NCBI RefSeq assembly: GCF_900167955.1
Contig: NZ_FUYK01000004.1
Location: 35,975 to 67,974, forward strand
Reading direction: 5' to 3'
DNA length: 32,000 bases
Origin: Candidatus Nitrosotalea bavarica
Lineage (GTDB): Archaea > Thermoproteota > Nitrososphaeria > Nitrososphaerales > Nitrosopumilaceae
Shown: positions 1 to 32,000 of the stretch, in pieces
How positions within the stretch are numbered: position 1 is the stretch's first letter
How the letters are laid out: each line of letters begins with the position of its first letter
The notes under the pieces: generated by a model
Told to the model about the DNA's origin: nothing
What the model saw: the letters and a program-made list of their open reading frames with translations, nothing else
Databases searched by the model: none
Made by a program: the position numbers and the translations under genes

Positions 1-186
1 CCAGTAATAGGCACAATTCCTTTAATAGAATTTGATATACCGGATGAGGATTCTCTACATGCAAAACCAAAACAAGTTTCATGGACAAAAAAATATCTCG
101 TAACTTTAGATAAAGAAATAGATCATCTGGCTCATGTTGTGAAAAAAAATTTAGATATGAAAAAAATAGGAAATATGTTAAATTGA
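1..186 (+). CDS. 3' end of a CDS entering from upstream (61 codons plus stop). Product unresolved; possibly a CobQ/BioD-type P-loop protein.
   Basis: Frame 1 is open from nt 1 to TGA at 184-186 (PVIGTIPLIEFDIPDEDSL...GNMLN*). The stop overlaps the TTG start of cbiB by 4 nt. The G-x-IP...P-x-EDS segment resembles CobQ/dethiobiotin-synthetase-like proteins, but the tail is too short to hold a CobQ amidotransferase domain, so the product call is weak. Confidence 0.5.
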   Translation, partial: PVIGTIPLIEFDIPDEDSLHAKPKQVSWTKKYLVTLDKEIDHLAHVVKKNLDMKKIGNMLN

Positions 187-1175
187 TTTTGATACCTATC
201 GTTGCAGTCATACTTGCTCTTGTTTTAGATTTTTCACTTGGTGATCCAAAAAATAGATATCATCCAACTGTTTGGATGGGAAAACTGATGGGAAAACTTG
301 TACCATATACAAGATCTATCAACCCATTGATTGAAAAAATTAATGGAATGGCTCTTCTTATTTTAGTAATAACAATAGTTTCTATCTTGACACTCTCATT
401 TTCTTCTACCTTGAAATATGTAGAAAATTTTGATTTAAATGGAATTTACAAAATTCTATTCCTAAGTTTAAGCATAATCTCAGTTGGAGTTCTTCTAAAG
501 ACTACTATTGCAATAAAGGGCATGGAAAATCATGCATCAAAAATTATGAATGCATTGTCAAAAAATGATCTAGATGATGCTAGGGCAAAACTTTCCATGA
601 TAGTAAAGCGAAATACAAAAAATTTAGATAAACAACATATTATTTCTGCAACTTTGGAAAGCATTAGCGAAAACATTGTTGACGGCATAACCGGTCCTCT
701 TTTTTATTACTCAATTTTTGGCCTGGTAGGTGCATTTGTTTACAGGACTGTAAATACTGCCGACTCTATGATAGGATACAAGACAGAAATATTTAGAAAT
801 GTAGGTTGGTTTGCCGCCAACTGTGACAAAATACTTAACTTTCTTCCCTCTAGACTTACAAGTCTTGTAATGGTACTTTCTTGTGTTATGTTAAAAAAAG
901 ATTGGAAGCATTCAATTCATATCATGAAAAGAGATGGTCCAAAAACTGAAAGTCCAAATGCTGGTTATCCGATGGCAACTCTAGCTGGTGCACTTGGAAT
1001 TAGATTTGAAAAAATTGAACATTATGTATTAGGAGATGGTAATTCAGAGATAAGTGAACAACATTTCAAATCTGCAATTTCTATCATGAAAATAACTACA
1101 ATACTATTTGTTTTAATTTTTACAATCCCTGTAATTTTATTATTATCTTCTCTTGGATGGCGGTTTAATGTTTAA
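183..1175 (+). CDS. cbiB: Adenosylcobinamide-phosphate synthase CbiB/CobD (membrane protein)
   Basis: 330 aa, multi-TM. The N-terminal LDxxxGDPxxxYHPxxxMGK motif is typical of CbiB, and ...SPNAGxPMAxxAGALG... is also present. The TTG start is forced because the next in-frame Met would remove the GDP...HP motif. Sits in a cluster with cobS and cobY. Confidence 0.88.
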   Translation: MILIPIVAVILALVLDFSLGDPKNRYHPTVWMGKLMGKLVPYTRSINPLIEKINGMALLILVITIVSILTLSFSSTLKYVENFDLNGIYKILFLSLSIISVGVLLKTTIAIKGMENHASKIMNALSKNDLDDARAKLSMIVKRNTKNLDKQHIISATLESISENIVDGITGPLFYYSIFGLVGAFVYRTVNTADSMIGYKTEIFRNVGWFAANCDKILNFLPSRLTSLVMVLSCVMLKKDWKHSIHIMKRDGPKTESPNAGYPMATLAGALGIRFEKIEHYVLGDGNSEISEQHFKSAISIMKITTILFVLIFTIPVILLLSSLGWRFNV

Positions 1176-1893
1176 GGGCATATCATCAGTAGTCTCATTT
1201 CTAACCATTATTCCTTCTAAGAATAGTGAGCTAGAAACTGTTGCAAAAAATATGTATCTTTTTCCAATTGCAGGAGCTGTTATTGGACTGATAATCGGTG
1301 CAGCTGGTTATGGTCTTTCTTTATTTATTCAACCTCTGGTTACTGGTTTGATCTTGACAGGATCACTTGTCATCATTACAGGAATACATCACACTGATGC
1401 ACTTTGTGATTTTGCAGATGGACTAATGGCAAAAGGAACTAAAGAAAAGAAACTCAAAGCAATGAGAGATCCAGCAGTTGGGTCTGCCGGAGTAATTACT
1501 GTAGTGTTGTATGCTGCAGGCATGATACTGGCTATTTCCATGATGAAGGGTTTTGTATTGTTTGAGGCAATCCTGTTAAGTGAACTAATGGCCAAACTCT
1601 CAATGATAATACAGGCTAACCGTGGTCTTTCAGCATGGCAAGGACTTAGTTCTCCTTTTACTCAATACATGAAAGACCCAAGAAAACTTGCTGTAGGTGT
1701 TGGACTGGCTATAATACCTACCGTGATTTTAGGGGGTATGACAGGAGTATTTGTAGTCATATCATGTGTAGGGCTTTCTTTCTTGTTACTTGCAGTTGCA
1801 AATAGAAGCTTTGGAGGAATATCAGGTGATGTATTTGGAGCAAGTAATGAGTTGGTTAGACTTGCATCACTATTGATTTTTGCATCAGCATGA
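1168..1893 (+). CDS. cobS: Adenosylcobinamide-GDP ribazoletransferase (cobalamin-5'-phosphate synthase) CobS
   Basis: Polytopic membrane protein. N-terminus MFKGISSVVSFLTIIP and the H-x-D-A-L-C-D-F-A-D-G-L motif match the CobS HxDGxxDxxDG signature. ATG at 1168 is preferred over the tracked TTG at 1153. Overlaps the cbiB stop by 8 nt. Confidence 0.88.
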   Translation: MFKGISSVVSFLTIIPSKNSELETVAKNMYLFPIAGAVIGLIIGAAGYGLSLFIQPLVTGLILTGSLVIITGIHHTDALCDFADGLMAKGTKEKKLKAMRDPAVGSAGVITVVLYAAGMILAISMMKGFVLFEAILLSELMAKLSMIIQANRGLSAWQGLSSPFTQYMKDPRKLAVGVGLAIIPTVILGGMTGVFVVISCVGLSFLLLAVANRSFGGISGDVFGASNELVRLASLLIFASA

Positions 1894-2474
1894 TAGGATT
1901 AGTTATGTGTGGAGGTAAAGGTACTAGGATGAAGTTATCTGAGGAAAAACTTCTTTTAAAATACAAAAAACCCATTATCGAACATGTTCTAAATGCTTTT
2001 GAAGACTCAAAAATTTTTTCAAAGATTGTATGTGTTACAAGTGATAATGCACCAAAGACACGTGAATTTGTTTCTAGGATGAGGATTGATATATTGGAAA
2101 CAAAGGGGAATGGATATGTCAACGATCTAGGTGAGTCTATTCCTAAGTTTGACGAATTAATTTTTGTAGCCTCTGGTGACATGCCACTTTTAGATTCTAA
2201 TATAATCCAAAAAATTACAAAATCAGTAAATAAAAAAAATGCATGGACAAGTATATTGGTTAGAAAAAATTTTCTTCAATCTCTTGGATTTGAAGCAGAA
2301 TTTTTTGTTAATTATGATAACGAAGAATGTGCTTATACTGGAATATCCATTATTGATCCTAAACAGATTAAAAATATGCAGCATGTGACAGAATCATACG
2401 TAATTCTTGATGATAGAAGAATAGCTACTAACTTGAATACGAAAAAGGATTATGATCTAATCTGCGCTACCTAA
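1890..2474 (+). CDS. cobY: Adenosylcobinamide-phosphate guanylyltransferase, archaeal CobY type (nucleotidyltransferase fold)
   Basis: 194 aa. N-terminal MxGLVMCGGKGTRM nucleotidyltransferase loop. Size and position directly after cobS (ATGA overlap) match archaeal CobY. Confidence 0.75.
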   Translation: MIGLVMCGGKGTRMKLSEEKLLLKYKKPIIEHVLNAFEDSKIFSKIVCVTSDNAPKTREFVSRMRIDILETKGNGYVNDLGESIPKFDELIFVASGDMPLLDSNIIQKITKSVNKKNAWTSILVRKNFLQSLGFEAEFFVNYDNEECAYTGISIIDPKQIKNMQHVTESYVILDDRRIATNLNTKKDYDLICAT

Positions 2475-2654
2475 AATTTTTCCATTTGTTTTTGCAATGG
2501 ATCCAGTTGGTTCAGCTAAAGTATTCCCACATGCCTTGCATGTAACTATTGAAGAAACATGTGAGTAAACAACACTTTCTTCTCCGCATTCTTTACATTG
2601 TACTCTTTGGAATTTGCTACCTGGTTTTGGTATCCAAATATGGGCTCTTTTCAT
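2457..2654 (-). CDS. rps27e: 30S ribosomal protein S27e (eS27)
   Basis: C4 zinc ribbon CKECGEESVVYSHVSSIVTCKACGNTLAEPTG, characteristic of S27e. Start set at the Met of MKRAHIWIPKPGSKF. The upstream extension in the track overlaps rpl44e and is rejected. TAATG junction with the rpl44e stop. The 3' end overlaps cobY convergently by 18 nt. Confidence 0.9.
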   Translation of the reverse strand: MKRAHIWIPKPGSKFQRVQCKECGEESVVYSHVSSIVTCKACGNTLAEPTGSIAKTNGKILGSAD

Positions 2655-2932
2655 TATGCAACTAGCTCCAATTTTCTTAATCTTATTCCGGATACATTCC
2701 ATTTCTTCTTACATTCTGGACATGTCATAATAGGAGTAATCTTCTTAGTAGTCTTTGCTGGTTTTGCTAACTTGGGAAATTTCTGACCACCATAACCTTT
2801 CTTATCTTCTGCGTGTCTTCTTTCACCTATGGCAGAACCTCTTCTTTTTCCTGCCTTGTATATGGAAACCTTCTGAACTGTGTGTTTGTTACATTTAGGA
2901 CAAAACCTATTGATCTCCTTTGGCATATTCAT
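2654..2932 (-). CDS. rpl44e: 50S ribosomal protein L44e (eL42)
   Basis: 92 aa. MNMPKEINRFCPKCNKHTVQKVSIYKAGKRR...CPECKKK zinc-ribbon pattern and basic composition typical of L44e. Forms the conserved archaeal rpl44e-rps27e pair. Confidence 0.92.
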   Translation of the reverse strand: MNMPKEINRFCPKCNKHTVQKVSIYKAGKRRGSAIGERRHAEDKKGYGGQKFPKLAKPAKTTKKITPIMTCPECKKKWNVSGIRLRKLELVA

Positions 2933-2999
2933 AAAAAATGAGCTGCGTTGACCGTAATTTAAACATCGCTTTAATAGTCTCTTGAGTTGTATCTATTCT

Positions 3000-4778
3000 A
3001 TGAAGGCCAGCTCACTTGCCTCCATGATTTTATCACTCAATGCAGTAGCAATGGGTGAAAACAAGGCAGATATTGTATTAAAAAATTGTAGACTAGTTAA
3101 CGTCTATTCTAGAGAAATTATACCTCAAATTCATGTAGCAATAAAAAAAGATAGGATTGCATACGTAGGAACAGACGCATCTCATACTGTTGGAGAGAAA
3201 ACCGGAGTCATTGATTTACAGGATAGATACATCACACCAGGATTTGTTGATCCTCATATCCACATAGATCAATATGTCCTTCCATCCGAACTTGCAAAAA
3301 AATCACTTTTGTCAGGTACTACGACTCTGTTTTCAGACCCAATTGATGTTGTAAGTGTTTGCGGTTACAAAGGGTTCAAGGAATTTGTTAAAATGACGCA
3401 GAGTCTACCAATCAGAGTTTATCATGTAATTCCGGGAGGATTGCCAGTTGATAGAAAATTTAGTCATGCAAGAACATTAACCAAGAAAGAAGAGCGAAAA
3501 GGACTAGACATAGAAAATGTAGTTGGCCTAGGCGAAGTATTCTCTTGGACCAAAGTTACAACAAGAGATCCTAAAACTATTGAAAGTATACACCATGTTT
3601 TAAAAAATAATGGCATCATAAATGGCCATACAGCTGGTGCAAGTGATAAAAAGCTAAATGCCTACATTGCCTCTGGAATTTTCTCATGTCATGAACCAAT
3701 TGACTATGATCAAGTCCTGGAACGATTGAGACTTGGAATGTGGGTTATGATGAGAGAAGGTTCTATAAGACGAGATCTTGATAAAATCTTACCTAACATA
3801 CTATCTCATAAAACCTATCTTGACAGGCTAATGTTCTGTACGGACGGAGTCACTCCAAAAGATCTTGTTGAATATGGTATGATTGATCATTGTATACGAA
3901 AAGCTATCTCTATTGGTATGGATCCAATAGATGCTATAACAATTGCATCAAAGAATTCTTTTGAATATTATGGTATGAGCAAAGACCGGGGTGCAATTGC
4001 CCCTGGTAAGCTAGCAGATATTCTTGTTTTTGATGATTTAGAAAAGATTAAGCCAAGCAAAGTCTTTGTAGGCGGAAAATTGATGGTGGCTCATAATAGT
4101 CTTGTAATAGACATACCCAAAACCCTAATTCCGGGTTGGATGCAAAAAACTGTAAAGACAGGAATAAAGTTTAGAGAAAAAGACTTTGTAATACAAAGTA
4201 AAGGAAACACTGTCAACGCATTGGTTATCAGACTTGACACCGAAATAATAACAAAAATGGATCAAGAGGAGCTTCAAGTAAGAGATGGTAATGTTATACC
4301 ATCACATGATAAAGATGTGTGGAAGGTAGCTGCTATTGATAGGATATATGGCACTGGAAAAAAAACTGTAGCATTTTTAAGAAATTTTGGTGCTGACATA
4401 GGAGCATTTGGATGTACACAGAGTTTTCATGAAAATGATATGATAGTTATAGGTTCAAATGAAAAAGACATGGCCTTTGTTGCAAATAATCTGACCAAAA
4501 TGCAAGGAGGAATGCTGGTAGCTAAAAACGGCAATATTCTAAGTAAATTTTCACTGCCACTTGCTGGTCTTATATCCACATTACCTTTTGAAAAAACATT
4601 AGATGAATATTCTAGTATAGATTCTAAACTCTTAGAAACTGGGTGTAAATTTAAAAATCCTCATCTCATACCTCTTTTCTTACCATTTCTTGCATTGCCT
4701 GAGATCAGAATCTTACACACTGGCGTTGTAGACGTAAAAAATAGAAGATATCTGAAGATCTTACACCTGAACCAATAA
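3000..4778 (+). CDS. ade: Adenine deaminase (amidohydrolase superfamily)
   Basis: About 590 aa. N-terminal ADIVLKNCRLVNV...IAIKKDRIAYVG followed by the FVDPHIHID metal-binding HxH motif. The length and extra C-terminal domain fit adenine deaminase rather than shorter amidohydrolases. First ATG (3000) is preferred to the tracked TTG at 2982. Confidence 0.75.
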   Translation: MKASSLASMILSLNAVAMGENKADIVLKNCRLVNVYSREIIPQIHVAIKKDRIAYVGTDASHTVGEKTGVIDLQDRYITPGFVDPHIHIDQYVLPSELAKKSLLSGTTTLFSDPIDVVSVCGYKGFKEFVKMTQSLPIRVYHVIPGGLPVDRKFSHARTLTKKEERKGLDIENVVGLGEVFSWTKVTTRDPKTIESIHHVLKNNGIINGHTAGASDKKLNAYIASGIFSCHEPIDYDQVLERLRLGMWVMMREGSIRRDLDKILPNILSHKTYLDRLMFCTDGVTPKDLVEYGMIDHCIRKAISIGMDPIDAITIASKNSFEYYGMSKDRGAIAPGKLADILVFDDLEKIKPSKVFVGGKLMVAHNSLVIDIPKTLIPGWMQKTVKTGIKFREKDFVIQSKGNTVNALVIRLDTEIITKMDQEELQVRDGNVIPSHDKDVWKVAAIDRIYGTGKKTVAFLRNFGADIGAFGCTQSFHENDMIVIGSNEKDMAFVANNLTKMQGGMLVAKNGNILSKFSLPLAGLISTLPFEKTLDEYSSIDSKLLETGCKFKNPHLIPLFLPFLALPEIRILHTGVVDVKNRRYLKILHLNQ

Positions 4779-4821
4779 GGTATTAAAAGGGGCAACTAAT
4801 TACATGAACTAAGGATTAATT

Positions 4822-6447
4822 TTGGCATCTATTCAACAAACACCACAAGGACCTGTTTTAGTACTAAAAGAAAGTGCATTACAACAAAAGGGTCGAGATG
4901 CGCAAAAGAATAACATTGCTGCGTCAAAGCTAGTTGCAGAGCTTGTAAGAACTAGTCTTGGCCCACGTGGAATGGATAAAATGCTTGTTGATTCTTTAGG
5001 TGACGTTACAATTACAAACGACGGTGCAACAATTCTCAAAGAAATTGATGTACAACATCCAGCTGCAAAAATGATGGTTGAAATTTCAAAAACTGTTGAT
5101 AATGAAGTAGGCGATGGAACAACATCATCTGTAGTATTTGCTGGTGCTCTTTTAGCAAAGGCTGAAGAGCTTTTAGAAAAAGATGTTCATGCTACAGTAA
5201 TTATTGAAGGCTATCAAGCAGCAGCAGAAAAAGCACTCCTACTTCTTACAGAAATGGCAAAGCAAGTAAGTCCAAATGAAAAAGAAGTTCTACTTAAAAT
5301 TGCCAAAACCAGCATGCAGTCAAAGCTCATCTCAGAAGATAGTGATATGCTATCCAAACTCGTGGTAGATTCAATTCTACAGGTTGTAGAAAAAGAAGCA
5401 GATGGACATAGAGTAGATCTAGACAATATTAAAGTGGAAAAGAAAGCAGGTGGTTCTATTAGAAATACTCAGTTTATCAAAGGCATAGTACTTGACAAAG
5501 AAGTTGTTCATAGTGGTATGCCAACTAAAATAGAAAAAGCAAAAATTGCATTACTAAATTCAGCTCTAGAAATAGAAAAAACTGAGATGAGTGCAGAAAT
5601 TAGAATTAGCGATCCTACTCAGATGCAAATGTTTCTTGAAGAGGAAAATAGAATGCTAAAATCCATGGTAGACAAGATTCACCAAATTGGTGCAAATGTT
5701 CTGATTTGTCAAAAGGGTATAGATGACATTGCACAACATTATCTAGCTAAACAAGGCATACTTTCAGTCAGAAGAGTAAAAGAAAGTGATATGACAAAGC
5801 TTGCCAAGGCAACTGGAGGTAGAATAAGTAGTAATATTGATGATATGACTACAAAGGACTTGGGTGCAGCAGAACTTGTTGAACAGAGAAAAGTTGAGAC
5901 AGACAAATGGGTCTTCATTGAAGGTTGCAAGAATCCAAAAGCTATTACATTATTGCTTAGGGGAGGATCTCAAAGAGTAGTGGATGAGGTTGATAGATCA
6001 ATGCATGATTCACTTATGGTTGTAAAAGATGTAATAGAAAAGCCAGCAGTTGTAGCTGGAGGTGGAGCCCCAGAAGAATACTTGGCTTCTCATCTAAAGG
6101 AATGGGCTGATAGATTCGAAGGAAGAGAACAACTTGCAATCAAAAAATATGCTGAAGCTCTTGAAATAATTCCACTTACAATTGCTGAAAATGCAGGAAT
6201 GGATCCAATCAATACTATGGTTACCCTTCGTGCAAAACACAGCCAAGGAAAAAAATGGACTGGTATTGATGCAAGAAATACTCGAGTTGCAGATATGTTT
6301 ACTATTGATATCATTGAGCCTGTTGCAGTAAAAGAGCAGATAATAAAATCTGCGACAGAAGCTGCATGTATGATACTTAGAATAGATGATGTTATTGCCT
6401 CATCCGGCGGCCGAGGTGGCGGCGGAAGAGGTCCTCCGATGGGCTAA
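4822..6447 (+). CDS. ths: Thermosome subunit (group II chaperonin)
   Basis: 541 aa with [27 protein letters not shown] and VAGGGAPE motifs, plus a Gly-rich C-terminal tail [13 protein letters not shown]. The TTG start is forced because the next Met lies inside GPRGMDKM. Confidence 0.96.
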
Positions 6448-6455
6448 GCCTTTTC

Positions 6456-7469
6456 ATGTTAGAAAAGCTACAAAATCTAAAACTAACCAACTCAGTTGTT
6501 GTTCTAAATGATTTTTTTCTAGATCGTATCATCAGGATCCCAAACTTGAATGATCTTTACACTCAAATTTTAGAAAAAAGTAAATTGGGAGGAAGTATTC
6601 GTGGAATTTCACAAACAGATCTGAAGGGTGGAAACGCAACAAATGTTGCCTATGCACTTGCAAGGCTTGGCTGTCCAGTTTCATTAATTACAATCGCGGA
6701 TAAAACTTGTTCCCATATGCTTAAAGAAACTTTTTCTGAATTTAGTAATGCCTCACTTTTTATAATTGATGGAAAACCTGGAAGAACAACATCTCTTGAA
6801 TTTAACAATGCTGGAAACATTGTAAACATAATGATCTCTGATTTAGGTGATAATGAGAATTTTGGACCTGAAAAGCTTCGAATGGAAGAGAAAAATGCAA
6901 TAAAAAATGCAGATGCTGTAATTGTAACAAACTGGGCAAGTAACATAAAGGGAACTGAACTTTCACAATTTGCCTTTTCACAATCTACATCCGCATTTCA
7001 TTTCTTGGATCCTGCTGACATACAGACAAGACCCAAAGAATTCAAAGATGCATTAACAAAACTTGTAGATGATTTAGATTCTTTATGTATTAATGAAAAT
7101 GAATGTAATGTTCTTCTCAAACAGGTGGGATTAGACGTGATTTCTGGAGAGAACGAAACCAGAAAACTGGTACTTGAATTATCTAAAAGATTTTCCATAT
7201 CGATAGATCTTCATACTTCCACAGGATCCTATTGGTCAAACGGAAAAGAGGTTGAATTTGTCAAATCTTTCCAAGTACAGCCAAAGTTTGTAACTGGGGC
7301 TGGAGATGTCTGGGATGCTGCAAATCTCCTTGGCTATCTTGCTAACCTGAATCCTCTTGAAAGACTTGGACTTGCAAATGCTACTGCCTCATTATATGTC
7401 AGTAATTCTCTTGGAATTCCACCAACAATAGATGAAGTTTTATCATTTGTTGAGGATAATATCCAATGA
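6456..7469 (+). CDS. PfkB-family (ribokinase-like) carbohydrate or nucleoside kinase; substrate unknown
   Basis: 337 aa with an N-terminal GGNATNVAYALARLG motif and a C-terminal GAGD anion-hole motif (TGAGDVWDA), typical of the PfkB family. Confidence 0.75.
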   Translation: MLEKLQNLKLTNSVVVLNDFFLDRIIRIPNLNDLYTQILEKSKLGGSIRGISQTDLKGGNATNVAYALARLGCPVSLITIADKTCSHMLKETFSEFSNASLFIIDGKPGRTTSLEFNNAGNIVNIMISDLGDNENFGPEKLRMEEKNAIKNADAVIVTNWASNIKGTELSQFAFSQSTSAFHFLDPADIQTRPKEFKDALTKLVDDLDSLCINENECNVLLKQVGLDVISGENETRKLVLELSKRFSISIDLHTSTGSYWSNGKEVEFVKSFQVQPKFVTGAGDVWDAANLLGYLANLNPLERLGLANATASLYVSNSLGIPPTIDEVLSFVEDNIQ

Positions 7470-7556
7470 GTCTTCAATTATTGTATAAAATCGATGAAAT
7501 TGACATCTTCTAACAGTGTTTTTAGATCAAAAAATTGATCCACTTAATGTTCTAAA

Positions 7557-9002
7557 TTGAGAGAAAGGTTTTTTAATAATCTAAAATTTAGATTCTTCAA
7601 GTTGAATTACAAATTTTTTGCACCAATTCTAGCTGTAATGATTTTCTCTTCTGTATTACCAATGTCTGTATATGCTCAAACTAGCACAGGAAACAGTGAT
7701 GCTGCAGGACAAGCCCTTGAACAATGTATTCAACAATTCCAAGGTACTGGTAATATTTACTGTACTAATTTCTATACCGCAAATGTTGCTAAATCTGGTA
7801 CTCTAAACCAGTATTTCTTACAAGGTGCATTGGCAAATAGCATTATAGTCAATGAAAATACTAAAGTAACACTTTCAGGTCTCAAATCAACAACTCCTGA
7901 TGTGGGCAAGACATTGTCATATCAATGGGGACAAACTTCAGGTGATACAGTGACTTTTTCTCCAAGTTCTAATGTTCCAGTTATATCTTTCATAGCTCCT
8001 TCAGTACCTGCAAATCAAGTCAAGTCATTGACATTATCATTAACTGTAGATGATGGATATGGGTTAAAAGATACAACGACATTCAACATTATAGTTTTAC
8101 ATGTTAATCATCCTCCGGTAGTTAAAGTAAACCCTGATCAAGTTGTTGATGAAGGAACACAAGTCTCTCTCACAGGTACAGCAACAGATCAAGACAATGA
8201 TCCGTTGACACTTTCATGGGGTCAATATTCTGGTTCAAGTGTACAATTATCTTCAATTGATACCACCAGTACATCATTTGTTGCACCCTCAGTATCACCT
8301 GGTCAAACTGCTATTTTGTTATTCGTATTTAGTGCAGATGATGGACACGGAGGAAAGGCATCTGCTATGAGCCAAGTTACAGTCAAAAGTATTCACCAAG
8401 ATCCAACTGTCACATGTCAAGATGCTTCAGTTAATTCAAACTCTCTAGTTAGGCTACCATTATCAGTTGCAAATCCAAGTGGTGATACCATATCATATTA
8501 CTGGAGACAGGTTTCTGGACAACCGGTACAATTGTCATCTAATACTGACATGACTCCATCATTTGTAGCTCCAACACCAAATGGTCCAAGTGGTAAACTT
8601 CAATTTACACTAGATGTTACCGATAACCTTGTTGATATTCCATCATGTTCTGTCACTGTAAATATTAACAATATGCCAACACCAGGACAGCCACCAGTAG
8701 CTAATGCAGGTACAGATCAAACTGTTGATCCAAATAGCAGAGTCGTATTGGATGGAACTGCTAGCACAGGTGTTAATCTAAAATACCAGTGGGAGCAAAT
8801 TAGCGGTGCACCAGTCACTTTGATATTAAGTGGTACTGCTCAACCAGCATTCTACTCACCAATTGTTGACTATAACCAACAAAAAGTAGTAGAGTTCAAA
8901 CTCACAGTAACCAACGAATATGGTTCAGATAGTAGCACAGTAAAGGTTACAGTAGTTCGAGAGGGTAATCCACCCAGTGCTGCGATAAACGTAGTGCCTT
9001 AG
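7557..9002 (+). CDS. Secreted protein with four tandem PKD/Ig-like beta-sandwich repeats
   Basis: N-terminal signal-like segment (KFFAPILAVMIFSSVLPMSVYA|QT). The motif (Y/S)-x-W-x-Q-x-SG-x-x-V recurs at W124, W221, W316 and W412. An alternative TTG start at 7602 gives a more classical signal peptide. No C-terminal TM anchor. Confidence 0.8.
   Translation: MRERFFNNLKFRFFKLNYKFFAPILAVMIFSSVLPMSVYAQTSTGNSDAAGQALEQCIQQFQGTGNIYCTNFYTANVAKSGTLNQYFLQGALANSIIVNENTKVTLSGLKSTTPDVGKTLSYQWGQTSGDTVTFSPSSNVPVISFIAPSVPANQVKSLTLSLTVDDGYGLKDTTTFNIIVLHVNHPPVVKVNPDQVVDEGTQVSLTGTATDQDNDPLTLSWGQYSGSSVQLSSIDTTSTSFVAPSVSPGQTAILLFVFSADDGHGGKASAMSQVTVKSIHQDPTVTCQDASVNSNSLVRLPLSVANPSGDTISYYWRQVSGQPVQLSSNTDMTPSFVAPTPNGPSGKLQFTLDVTDNLVDIPSCSVTVNINNMPTPGQPPVANAGTDQTVDPNSRVVLDGTASTGVNLKYQWEQISGAPVTLILSGTAQPAFYSPIVDYNQQKVVEFKLTVTNEYGSDSSTVKVTVVREGNPPSAAINVVP
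7839..8981 (+). repeat. Four tandem protein-level domain repeats of about 96 aa (about 288 nt) inside the 7557-9002 CDS
   Basis: Trp codons of the repeat motif fall at 7926, 8217, 8502 and 8790, a spacing of 95-97 codons. Each unit ends ...(D/N)xxG...xVTV. Similarity is at the protein level and is degenerate at the DNA level. Confidence 0.75.
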
Positions 9003-9053
9003 TTCTCTTATTTTAAAATTTTCTTATAAATTTTGATGAATAGATCTCTATTT
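9003..9053. terminator. Shared T-tract/A-tract spacer between two convergent genes (probable bidirectional archaeal terminator region)
   Basis: 51-nt spacer tctcttattttaaaattttcttataaattttgatgaatagatctctattttt, with several oligo-T runs on each strand. Archaeal termination typically uses oligo-T. No experimental support. Confidence 0.35.
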
Positions 9054-10577
9054 TTATTGAGGTTCTATAGTAGCAGGTGGTTTACTTGAAATTACATAGC
9101 TTACCCAAGCCACATCTTCAACCTCGTTTGTAATTCTATTACTAATTCTTTCAAGTATATCTGAAGGTAATCTTGTCCAATCTGCAGTCATTGCATCAAT
9201 AGAATCTACTACTCTGACAAGAACGACATGACCGTATTTTCTTTCATCTCCAACTACTCCTACTGCTCTATCATCCCCTACTGCTGCATAAGCTTGCCAA
9301 ACTTTATCATACCATGCCGAAGACGCAAGTTCGTCTTCGACAATTTTACTTGCATGTTTGCAGATCTGTAATTTTTCTGGAGTCAATTCACCCATTACTC
9401 TTACAGCAAGGCCAGGTCCTGGAAATGGATGACGATTAAGAAGTTTATCTGATACTCCTAAAATTTTGCCAACTTTTCTTACCTCATCCTTGTAAAGGAA
9501 TCTCAGAGGCTCCAAGACTTGTAAGTTTAACCATGGTGGTAATCCTCCTACATTGTGGTGAGTCTTAATTACTGCTGCTGGGCCCTTGGAAATTCCACTT
9601 TCAATGACATCTGGATATAGTGTACCTTGTGCTAACCATTTGAAAGGACCGTTCTTTTCGGCAAACTCTGTAAATACCTTGACAAATTCTTCTCCTACAA
9701 TCATTCGTTTCTGTTCAGGATCAGTTACTCCTTTGAATCTAGAAAGAAATCGCTGTTTTGCGTTTATTACTGTAAAATTCATACCAAAATTATTTTCAAA
9801 CATGTTTTCTACTTCTACTTCTTCATCTAGTCGCAAAAGACCATTATCTACAAAAACACACTTGAGTCTATTTCCTATAGCTTTTTGAATTAATAATGCT
9901 GCTACTGTAGAATCAATACCTCCACTTATCCCACATAATACATTACCATCAATTTTTGAAATTTCTGCAACTGTTGTTTCTATGAAATTCTCCAAAGTCC
10001 AATCTTGTTTTGCTTTGCATATGTTTACAACAAAATTCTTCAGCACTTGAACTCCTTTTTCAGTATGTACTACTTCTGGATGAAATTGAATACCGTATAC
10101 CATCTTTTGTTTATTCGCAATTGCTGCTGCAAAAGAATTTTCTGTATGTCCTATTACCTCAAATCCTTCTGGAAGACTTTCAGCAGCATCGCCATGGCTC
10201 ATCCAAGCTCTTGTTGATTGACCAATTCCCGAAAGTAGATCTGAATCATTATCTATGCTAAGTAATGATGAACCATACTCCTTGTGAGAACGCTTAACCT
10301 TGCCACCAAATTTGTTAACAATTAATTGATGACCATAACATATTCCAAGTACTGGAAGTCCTATCTCAAATATTCCATTTGATGGTTGTGGCGAATCCTT
10401 GTTGTATACACTTGCGGGTCCTCCACTGAATACAATCCCTTTTGGATTCATCTTTCTTAGTTCTTCAGGTGATATGTTGTATGGAACAAGTTCAGAATAT
10501 ACTGAAAATTCTCTAATTCTTCTACAAATAAGATGACTATACTGCGAACCAAAATCTAATACTATTATTTTATCCAT
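9054..10577 (-). CDS. guaA: GMP synthase (glutamine-hydrolysing); GATase and ATP-pyrophosphatase domains fused
   Basis: 507 aa. N-terminal class I amidotransferase (GICYGHQ, HPEV) and a PP-loop SGGIDSTV. The C-terminal dimerisation region ends ...KPPATIEPQ. Confidence 0.96.
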   Translation of the reverse strand: MDKIIVLDFGSQYSHLICRRIREFSVYSELVPYNISPEELRKMNPKGIVFSGGPASVYNKDSPQPSNGIFEIGLPVLGICYGHQLIVNKFGGKVKRSHKEYGSSLLSIDNDSDLLSGIGQSTRAWMSHGDAAESLPEGFEVIGHTENSFAAAIANKQKMVYGIQFHPEVVHTEKGVQVLKNFVVNICKAKQDWTLENFIETTVAEISKIDGNVLCGISGGIDSTVAALLIQKAIGNRLKCVFVDNGLLRLDEEVEVENMFENNFGMNFTVINAKQRFLSRFKGVTDPEQKRMIVGEEFVKVFTEFAEKNGPFKWLAQGTLYPDVIESGISKGPAAVIKTHHNVGGLPPWLNLQVLEPLRFLYKDEVRKVGKILGVSDKLLNRHPFPGPGLAVRVMGELTPEKLQICKHASKIVEDELASSAWYDKVWQAYAAVGDDRAVGVVGDERKYGHVVLVRVVDSIDAMTADWTRLPSDILERISNRITNEVEDVAWVSYVISSKPPATIEPQ

Positions 10578-10581
10578 GATA

Positions 10582-11139
10582 TCACTTTTGAGAATTTTCT
10601 ATCATTCTGGAAAATGACCATGTTACCGTATTTATTATCTCGGTTACTCTTTCCTTTTGACGATAATTCTTGATGAGAATTTCTTTAATTCTATTTCCAT
10701 CTTTATTTACTAAACATGATATTGCAGCATTTTGGGGAATCTTGCCATTTTGGACATCTAATCTATCTTGACTTTCCATTCCTCCTACTATTCTTCCAAG
10801 AAAAAATGACTTGAACGGATGTGTTTCTACATCTAACATGATATTTTCTAATGGAATGATTACTAGTTCATCGGGAGTTACATGCGCATTCGCCAAAATC
10901 TTACTGTCTGGTGTTTTGATCGGTATTACAGAAGATGTTTGTTGATTTGATTGAATATTCTGTTTATTAGATGATGCAAGAGAAGATGCTTTGCTAAAAC
11001 TTGATTGCTTTACAAGGGAATCGAGAATACGAAGATTCTGTTGAAATCTGTCTATCTCTCTTTCTCTTTTTTCAATTTCTTCAGAGATCCATTCTCTTAA
11101 TTCTAAAATATCACGTATATTTTCCTCTGAATAATCCAT
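10582..11139 (-). CDS. Hypothetical protein: N-terminal coiled coil, Ser/Gln-rich linker, about 100-aa C-terminal globular domain
   Basis: 185-aa ORF whose stop lies 4 nt from the guaA start on the same strand. Charged heptad-like N-terminus (EEIEKREREIDRFQQNLRILD). I recognise no family. Confidence 0.6.
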   Translation of the reverse strand: MDYSEENIRDILELREWISEEIEKREREIDRFQQNLRILDSLVKQSSFSKASSLASSNKQNIQSNQQTSSVIPIKTPDSKILANAHVTPDELVIIPLENIMLDVETHPFKSFFLGRIVGGMESQDRLDVQNGKIPQNAAISCLVNKDGNRIKEILIKNYRQKERVTEIINTVTWSFSRMIENSQK

Positions 11140-11185
11140 GTTTTTTCTATTGTTGAATGGATAATAAATATTAAAACAAGCTATG

Positions 11186-11923
11186 TTATCTGACCAACCT
11201 TTGAAGGTCTTCTAATTTTATATTTTTGAATCCTATTATTGATTGGGATGTAGTATAAAGATCCGAATTACTTTTTTGGGCTAACCACTCTAAGAGTGAT
11301 TTTCCTTTCTTTAACTTTTTTAGTTTTAAAGATTTGTTATATGTTTCTACCTTAGAATATTTTCCTATGTGGATTCCAAAATCCATTCCAATTAGAATGA
11401 TTTTCGATGCTCCAAAGTGATTGGCAAGAAATACACATCTATCACCATCTGTGAATCCACCAAAGTTCCTAATTTTTCCAAATGGTTTGTCCTCTGTCGT
11501 TCCTATACAATATCTGAATGAAATTGCATGTGGAAGTTTGTTAATGTTGTCTCCATGTGCATGTACAATCATTACTGATTTGAGATCTGACGCTTTTTTG
11601 AGATATTCCATATTTCCATCAAGATCAGTTACTACAATATCTGGTCTTATTTTGTTTTCAATCAAAGCCTGTGTAACACCATCAGCTACAATCTTTGTAA
11701 AATTTTTAAATTTTTTTATGTAAGGTAAAGAAATACCGAGAGATGGTCCTGCTCCGATAATAAAAACAGTTTTGTTTTTAATTTTTTTTTCTAGTCTGCT
11801 TAACCCAAGTCTTGTCTTTAGAAGTGAATTGAGGATATTGGCTGATCTTATCTCTTTTGATCTATCATAATCAAATTCGTTTAAAATTTTTTGATATTTT
11901 TTCTCCCAACCATTCAAAGTCAT
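11186..11923 (-). CDS. mptE: 6-hydroxymethyl-7,8-dihydropterin pyrophosphokinase, archaeal MptE-like (DUF115 family)
   Basis: 245 aa with IIGAGPSL, VVTDLDG and VHAHGDN motifs characteristic of MptE-like kinases. Divergently paired with dihydropteroate synthase. Confidence 0.72.
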   Translation of the reverse strand: MTLNGWEKKYQKILNEFDYDRSKEIRSANILNSLLKTRLGLSRLEKKIKNKTVFIIGAGPSLGISLPYIKKFKNFTKIVADGVTQALIENKIRPDIVVTDLDGNMEYLKKASDLKSVMIVHAHGDNINKLPHAISFRYCIGTTEDKPFGKIRNFGGFTDGDRCVFLANHFGASKIILIGMDFGIHIGKYSKVETYNKSLKLKKLKKGKSLLEWLAQKSNSDLYTTSQSIIGFKNIKLEDLQRLVR

Positions 11924-11959
11924 GTAAGTCTAAATGTATCCAGGTTAATCATAAACTAT

Positions 11960-12826
11960 ATGCATGAACTCGCAGGAGTAAAAATAGGTGGTTCTAATCC
12001 ATTACGGATAATGGGAATTATAAATACAAGTCCAGAATCATTTTACAAAAAATCAGTATTTACTGACAAGCCAACTATAAGCAAGGTTTCAAAATTAATG
12101 GAAGAAGATGGCGCTGATTTTATTGATGTTGGAGGAATGTCTACTGCGCCATATGTGAAAACTCTGGTGTCGGAGGAACAAGAAATCAAAAGAATTACCA
12201 GTGCCATAGGCTCTATCCAAAAAGTCTCAAAGTTACCTATCTCTATAGACACATGTAGAGCAAAGGTAGCAAAGGCTGCACTTCAATTAGGAGCAGAAAT
12301 AATCAATGATGTTTCAGGCCTAAAATATGATAAAAATATGGTTGATGTACTTGAGGAATATCGCCCATCTGTAATTGTTTGTGCATTTAGCAATGATCTC
12401 ATAAAAGGAAATCTAGTCACACAAACAAGAAAATTGATTAATCAAAGTGTTACAATGGCATTAAAATCAGGAGTTCCAAAGAACAAGATCATAGTAGATC
12501 CTGCAATTGGTTTCTTTAGACAAAAGGCACAAGGCATATTGTTTACAAAAATAAATTCTGATTGGCTACAAAGAGACATCTCGGTACTGAAAAACTTGAA
12601 TAAAATAAAAGATCGATACCCCATTCTCATTTCAATTTCACGAAAGTCATTCATAGGAAAAATATTGGATGAACCAGATCCTACAGATCGAATCTATGGC
12701 TCTCTTGCAGCAGAAACTTTTGCTGCTCTAAACGGTGCTGATATACTACGAACACATAATGTAAAAGCTACAAGCGATGTAATCAAGATCGTAAATAGTT
12801 TAAAAAATCTCAAGAAAGGCTTATAA
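11960..12826 (+). CDS. folP: Dihydropteroate synthase-type pterin-binding enzyme
   Basis: IMGIINTSPESFY, DVGGMSTAPY, ISIDT, INDVSG, DPAIGF, SRKSFIG and LRTHNV follow the order of DHPS signature blocks. Start set at ATG 11960 (MHELAGV...). The tracked TTG at 11891 would overlap the mptE N-terminus. Confidence 0.85.
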   Translation: MHELAGVKIGGSNPLRIMGIINTSPESFYKKSVFTDKPTISKVSKLMEEDGADFIDVGGMSTAPYVKTLVSEEQEIKRITSAIGSIQKVSKLPISIDTCRAKVAKAALQLGAEIINDVSGLKYDKNMVDVLEEYRPSVIVCAFSNDLIKGNLVTQTRKLINQSVTMALKSGVPKNKIIVDPAIGFFRQKAQGILFTKINSDWLQRDISVLKNLNKIKDRYPILISISRKSFIGKILDEPDPTDRIYGSLAAETFAALNGADILRTHNVKATSDVIKIVNSLKNLKKGL

Positions 12827-12856
12827 CAGATTTTCATTCTAACCAAGAAGGTTTCA

Positions 12857-14296
12857 TTGGAAATAAGGGAAGGACTAACATTTGATGATGTACTCCTTGT
12901 TCCTAAACGATCAGATATAGTTACTAGGTCTCAAACAAATCTGCAAACAAAACTTTCAAAAAATATTTCGCTTAACATACCTGTAATCAGTGCAAACATG
13001 GATACTGTAACTGAATCTGCCATGGCAGTGGCAATAGCGAGGGAGGGTGGAATTGGAATTATACATCGATTTCTTACTATTTCAGAACAGGTAAACGAGG
13101 TACTCAAAACAAAACGTTCAGGCAGCATAATAATAGAAAATCCATATACTATAGATCCAAAACAAACAGTACACGAAGCTATAGAATCTATGCGTGAAAA
13201 AGGAGCTTCAGGATTGCTTGTGACAGATAATCAAGGTCAACTTGTTGGAATATTGACAAGAAGAGATATTGTTATGCTCGAGACAAAAGATGAAAATAAA
13301 AAAGTCGACGAGGTTATGACAAGCGATGTTATTACAGCAAAATCTGGAATATCTATAGTTGAAGCAAAAGAAATACTTCGAAAAAACTGCATTGAAAAAT
13401 TACCGCTTTTAGATGAACGTGGGCATGTCAAAGGATTGATCACTAGTAAAGATATCATTAATGCTGGTAATTACCCACATGCATCAAAAGACAGGAAAGG
13501 AAGACCATTGGTAGGAGCTGCAGTCGGTGTAAAGGGAGATTTTATGGAAAGAACAGAAGCATTGCTAGATGCAGGTGCTGATGTCATAGTGGTGGATATT
13601 GCACATGGACATAGTGAGAACGCAATTAACACAGTTCGATTGATAAAGAAGGCTTTTCCAAATTGTGAATTAATTGCAGGAAATGTAGCTACCGCTCAAG
13701 GTACAGAGGATCTCATCAAAGCCGGTGTAGATGCAGTAAAGGTAGGAGTGGGCTCTGGTTCCATCTGTATCACTAGAGTAATCACTGGATCTGGGGTACC
13801 TCAGCTTACCGCTGTACTGGACTGTGCACAAGTTGGCAAAAAATATGATATTCCAATAATATCTGATGGTGGTGTAAGGACATCTGGTGATGCTACAAAA
13901 GCACTTGCTGCCGGAGCATCTACTGTAATGGTTGGAAGCTTATTAGGGGGAACAGATGAAAGTCCTGGTTCATTTATGACGAAAAATGGTAAACGATACA
14001 AGATTTACCGAGGTATGGCATCATTTTATGCAGCTCTTGGAAGAAAGAGCAAGGAAACCAGTAATGCTTCTATGGTAGAAGATCTTAATGATTATGTTGC
14101 AGAAGGTGTTGAGGCAATGGTTCCATACAAGGGAAGTGTAACTGATATCATAAAACAACTAACGGGAGGAATCCGTTCTGGTTTAAGTTATTGTGGCGCA
14201 AATACTATTCCTCAAATGCAACAAAATGCTGAATTTATAAAAATGTCAACAGCTGGATATGCAGAAAGTCAACCACATGATGTAGAGTTAATGTAA
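12857..14296 (+). CDS. guaB: IMP dehydrogenase with CBS-pair subdomain
   Basis: 479 aa with [19 protein letters not shown], the catalytic loop [12 protein letters not shown], and GGxxxSGD. TTG start is forced because the next Met lies far inside conserved sequence. Confidence 0.96.
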
Positions 14297-14332
14297 TTTA
14301 CTTTAAATATAATTACAAACTAGTTTTTCTCA

Positions 14333-14797
14333 ATGCTCTCAAAAAAAAGTGTACTTGGAATTGCAATAGGTTTAGTAGGTGTTATTCTTGGAACCTTTTT
14401 TCTAATTCAAGACCTAATGAGTAATGTACATGAAGTAAATGACGTTGTAGATATGGGAAAAAGTGATATTTTTTCATTTGATGCAGAACAACATTATCAT
14501 GAATTTCTTAATGTTACAGGAAACTCATTTCATGTTACACTGAAAACCCCAAAAGATGGTTTACAAGTTGATCGTGATTTTACAAAGAACGTTTCCTTTG
14601 ATTGGTATAGTCTTTTCAATGGAAAACATTTCATAAATATAACAAATACTGGAGGCTCTATACTCTATGTAACTGGAAAATTACAAGCCGTGACAAATCC
14701 ATTGATATTCACATCTCATCTTATTGTTATATCTTCAGGAGTTCTAATAATTGGAATTAGTGCAGCGTTTTCAATTAGAAGACCCAAGGGATTCTAG
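14333..14797 (+). CDS. Hypothetical membrane protein (one TM at each end, extracytoplasmic middle)
   Basis: 154-aa ORF with hydrophobic segments VLGIAIGLVGVILGTFFLI and LIVISSGVLIIGISAAF. Clean ATG start preceded by tttaaatata. No family recognised. Confidence 0.55.
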   Translation: MLSKKSVLGIAIGLVGVILGTFFLIQDLMSNVHEVNDVVDMGKSDIFSFDAEQHYHEFLNVTGNSFHVTLKTPKDGLQVDRDFTKNVSFDWYSLFNGKHFINITNTGGSILYVTGKLQAVTNPLIFTSHLIVISSGVLIIGISAAFSIRRPKGF

Positions 14798-15609
14798 ATT
14801 AACTCTGCTCTTGGATATGAACCAAGTATCTTGAGAAATATTGTATTTGGTCGTATTTTTTCTATAGTGTCTAAAATACTGCTATCATCTTGATGACCTT
14901 CAAAATCTACGTAAAAATTGTATTCCCAAGGAGTATTCTTTGTAGGACGTGATTCGATTTTTGTTAGATTGATTTTATTTGTATTAAATTTTTCAAGAAT
15001 ATTATATAGTGCACCAGGAATGTGTTTTATTGCAAAAATTATGGATGTCTTGTCTTTAGATGTTTTTTCTTTTTTATTATTTGCCAAGACAAGAAATCGC
15101 GTATAATTATTTGGGTTATCCTCTATCCCTTCTTTTATTATTGGAACATTATAGATCTCCGCAGCTTTTCTACTAGCAATGCATGCAATGTTATCCTTGT
15201 TAAGTTCTAAGAGAATTTTTACGCTACCTGCAGTATCATAAGTTGGTATAGGCTTCAAATGATTACTTTGAATAAATTTTCTACACTGACCAAGTGCCTG
15301 TGGATGAGAATATACCGTATCAATTTTTTCCAGATTTTGTAAACCTATTAAACAATGTGATATCCTGTGATATATTTCACCTACCGCTCTGAGTTTGGTA
15401 GTAAGTAGTAAGTCATAACTTTCACCCACGCTTCCCTCAAGTGAATTTTCTACAGGAAGTATAGTGTAATCTGATCTTCCATTTTCTGTAGAATCTAGTG
15501 CTTCATAAAATGTAGGATGAGGTATTGTCTGAATTAACTCTTTGAAAAAACTTACTGCGGCTGCTTGACTATAAGCTCCAGGTTCACCTTGGAATGCCAC
15601 TTTTAACAT
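14794..15609 (-). CDS. pheA: Prephenate dehydratase with C-terminal ACT domain
   Basis: 271 aa. N-terminal VAFQGEPGAYSQ, TRF and ESRP motifs of the PDT/ACT architecture. Its stop overlaps the convergent upstream ORF stop within the palindrome CTAG (14794-14797). Confidence 0.9.
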   Translation of the reverse strand: MLKVAFQGEPGAYSQAAAVSFFKELIQTIPHPTFYEALDSTENGRSDYTILPVENSLEGSVGESYDLLLTTKLRAVGEIYHRISHCLIGLQNLEKIDTVYSHPQALGQCRKFIQSNHLKPIPTYDTAGSVKILLELNKDNIACIASRKAAEIYNVPIIKEGIEDNPNNYTRFLVLANNKKEKTSKDKTSIIFAIKHIPGALYNILEKFNTNKINLTKIESRPTKNTPWEYNFYVDFEGHQDDSSILDTIEKIRPNTIFLKILGSYPRAELI

Positions 15610-15613
15610 ATTC

Positions 15614-16168
15614 TTAGTTAGAGTTGAATTTTATAAAATCGCTGTTTCCAAACATATTTGATAATTTTCTTTCTTCAATGTAGCCACAATCTACACATTT
15701 TATACTGCTACCCATTGATACCACTTTTGCCCCACACTTGTTACATTGTGTAAATAAAACCCCTAATTCAGGTTCACTAATTATTGCATGTACAACTCCA
15801 TTTAGATGACTAATTATTTTTGCAGCTACGATATCTCCTACTCTTACAAGGATCCTTTTCTTTGCTCCTCTTGCCTGGCAAATACATTCTAGACCTGAAT
15901 GTGTAGGCTTTCCATTTATGTATAATATATTTATCGCAAACATATTATTCATTAGTGCTGATATATTGCCTGTAATCATATCATCCACTTGTGCAACTGC
16001 AGGCTTTCTCATTTCATTGATTTTAGCTATGCGATTAGTTTTATCAAATTCAGAAGTACCTATCACCAGTGATCTTATAGATTGGCCATCATCAAAGGTA
16101 TTCTCACCAGTTTCAAACTCTTCAATTATTGCAATTTTATCTCCTGGAAGGGTTGGTTTCTGGGACAA
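15614..16168 (-). CDS. csl4: Exosome complex RNA-binding subunit Csl4 (S1 domain plus C-terminal zinc ribbon)
   Basis: 184 aa. N-terminal PGDKIAIIEEFETGENT, a central S1-like region and C-terminal CNKCGAKV...CVDCG. Adjacent to dph2, as in many archaea. Confidence 0.82.
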   Translation of the reverse strand: MSQKPTLPGDKIAIIEEFETGENTFDDGQSIRSLVIGTSEFDKTNRIAKINEMRKPAVAQVDDMITGNISALMNNMFAINILYINGKPTHSGLECICQARGAKKRILVRVGDIVAAKIISHLNGVVHAIISEPELGVLFTQCNKCGAKVVSMGSSIKCVDCGYIEERKLSNMFGNSDFIKFNSN

Positions 16169-16201
16169 TGCCTTAATTTGAAATTTGATGATTATAATTG
16201 T

Positions 16202-17197
16202 TTATAGCCAGTGAGGAATTTGTAGAAAACCCTCTATGCCTTCTTTTTTTAATATTTTCAGTAATGCATTTGCCTGAGGGGTAGACAAAACTGGCTTGTG
16301 AAAATGATTATCTGTTGATATTCTTGGGCATGCAACCTGAATAAAGGCATCAATACCTTTGAGATTACGCAATTTCTCATCAGAAATTTCTGTTATGGCA
16401 AATAGTTGAACTTTCTTTCCTATACTTTCCAACTCCTTTTTGAATTTAAGAGCGGTTATTTTTGAAAACTGACCTTCTTTTAGTCCCACAATTATTCCAA
16501 ATGTTTCTGCTTCGGCAGCCTTGTAGATGGTAAGTATTGCTTTTTTCTGTAGTGTTTTTGCAAATTCTGTAATTTCTCTAATCTCATTAAAGTATGGATC
16601 AAGTATGTACGTTGGTAGATTAGTAGATAGTGCAATTCCAGCAGCATGAAAATTGCTTTGCCCCAAGAATACATTTGCCTCTACAATATTCTTAGTTTCT
16701 GTAACAGGATAAAATTCACAACCAAATACCTGACCATCATTTAACTGACCTTTACCTTTTCCAATTTTTACTGTAATACCTCCTTCTTCAAGTATTTTCT
16801 TTACCTTGTTAATTTCGTGCAAATGTTGACTATCTGTAACAAGTGAAACTGTTTTCTCTTTGATTTCATTCACACATTTTTTTGCGACATTTTCAAATGA
16901 TATGTCATCAAAAGCATCTATGAGAACTATGCTATCGCCAAAACTCATTGAATTGATAGTATGTCCTATATGAAATAGAATTTCTGCCCCTAGTACTTTT
17001 GCACCATTTGAATTAAGATCACATGTACCAAAACAGCTATCTGCCATAACATACGCTGGAATTCCAAATCTCTCCATTATTCTTGAGGCTGTTTCCTGAA
17101 TCTTTGGTATTATTCCATCTGGTCCATTTAAGGCAACTGAGACTGGTTTTCTTTTTTCTATCTCTTCAAAAATCTTTTTCTCATCTATTACTATCAA
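16202..17197 (-). CDS. dph2: Diphthamide synthesis protein Dph2 (2-(3-amino-3-carboxypropyl)histidine synthase)
   Basis: 331 aa. Overall pattern ...VALNGPDG...VMADSCFGTCD...LFHIGH...QVACPR matches archaeal radical-SAM-like Dph2. Confidence 0.85.
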   Translation of the reverse strand: MIVIDEKKIFEEIEKRKPVSVALNGPDGIIPKIQETASRIMERFGIPAYVMADSCFGTCDLNSNGAKVLGAEILFHIGHTINSMSFGDSIVLIDAFDDISFENVAKKCVNEIKEKTVSLVTDSQHLHEINKVKKILEEGGITVKIGKGKGQLNDGQVFGCEFYPVTETKNIVEANVFLGQSNFHAAGIALSTNLPTYILDPYFNEIREITEFAKTLQKKAILTIYKAAEAETFGIIVGLKEGQFSKITALKFKKELESIGKKVQLFAITEISDEKLRNLKGIDAFIQVACPRISTDNHFHKPVLSTPQANALLKILKKEGIEGFLQIPHWL

Positions 17198-17280
17198 TCA
17201 TTGTAGGAAATTGTTTTTTTAATTTAAATCAAACGAAACTGCCACAATATTTAATATCGTACATTTTGAAGACCAACTGA

Positions 17281-17511
17281 ATGCCAATTGCTTTTGTACT
17301 GATAAATGCCGAATTGGGGGCAGAAACTGATCTTTTGAACCAGCTAAAAAACATGGAGAGTGTAAAATATGTCTATGTTCTGTATGGTGCCTATGACTTG
17401 GTGGTAAAAGTGGAAGCACCAGATAATGAGATGCTAAAAAGAACCATCTCAAATAACATAAGGCAACTAAAAAATGTGCGTTCTACTCTTACTATGACTG
17501 TAATCGAATGA
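17281..17511 (+). CDS. Stand-alone Lrp/AsnC ligand-binding (RAM) domain protein with no DNA-binding domain
   Basis: 76 aa. AFVLINAELG...V...VYVLYGAYDLVVKVEA...L...I...V..T.T fits the AsnC-type RAM fold. Its stop overlaps the tiaS start (ATGA at 17508-17511). Confidence 0.75.
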   Translation: MPIAFVLINAELGAETDLLNQLKNMESVKYVYVLYGAYDLVVKVEAPDNEMLKRTISNNIRQLKNVRSTLTMTVIE

Positions 17512-18833
17512 AAGAGACCTCTATTCTTCATATTGGCTTTGATGATACGGACTCAAGAAAAGGGATGTGTACTACTTTTCTTGCCTATAAAATAGTGGAA
17601 TATCTAAAAAAAGAGAAAGTAAAGTTTCTTGATTATCCATACTTGATCCGATTTAATCCCAATGTGCCATGGAAAACTAGGGGAAATGGTGCCGTTGCAT
17701 TAAAGATTGAGACCAGAAAGCCTCAATTGATAAAAAAGAACATTGTAAAATATATCAAAAAATATTCTGCTGTAAAAGATGGTGCAAATCCAGGGCTAGT
17801 TTTTTATGAACACAAAGTTCTTCCAGAAAGTTTCGCTAAATTTGGAAAAATGGCACTAGATCATCTAGTGAGTAGAAATGAAGCAAAGAAGTTCGTGCAA
17901 GATAACAAACTTGAAACTTATCATCTTGGTAATGGTCAAGGGCTTATAGGTGCAATAGGTGCAATGGGGTATGATTTTCGAGATCATACTTTTGAATTAA
18001 TCTCGTATAGAGACAAAGTAAATTTTAGAAAAAAAAGAGAAATTTTTAAAGATAGCGTAGAAAAAATGCAACAACTAACATTTCCTAGAACGTTTAACAG
18101 CTTTGATGAGACAAAGAATAGAATCTTAATTGCACCACATGGCCCTGATCCTGTATTCTTTGGTGTGCGTGGAGAAGATCCTGATGCTGTAATCAAAGGA
18201 GCATCCCTTGTAAAATCTAAGGAAAAATTCTGTGGCTATATGGTATTTCGCTCAAATCAAGGTACAGGTGATCACTTGCAAAATGAGATTGATATTCAAA
18301 ATCTAAAACCATTTTCTTCAGGTTATCTAGTTGGAAAAATATCAGAAAAACCACATACAATTTTGGGCGGACATGTATTCTTTTCCGTATATAAAAATGG
18401 AGTTACAGTGAAATGTGCTGTGTACAAACCAACTAAACTTACTACTATTGCAGAGAAACTAATGAAAGGAGATTTGGTAAAGATTGGGGGAGGAATAAGA
18501 AAATCTTCAAAAAATCATACACAAGTTCTAAATGTAGAATTTTTCGAAATACTTGATCTCAAAAAATATGTTGTTTTAGTAAATCCTCTTTGTATGAAAT
18601 GTAAAAAACGTATGAAATCAAAGGGCAAAAATCAGGGTTATCAATGCTCTAAGTGTGGAAATACTAGCTTGACCAAAGTTGAGCAAGAGATTCCACGACA
18701 AATTAAGAAGCAATTTTACTTGCCAGTTTCTTCTGCACATAGACATTTGACACGTCCATTACAAAGGATTGGTAAATTTAACAGTAAAATTGAATTTAAT
18801 AATTCAAAAAAATGGTTTTCTAAAACAACTTAA
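17508..18833 (+). CDS. tiaS: tRNA(Ile2) 2-agmatinylcytidine synthetase TiaS
   Basis: 441 aa. N-terminal HIGFDDTDSRKGMCTTFLAY...IRFNPNVPWKTRGNGAVAL matches the TiaS kinase-like domain. C-terminal zinc ribbon CMKCKKRM...CSKCG. Confidence 0.9.
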   Translation: MKETSILHIGFDDTDSRKGMCTTFLAYKIVEYLKKEKVKFLDYPYLIRFNPNVPWKTRGNGAVALKIETRKPQLIKKNIVKYIKKYSAVKDGANPGLVFYEHKVLPESFAKFGKMALDHLVSRNEAKKFVQDNKLETYHLGNGQGLIGAIGAMGYDFRDHTFELISYRDKVNFRKKREIFKDSVEKMQQLTFPRTFNSFDETKNRILIAPHGPDPVFFGVRGEDPDAVIKGASLVKSKEKFCGYMVFRSNQGTGDHLQNEIDIQNLKPFSSGYLVGKISEKPHTILGGHVFFSVYKNGVTVKCAVYKPTKLTTIAEKLMKGDLVKIGGGIRKSSKNHTQVLNVEFFEILDLKKYVVLVNPLCMKCKKRMKSKGKNQGYQCSKCGNTSLTKVEQEIPRQIKKQFYLPVSSAHRHLTRPLQRIGKFNSKIEFNNSKKWFSKTT

Positions 18834-18846
18834 ACTATTTTGAGGA

Positions 18847-18952
18847 TAGCGGGGAGTAGATTTGAACTACTGGACTGCGGGTATCTCATCAGTGTTGATT
18901 ATGAGCCCGCCGGGATGACTTAGCCCCTTTAGTCTGACTTCCCCACCCCGCT
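18847..18952 (-). tRNA. Initiator tRNA-Met (anticodon CAT) with a canonical 17-nt intron at 37/38 and about 15 extra nt in the D-arm; CCA not encoded
   Basis: The reverse complement reads AGCGGGG-TG-GGGA-(24 nt)-TCCC-G-GCGGG-CTCATA[intron]A-CCCGC-AGTCC-AGTAG-TTCAAAT-CTACT-CCCCGCT-A. It shows the archaeal initiator hallmarks: an A1:U72 pair and three G:C pairs closing the anticodon stem. It is the only GC-rich island in a non-coding stretch of the window. Confidence 0.88.
18883..18899 (-). other. tRNA intron, canonical position 37/38, with a bulge-helix-bulge fold
   Basis: On the tRNA strand, CTCA (loop and anticodon) pairs with TGAG. This 4-bp central helix is flanked by 3-nt bulges TAA and ATA. 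An inner helix TCA/TGA closes the tetraloop ACAC. Cutting between bulge nucleotides 2 and 3 restores a 7-nt loop CTCATAA. Confidence 0.8.
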
Positions 18953-18973
18953 AAGTGAAGAAATGCTCCAAGG

Positions 18974-18986
18974 GTGATATATACTC
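18974..18986 (-). promoter_or_regulatory. TATA-like box for the tRNA gene
   Basis: The minus strand reads AGAGTATATATC, with its centre about 28 nt upstream of tRNA position 1 (18952). This is the expected archaeal TATA-to-start distance. Confidence 0.45.
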
Positions 18987-19035
18987 TTTAAAAGAATTTA
19001 GAAATAATTAATAGGATTTCTAAAGTCTCAGTTCT

Positions 19036-20130
19036 ATGGATAAAAAAACTAGAATATTGGCAATAATTGCTGCAATTGCAGCTTCAATTTTGATTATCAC
19101 ATCACCGTCAGGTTCTATTGTAATTCCAAAACCAAATTCCAGCTCTACTGGAACTGATGCAGTACAAGTCATTGCAACTAATTTACAAAAACCTTGGGCA
19201 TTAACATTTGGTGATGGGAAAATCTTCTTTACTGAGAAAGTTGGAAAATTAAGAGTTATTGATAATGGTATACTTGTAAATGATTCTGTAGCAGATTTTC
19301 ATGTAGCTGATATAGCCGATGCAGGTCTTCTTGGAATAACAACACATCCTGATTTTGTAAAAAATCATCTGATGTATATTTATTATACCTACAAAGAGGG
19401 CGATAAATTATGGAATAAAGTATTGGAAATTACAGAATCTAATGATAAGATTGTAGATGCAAAAGTGATACTGGATAAAATTCCAGGTGCTGAATTTGAT
19501 GATGGCGGTGTGATAAAATTTGGTCCTGATAAAAAACTCTACATAGGAACAGGTGATGCAACAGATGAAAACTCTGCTCAAGATTTAACCTCACTAGCTG
19601 GAAAAATATTACGATTAAATGATGACGGCTCCATTCCTAATGATAATCCTTATCTAAACTCACCAGTGTACTCTTTAGGTCACAGAAATCCACAAGGCTT
19701 GGCATGGGATGTTCAAGGAAATCTTTACGAGACTGAGGAGGGACCGACAAAAAATGATGAAATAAACCTTATTGAGAAAGGTAAGAACTATGGTTGGCCA
19801 AGTCAAGAGTGTTCGGGTTCGAAGGAATATCAAGATGCCCTTATTTGTTATAATATTAGTGTAGAACCAGCAGGAATAACTTATTATGGTCAAGGAAAAC
19901 TTGATCTCAAAAATAGTCTTATACTTACTACACTCCGTGGTAACATACTATACCAACTACCTCTTCAAAATGGTAACATAACATCGCATAAAATCATCTT
20001 GGATGGATTGGGAAGAATTAGAGAGATTGGAGTAGGACCTGATGACTATCTGTATATTCTTACAGGAAACACAGATGGAGACGGATTTCCGGACAAAAAT
20101 GATGATAAACTCTTGAGGGTTGTAAAATAA
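19036..20130 (+). CDS. PQQ-dependent soluble sugar (glucose/sorbosone-type) dehydrogenase family beta-propeller, membrane-anchored or secreted
   Basis: 364 aa. N-terminal hydrophobic segment ILAIIAAIAASILIIT. GLLGITTHPDF...YIYYT and GHRNPQGLAWD motifs are typical of the GSDH family. Confidence 0.78.
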   Translation: MDKKTRILAIIAAIAASILIITSPSGSIVIPKPNSSSTGTDAVQVIATNLQKPWALTFGDGKIFFTEKVGKLRVIDNGILVNDSVADFHVADIADAGLLGITTHPDFVKNHLMYIYYTYKEGDKLWNKVLEITESNDKIVDAKVILDKIPGAEFDDGGVIKFGPDKKLYIGTGDATDENSAQDLTSLAGKILRLNDDGSIPNDNPYLNSPVYSLGHRNPQGLAWDVQGNLYETEEGPTKNDEINLIEKGKNYGWPSQECSGSKEYQDALICYNISVEPAGITYYGQGKLDLKNSLILTTLRGNILYQLPLQNGNITSHKIILDGLGRIREIGVGPDDYLYILTGNTDGDGFPDKNDDKLLRVVK

Positions 20131-20131
20131 A

Positions 20132-21385
20132 TTGGCAGATTCATCTATTCCAAAATTCCATGAAAAGACAAGGGAAGAAAGACTACATGTATTGAAATTA
20201 TTCTCAAATCTTTCAAGAGAAGATATCAGTATTCTACAGAATGAAGGAGGTATTAATTTTGAACAAGCCAACAACATGGTTGAAAATGTCATTGGAACTG
20301 TATCATATCCTCTTGGCATAGCTACCAATTTCAAAATAAACGGAAATGATTATCTCATTCCAATGGTGATAGAAGAACCATCTGTTATTGCTGCTGCATC
20401 AAAAGCAGCCAAGATTGCAAGAAAACATGGAGGCTTTGTAATGGAAGCTGATGAATCATACAGCATAGGACAAATTCAAGTTGTTGATGCTGATGTAAAA
20501 CTAGCCATTTCAAAAGTAATTGATGCATCAGATGAAATTCTTTCTCTTGCAAATTCCAAAAGTAAAACTCTCTCAAAAATGGGTAAAGGTGCAAAAGAAA
20601 TTTCATGTAAACAAGTTACAACAGAATCAGGTCTGATGCTTGTTGTAGAGATTTTAATAGATGTAGGTGATGCTATGGGTGCTAATGTAACAAATACCAT
20701 GTGTGAGGCAATTGCACCACTGATTGAGAAAATAACTGGTGGAAGAGTGATTCTGAAAATATTGTCTAACTATTCTACAAAAAGATTGGTTAGAGGGAAA
20801 GCTATTTTTGATAAAGAAGAATTGGGCGGTGAAAAAATAGTTGATAATATCATTTGGGCTTATGAATTTGCTGCAAATGATCCTTATCGAGCTGTGACTC
20901 ATAATAAAGGAATAATGAATGGAATTATAGCAGTTGCAAATTCTACTGGACAAGATACAAGAGCAATAGAAGCAGCAGCACATGCATATGCATCAAGATC
21001 TGGACAATATACTTCACTTACAAAATGGAAAAAAGATGAAAAAGGAAATCTACTTGGAGAAATTGAAATGCCAATGTCGGTAGGAACTGTTGGTGGAATA
21101 ATCAACATTCATCCTATGATAAAAATATGTATGAAAATTTTAGGTGTAAAATCAGCCAAAGAATTAGCATGTATAATCGGTGCAGCTGGACTTGCACAGA
21201 ATTTTAGTGCAATAAGGGCATTGGCTTCTGAAGGAATACAAAAAGGACACATGAAACTTCACGCACGAAATATCGCCACAAGCGCAGGGGTTCCACAAGA
21301 AAAGATGACTAATGTAATCTCACAAATGACTAGAGAAGGAAACGTCTCAGTAAATAGGGCAAAGGAAATCTTGGGTAATCTCTAG
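20132..21385 (+). CDS. hmgA: HMG-CoA reductase, class II type
   Basis: 417 aa with ENVIGT, MVIEEPSVIAAAS, DAMGANVTN, THNKGIMNGI...GQDTRAIEAAAHAYA and LAQNFSAIRALASEGIQKGHMKLHARN. These track the class II (Pseudomonas mevalonii-type) catalytic Glu, Lys, Asp and His blocks. TTG start is forced and lies 1 nt after the upstream stop. Confidence 0.92.
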   Translation: MADSSIPKFHEKTREERLHVLKLFSNLSREDISILQNEGGINFEQANNMVENVIGTVSYPLGIATNFKINGNDYLIPMVIEEPSVIAAASKAAKIARKHGGFVMEADESYSIGQIQVVDADVKLAISKVIDASDEILSLANSKSKTLSKMGKGAKEISCKQVTTESGLMLVVEILIDVGDAMGANVTNTMCEAIAPLIEKITGGRVILKILSNYSTKRLVRGKAIFDKEELGGEKIVDNIIWAYEFAANDPYRAVTHNKGIMNGIIAVANSTGQDTRAIEAAAHAYASRSGQYTSLTKWKKDEKGNLLGEIEMPMSVGTVGGIINIHPMIKICMKILGVKSAKELACIIGAAGLAQNFSAIRALASEGIQKGHMKLHARNIATSAGVPQEKMTNVISQMTREGNVSVNRAKEILGNL

Positions 21386-21389
21386 GCGA

Positions 21390-21400
21390 CTAAATATATA
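21390..21400 (+). promoter_or_regulatory. TATA-like box upstream of hisG
   Basis: taaatatatat, centred about 30 nt upstream of the hisG TTG (21426). This is compatible with a leaderless or very short-leader transcript. It lies in the only spacer longer than 30 nt at the head of the his cluster. Confidence 0.4.
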
Positions 21401-21425
21401 TCCAAAGAAGTTTGGTAGGACTACA

Positions 21426-22403
21426 TTGACTCTGGTAAAATTTGCAGTTCCCAAAGGAAGTATAGAAGAAGCCACCTTTAAGATACTTGAAAGATCATGG
21501 ACACGAGTAGTTAGACGGGAAAGAACTTATCGTGTAATATTGGACGACCCACAAATTTCAGTCAAGATGTTGCGTCCTCAGGAAATACCAAATTTGGTAT
21601 TTGCTGGTTTGTATGATGTTGGTATCACAGGAAGAGATTGGGTTAAAGAAACAAATTCAGATGTTGAAATACTTTTAGATCTAGAATATGGTAAAATAAA
21701 ACTTGTACTTGCAATACCTGATTCTTATAATTTCAAATCACTAGATGAAATGATTTTGTCTTATGCAAAGAAGAAAAAAACATTGCGAATTTCTTCAGAG
21801 TATCTAAATACAACTGCTAAATTCATCATGCAGTGTAAGAGCTACAAGAAACTTTATGGTTCAAAGCATCCAATTATTGTAACTCCATGGTTGAGTCAAG
21901 GTTCAAACAAGAATGTTCAGATCTTCCTTTCATTTGGCGCAACAGAAGCAAAACCCCCTGAGGATGTAGATGCAATTGTAGATGTAACAGAAACTGGTAC
22001 TACTCTGACACAAAATCAATTGAAGATAATTGACACCGTGATGGAATCAGCGGCAGTCTTGATTGCAAATAAAACATCACTTAAAGACAAATCAAAAAGA
22101 GAAAAAATTTATGATATCGTAACTATGTTAAGAGGAGCAGTTGAAGGAAAAAAACACCTTCACCTATTCCTAAATGTGAAAGAAGAACATCTTAGCAAAT
22201 TATTACACGATTTGCCATCTCTGAAACGCCCTACCATAAGTCCTTTGAGTGAAAAAGGATGGTATGGCATAAATACTGTGATTCCTAAATCTGAATTCCA
22301 TAAAATGATTCCAAAATTACGAAAGATTGCTCAAGGTTTAGTAGTGCATGAACCAAAACAAATACTGGCACTTGAGGAGATAAAACGTGATGAGGAAAGT
22401 TGA
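21426..22403 (+). CDS. hisG: ATP phosphoribosyltransferase (long form with C-terminal regulatory domain)
   Basis: 325 aa. N-terminal LVKFAVPKGSIEE, GLYDVGITGRDW and DVTETGTTL motifs. First gene of the his cluster. TTG start is forced. Confidence 0.9.
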   Translation: MTLVKFAVPKGSIEEATFKILERSWTRVVRRERTYRVILDDPQISVKMLRPQEIPNLVFAGLYDVGITGRDWVKETNSDVEILLDLEYGKIKLVLAIPDSYNFKSLDEMILSYAKKKKTLRISSEYLNTTAKFIMQCKSYKKLYGSKHPIIVTPWLSQGSNKNVQIFLSFGATEAKPPEDVDAIVDVTETGTTLTQNQLKIIDTVMESAAVLIANKTSLKDKSKREKIYDIVTMLRGAVEGKKHLHLFLNVKEEHLSKLLHDLPSLKRPTISPLSEKGWYGINTVIPKSEFHKMIPKLRKIAQGLVVHEPKQILALEEIKRDEES

Positions 22404-23674
22404 TGCGAATTATAGATGTTCAAGACATAGGTTCTATCATAGAATCAATTAGACCCAAAACAAATGATGACGTAAAACAAAAAGTACTATCTATCATATC
22501 CAATGTACGAAAACGAAAAGATAAAGCCCTTAAAGAATATGAAACAAAATTCAGTGGAGTAAAAATCCATTCTTTAAAAGTTACTAAACAGGAAATAAAA
22601 TCTGCATACTCCAAGGTTGGAAAAGATCAAATCGAAGGCATTAAACTTGCAAAAATGAGATTAGAAAAATCTGAAAATGCTGTACGCAAAAAATTACAAA
22701 ATATGACAATAGTGATTGATGGTGTTGTGATGAAAAAAACATTTTTACCGATTGATACGGTAGGTTGCTATATTCCAGGAGGAAAGGCAAGATATCCAAG
22801 TAGTGTTGTTATGTCTGTTGTTCCAGCAAAGGTTGCAGGTGTTAAGAAAATAATAGCAGTATCTCCTCCAAACGAAAAAGGGAAAATAGATCCATTAACA
22901 CTTGTAGCAGCTGATATTTGTGGTGTGGATGAATTCTATAAAACAGGAGGTGCTCAGGCAATCACCGCCTTGGCATATGGCACTGAATCAATTCCACAAG
23001 TAGACAAGATAGTTGGTCCAGGAGGAGTATTTGTAACTCTTGCCAAATCTTTACTAAGTGAGGTAGTTTCAATTGATATGATTGCAGGTCCTACTGAACT
23101 TGCCATTGTTGCAGATGCTACTGCAGATGCTGAACTTGTCTCACTTGATTTAATCTCTCAGGCAGAGCATAGTCCAGATTCAATGTGCTGCCTGATTACA
23201 AACTCTTTGAAATTAAAAAACTTGGTACTACAATCATTACAACAAAAAATTAAAACAATCAAGAGAGCCTCTATTGTAGAAGAAAGCCTACGAAAAAATG
23301 GGTTCATAGCTATTTGTAGCACAGAACAACAAATGGTTGATTTTGCAAACAAACTTGCACCTGAACACCTTGAAATAATCACAAAAACTCCACAAAAATT
23401 AGCAAAGAAAATAAAATCAGCAGGATTGACATTAATTGGAAAAAACACTCCATCCTCAGCTAGTGATTATCTATTAGGTTCAAATCATATACTTCCAACT
23501 AATCGATTTGGAAGAACCAGAGGTTCACTTGGTGTATTGGATTACCTGAAGATGAATACTCAAATAGAATCCTCTAAACTTGCCTTGGGAAAAATTTCAA
23601 AATATATGAAAGCCTTGACTGATGCAGAAGGATTGCCAAATCACTATGAAGCAGTAAGGGGAAGATTATCATGA
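22403..23674 (+). CDS. hisD: Histidinol dehydrogenase
   Basis: About 423 aa with YIPGGKARYPSSVVM, GGAQAI, GPGGVFV and SQAEHSPDS motifs. The ATG at 22403 overlaps the hisG stop (TGATG); a TTG at 22400 is also possible. Confidence 0.93.
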   Translation: MRIIDVQDIGSIIESIRPKTNDDVKQKVLSIISNVRKRKDKALKEYETKFSGVKIHSLKVTKQEIKSAYSKVGKDQIEGIKLAKMRLEKSENAVRKKLQNMTIVIDGVVMKKTFLPIDTVGCYIPGGKARYPSSVVMSVVPAKVAGVKKIIAVSPPNEKGKIDPLTLVAADICGVDEFYKTGGAQAITALAYGTESIPQVDKIVGPGGVFVTLAKSLLSEVVSIDMIAGPTELAIVADATADAELVSLDLISQAEHSPDSMCCLITNSLKLKNLVLQSLQQKIKTIKRASIVEESLRKNGFIAICSTEQQMVDFANKLAPEHLEIITKTPQKLAKKIKSAGLTLIGKNTPSSASDYLLGSNHILPTNRFGRTRGSLGVLDYLKMNTQIESSKLALGKISKYMKALTDAEGLPNHYEAVRGRLS

Positions 23675-24741
23675 AAAAAGATTGGTTTGAAAAAGAATTA
23701 GAAAAATATTCTAAACTTGTAGGTTACAAGAAACCTGAAAAATATTCTAATGTGATAAAACTTGATTCAAACGAAAATTATGTAGTATCTCAGGAATTTC
23801 TTCAGAAAATGATAAACGAAGTGAAGGAAAACATAGATGTTAGAGAATATCCATTAGGTGGAACAGAAAGATTATCTCAATCTATTTCAAAATACATGGG
23901 AATACCAAGAGAAATGATTGGTGTTGGAAACGGATCTGATCAGATAATTGATCTTATTCTAAGTACCTTTGCTTCTAAAGGAACAAAAATTCTAACATCT
24001 GATCCAACCTTTGGATTCTTTGAAGAACGATGTAAACTATATTCTATTCGTACATTAAAAATTCCATTTGATAAAAATATGACCCTTGATCTAGAAAAAT
24101 TTTTGTTAAACTCCAAGAAAGCTGATATTCTTTATCTTGATATGCCAAATAATCCAACTGGATTTCAATTTCAGAGAAAAGATCTAGAAAAATTGATTCG
24201 GGAATTCAAGGGCCTTGTAATCATAGATGAAGCATATGTGGAATTCTCTGATTATTCTATTGTAGAAATGACAAAAAAAATCAATAATCTTATTGTGTTA
24301 CGAACCTTATCAAAATCGTTTGGATTAGCTGGATTGCGAGTAGGGTATTTAGTGGCTAATTCCAAAATAATTGATACATTTACGAGGGTAATCCAATATC
24401 CTTATCCGTTAAACACTCTGGCAATAGAGATTGGTATAGTGGCATTAAGACAATCCAAATATTTCACAGATATTGCAGATCTTGTCAAGAAAGAACGTTT
24501 ACGAATTATCATTAATCTTAAACAGATGAAAATATTCGAGGTATTTGACTCAAAAGCAAATTTTGTTCTTTTTTCAGCTGGAGGTTCTGGTCAAAGAATT
24601 CACAAGGCACTAATCGAACAAGGTATATCAATTAAAAATCTTGGTAAAATTGGTCAACATGAAGGCTGTCTGAGAGTTACCGTAGGTTCACAAGATATGA
24701 ATTCTAAATTTCTTACAGCTATACGGGATTTATTGAATTGA
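23671..24741 (+). CDS. hisC: Histidinol-phosphate aminotransferase
   Basis: 356 aa, class II aminotransferase pattern. LDSNEN, NPNNPTG-like PNNPTG, IDEAY and the PLP lysine context LRTLSKSFGLAGLRVGY. ATGA overlap with hisD. Confidence 0.9.
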   Translation: MKKDWFEKELEKYSKLVGYKKPEKYSNVIKLDSNENYVVSQEFLQKMINEVKENIDVREYPLGGTERLSQSISKYMGIPREMIGVGNGSDQIIDLILSTFASKGTKILTSDPTFGFFEERCKLYSIRTLKIPFDKNMTLDLEKFLLNSKKADILYLDMPNNPTGFQFQRKDLEKLIREFKGLVIIDEAYVEFSDYSIVEMTKKINNLIVLRTLSKSFGLAGLRVGYLVANSKIIDTFTRVIQYPYPLNTLAIEIGIVALRQSKYFTDIADLVKKERLRIIINLKQMKIFEVFDSKANFVLFSAGGSGQRIHKALIEQGISIKNLGKIGQHEGCLRVTVGSQDMNSKFLTAIRDLLN

Positions 24742-25724
24742 CTTTAAACGAAATACAAAATGGAATCATGATAGATTCCACAAAAATCGAAAAGATAAAG
24801 CAACTAGACTCTATAGTGTTTGACTGTGATGGAGTTCTAATAGACGTGTCTAATTCTTATGATTTGGCTATAAAAAAGACTGTAGATTTTATTATAAAAG
24901 AAATGGCCCAAGTCAATGAATCTGGATTAGTAACAACAAGTATGATAGAAGGTTTCAAGACTAGCGGTGGTTTTAATGATGAAATTGATGTGGCGTATGC
25001 GTTAATACTTTCCGTTGTAGCTGCAAAGAAAAAAAATGAATTATTTTCTAAATTTGTTCTTAAAGTAATAGAAAATACAGATCAGACCGGCATAAAATCA
25101 GTTGAGAAATATCTAGACAGTATCAACATTAATGTTTTTGATATCAGAAAAAAACTATCGTATCCAAGTGAAAAATTCCAAAATCCTCTTTCCTCCATAT
25201 TTGACGAAATGTTCTATGGTTCTGAATTATATGTACAACTTTACAAGAGAAAACCACAGTTTTTTGATGGTTTGGGATTAATTGAAAACGATGTAGTACT
25301 TTTGAATAAAGACCTTGTAAAAAGTTTACATGAAAGATTTGGCAAAAAAATTGCCATTGTGACAGGCCGAGGTCTTCTATCAGCAAAACATTCTCTTAAA
25401 GACCTATTCGATGAATTTGATTTGAATAATTCTAGATTCCTAGAGGATGAGCCACGTGAAATGGCAAAACCAAATCCTCAATCTCTTATATCTACAATAA
25501 ATGGTATGAACGGAAATAACTCGCTATACGTGGGTGACTCTATGGAGGACTATATCATGGCACGTAAGGCAAATGAGTCTGGAGTTTCAACAATATTCTG
25601 TGGGGTATATGGCACTAGCAAGGACCAGGATGCAAAAAGATCTCTATTTGAGAGCAACAATGCCGACATTATAGTCAAATCTATAGATCTAATTCCGAAG
25701 ACATTAAATCTAGTTAGGGCATAA
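24738..25724 (+). CDS. HAD-superfamily phosphatase with a large cap insertion; candidate histidinol-phosphate phosphatase
   Basis: 328 aa. HAD motif I is [11 protein letters not shown], motif II IAIVTGR, motif III AKPNP and motif [14 protein letters not shown]. About 170 aa lie between motifs I and II. The gene is embedded between hisC (TTGA overlap, or ATG at 24768) and hisB. The HAD fold call is solid; the substrate call is contextual. Confidence 0.7.
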
Positions 25725-25740
25725 ATCACTTCTCTACTCA

Positions 25741-26337
25741 GTGATTTTAATGAAATCTAGAACAGCTCAAATCAATAGGAAGACTAAGGAAACCGAAGTA
25801 TTAGTTGAGGTAAATCTGGACGGAAAGGGGAAAATTTCTATAAAAACAGGTCTGCCATTTCTCGATCACCTAATCACATCATTATCTAAACATGCAATGC
25901 TTGACCTCAAATTGAATGCAAAATCACTAGATGGAATAGATCATCACCTAATCGAAGATATCGCAATAACTCTTGGAAATGCAATGGATCAATCTCTGGG
26001 TAATAGAGCAGGAATTGTAAGATTTGGTCACTCTTCAGTACCGATGGATGAATCTCTTGCAGAAGCATCACTAGATCTAATCAAAAGACAATATCAAAGA
26101 ATAGACTTGTCTATTGAAAGAAATCAGATAGAAGGAATCTCAAAGGAAGATTTGGAACACTTTTTCAGATCATTAGCACAGAATCTGAACATCTGTATAC
26201 ATGTATCTGTAAAATATGGTGAAAATGATCATCACAAAATTGAAGCTGCGATTAAGGCATTTGCAGTAGCATGGAGGACAGCAGCAGGTTATGATGAAAA
26301 ACAAAAAGGAGTACCAAGTACAAAAGGTGCTATGTAA
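25741..26337 (+). CDS. hisB: Imidazoleglycerol-phosphate dehydratase (monofunctional)
   Basis: R(K)TKETEV...[14 protein letters not shown] and [10 protein letters not shown] motifs (the two conserved His-rich IGPD blocks). The start is either GTG 25741 or ATG 25750. Confidence 0.93.
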
Positions 26338-26942
26338 TGGTAAAGGTTGCAATATTTGATTATGGGGCAGGAAACATATTCAGTCTTAAATCATCGTTAG
26401 AGAAAAATGAAGCAGACGTAGACATAATAACCAATCTAGAAAAAATAAAAAATTATTCTGGATTATTTTTACCTGGAGTGGGAAACTTTGATCCTGCGAT
26501 AAAAAGTCTTCATACTTCAAGAATTGCATTTCAAGATTTAGTAAGAAATCAAATTCCGGTGTTAGGCATATGCTTAGGAATGGAAATGTTCTTTGAGAAA
26601 AGTGAAGAAGGAAAATTAGGAGGGCTTGGAGTTTTAGAAGGCGAAGTGATAATTCTTCCAAATAAATTCAAGATTCCCCATATGGGATGGAATGATCTTC
26701 AAATAAAACAACCAAGTGTATTGTTAGAGGGAGTAAAAGAAGGTTCATGGGTTTACTTTGTTCACTCCTATAGAGTGAAACCAAAAAATGAAGATATCAT
26801 CAAGGCAGACTCTGATTATGGAATAAATGTTCCAGCTGTGATTGAAGATCAAACATTATTTGGAACTCAATTTCATCCTGAAAAGTCCGGCAAGGTTGGC
26901 TCTGTTATGATTAAAAACTTTTTACGAGTGTGTAAAAAGTGA
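26337..26942 (+). CDS. hisH: Imidazole glycerol phosphate synthase, glutamine amidotransferase subunit
   Basis: 201 aa with IFDYGAGN, the GICLGMEM nucleophile elbow, and FHPEKS. TAATG junction with hisB. Confidence 0.93.
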   Translation: MVKVAIFDYGAGNIFSLKSSLEKNEADVDIITNLEKIKNYSGLFLPGVGNFDPAIKSLHTSRIAFQDLVRNQIPVLGICLGMEMFFEKSEEGKLGGLGVLEGEVIILPNKFKIPHMGWNDLQIKQPSVLLEGVKEGSWVYFVHSYRVKPKNEDIIKADSDYGINVPAVIEDQTLFGTQFHPEKSGKVGSVMIKNFLRVCKK

Positions 26943-27646
26943 AAATAATTCCTGCTATTGATATAATGGATAATAAAGTAGTACGCCTGGTAAAAGGAGA
27001 CCCAAACAACAAAACTGTGTATAGTTCTGATCCCATTGGAATGGCAAAAAAATGGGAAAAAGTAGGTGCAGATATGCTTCATGTAGTAGATCTGGATGCT
27101 ACACTTGGAACAGGTTCAAATCTTCAAACAATTAAAAAAATATCTGAATCTGTTTCTATACCTATTGAATCAGCTGGAGGACTACGCACAAAGGAAATAA
27201 TAGAAAATGCATTACAATTTTCATCTCAAGTGGTTCTTGGAACTGTTGCTTTTAAAAATAAAGAAATCTTGGAAGAAATTTCAAAGAAATTTGGAAAAGA
27301 TCGAATTGTCATATCTGCAGATCAAATGGAAGGTAAGATTGTGATAAGTGGATGGACAGAAAGTACAGGCATACCACTTATTGAAGGAATTGAAAGTTTT
27401 GTCAGACTTGGATATTTACAATTTCTCATAACTACGGTAGAAAGAGATGGAACTCTTCATGGTCCAGATCTTAATTCTTTACAAAAAGCGTGTAACATAC
27501 AAAATGTAAATATTATTGCAAGCGGGGGAATCTCAAACTTGCAAGATATAGTAAATGTAAAAAAATGTGGTGCATATGGTGTAATTCTTGGTAAGGCATT
27601 ATATGATGGAAAAATATCGGTAGAGGAGGTTAAGACGCTAGCATGA
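26939..27646 (+). CDS. hisA: ProFAR isomerase
   Basis: 235 aa. MKIIPAIDIMDNKVVRL, a (beta/alpha)8 pattern, and SGGISNLQD. The GTG start is forced because the next Met would delete the IPAID catalytic block. GTGA overlap with hisH. Confidence 0.92.
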   Translation: MKIIPAIDIMDNKVVRLVKGDPNNKTVYSSDPIGMAKKWEKVGADMLHVVDLDATLGTGSNLQTIKKISESVSIPIESAGGLRTKEIIENALQFSSQVVLGTVAFKNKEILEEISKKFGKDRIVISADQMEGKIVISGWTESTGIPLIEGIESFVRLGYLQFLITTVERDGTLHGPDLNSLQKACNIQNVNIIASGGISNLQDIVNVKKCGAYGVILGKALYDGKISVEEVKTLA

Positions 27647-28446
27647 CTTTAACCAAGAGAGTAATTCCTTGTCTTGACGTAGATAAAGGAAGAGTAGTCA
27701 AAGGAATGCATTTTACATCAATAAAAGATGCAGGTGATCCTGTTTTACTTGCAGAAAAATATAGTCAAGAGGGAGCAGATGAGTTAGTTTTTCTAGATAT
27801 TACAGCTTCTGAACAACAACGAGAAACAATCAAGAGTCTAGTAAAAAAAGTAGCACAGGTAATTGATATTCCATTTACTGTAGGTGGTGGTGTAAAGACC
27901 TTGCAGGATGCAAGAGATATTCTTCTTAGTGGTGCAGACAAGGTTGCTATTAATACAGGTGCTGTAAAAAATCCTGAGATAATTACAAAACTAATGGAGA
28001 TTTTTGGTAAACAATGCATAGTTATTGCAATGGATGTGAGGCGTAATTATGAAGTAAAGGAAGGTAGGCACATCTTTACATCTGACTCCAAAAAGTTTTG
28101 GTTTGAAGTCTATATTTATGGTGGTAAAACTCCTACAAATCTTGATGCAATAGAGTGGGCAAAGGAAGTTGAGAGACGTGGCGCAGGTGAGATTCTGCTA
28201 ACTAGTATAGACATGGATGGCACAAAGGAAGGATATGATATTCAACTTATCAGAGAAATTGTGAATGCGGTAAACATACCTGTTATTGCATCAGGGGGAT
28301 GTGGCAAACCCAAACATATGCTTGATGTGTTCTTGCAAACTAACGTAGATGCGGCATTGGCAGCATCAATATTCCATTACAAAACTCACTCTGTTGATAG
28401 AGTAAAAGAATATCTTAAGGAAAATGGAGTTCCTGTTAGACTATAA
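27643..28446 (+). CDS. hisF: Imidazole glycerol phosphate synthase, cyclase subunit
   Basis: 267 aa with [30 protein letters not shown] and ASGG motifs. ATGA overlap with hisA. Confidence 0.95.
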
Positions 28447-28479
28447 CAGAAAAATAGGGCACAAAATAAAGGTGTTATT

Positions 28480-28809
28480 GTGAATAAAAAAATAAATGAT
28501 ATTGATTTTGCAAAAAGTGAAGGTCTTGTACCAGTAATTGTCCAAGATGTACATTCTAGAGAAGTTTTAACACTTGCATATGTAAATAAGGAATCTCTTG
28601 AACTTACTCAAAAAACTGGTAACTCGTGGTTCTGGAGCAGATCGAGAAACAAATTGTGGATGAAAGGAGAAGAATCAGGGAATATCCAAAAAGTCAAGGA
28701 AATTTTGGTAGATTGTGATTCTGATGCAATTATCTATCTGGTAGAACCAAGTGGACCTGCATGTCATACTGGAGAAAAAGTTTGTTTTCACAACATTTTA
28801 GAAAAATAA
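28480..28809 (+). CDS. hisI: Phosphoribosyl-AMP cyclohydrolase (monofunctional, no HisE domain)
   Basis: 109 aa with [42 protein letters not shown] and CHTGEKVCF motifs. GTG start. Confidence 0.9.
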
Positions 28810-28813
28810 TTCT

Positions 28814-29320
28814 TTAACACGGATCTAATCCCTTAGGTACGGTGTCCAAACCCTCAGTTTTATTTGAATATTCTGGAATATACTCGTTTATAATTTCAAA
28901 TGGTATTGATTTGTAAGGAACACCATCAAATATGATGTTCCAATGACCTACAAGCGATGTGGCATTACATAGCGAAAGGTTTCTTTCCGTATTAGGTTCA
29001 AAAAACTGTTTAAAGCTAGATTTTATTGTTCCATTAAATGGTATTTTGCTATAAGTGTCTCCTTTTGGATCTACAATATCAATTTCTCCTACATCAGTCG
29101 GTTTTAAGTCGCTTACTACAATGAAAATATGTTCTCCAAGTTTGTATTGATTCTTATTAATTGAAAATGGTCCAGAGGTAATCCATACCCACGGTTGTCC
29201 TTTACTTGCCTCTTGTTGATAATAAGAGTAAACTATAGCTGCAACTATTCCCGCTAATACAATTAACATAATTATTTTTCCTAAATGTTTCTTCTTTTTT
29301 GATCTCTGTTTTATTTTCAA
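28814..29320 (-). CDS. Hypothetical membrane-anchored extracytoplasmic protein
   Basis: 168-aa ORF with a basic N-terminus (KQRSKKKKH) followed by one TM (IIMLIVLAGIVAAIVYSYY). TTG start at 29320. No family recognised. Confidence 0.5.
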   Translation of the reverse strand: MKIKQRSKKKKHLGKIIMLIVLAGIVAAIVYSYYQQEASKGQPWVWITSGPFSINKNQYKLGEHIFIVVSDLKPTDVGEIDIVDPKGDTYSKIPFNGTIKSSFKQFFEPNTERNLSLCNATSLVGHWNIIFDGVPYKSIPFEIINEYIPEYSNKTEGLDTVPKGLDPC

Positions 29321-29467
29321 TTTTCGAGTTACGTTCTAATGTTATCATTAATATTTCTTCTACTTGTAAAAAATTCATAAAATCTCTTAATTTACAAAAT
29401 TTTCAAGTTATGGCCTCTTTCATCACTGGATCTTTTTTAAAATTATGCGTAATTTTGTATTAATTTT

Positions 29468-29506
29468 CACTTAATCTTGGCATTTTATAAATTAAGTGTC
29501 ACTTAA
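29468..29506. promoter_or_regulatory. Inverted repeat CACTTAAT-N15-ATTAAGTG bracketing a TATA-like box, plus a third CACTTAA half-site
   Basis: The arms at 29468-29475 and 29491-29498 are perfect reverse complements. The spacer contains TTTTATAAA (29483-29491). A third copy, CACTTAA, lies at 29500-29506. The element sits 49-87 nt upstream of the ThrC-like TTG start. Confidence 0.4.
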
Positions 29507-29554
29507 ACTAATATTAGGATTTTTTATGTAGTATTTTATAAAGTTAGAGTTGTC

Positions 29555-30772
29555 TTGGGAAAAATAAAATTTCTGCAATGCAGAGAATGTAAGAAGGAAT
29601 ATGCACCTACATTCAAGTATATTTGTGAGGAATGCTTTGGTCCTCTAGATGTGTGCTATGATTTTCCATCTGTGAATAAAAATACTTTTTCAAATCGCGA
29701 ACATACCTACTGGAGATATCATGAACTTTTACCAATTGAATCAAAATTCAATATCATAAGTATTGGTGCTGGAATGACCCCATTAATTAAGGCAGAAAAA
29801 TTGGGTAAATCACTCGGTCTGAATAATCTTTACATAAAAAATGATTCAGTAAATCCCACATTTTCATTTAAAGATAGACCTGCTGGAGTAGCAGTATCAA
29901 AAGCAAAAGAATTTGGTCTTTCTGCAGTGGGATGTGCATCTACCGGAAATCTTGCATCAGCTACAGCAGCGCATGCAGCAAAAGGTGATTTTCCTTGTTA
30001 CATATTTGCACCTAGTGATATTGAGCATGCAAAGATAACCCAAGCATTAGCTTATGGTGCTAATTTCATATCTGTTGATGGAACATATGATGACGCAAAT
30101 CGAATTGCTGCTCAAATAGGTGATAGCAAAGGTATAGGAATAGTAAACATAAACATGCGTTCGTATTATGTTGAAGGATCTAAGACACTAGCTTATGAAG
30201 TGGCAGAACAACTTGACTGGCAAGTACCTGATCAACTTATTGTACCAGTTGGTAGCGGAGCCATGTTAAATGCTATTTGTAAAGGCTTTGAAGAACTAGA
30301 AAATATTTCATTAATCAATCAAGTCTCTAACATGCATATGATTGCAGCTCAGCCACATGGATGTGCACCTATTGTTAATGCTTTCAAGAAAAAACTTTCA
30401 GAAGTAACTCCAGTGGAAACTCCGGATACCATCGCAAAAAGTTTAGCAATAGGTGATCCAGGTGACGGACAGTATGTATTAAGACGACTAAAACAATACA
30501 ATGGTTTTGCTGAGGAATCTAATAACAAGGAGATCTTGGATGCTATACTATTGCTGGCTAGAACTGAGGGAATATTTACAGAACCTGCCGGCGGTGTCTC
30601 TGTGGCAGTATTGAAAAAAATGGTTGATGAAGGAAAAATTGACAAGAATGATTGTACCGTATGTTATGTGACTGGTAATGGATTGAAAACAACAGAAGTT
30701 ATGATGGAAGTACTTCCAAAGCCTCAAGTAATGCAAGCTGATTTTGGTAAAATTTCAGCATTGGTGAGATAG
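29555..30772 (+). CDS. Threonine synthase-family PLP enzyme with an N-terminal zinc ribbon; true reaction uncertain given its neighbour
   Basis: 405 aa. CRECKKEY...CEEC zinc ribbon. PLP-lysine block NPTFSFKDRPAG (Lys codon 29870-29872), then ASTGNLASA and VPVGSGA, in the order found in the ThrC family. The TTG start is forced: it is the first start codon after the in-frame TAA at 29504-29506 and is needed to include the zinc ribbon. Confidence 0.85.
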   Translation: MGKIKFLQCRECKKEYAPTFKYICEECFGPLDVCYDFPSVNKNTFSNREHTYWRYHELLPIESKFNIISIGAGMTPLIKAEKLGKSLGLNNLYIKNDSVNPTFSFKDRPAGVAVSKAKEFGLSAVGCASTGNLASATAAHAAKGDFPCYIFAPSDIEHAKITQALAYGANFISVDGTYDDANRIAAQIGDSKGIGIVNINMRSYYVEGSKTLAYEVAEQLDWQVPDQLIVPVGSGAMLNAICKGFEELENISLINQVSNMHMIAAQPHGCAPIVNAFKKKLSEVTPVETPDTIAKSLAIGDPGDGQYVLRRLKQYNGFAEESNNKEILDAILLLARTEGIFTEPAGGVSVAVLKKMVDEGKIDKNDCTVCYVTGNGLKTTEVMMEVLPKPQVMQADFGKISALVR

Positions 30773-32000
30773 ATGGCAAATATCAAATTTACAATTCCTT
30801 CCGTATTGAACAAAGGTGGAGGAGAAAAGAAAGTAGACCTTACAGCTTCTACTCTTTTGGAAGCATTTGCTAAAATCTCAGAACAACTAGGAGACGAATT
30901 CAAAAGACGCGTTCTTAATCCAGATGGTTCTCCTAGATCGCTTATCAACATATACATCAACGGAAAAAACATGCGATTTTCAGGAGGTATGGAAACATCC
31001 CTAAAAGATGGGGATGAGATTTACGTATTGCCTGCAGTAGCTGGAGGATCTGAGCTATCAAGTAGAGATCTAGAAAAATATTCTAGACAAGTAATGCTAG
31101 AAGAAATTGGTTATGAGGGTCAACTCAAACTAAAAAAGGCAAAAGCATGTGTTGTTGGAGTGGGTGGACTTGGTAATCCTATAGTAACGCGACTGGTTGC
31201 TATGGGAATAGGAACGATAAGAATTGTTGATAGAGATGTGATAGAGTTATCCAATCTGCATAGGCAAACAATGTTTGATGAATCCGATATTGGTCAGGTC
31301 AAAGTTGAGGTAGCCGCAAAGAAACTAAAAAAAATGAACCCTGATGTCATAATTGAGGCATTACCTGTTTCTGTAAATGACTATACTGCACTAGATGTAG
31401 TAGAAGGATGTGATGTTGTAATTGATGCACTTGACAGTGTTAATGCAAGATATTCTCTTAACAAAGCCTGTATTAAAAAAAATATTCCATTTGTAACAGG
31501 AGCTGCAGTAGGAGTTTCAGGTCAGGTATTTACTATCTTGCCACATCAAACTGCATGTTATCATTGCATATTTCCGTCCTTGGATGAAAATTCTATGCCT
31601 ACATGTAGTACGGAGGGAGTTCACCCATCAATACTTTCTATTGTTGGGGGAATTGAGGTTGCAGAAGCAGTCAAAATTATGATAGGACGAACTCCAACAT
31701 TGGCAAATAAATTACTCTACATTGATCTTGATAATCTTGATTTCAATACTACTGTTTTCAATAAAGTAGATGAATGTCCCGAATGTGGTTCAGGTAAACA
31801 TGAAGAATTACCAACACAGGAATTCATTGTTGAAGAACTATGTGGACGTAACAGGGGAAAACGTACTTTCTCTATTACTCCAACAAAGATGATTGAGATT
31901 GACGTTCCAAAAATAACTAGTATTGCATCAGAGAAAGGCTTCAAAGTACAAAATCAAGGTGAACTTGGATTATCAATTTCTTCTAATGATATCTATGTGA
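30773..32000 (+). CDS. Fusion protein, 5' part only: CysO/MoaD/ThiS-like beta-grasp sulfur-carrier domain (aa 1-92, ending AVAGG) joined in frame to an E1-like ThiF/MoeB adenylyltransferase. Runs off the window.
   Basis: My own translation from ATG 30773, which immediately follows the ThrC-like TAG, is open for 409 codons to nt 32000, so the ORF is absent from the complete-ORF track. The N-terminal domain reads MANIKFTIPSVLNKGGGEKKV...INIYINGKNMRFSGGMETSLKDGDEIYVLPAVAGG, with the GG codons at 31043-31048. The E1 part follows directly: LEKYSRQV...GVGGLGNP...DRDVIELSNLHRQ, CYHC and CPEC zinc-site pairs, and the crossover-loop Cys in PTCSTEGV (31604-31606). Confidence 0.85.
   Translation, partial: MANIKFTIPSVLNKGGGEKKVDLTASTLLEAFAKISEQLGDEFKRRVLNPDGSPRSLINIYINGKNMRFSGGMETSLKDGDEIYVLPAVAGGSELSSRDLEKYSRQVMLEEIGYEGQLKLKKAKACVVGVGGLGNPIVTRLVAMGIGTIRIVDRDVIELSNLHRQTMFDESDIGQVKVEVAAKKLKKMNPDVIIEALPVSVNDYTALDVVEGCDVVIDALDSVNARYSLNKACIKKNIPFVTGAAVGVSGQVFTILPHQTACYHCIFPSLDENSMPTCSTEGVHPSILSIVGGIEVAEAVKIMIGRTPTLANKLLYIDLDNLDFNTTVFNKVDECPECGSGKHEELPTQEFIVEELCGRNRGKRTFSITPTKMIEIDVPKITSIASEKGFKVQNQGELGLSISSNDIYV

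Follow-up and report, generated by a model that had tools for sequence, protein, structure and literature searches.

A ThrC-like enzyme encoded next to a sulfur carrier-E1 fusion in AOA: a candidate MetM/MetO-type route to homocysteine

At the 3' end of the window (the whole 32,000-nucleotide stretch of Candidatus Nitrosotalea bavarica DNA that was analysed), the gene of a ThrC-family PLP enzyme is followed by an ORF encoding a sulfur carrier fused to an E1. The organism is an ammonia-oxidising archaeon (AOA) of the family Nitrosopumilaceae. By analogy with published systems, we propose with a probability of roughly two in three that this pair is a MetM/MetO-type system, in which O-phosphohomoserine and a protein thiocarboxylate would yield homocysteine, the precursor of methionine. 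An earlier note on this DNA had suggested such a thiocarboxylate-dependent, homocysteine-forming role. At the level of sequence, the suggestion was supported by the conservation of the pair, the retention of the carrier in species without the E1, the position of the enzyme in a separate clade, and the SAM riboswitches and ThiS genes of its relatives. The route from a ThrC homologue and a carrier to homocysteine that the note had mentioned proved to be a real one, MetM/MetO of Streptomyces albulus (Hasebe et al. 2024, Appl Environ Microbiol 90:e01247-24, as cited in 10.1101/2024.10.14.618325 and in PMC12172450). The steps of MetM, MetO, Mec and MoeZ are given in the GapMind 2026 preprint, which also points out that misannotation of MetM as a threonine synthase is common (10.1101/2024.10.14.618325).

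Organisation of the locus and conservation of the pair

An ORF check reproduced the coordinates claimed in the earlier note, with the enzyme stop (TAG) at 30770-30772 and the ATG of the second ORF on the next nucleotide (30773), leaving zero spacer between the two genes (Table 1). The second ORF remained open up to the window end, over 409 codons; the full-length protein has 438 aa in close relatives (L002:11219-12535). Its division into two parts, also read from the DNA beforehand, was recovered with Pfam, which placed ThiS at residues 18-92 and ThiF at residues 103-335. An Rfam scan of the whole window returned no riboswitch and no other RNA family.

Table 1. Coordinates of the enzyme gene, the carrier-E1 ORF and their sequence features in the window.
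Feature	Position	Strand	Remarks
ThrC-family PLP enzyme gene	29555..30772	+	405 aa; TTG start; stop TAG 30770-30772; PALP (Pfam) 241 bits
Enzyme N-terminal zinc ribbon, C9-x2-C12 ... C24-x2-C27-FGPLDV	29579..29635	+	Alignment A1 and motif survey
Lys106 codon (PLP-binding lysine) in NPTFSFK106DRP	29870..29872	+	Aligns with Lys61 of Thermus thermophilus ThrC
ASTGNL motif, residues 128-133	29936..29953	+	Leu133 in place of canonical ThrC Thr88
Enzyme loop VNINMRSYYVEGSKT, residues 197-211	30143..30187	+	Alignment to solved ThrC
Sulfur-carrier domain, 92 aa, ThiS/MoaD beta-grasp, CysO/MetO type, end ...LPAVAGG	30773..31048	+	Pfam ThiS; CysO structure matches
Gly91-Gly92 codons	31043..31048	+	Putative processing and thiocarboxylation site
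Linker SELSSRDLEK, carrier to E1	31049..31078	+	Length and sequence differ between AOA
ThiF/MoeB-type adenylating E1 domain, residues 103-335	31079..31777	+	Pfam ThiF 247 bits
Cys278 codon, E1 crossover-loop cysteine, in MPTCSTEGV	31604..31606	+	Invariant in 65/65 sequences
E1 C-terminal domain start, cut by window end	31799..32000	+	Residues 343-438 in relatives
hisI (PRA-CH), context only	28480..28809	+	Pfam PF01502

Conservation of the pair, a check proposed in the earlier note, was analysed in 80 AOA species, 77 of which had readable downstream DNA. Enzyme and carrier were adjacent in all 77, representing three orders (Nitrosopumilales, Nitrososphaerales and Nitrosothermus), the carrier start ranging from 8 nt of overlap with the enzyme gene to 54 nt beyond its stop. 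The carrier was fused to the E1 in 73 of these 77 species. In the four others (L048, L074, L077 and L080), the E1 was lost or split off and the enzyme and an intact carrier were kept; L048 had a DDE transposase inserted and an E1 remnant downstream.

The hisI gene also precedes the enzyme gene in loci of Nitrosopumilales, Nitrososphaerales and Nitrosothermus; it is a conserved neighbour that probably stands outside the system. Because it is conserved with no obvious functional link, synteny alone can persist in AOA. The adjacency of enzyme and carrier could then be inherited synteny between a housekeeping threonine synthase with no other role and a carrier-E1 protein working in an unrelated relay (molybdopterin, tRNA 2-thiolation or SAMP-type conjugation). 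We consider this unlikely; the carrier stayed beside the enzyme even in the species in which the E1 was lost.

Active site and relatives of the ThrC-like enzyme

The enzyme is named threonine synthase in all annotation sources and scored above the NCBIfam threonine-synthase cut-offs (TIGR00260, 296 vs 167; NF006050, 314 vs 303), as expected if threonine were its only product. TIGR00260 was also passed by the riboswitch-linked proteins P0339 and P0129 and by three other members of their clade that were tested, and NCBIfam held no MetM-specific model. Since NF006050 and TIGR00260 match members and non-members of the clade alike, family names were dropped as evidence.

Solved ThrC proteins from Thermus, Aquifex, Bacillus, Mycobacterium and Arabidopsis were 34-40% identical to the enzyme over the core. 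The fold and the PLP lysine are those of canonical ThrC, and the substrate and first half-reaction are probably shared as well, but the equivalents of Thermus Gly58, Gly64, Thr88, Ser155, Arg160 and Gln164 are changed. Near the PLP lysine, Gly58 is replaced by Phe and Gly64 by Pro; all five solved proteins have glycine at the position of this Phe (NPTGSFKDRG in four, SHTGSFKDLG in Arabidopsis). They also have threonine (ASTGNT or ASTGDT) where the AOA motif ASTGNL has leucine, and a shorter loop, [VA]NS[VL]NxxRxEGQKT, in place of VNINMRSYYVEGSKT. The AOA loop exceeds the canonical VNSVNPxRxEGQKT by one residue, with the equivalents of Ser155, Arg160 and Gln164 all changed. Thr88 is thus Leu in the enzyme, Ser155 is Ile and Arg160 is Tyr, with an Arg three positions earlier. 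We take these three Thermus residues to be part of the phosphate site, in the roles reportedly assigned to them by Omi 2003 and Murakawa 2011. The NPTFSFKDRP, ASTGNL and loop motifs were kept in 80 of 80 AOA species, the loop with minor variants. Judged from these replacements, which also argue against an exclusive threonine role, the enzyme cannot be counted as a canonical threonine synthase, and its phosphate site is remodelled.

Further differences from canonical ThrC are the N-terminal zinc ribbon and the carrier gene that always comes after the enzyme gene. Residues C9, C12, C24, C27, F28 and G29 were invariant in alignment A1, and the zinc-ribbon motif was present in 80 of 80 AOA species, its 'CxxCFGPL[ED]V' form being common to the relatives described below. 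A search of zinc-ribbon ThrC homologues for carrier fusions found none; the longer homologues were fused to PadR or LeuA allosteric domains.

The AOA enzymes were placed among 145 ThrC-family sequences, using neighbour-joining trees throughout. They were monophyletic in 100/100 bootstraps and fell inside a 44-member clade (class M) carrying the same three active-site motifs, a grouping that persisted when the motif columns were masked. The clade was evaluated as the smallest one holding AOA and a riboswitch-linked Micromonospora protein to the exclusion of the solved ThrC structures. With all columns, two intruders at most were found in 100/100 bootstraps; with motif columns masked, this was so in 97% of the 98 replicates where such a clade existed. 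Exact-bipartition bootstrap support for the clade was only 54/100, or 47/100 with the motifs masked. Its members include the riboswitch-linked P0339, P0129, P0191 and P0166, which suggests that the enzyme belongs, apart from canonical ThrC, to a line of ThrC homologues under methionine (SAM-riboswitch) regulation. The comparison by phylogeny and active-site residues that the earlier note had advised therefore set the enzyme in a clade apart from solved ThrC, with phosphate-site residues replaced.

Eight class M loci outside AOA were read. A SAM riboswitch lay directly upstream of the enzyme gene in 4/8 (L005, L089, L094 and L095), scoring 69-77 bits against a gathering score of 44, and a ThiS gene lay directly downstream in 7/8 (L086, L088, L089, L090, L093, L094 and L095), so that L089 had both. 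These two features make the clade match the description of MetM/MetO: bacterial clade-mates of the AOA enzyme bear the riboswitch reported for metM (PMC12172450). Downstream genes encoded a homoserine dehydrogenase in L086, a homoserine dehydrogenase and a GHMP kinase in L088, and a NIL-domain protein in L093. Two zinc-ribbon ThrC homologues from outside the clade (L091 and L092) had no ThiS neighbour. Because adjacency to the carrier recurs in seven of eight unrelated loci whose neighbours otherwise differ, it is not accounted for by common descent of the gene order, and the four riboswitches indicate regulation by methionine rather than threonine; both points go against the threonine-only reading.

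That reading draws some support from a Microcystis member of the clade, which is 51.6% identical to MetM and adjoins a metO-like gene, and which acted as a competent threonine synthase in vitro with no clear homocysteine formation from sulfide (PMC12172450). A threonine role is therefore compatible with membership of the clade. It is also favoured by the searches for a second ThrC, none being found within 10 kb in 80 AOA loci and on the four closely related contigs L001-L004 (tblastn), or within the 32-kb window. If AOA have no other ThrC, the enzyme must make threonine, and it may indeed keep threonine-synthase activity alongside the proposed homocysteine-forming one.

The sulfur carrier, its Gly-Gly end and the E1

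The first part of the second ORF matched ThiS with 37.4 bits (Pfam cut-off 22.5). Its best solved matches over residues 3-92 were the CysO proteins of Amycolatopsis orientalis (4n6e_B, E 3e-13) and, next, Mycobacterium tuberculosis (3dwg_C, E 3e-12), in agreement with the CysO resemblance pointed out in the earlier note. The carrier was 31-38% identical to the ThiS proteins encoded beside class M enzymes in other phyla, and 22% to an unlinked ThiS from the same locus. It scored below the MoaD and SAMP1 equivalog cut-offs (moaD_arch, 42.3 vs 49.5).

The closest solved relatives of the carrier, CysO, serve cysteine and thiosugar synthesis, and the pair could likewise make another sulfur product, either cysteine, formed from O-phosphoserine as by CysM/CysO, or an AOA-specific cofactor precursor or thio-amino acid. 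Cysteate synthase is a precedent for O-phosphoserine chemistry on the ThrC fold (the TIGR03844 match of the enzyme was weak, 80.6 bits vs 325), and the AOA loci offer no regulatory or operon clue of their own to methionine. We nevertheless regard this as very unlikely. The clues in the relatives (SAM riboswitches, homoserine dehydrogenase and kinase, NIL domain) point to methionine and homoserine, not serine, which disfavours the cysteine alternative, and the AOA active-site motifs, where a different substrate should have left its mark, are almost identical to those of the clade.

The second part of the ORF had E. coli ThiF and MoeB as its best solved relatives. The zinc cysteines C262, C265, C335 and C338 and the loop Cys278 were invariant in 65 AOA sequences. 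In ThiF, MoeB and UbaA, the loop cysteine is an acyl-persulfide or thioester cysteine, and by analogy Cys278 may play this part. The domain nonetheless missed the equivalog cut-offs of all MoeB, ThiF and UbaA models (MoeB TIGR02355, 173 vs 377; NF006444, 219 vs 449). The MoeZ model gave 157 bits vs a cut-off of 647, full-length relatives had no match to a rhodanese domain, and no sulfurtransferase domain was recognisable. The E1 does have an extra C-terminal domain of ~95 aa with an invariant Cys357 in E-x-LCGR-xx-GKR-x-F, which the earlier note does not mention, any more than the lack of a rhodanese or the zinc ribbon of the enzyme, and for which there was no Pfam match even at E 10 and no sequence match among solved structures. 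A beta-beta-alpha-beta4-alpha fold was predicted for it (pLDDT 56-80) in an AlphaFold model of the full fusion that was poor overall (mean pLDDT 62, shallow alignment); Foldseek searches with this model recovered ThiF, MoeB and MccB for the E1 core only.

The same gene has been described as a 'MoaD-MoeB fusion' (cluster 356.1), found in 61/98 thaumarchaeal assemblies and in Rokubacteria/NC10, and filed under molybdenum-cofactor synthesis (PMC11237513), an entry that would suit an unrelated relay. The filing was made from domain names alone, whereas in AOA the fusion invariably accompanies a ThrC-like enzyme, and neither half reaches its MoaD or MoeB equivalog cut-off. Together with the SAMP1, ThiF and UbaA scores, this speaks against the relay role, as does the lack of moaA, moaC and moaE in the window and in the Pfam-annotated neighbourhoods of L001-L004.

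Fusion to the E1 in 73/77 species also raises the question of whether the beta-grasp domain is ever released. It could instead serve the E1 in cis, for docking or regulation or as a pseudo-substrate, with the real carrier encoded elsewhere. None of the AOA loci yielded a processing protease within 10 kb, and a JAMM-motif regex scan of all loci gave nothing relevant. Several observations make a permanently attached domain highly improbable. The sequence 'LPAVAGG' was invariant in 77/77 AOA loci, while the linker behind it varies and was predicted with low confidence in the structure model. In L048 and L074, Gly-Gly is the exact end of the carrier ORF; L077 and L080 have 4 further residues, and in the window and 72 other species the frame runs on into the E1. 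In other phyla, homologous ThiS carriers have genes of their own, some of them with a removable tail behind Gly-Gly, and the fused MoaD of another fusion has to be cleaved (discussed in PMC11237513).

Proposed steps and relation to known systems

For the MetM/MetO-type system, we propose the following sequence of steps. The second gene encodes a polyprotein in the order 92-aa beta-grasp carrier, short linker, ThiF-type E1 and C-terminal domain. A protease encoded elsewhere would cut after Gly92, freeing the Gly-Gly carboxylate of the carrier. The E1 would adenylate this carboxylate, and persulfide sulfur would convert the adenylate to a thiocarboxylate; because the E1 has no rhodanese domain, the sulfur is possibly relayed via Cys278 and/or Cys357. 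By analogy with MetM/MetO and CysM/CysO, the ThrC-like enzyme would eliminate phosphate from O-phosphohomoserine, and the carrier thiocarboxylate would attack C-gamma, instead of water at C-beta as in threonine synthase. An acyl shift and hydrolysis would then give homocysteine and regenerate the carrier.

As a tentative extension, which we think doubtful, one ThrC-family enzyme could form the threonine/methionine branch point in AOA. Water would lead to threonine and the thiocarboxylated carrier to homocysteine, the split being set by how much carrier is released from its own carrier-E1 polyprotein and charged with sulfur, with sulfur relay through the cysteine-bearing C-terminal domain replacing the rhodanese.

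The likeness to MetM/MetO, based on the published description rather than on alignment, includes a ThrC-homologous PLP enzyme with a small ThiS/MoaD-type Gly-Gly carrier, a probable O-phosphohomoserine substrate and homocysteine product, and a routine annotation as threonine synthase. The AOA system differs in that carrier and E1 are translated as one chain, so that release requires cutting off a whole protein and not a short tail. Its E1, unlike MoeZ, has a C-terminal domain with an invariant cysteine and no rhodanese; the AOA loci have no riboswitch and no Mec/JAMM gene nearby; and the enzyme may be the sole ThrC-family enzyme in the cell. What sets AOA apart from the known MetM/MetO is thus a polyprotein that joins carrier and E1. 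With CysO-CysM-MoeZ-Mec of Mycobacterium tuberculosis, the proposed system would share the attack of a protein thiocarboxylate on a PLP-bound aminoacrylate-type intermediate derived from a phosphorylated hydroxy-amino acid. It differs in having a ThrC-family instead of a CysK/CysM-family PLP enzyme, and in its likely O-phosphohomoserine substrate, hence gamma-replacement in place of beta-replacement.

AOA are among the most abundant microbes of soil and ocean and grow without added amino acids. Our literature search found no published account of homocysteine synthesis in AOA, and the GapMind supplement has nothing on methionine in Nitrosopumilus maritimus. If the proposal is true, the gene that all annotations now call threonine synthase takes on the homocysteine step, a fusion so far listed among molybdenum-cofactor proteins is reassigned, and the recent MetM/MetO route is extended to a major archaeal phylum. 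Automated metabolic reconstruction is affected, current profile models being unable to separate the clade from true threonine synthases.

The locus would also be a natural case in which a sulfur carrier and the enzyme that activates it are produced as one polyprotein. Ubiquitin precursor fusions have a Gly-Gly carrier as their N-terminal part and are cut after Gly-Gly. MoaX, the mycobacterial MoaD-MoaE fusion, also begins with a Gly-Gly carrier and is cut after Gly-Gly to work (PMC11237513). Unlike in MoaX and the ubiquitin precursors, the partner fused to the carrier in AOA is the activating E1 itself.

The enzyme and carrier genes and their conservation

The two ORFs, from a Nitrosotalea-like organism of the Nitrosopumilaceae, lie exactly at the coordinates given by the earlier note, with the second starting on the base right after the stop codon of the first. 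The first encodes a fold-type II PLP protein (Pfam PALP, 241 bits) that exceeds the NCBIfam threonine-synthase cut-offs (TIGR00260, 296 vs 167; NF006050, 314 vs 303). Its nearest solved relatives are the threonine synthases (ThrC) of Aquifex, Bacillus, Mycobacterium, Thermus and Arabidopsis, with 34-40% identity over the core, and it carries an additional four-cysteine zinc ribbon at the N-terminus. In the second protein, Pfam identified a ThiS/MoaD domain at residues 18-92 with a terminal LPAVAGG (the carrier), followed by a ten-residue linker and a ThiF-type E1 at residues 103-335. The full-length carrier-E1 of close relatives is 438 aa long, lacks a rhodanese domain and continues past the E1 into a C-terminal domain of some 95 aa, which matched neither a Pfam family nor a solved structure. 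Cysteines invariant in ammonia-oxidising archaea (AOA) are the zinc residues C262, C265, C335 and C338 and loop residue C278 of the E1, together with Cys357 in the C-terminal domain. A structure model of the fusion (mean pLDDT 62) was too weak for fold assignment; the E1 core alone matched ThiF/MoeB.

Coordinates of features in the window and at comparison loci (L handles) from other genomes
Feature	Location	Strand	Details
HAD-family hydrolase	window 24738-25724	+	328 aa
hisI	window 28480-28809	+	
ORF with N-terminal hydrophobic segment	window 28814-29320	-	168 aa
ThrC-family enzyme	window 29555-30772	+	TTG start, TAG stop, 405 aa
Carrier-E1	window 30773 to window end	+	ATG start, no spacer, open through window end (409 codons)
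DDE transposase	L048:11779-13005		
E1 remnant	L048:13136-13393		85 aa, decayed
Segment of the operon of ThrC-like, ThiS and homoserine dehydrogenase genes	L086:7591-8739		
Segment of the operon of ThrC-like, ThiS and homoserine dehydrogenase genes, with GHMP kinase	L088:6657-8980		
Stand-alone NIL-domain gene	L093:3826-4062		78 aa
ORF without Pfam family	L002:13547-14773	+	408 aa
ORF without Pfam family	L004:3711-4937		408 aa
Frameshifted or mis-started public gene calls	L095:4001-5188, 5349-5558		
Frameshifted or mis-started public gene call	L094:5137-5509		
Frameshifted or mis-started public gene call	L004:1379-2699		

The likeness of the carrier to CysO, pointed out in the earlier note, was recovered: its best solved matches are CysO of Amycolatopsis orientalis and Mycobacterium tuberculosis. 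The AOA carrier scored under the MoaD and SAMP1 equivalog cut-offs, and the E1 half likewise fell short of the MoeB equivalog score. The carrier-E1 fusion was already on record: a survey of archaeal fusions listed it as MoaD-MoeB, with 61 of 98 thaumarchaeal assemblies carrying it, and filed it as molybdenum-cofactor synthesis (PMC11237513). The invariant partner of the carrier-E1 is a ThrC-like enzyme.

One scan of a species-representative genome collection returned enzyme orthologues from 80 AOA species, covering Nitrosotalea, Nitrosotenuis, Nitrosarchaeum, Nitrosopumilus, Nitrosopelagicus, Cenarchaeum, Nitrososphaera, other Nitrososphaeraceae and Nitrosothermus. Conservation of the gene pair among relatives, a check proposed in the earlier note, held in 77/77 species with any DNA past the enzyme gene, the carrier starting between 8 nt of overlap and 54 nt downstream. 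The LPAVAGG heptapeptide is invariant in these 77 loci; flanking genes vary among the AOA loci compared, with the exception of hisI upstream. The Gly-Gly runs in frame into the E1 in 73 species and the carrier is free-standing in four (loci L048, L074, L077 and L080), its ORF stopping exactly past Gly-Gly (L048, L074) or four residues on (L077, L080). In L048, a Nitrosopumilus chromosome, a transposase is inserted right after the Gly-Gly stop and an E1 remnant lies beyond it, apparently a recent disruption of the fusion. An opposite-strand transporter gene comes after the carrier in L074, and the E1 is missing after the carrier in L077 and L080. Since a free carrier and an intact enzyme gene persist in all four split loci, what is conserved is the enzyme together with the carrier, whose functional end is Gly-Gly.

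Active-site motifs and phylogenetic placement of the enzyme

Searching 1.84 billion cluster representatives with HMMER provided 150 diverse relatives. The alignment combined the 134 representatives of full length (370 aa or more), AOA sequences, P0339 (a Micromonospora protein linked to a riboswitch) and five solved ThrC structures. In it, three segments of the active site sort the family. Around the PLP lysine, the four bacterial solved ThrC read NPTGSFKDRG and the AOA enzyme NPTFSFKDRP; the second motif is ASTGNT in the former and ASTGNL in the latter; in place of the loop VNSVNPxRxEGQKT the AOA enzyme has VNINMRSYYVEGSKT, which is longer by one residue. With slight variation (SHTGSFKDLG, ASTGDT, ANSLNSLRLEGQKT), the Arabidopsis structure retains the glycine and threonine as well as the short loop. 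By alignment numbering, the AOA enzyme is altered at Thermus ThrC positions Gly58, Gly64, Thr88, Ser155, Arg160 and Gln164. Thr88, Ser155 and Arg160 reportedly hold the substrate phosphate, and in ThrC this phosphate, kept in place, acts as the base directing water to C-beta. By analogy, the presence of Leu, Ile and Tyr in place of these hydroxyl and guanidinium ligands fits an enzyme that would no longer hold phosphate to deliver water. The derived motifs are kept in 80/80 AOA species; across the set they are strict in 36 sequences and near in 8 more.

Neighbour-joining trees of 145 sequences placed the 44 motif-sharing sequences in one clade that contained the AOA proteins and left all solved ThrC outside, so that both the tree and the active-site residues, which the earlier note had suggested comparing, set the enzyme apart from solved ThrC. 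AOA monophyly was found in 100/100 bootstraps. Exact-bipartition support for the 44-member clade was modest (54/100, and 47/100 after removal of the motif columns), and we therefore also measured the smallest clade holding the AOA and P0339 without any solved ThrC. It contained at most two intruders in 100/100 replicates and, with the motifs masked, in 97% of the 98 replicates where such a clade existed. Profile libraries did not separate the 44-member clade from true ThrC. Nor is the zinc ribbon diagnostic of the clade, as some zinc-ribbon proteins have fully canonical ThrC motifs. Many zinc-ribbon ThrC homologues outside the clade are fused to a C-terminal PadR winged-helix domain (P0148, P0179 and P0243) or to a LeuA_dimer allosteric domain (P0150, P0157 and about ten others, ~610-627 aa), which suggests that archaeal threonine synthases carry their own regulatory modules.

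Clade members outside the AOA and the proposed homocysteine route

Eight non-AOA loci of clade members were read. A SAM riboswitch lies immediately upstream in four (gathering score 44): L005 from Micromonospora coriariae (69 bits), L089 (72), L094 (77) and L095 (69). The L095 riboswitch falls within the called coding region of its clade protein P0166, and the database N-terminus of P0166 is therefore spurious. Public gene calls were also frameshifted or mis-started at several loci (see the table). A ThiS-family gene lies immediately downstream in seven of the eight (L086 from Thermoplasmatota, L088 from Euryarchaeota, L089, L090, L093, L094 and L095), and L089 combines riboswitch and ThiS-family gene in a single operon. 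These clade-linked carriers share 31-38% identity with the AOA carrier and have the terminal motif [IVL]P[AS]xAGG, in some followed by a tail of 5-29 residues; for a ThiS of L088 that is not linked to the clade enzyme, identity is only 22%. In two euryarchaeal lineages, L086 and L088, the ThrC-like and ThiS genes are followed by homoserine dehydrogenase, with GHMP kinase next in L088, an arrangement that looks like a threonine operon with an inserted sulfur carrier. In L093, which encodes the closest non-AOA relative among those of full length and with a readable locus, the same two genes precede a NIL-domain gene; NIL domains are known from methionine transporters and from the homocysteine system of methanogens. 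Outside the clade, two zinc-ribbon ThrC homologues lie among threonine-pathway genes and lack a carrier: aspartate kinase, homoserine dehydrogenase and GHMP kinase surround one (L091), and an AA_kinase-domain gene adjoins the other (L092).

The account of Hasebe et al. 2024 relayed in the GapMind 2026 preprint and in PMC12172450 describes Streptomyces albulus MetM as a ThrC homologue preceded by a SAM riboswitch and paired with a small carrier, MetM/MetO converting O-phosphohomoserine to homocysteine by means of the thiocarboxylated carrier, with carrier maturation by Mec and charging by MoeZ. Set against this published description, the shared features are the ThrC homologue, the SAM riboswitch in clade-mates and the small carrier, and from such descriptors we infer that the AOA-clade enzyme is orthologous to MetM. 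Our literature search found no paper linking AOA to this route. The comparative sequence evidence supports the carrier-thiocarboxylate homocysteine reading of the earlier note, and the AOA pair most likely works as a MetM/MetO-type homocysteine synthesis. The carrier-E1 polyprotein would be cut after Gly92; no JAMM-type protease gene was found within 10 kb of any AOA locus. The E1 would adenylate the carrier, and a persulfide would turn it into the thiocarboxylate. The PLP enzyme would strip phosphate from O-phosphohomoserine, the thiocarboxylate would attack C-gamma, and an acyl shift and hydrolysis would release homocysteine.

The Microcystis clade member is reported to be a competent threonine synthase, and the evolutionary scenario described for it, duplication and then gene deletion, suggests that it may be the only ThrC of that organism (PMC12172450); by this analogy, the AOA enzyme may serve both threonine and homocysteine. 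The AOA pair would bring no new principle, the MetM/MetO logic being already known. What differs is that this logic occurs in a major phylum of archaea and that the carrier is part of one polyprotein with a rhodanese-less E1. The pair would close a probable gap in the metabolism of very abundant organisms and correct two widespread annotations.

Neighbouring genes

The window neighbours are housekeeping genes, with the histidine operon upstream of the enzyme. Downstream, relatives carry DUF354, one gene without known function and grpE-dnaK-dnaJ; the middle gene is the 408-aa ORF conserved in Nitrosotalea relatives (L002 and L004) between DUF354 and grpE, to which the L048 transposase is unrelated. 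hisI was found directly 5' of the ThrC-like gene in six of seven compared loci (L048, L062, L074, L077, L079 and L082; not recovered in L040). This adjacency spans three AOA orders and is kept even where the remaining his operon is elsewhere, with no obvious functional link. The opposite-strand ORF between hisI and the ThrC-like gene gave no family match, and its counterpart is a called gene of 151-174 aa in close relatives L001-L003. Within the histidine operon, the HAD-family hydrolase between hisC and hisB is a candidate histidinol-phosphate phosphatase, a step that the GapMind 2026 preprint (10.1101/2024.10.14.618325) records as a gap for 20% of its examined prototroph genomes.

Follow-up and report, generated by a model that had tools for sequence, protein, structure and literature searches.

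In pathways of the CysO/CysM/Mec type, each turnover depends on a GG-X amidase that sets the amino acid free, and the Mec of the mycobacterial cysteine pathway is a JAMM-type amidase of this kind. In the CysO-CysM-Mec-MoeZ system of Mycobacterium tuberculosis (PDB 3DWG), CysO is a free protein of 93 aa whose gene adjoins that of its PLP partner, a cysteine-synthase homologue; Mec is encoded in the operon, and MoeZ, which has a rhodanese domain, is encoded elsewhere. Thiocarboxylate-dependent homocysteine synthesis has been described for MetM/MetO of Streptomyces albulus, together with Mec and MoeZ (Hasebe et al. 2024, as relayed by GapMind 2026 and mSystems 2025), and in these accounts the gene for a ThrC homologue adjoins that for a MoaD/CysO-like carrier. 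In Escherichia coli, MoeB-MoaD and ThiF-ThiS (PDB 1JW9 and 1ZUD) are made as separate polypeptides and have no TBP-like domain.

Carriers also occur within fusions. Cleavage of MoaD-MoaE fusions by JAMM proteases has published precedents in Deinococcus (DR0402/DRJAMM) and Haloferax (HvJAMM1 with SAMP1-MoaE); the carrier GG is internal in these proteins and has to be exposed by proteolysis before it can function, and the carrier is joined there to the enzyme that accepts the sulfur. Bacterial proteins of the Campylobacter jejuni type (Iyer, Burroughs and Aravind 2006) have, N-terminal to an E1 of the ThiF family, a beta-grasp domain that is described as distinct from ThiS and usually found beside a separate ThiS. 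Closest of all is the thaumarchaeal "Ubl-E1-TBP" architecture (Makarova and Koonin 2010, Archaea 2010:710303), which was found again as a "MoaD-MoeB fusion", cluster 356.1, in 61 of 98 Thaumarchaeota (mSystems 2024, PMC11237513). These two papers list the architecture, with its function given as a "telling fusion" or as molybdopterin synthesis, and contain no junction analysis and no experiments. They are the comparative-genomic surveys that the preliminary description of the present locus supposed to exist, and, as it also supposed, we found no biochemical characterisation of the fusion in the literature searched.

The locus described here belongs to this family: its three domains and their order agree, as do the taxon (Nitrosotalea, with 100% matches to Nitrososphaerota MAGs) and the ThrC-like neighbour (arCOG01434) that is present in Nitrosopumilus maritimus and Cenarchaeum. 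It lies in a 32,000-nucleotide stretch of DNA (the window) from Candidatus Nitrosotalea bavarica. The host is a soil ammonia-oxidising archaeon. The fusion architecture has been in print since 2010; what is new here is the affinity of the carrier to CysO, the seamless join of Gly92 to an E1 at the position of MoeB Met1, and the coupling to a ThrC homologue with MetM-related signatures.

An uninterrupted carrier-E1 reading frame

The features of the locus are as follows:

29555..30772, + strand: ThrC-family PLP enzyme, 405 aa (Pfam PALP, E 1.8e-71); its TAG is followed at once by the ATG of the fusion gene
29579..29635, + strand: zinc-ribbon-like CxxC...CxxC N-terminal extension of the ThrC-like enzyme (Cys9, 12, 24 and 27)
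30773..31048, + strand: CysO/MoaD-type beta-grasp carrier domain, residues 1-92, ending in LPAVAGG (86-92) (Pfam ThiS, CysO structures, AF2 secondary structure)
31043..31048, + strand: internal Gly91-Gly92, with the predicted processing site Gly92|Ser93 (conservation, AF2 pLDDT, alignment to MoeB Met1)
31049..31795, + strand: E1-like adenylation domain of ThiF/MoeB type, residues 93-341 (Pfam ThiF, PDB matches, Foldseek)
31079-31090, + strand: YSRQ motif, including Arg105
31157-31174, + strand: GVGGLG loop
31433-31435, + strand: Asp221
31823..32000, + strand: TBP-like C-terminal domain, residues ~351-438, cut at 409 by the window end (AF2 and Foldseek)

An ATG at 30773 (+) opens the fusion gene directly behind the TAG of the threonine-synthase-like gene (GAGA TAG ATG). 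Translation of 30773-32000 gave MANIKF...YVLPAVAGG|SELSSRDLEKYSRQVML..., a frame that is still open at the window end, which cuts the protein at residue 409 of a full length of 438 aa (from P0002 and P0006). A 92-residue CysO/MoaD-type beta-grasp carrier thus continues into a complete ThiF/MoeB-type E1 in a single uninterrupted reading frame. Around the junction, the only in-frame ATG, GTG or TTG codons are those of Leu86 (TTG, 5' of the GG) and Met108 (ATG, past YSRQ). No in-frame codon between these two could restart a full E1, which rules out an internal E1 start. The preliminary description had reported neither stop nor restart between carrier and E1 and had placed the GxGGxG loop at 31157-31174, and the translation, start-codon scan and coordinates bear this out; its statement that L-x-x-YSRQ begins nine residues past the GG needs correction to 8 residues after Gly92.

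As the frame runs on into the E1 with neither stop nor restart, the gene product has no free C-terminal glycine carboxylate, and a free carrier end would require proteolysis. Homology to E. coli MoeB begins at Ser93, which corresponds to MoeB Ala2, and Gly92 occupies the position of MoeB Met1 (N-terminal sequences: AELSDQEMLRYNRQ in MoeB, SELSSRDLEKYSRQ in the fusion E1). Since the MoeB homology starts immediately at Ser93, there is no linker between carrier and E1.

We compared the locus across 80 species-level genomes of Nitrosotalea, Nitrosopumilaceae and Nitrosotenuis, the best 80 of 560 relatives, a scan dominated by ammonia oxidisers. The junction (...LPAVAGG[S/C][E/D]LS...YSRQ) is continuous in all 78 genomes of this set in which it can be read, among them the complete chromosome of Ca. 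Nitrosotalea devanaterra. In the two others (L047 and L066), frameshifts at about residue 158 and at residues 14-25, away from the junction, blocked its readout. The same two Pfam domains and a continuous junction recur in more than 120 protein clusters (assemblies of NCBI, ENA, JGI and Logan), nearly all of them at 437-439 aa. The fusion is real and conserved, and neither chance nor an artefact. Across 15 fusions of 29-86% identity, Gly91-Gly92 is invariant, Asn63 being the sole other invariant residue of the carrier, and the spacer behind the GG is longer by 0 to 15 residues. That the GG is kept even where fusions share as little as 29% identity speaks for its continued use as the tail of a carrier. 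A check proposed earlier was whether relatives encode carrier and E1 separately. This was not the case beside the nearest unfused E1-TBP proteins (P0127, P0130 and P0132), where neither a CysO-like nor a ThrC-like gene was found.

Affinities of the domains and of the upstream gene

By sequence comparison, the carrier is closest to CysO, a carrier for amino-acid sulfur. Pfam ThiS (PF02597) matches residues 18-92 at 37.4 bits (cutoff 22.5) and reaches its last profile position at the GG. The alignment to the CysO structures 4N6E_B (E 9e-15) and 3DWG_C (E 9e-14) runs the full length to their terminal GG, as expected from the earlier assignment of the N-terminal domain as a beta-grasp sulfur carrier, and includes ...RFSGG...DGD...LPAVAGG of the M. 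tuberculosis protein. MoaD structures match at E 1e-4 to 0.03, and the NCBIfam SAMP1 model (42.7-43.8 bits, cutoff 60) is not reached. The AF2 model of the carrier has a beta-beta-alpha-alpha-beta-beta secondary structure that fits a beta-grasp, and a pLDDT below 50 at residues 89-93 suggests that this segment is flexible. In the 2010 table, no free-standing carrier (ThiS, MoaD or Urm1) is recorded for N. maritimus or Cenarchaeum, and the fusion E1 is their only E1. The domain is thus typically CysO-like and has no separate carrier recorded with it, unlike the Campylobacter-type domains.

The E1 shares its core fold and all nucleotide-binding and zinc residues with MoeB and ThiF of E. coli. 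Pfam ThiF (PF00899) matches residues 103-335 (E 1.6e-73), the PDB sequence matches include ThiF (E 1e-47) and MoeB (E 2e-39), and a Foldseek comparison with ThiF/MoeB gave a target-normalised TM-score (TMt) of 0.95 with an rmsd of about 2 A. R105, G129/G131/G134, D153, R164, K177 and D221 are invariant, as are the zinc cysteines C262/C265/C335/C338 (two CxxC pairs), and Cys278 of the crossover loop (31604-31606) is conserved to 90% or more. All NCBIfam equivalog cutoffs were missed (ThiF 226/275, MoeB 219/449, MoeZ 157/647, UbaA 211.6/450). From these scores, the fusion E1 is assigned to the ThiF/MoeB superfamily, as a recognised orthologue of no named enzyme. Pfam found no rhodanese domain in the fusion protein, the C-terminal domain being TBP-like instead. 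The AF2 model of this domain has a pLDDT of 89, its leading Foldseek matches are TBP half-domains (probability 0.99-1.0), and its Cys357 (ELCGR, 31841-31843) is invariant in 16 of 16 sequences. The order Ubl, E1, TBP-like is that of the Ubl-E1-TBP architecture.

The upstream protein has the PLP lysine motif NPTFSFKDRP at residues 100-109, and canonical ThrC structures align to it only from residue 54 on. Its only NCBIfam label is "threonine synthase", and it passes the threonine-synthase models; these models do not discriminate, as TIGR00260 scores MetM-like proteins and ThrC alike. Its identity to solved canonical ThrCs is 36-39%, against 48-50% to the Microcystis ThrC/MetM homologue, which stands in here for S. 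albulus MetM; over all comparisons of the ThrC-like enzyme the ranges are 35-42% and 48-53%. The two proteins have indels and lineage motifs in common, and several conserved motifs depart from canonical ThrC. For the Microcystis ThrC, which reportedly adjoins a metO-like gene, an identity of 51.6% to S. albulus MetM has been published; in vitro the authors of that study saw the enzyme act as threonine synthase and as deaminase, and saw no clear formation of homocysteine. The upstream enzyme is a candidate member of the MetM lineage, its placement there being transitive, through this one cyanobacterial homologue.

The ThrC-like gene lies directly upstream of the fusion gene, with a spacer of 0-8 nt, in 72 of 72 ammonia-oxidising archaeal (AOA) loci among the best 80 of 560 relatives, and this adjacency was already visible in the gene tables of N. 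maritimus and Cenarchaeum (Makarova and Koonin 2010). Four lineages at a greater distance (L004, L005/6, L008/9 and L010) have the pair as well, and in them the ThrC-like protein is 57-67% identical, the E1 partner falls to 33% and the TBP domain is lost. Among the matches listed with an organism in a protein search seeded from the L004 ThrC-like sequence, all were from Nitrososphaera or Thaumarchaeota. Sulfur genes near the relatives' loci include TusA, ATP sulfurylase and PAPS reductase, MetE-like, NIL-Fer4, cysteine desulfurase and SufBD. The remaining genes of the window have only housekeeping functions by Pfam, and Rfam gave no match to a riboswitch or other RNA element across the whole window, which is without a SAM riboswitch, unlike Streptomyces metM.

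A possible thiocarboxylate route to homocysteine and its alternatives

We propose, with a probability of about one half, that the CysO-type carrier/E1/TBP-like fusion and the putative MetM-lineage ThrC-like enzyme form a thiocarboxylate route to homocysteine that operates after cleavage by an unlinked JAMM protease. In this route we infer the cleavage, the identity of the protease, the formation of the thiocarboxylate and the part of the fusion in homocysteine (methionine) synthesis. The fusion would be co-transcribed and translationally coupled with the ThrC-family PLP enzyme, and its primary product would be a pro-protein. A GG-specific amidase, most likely a small JAMM/MPN+ protein encoded elsewhere, would cut Gly92|Ser93 and free the C-terminal glycine of the carrier, which the E1 dimer would then adenylate. 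Sulfur delivery would give carrier-COSH, and the sulfur might pass through Cys278, through Cys357 in the TBP-like domain, or along a relay of TusA type; a rhodanese domain is absent. The ThrC-like enzyme would finally convert O-phosphohomoserine and the thiocarboxylate to homocysteine, as in Streptomyces MetM/MetO, the mycobacterial CysO/CysM pair being the cysteine analogue. Since pathways of this kind need a GG-X amidase at each turnover, the same amidase could also mature the fusion.

Compared with M. tuberculosis, a PLP gene adjoins the carrier in both, and the differences lie in the PLP partner, here a ThrC homologue, and in the fusion of the carrier to its E1. Relative to S. albulus MetM/MetO as portrayed in the accounts cited above, the locus differs in the carrier-E1 fusion, a TBP-like domain in place of rhodanese, the lack of a nearby Mec or SAM riboswitch, and the archaeal host; the missing rhodanese domain and riboswitch speak against the proposed route. 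The internal GG is shared with the JAMM-cut MoaD-MoaE fusions, and the partner here is the activating enzyme that acts on that very glycine.

The search for a linked protease was negative, which counts against the proposed route. The JAMM motif HxHx7-10SxxD is absent from all six frames of the window, which together with Pfam agrees with the earlier remark that no protease gene is visible there. Within 10 kb on either side, none of 80 loci (best 80 of 560 relatives) has a JAMM or other peptidase gene, and the five distant loci have none either. Candidates are the two Jab proteins recorded in the 2010 table for each of N. maritimus (133 and 130 aa) and Cenarchaeum, all unlinked; on the strength of two such genes in that table we take a JAMM protease as the most likely candidate. 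Of the preliminary description, the conserved carrier-E1 fusion with an internal Gly-Gly stands, and its claim that the carrier must be cut after Gly92 to work is consistent with the data. Its further suggestions of enforced 1:1 stoichiometry and of proteolysis as an on-switch are speculation.

A bolder version of the same proposal, which we hold only tentatively and think improbable in full, is that the fusion is a self-contained pro-enzyme in which the cut at Gly92|Ser93 switches on the homocysteine route. The E1 dimer might itself assist in the cut, as the site lies at the native N-terminus of the E1, beside the active site of the partner subunit. The ThrC-like enzyme would then be the sole ThrC homologue, splitting O-phosphohomoserine between threonine (with water) and homocysteine (with the thiocarboxylate).

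The absence of a linked protease gene from 80 genomes (best 80 of 560 relatives) would also fit a Ubl that is never released and is no sulfur carrier. Such a domain would be a docking, regulatory or autoinhibitory module in cis, which for instance holds the ThrC-like enzyme or fills the Ubl-binding surface, and the E1 would activate another substrate that has a free C-terminus, such as the thaumarchaeal Cgi121-Ubl or an unannotated small protein. Iyer et al. 2006 describe a non-ThiS role for some bacterial Ub-like domains fused to ThiF, whose operons keep a separate ThiS; a second thaumarchaeal Ubl domain exists, fused to Cgi121; and Gly92, joined to the native N-terminus of the E1 without a spacer, could be a simple rigid tether. 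Against this, no feature of the carrier is better conserved than the GG at 29-86% identity and with variable spacers, and a docking module has no evident use for it; the full CysO tail motif LPAVAGG is kept. No free ThiS, MoaD or Urm1 is recorded for N. maritimus or Cenarchaeum, and the very low AF2 confidence at the GG is that of a flexible tail, unlike a packed interface. We judge an unreleased Ubl unlikely.

On a par with it in our estimation is a cleaved, general-purpose carrier/E1 for tRNA 2-thiolation or SAMP-like modification, with an ordinary ThrC upstream and an adjacency that reflects operon history. N. maritimus and Cenarchaeum have one E1 per genome, and for archaeal Ubls in general Makarova and Koonin prefer an original function in tRNA thiolation. 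The upstream protein passes the NCBI threonine-synthase models, the related Microcystis enzyme has ThrC activity in vitro, and in one paper threonine synthase is taken to have been acquired once, by the ancestor of the AOA. If these archaea have no second canonical ThrC, the upstream gene would be at least also a real threonine synthase. In all 72 loci, however, the stop and start codons of the gene pair abut or nearly so, and the pair persists where the E1 is at 33% without a TBP domain, far beyond chance synteny. CysO, the carrier of amino-acid sulfur, is closer to this carrier than are those of SAMP, Urm1 or TtuB type (SAMP1 43 against 60, UbaA 212 against 450), and the ThrC-like enzyme departs from canonical ThrC at several conserved motifs. 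General-purpose and homocysteine roles are not mutually exclusive, and both may be filled together.

Very improbable is a MoaD-MoeB pair for molybdenum-cofactor biosynthesis, as in the source annotations ([quoted passage not shown]) and in the mSystems 2024 survey, which treats the fusion under molybdopterin biosynthesis. MoaA, MoaB, MoaC, MoaE, MoeA and MobA are missing from N. maritimus and Cenarchaeum, molybdoenzyme synthesis genes are reported to separate Nitrososphaerales from other AOA lineages, every MoeB equivalog cutoff is missed by a wide margin, and MoaD structures are far weaker matches than CysO. The "MoaD-MoeB / molybdopterin" label can hardly apply, since these archaea are without molybdenum-cofactor genes. 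Two ordinary genes whose stop or frameshift at 31040-31055 was lost in sequencing or assembly, a check raised in the preliminary description, have next to no probability. The window probably comes from a MAG, and two related long-read MAGs do have frameshifts in the fusion gene, but these lie away from the junction. All 78 independent species genomes that can be read there, and the protein clusters too, have the junction unbroken, which rules out a hidden stop or frameshift, and a separate E1 would be without any start codon.

Meaning for ammonia-oxidising archaea

The fusion poses a mechanistic puzzle, in that the glycine on which an activating enzyme has to act is tied up in the peptide bond with the first residue of that same enzyme. 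If the proposed cleavage is true, precursor processing of the JAMM type extends from carrier-acceptor to carrier-activator fusions. Hundreds of genomes have this gene pair labelled as "molybdopterin synthase" and "threonine synthase", and both labels are probably incorrect or fall short. A CysO-type carrier, coupling to a putative MetM-lineage enzyme and the lack of a molybdenum-cofactor pathway together make a testable hypothesis for homocysteine and methionine synthesis in AOA. Should the self-contained pro-enzyme prove true, archaea that rank among the most abundant on Earth would depend for their methionine supply on an unrecognised, proteolytically controlled pathway.

The carrier-E1 reading frame and its conservation

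Translation of the fusion gene from the ATG at 30773 gave a 409-codon frame (MANIKF...IYVLPAVAGG-SELSSRDLEKYSRQVMLEEIGYEGQLKLKKAKACVVGVGGLG...) that is open up to the window end, and comparison with full-length relatives places only the last 29 residues of the protein outside the window. The start codon abuts the TAG stop of the 405-codon upstream gene (29555-30772), with a spacer of 0 nt. The features of this region are:

28814-29320, minus strand: 168-aa ORF between the his operon and the ThrC-like gene
29579-29635, plus strand: CxxC...CxxC zinc-ribbon-like segment of the ThrC-like enzyme, absent in canonical ThrC structures
Residues 18-92 of the fusion: ThiS-family domain (Pfam), the profile's last position falling exactly on Gly92
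31043-31048, plus strand: Gly91-Gly92
Residues 103-335: ThiF domain (Pfam, E 1.6e-73)
31079-31090, plus strand: YSRQ motif
31157-31174, plus strand: GVGGLG motif
31823-32000, plus strand: TBP-like domain, residues ~351-409 in the window, running to 438 in relatives such as the protein P0006

The sole in-frame start-type codons around the junction are TTG (Leu86) and ATG (Met108), so a separately initiated E1 would be without the essential N-terminal arginine motif. Translation, Pfam and this start-codon check confirmed in every respect the observation in the preliminary description that the carrier is fused without a stop to its own E1. The E1 domain can be aligned with E. coli ThiF and MoeB across the full length of each; every nucleotide-binding residue is retained, as are the zinc site's four cysteines and C278 of the crossover loop. 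Its AlphaFold model (pLDDT 88) matches ThiF/MoeB with a target-normalised TM-score of 0.95. In the alignment with E. coli MoeB, Ser93 pairs with MoeB Ala2 (AELSDQEMLRYNRQ vs SELSSRDLEKYSRQ), which puts Gly92 at the position of MoeB Met1 with no linker. The seamless carrier-E1 junction is an element that we add here.

The same two Pfam domains occur in more than 120 protein clusters (80-99% identity, nearly always 437-439 aa) of Nitrosotalea, Nitrosopumilaceae and other Thaumarchaeota, drawn from NCBI, ENA, JGI and Logan assemblies. A scan with one genome per species yielded 560 relatives, and the junction was examined in the best 80 of these, including the complete Ca. Nitrosotalea devanaterra chromosome. 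It reads ...LPAVAGG[S/C][E/D]LS...YSRQ... in 78/78 readable genomes. In the remaining two, both long-read MAGs, the readout was blocked by frameshifts elsewhere in the gene (L047:10474-10476 at ~residue 158; L066:10041-10075 at ~residues 14-25; neither at the GG junction), which are probably indel errors. Two Nitrososphaerota MAGs match the window at 100% across a 146-residue query. The clusters and the continuous junctions rule out an assembly indel hiding a stop, and a sequencing or assembly artefact is effectively excluded.

The fusion architecture is already known from comparative genomics, as the preliminary description had supposed. "Ubl-E1-TBP in Thaumarchaeota" is listed under "telling fusions shared with bacteria" (Makarova & Koonin 2010), a MoaD-MoeB fusion is reported in 61/98 Thaumarchaeota assemblies and also in Rokubacteria and NC10 (2024 archaeal fusion survey, PMC11237513), and bacterial ThiF proteins with fused Ub-like domains have been described (Iyer et al. 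2006). The 2024 survey also states that fused MoaD-MoaE requires post-translational cleavage. Searches of full texts turned up neither biochemical work on a carrier-E1 fusion, again as first described, nor a paper tying thiocarboxylate chemistry to these archaea.

At the E1 C-terminus the TBP-like domain replaces a rhodanese domain. Residues ~351-438 modelled alone (pLDDT 89) gave leading matches almost exclusively to TATA-binding-protein half-domains (probability 0.99-1.0). C357 (ELCGR, 31841-31843) is invariant in 16/16 sequences and is a candidate sulfur-relay residue. Some relatives are extended further, such as P0121 (599 aa), in which TPR-like repeats spanning ~160 residues follow Ubl-E1-TBP. 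P0132 (at L014:2-3785), the closest E1-TBP relative that is unfused, lies in an operon unlike that of the fusion, in the order a protein ending ...MRGG (stop) with a length of at least 351 aa, a 95-aa protein ending ...SRAG (stop), E1-TBP and a HATPase_c protein. The operon may encode an unrelated system of Ubl-like or defence type.

Carrier type and the internal Gly-Gly

The closest solved structures to the carrier domain are CysO proteins from Amycolatopsis (4N6E_B, E 9e-15) and M. tuberculosis (3DWG_C, E 9e-14). Both alignments run from approximately residue 3-5 through each CysO's own final residue, with near-identical tails (INVYVNDEDVRFSGGLEAEVKDGDTLTILPAVAGG vs INIYINGKNMRFSGGMETSLKDGDEIYVLPAVAGG), and MoaD structures match much less well (E 1e-4 to 0.03). 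The carrier is of CysO type, an identity that we also add here.

We compared the Gly-Gly region in 16 fusions (31-58% identical to the query) from 1.8 billion representative proteins, spanning fusions with a C-terminal rhodanese domain and fusions without any C-terminal domain. All 16 contain [PA]-x-[VIAM]-[AGSV]-G-G, followed by a variable spacer up to YSRQ, and in a 15-sequence alignment the invariant carrier-domain residues are G91, G92 and otherwise only N63. Residues 89-93 have pLDDT below 50 in the AlphaFold model, suggesting a flexible segment. Invariance of the Gly-Gly is the pattern expected if use of the carrier tail persists, since such use needs a free carboxylate. A main rival explanation is that the domain stays uncleaved and has a role other than carrier; the Gly-Gly conservation argues against a purely structural domain but falls short of proof of cleavage. 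A search for JAMM motifs found none in the window, where the preliminary description had likewise seen no protease gene, none at five distant loci and none in the 10 kb to either side of the fusion in 80 genomes.

N. maritimus and Cenarchaeum each have two Jab-family proteins (arCOG01138 and arCOG01139), those of N. maritimus being 130 and 133 aa and both unlinked to the fusion; in both organisms this fusion is the sole E1, the one further MoaD-like domain is part of a Cgi121 fusion, free ThiS, MoaD and Urm1 genes are unrecorded, and the molybdenum-cofactor genes are all absent (Makarova & Koonin 2010, supplementary tables). Molybdoenzyme synthesis genes are reported to set Nitrososphaerales apart from the other lineages of ammonia-oxidising archaea (later study). 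It is therefore very unlikely that the "molybdopterin" annotations are correct for Nitrosotalea, and a role in molybdopterin synthesis is effectively excluded.

The ThrC-like neighbour

The upstream gene encodes a ThrC-family PLP enzyme carrying the extra N-terminal CxxC...CxxC segment, which is degenerate in a Microcystis homologue. It lies directly upstream of the fusion on the same strand at 72/72 loci with enough flank. The pair is also found in four more distant lineages, in which the ThrC-like protein is 57-67% identical, the E1 partner is down to 33% identical and the TBP-like domain is sometimes lost. Genes near the distant pairs include TusA (flanking at L005:8371-8607 and L010:2084-2320), ATP sulfurylase and PAPS reductase, and a MetE-like gene. 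At L011:221-5601, a fusion locus without the ThrC-like gene, a NIL-ferredoxin protein, cysteine desulfurase and SufBD adjoin.

The ThrC-like protein is 36-39% identical to solved, biochemically established ThrCs and 48-50% identical to the Microcystis "ThrC" (BLASTP 50% over 366 residues), whose sequence we took from the supplement and checked against the paper's description (T9-T57 extension). Common to these two proteins and missing from canonical ThrCs are PT[FYL]SFKDR, ASTGNL, VNINxRxYYxEGSKT, TIAKSxAIGxPxDG and a 7-residue insertion. For the Microcystis protein, its authors report 51.6% identity with MetM of Streptomyces albulus and a metO-like carrier gene next to its own gene (Microcystis study). 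This suggests, transitively through the Microcystis homologue, that the enzyme is of the MetM lineage; the strict coupling of the fusion to this ThrC homologue is added here.

The genes just upstream (21426-28809) form a complete histidine-biosynthesis operon. In the window its hisH (GATase) is a single 201-aa ORF (26337-26942), and in L001, a near-identical contig, it is called as two pieces (157 and 51 aa; L001:5558-6164); a difference in assembly or an indel probably accounts for this. The 168-aa ORF has an N-terminal hydrophobic segment and a 170-aa counterpart in L001, and Pfam gave no meaningful match for it.

A putative thiocarboxylate pathway

MetM is a ThrC homologue that, together with the JAMM hydrolase Mec and with MoeZ, converts O-phosphohomoserine to homocysteine by means of the thiocarboxylate on the carrier MetO. 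Taken as a whole, the evidence is most simply read as a protein-thiocarboxylate pathway resembling MetM/MetO and CysO/CysM, whose carrier gene would be fused to that of its E1. CysO/CysM/Mec-type pathways require a GG-X amidase at each turnover for amino acid release, so it is plausible that the GG-Ser bond is matured by the same kind of enzyme. Against this pathway stand the lack of linkage between the candidate protease gene and the fusion, the transitive link to MetM, and the activities of the Microcystis enzyme, which in its authors' hands had threonine-synthase and deaminase activity with homocysteine synthesis not clear. The other main rival is a general-purpose carrier/E1 that serves to thiolate tRNA or modify proteins and would sit next to a true ThrC for historical reasons. 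The preliminary interpretation, that the carrier works only if cut after Gly92, is reasonable but unproven. Together, a CysO-type carrier, a seamless junction and strict coupling to a putative MetM-lineage enzyme yield a hypothesis, open to experiment, of how ammonia-oxidising archaea synthesise homocysteine.
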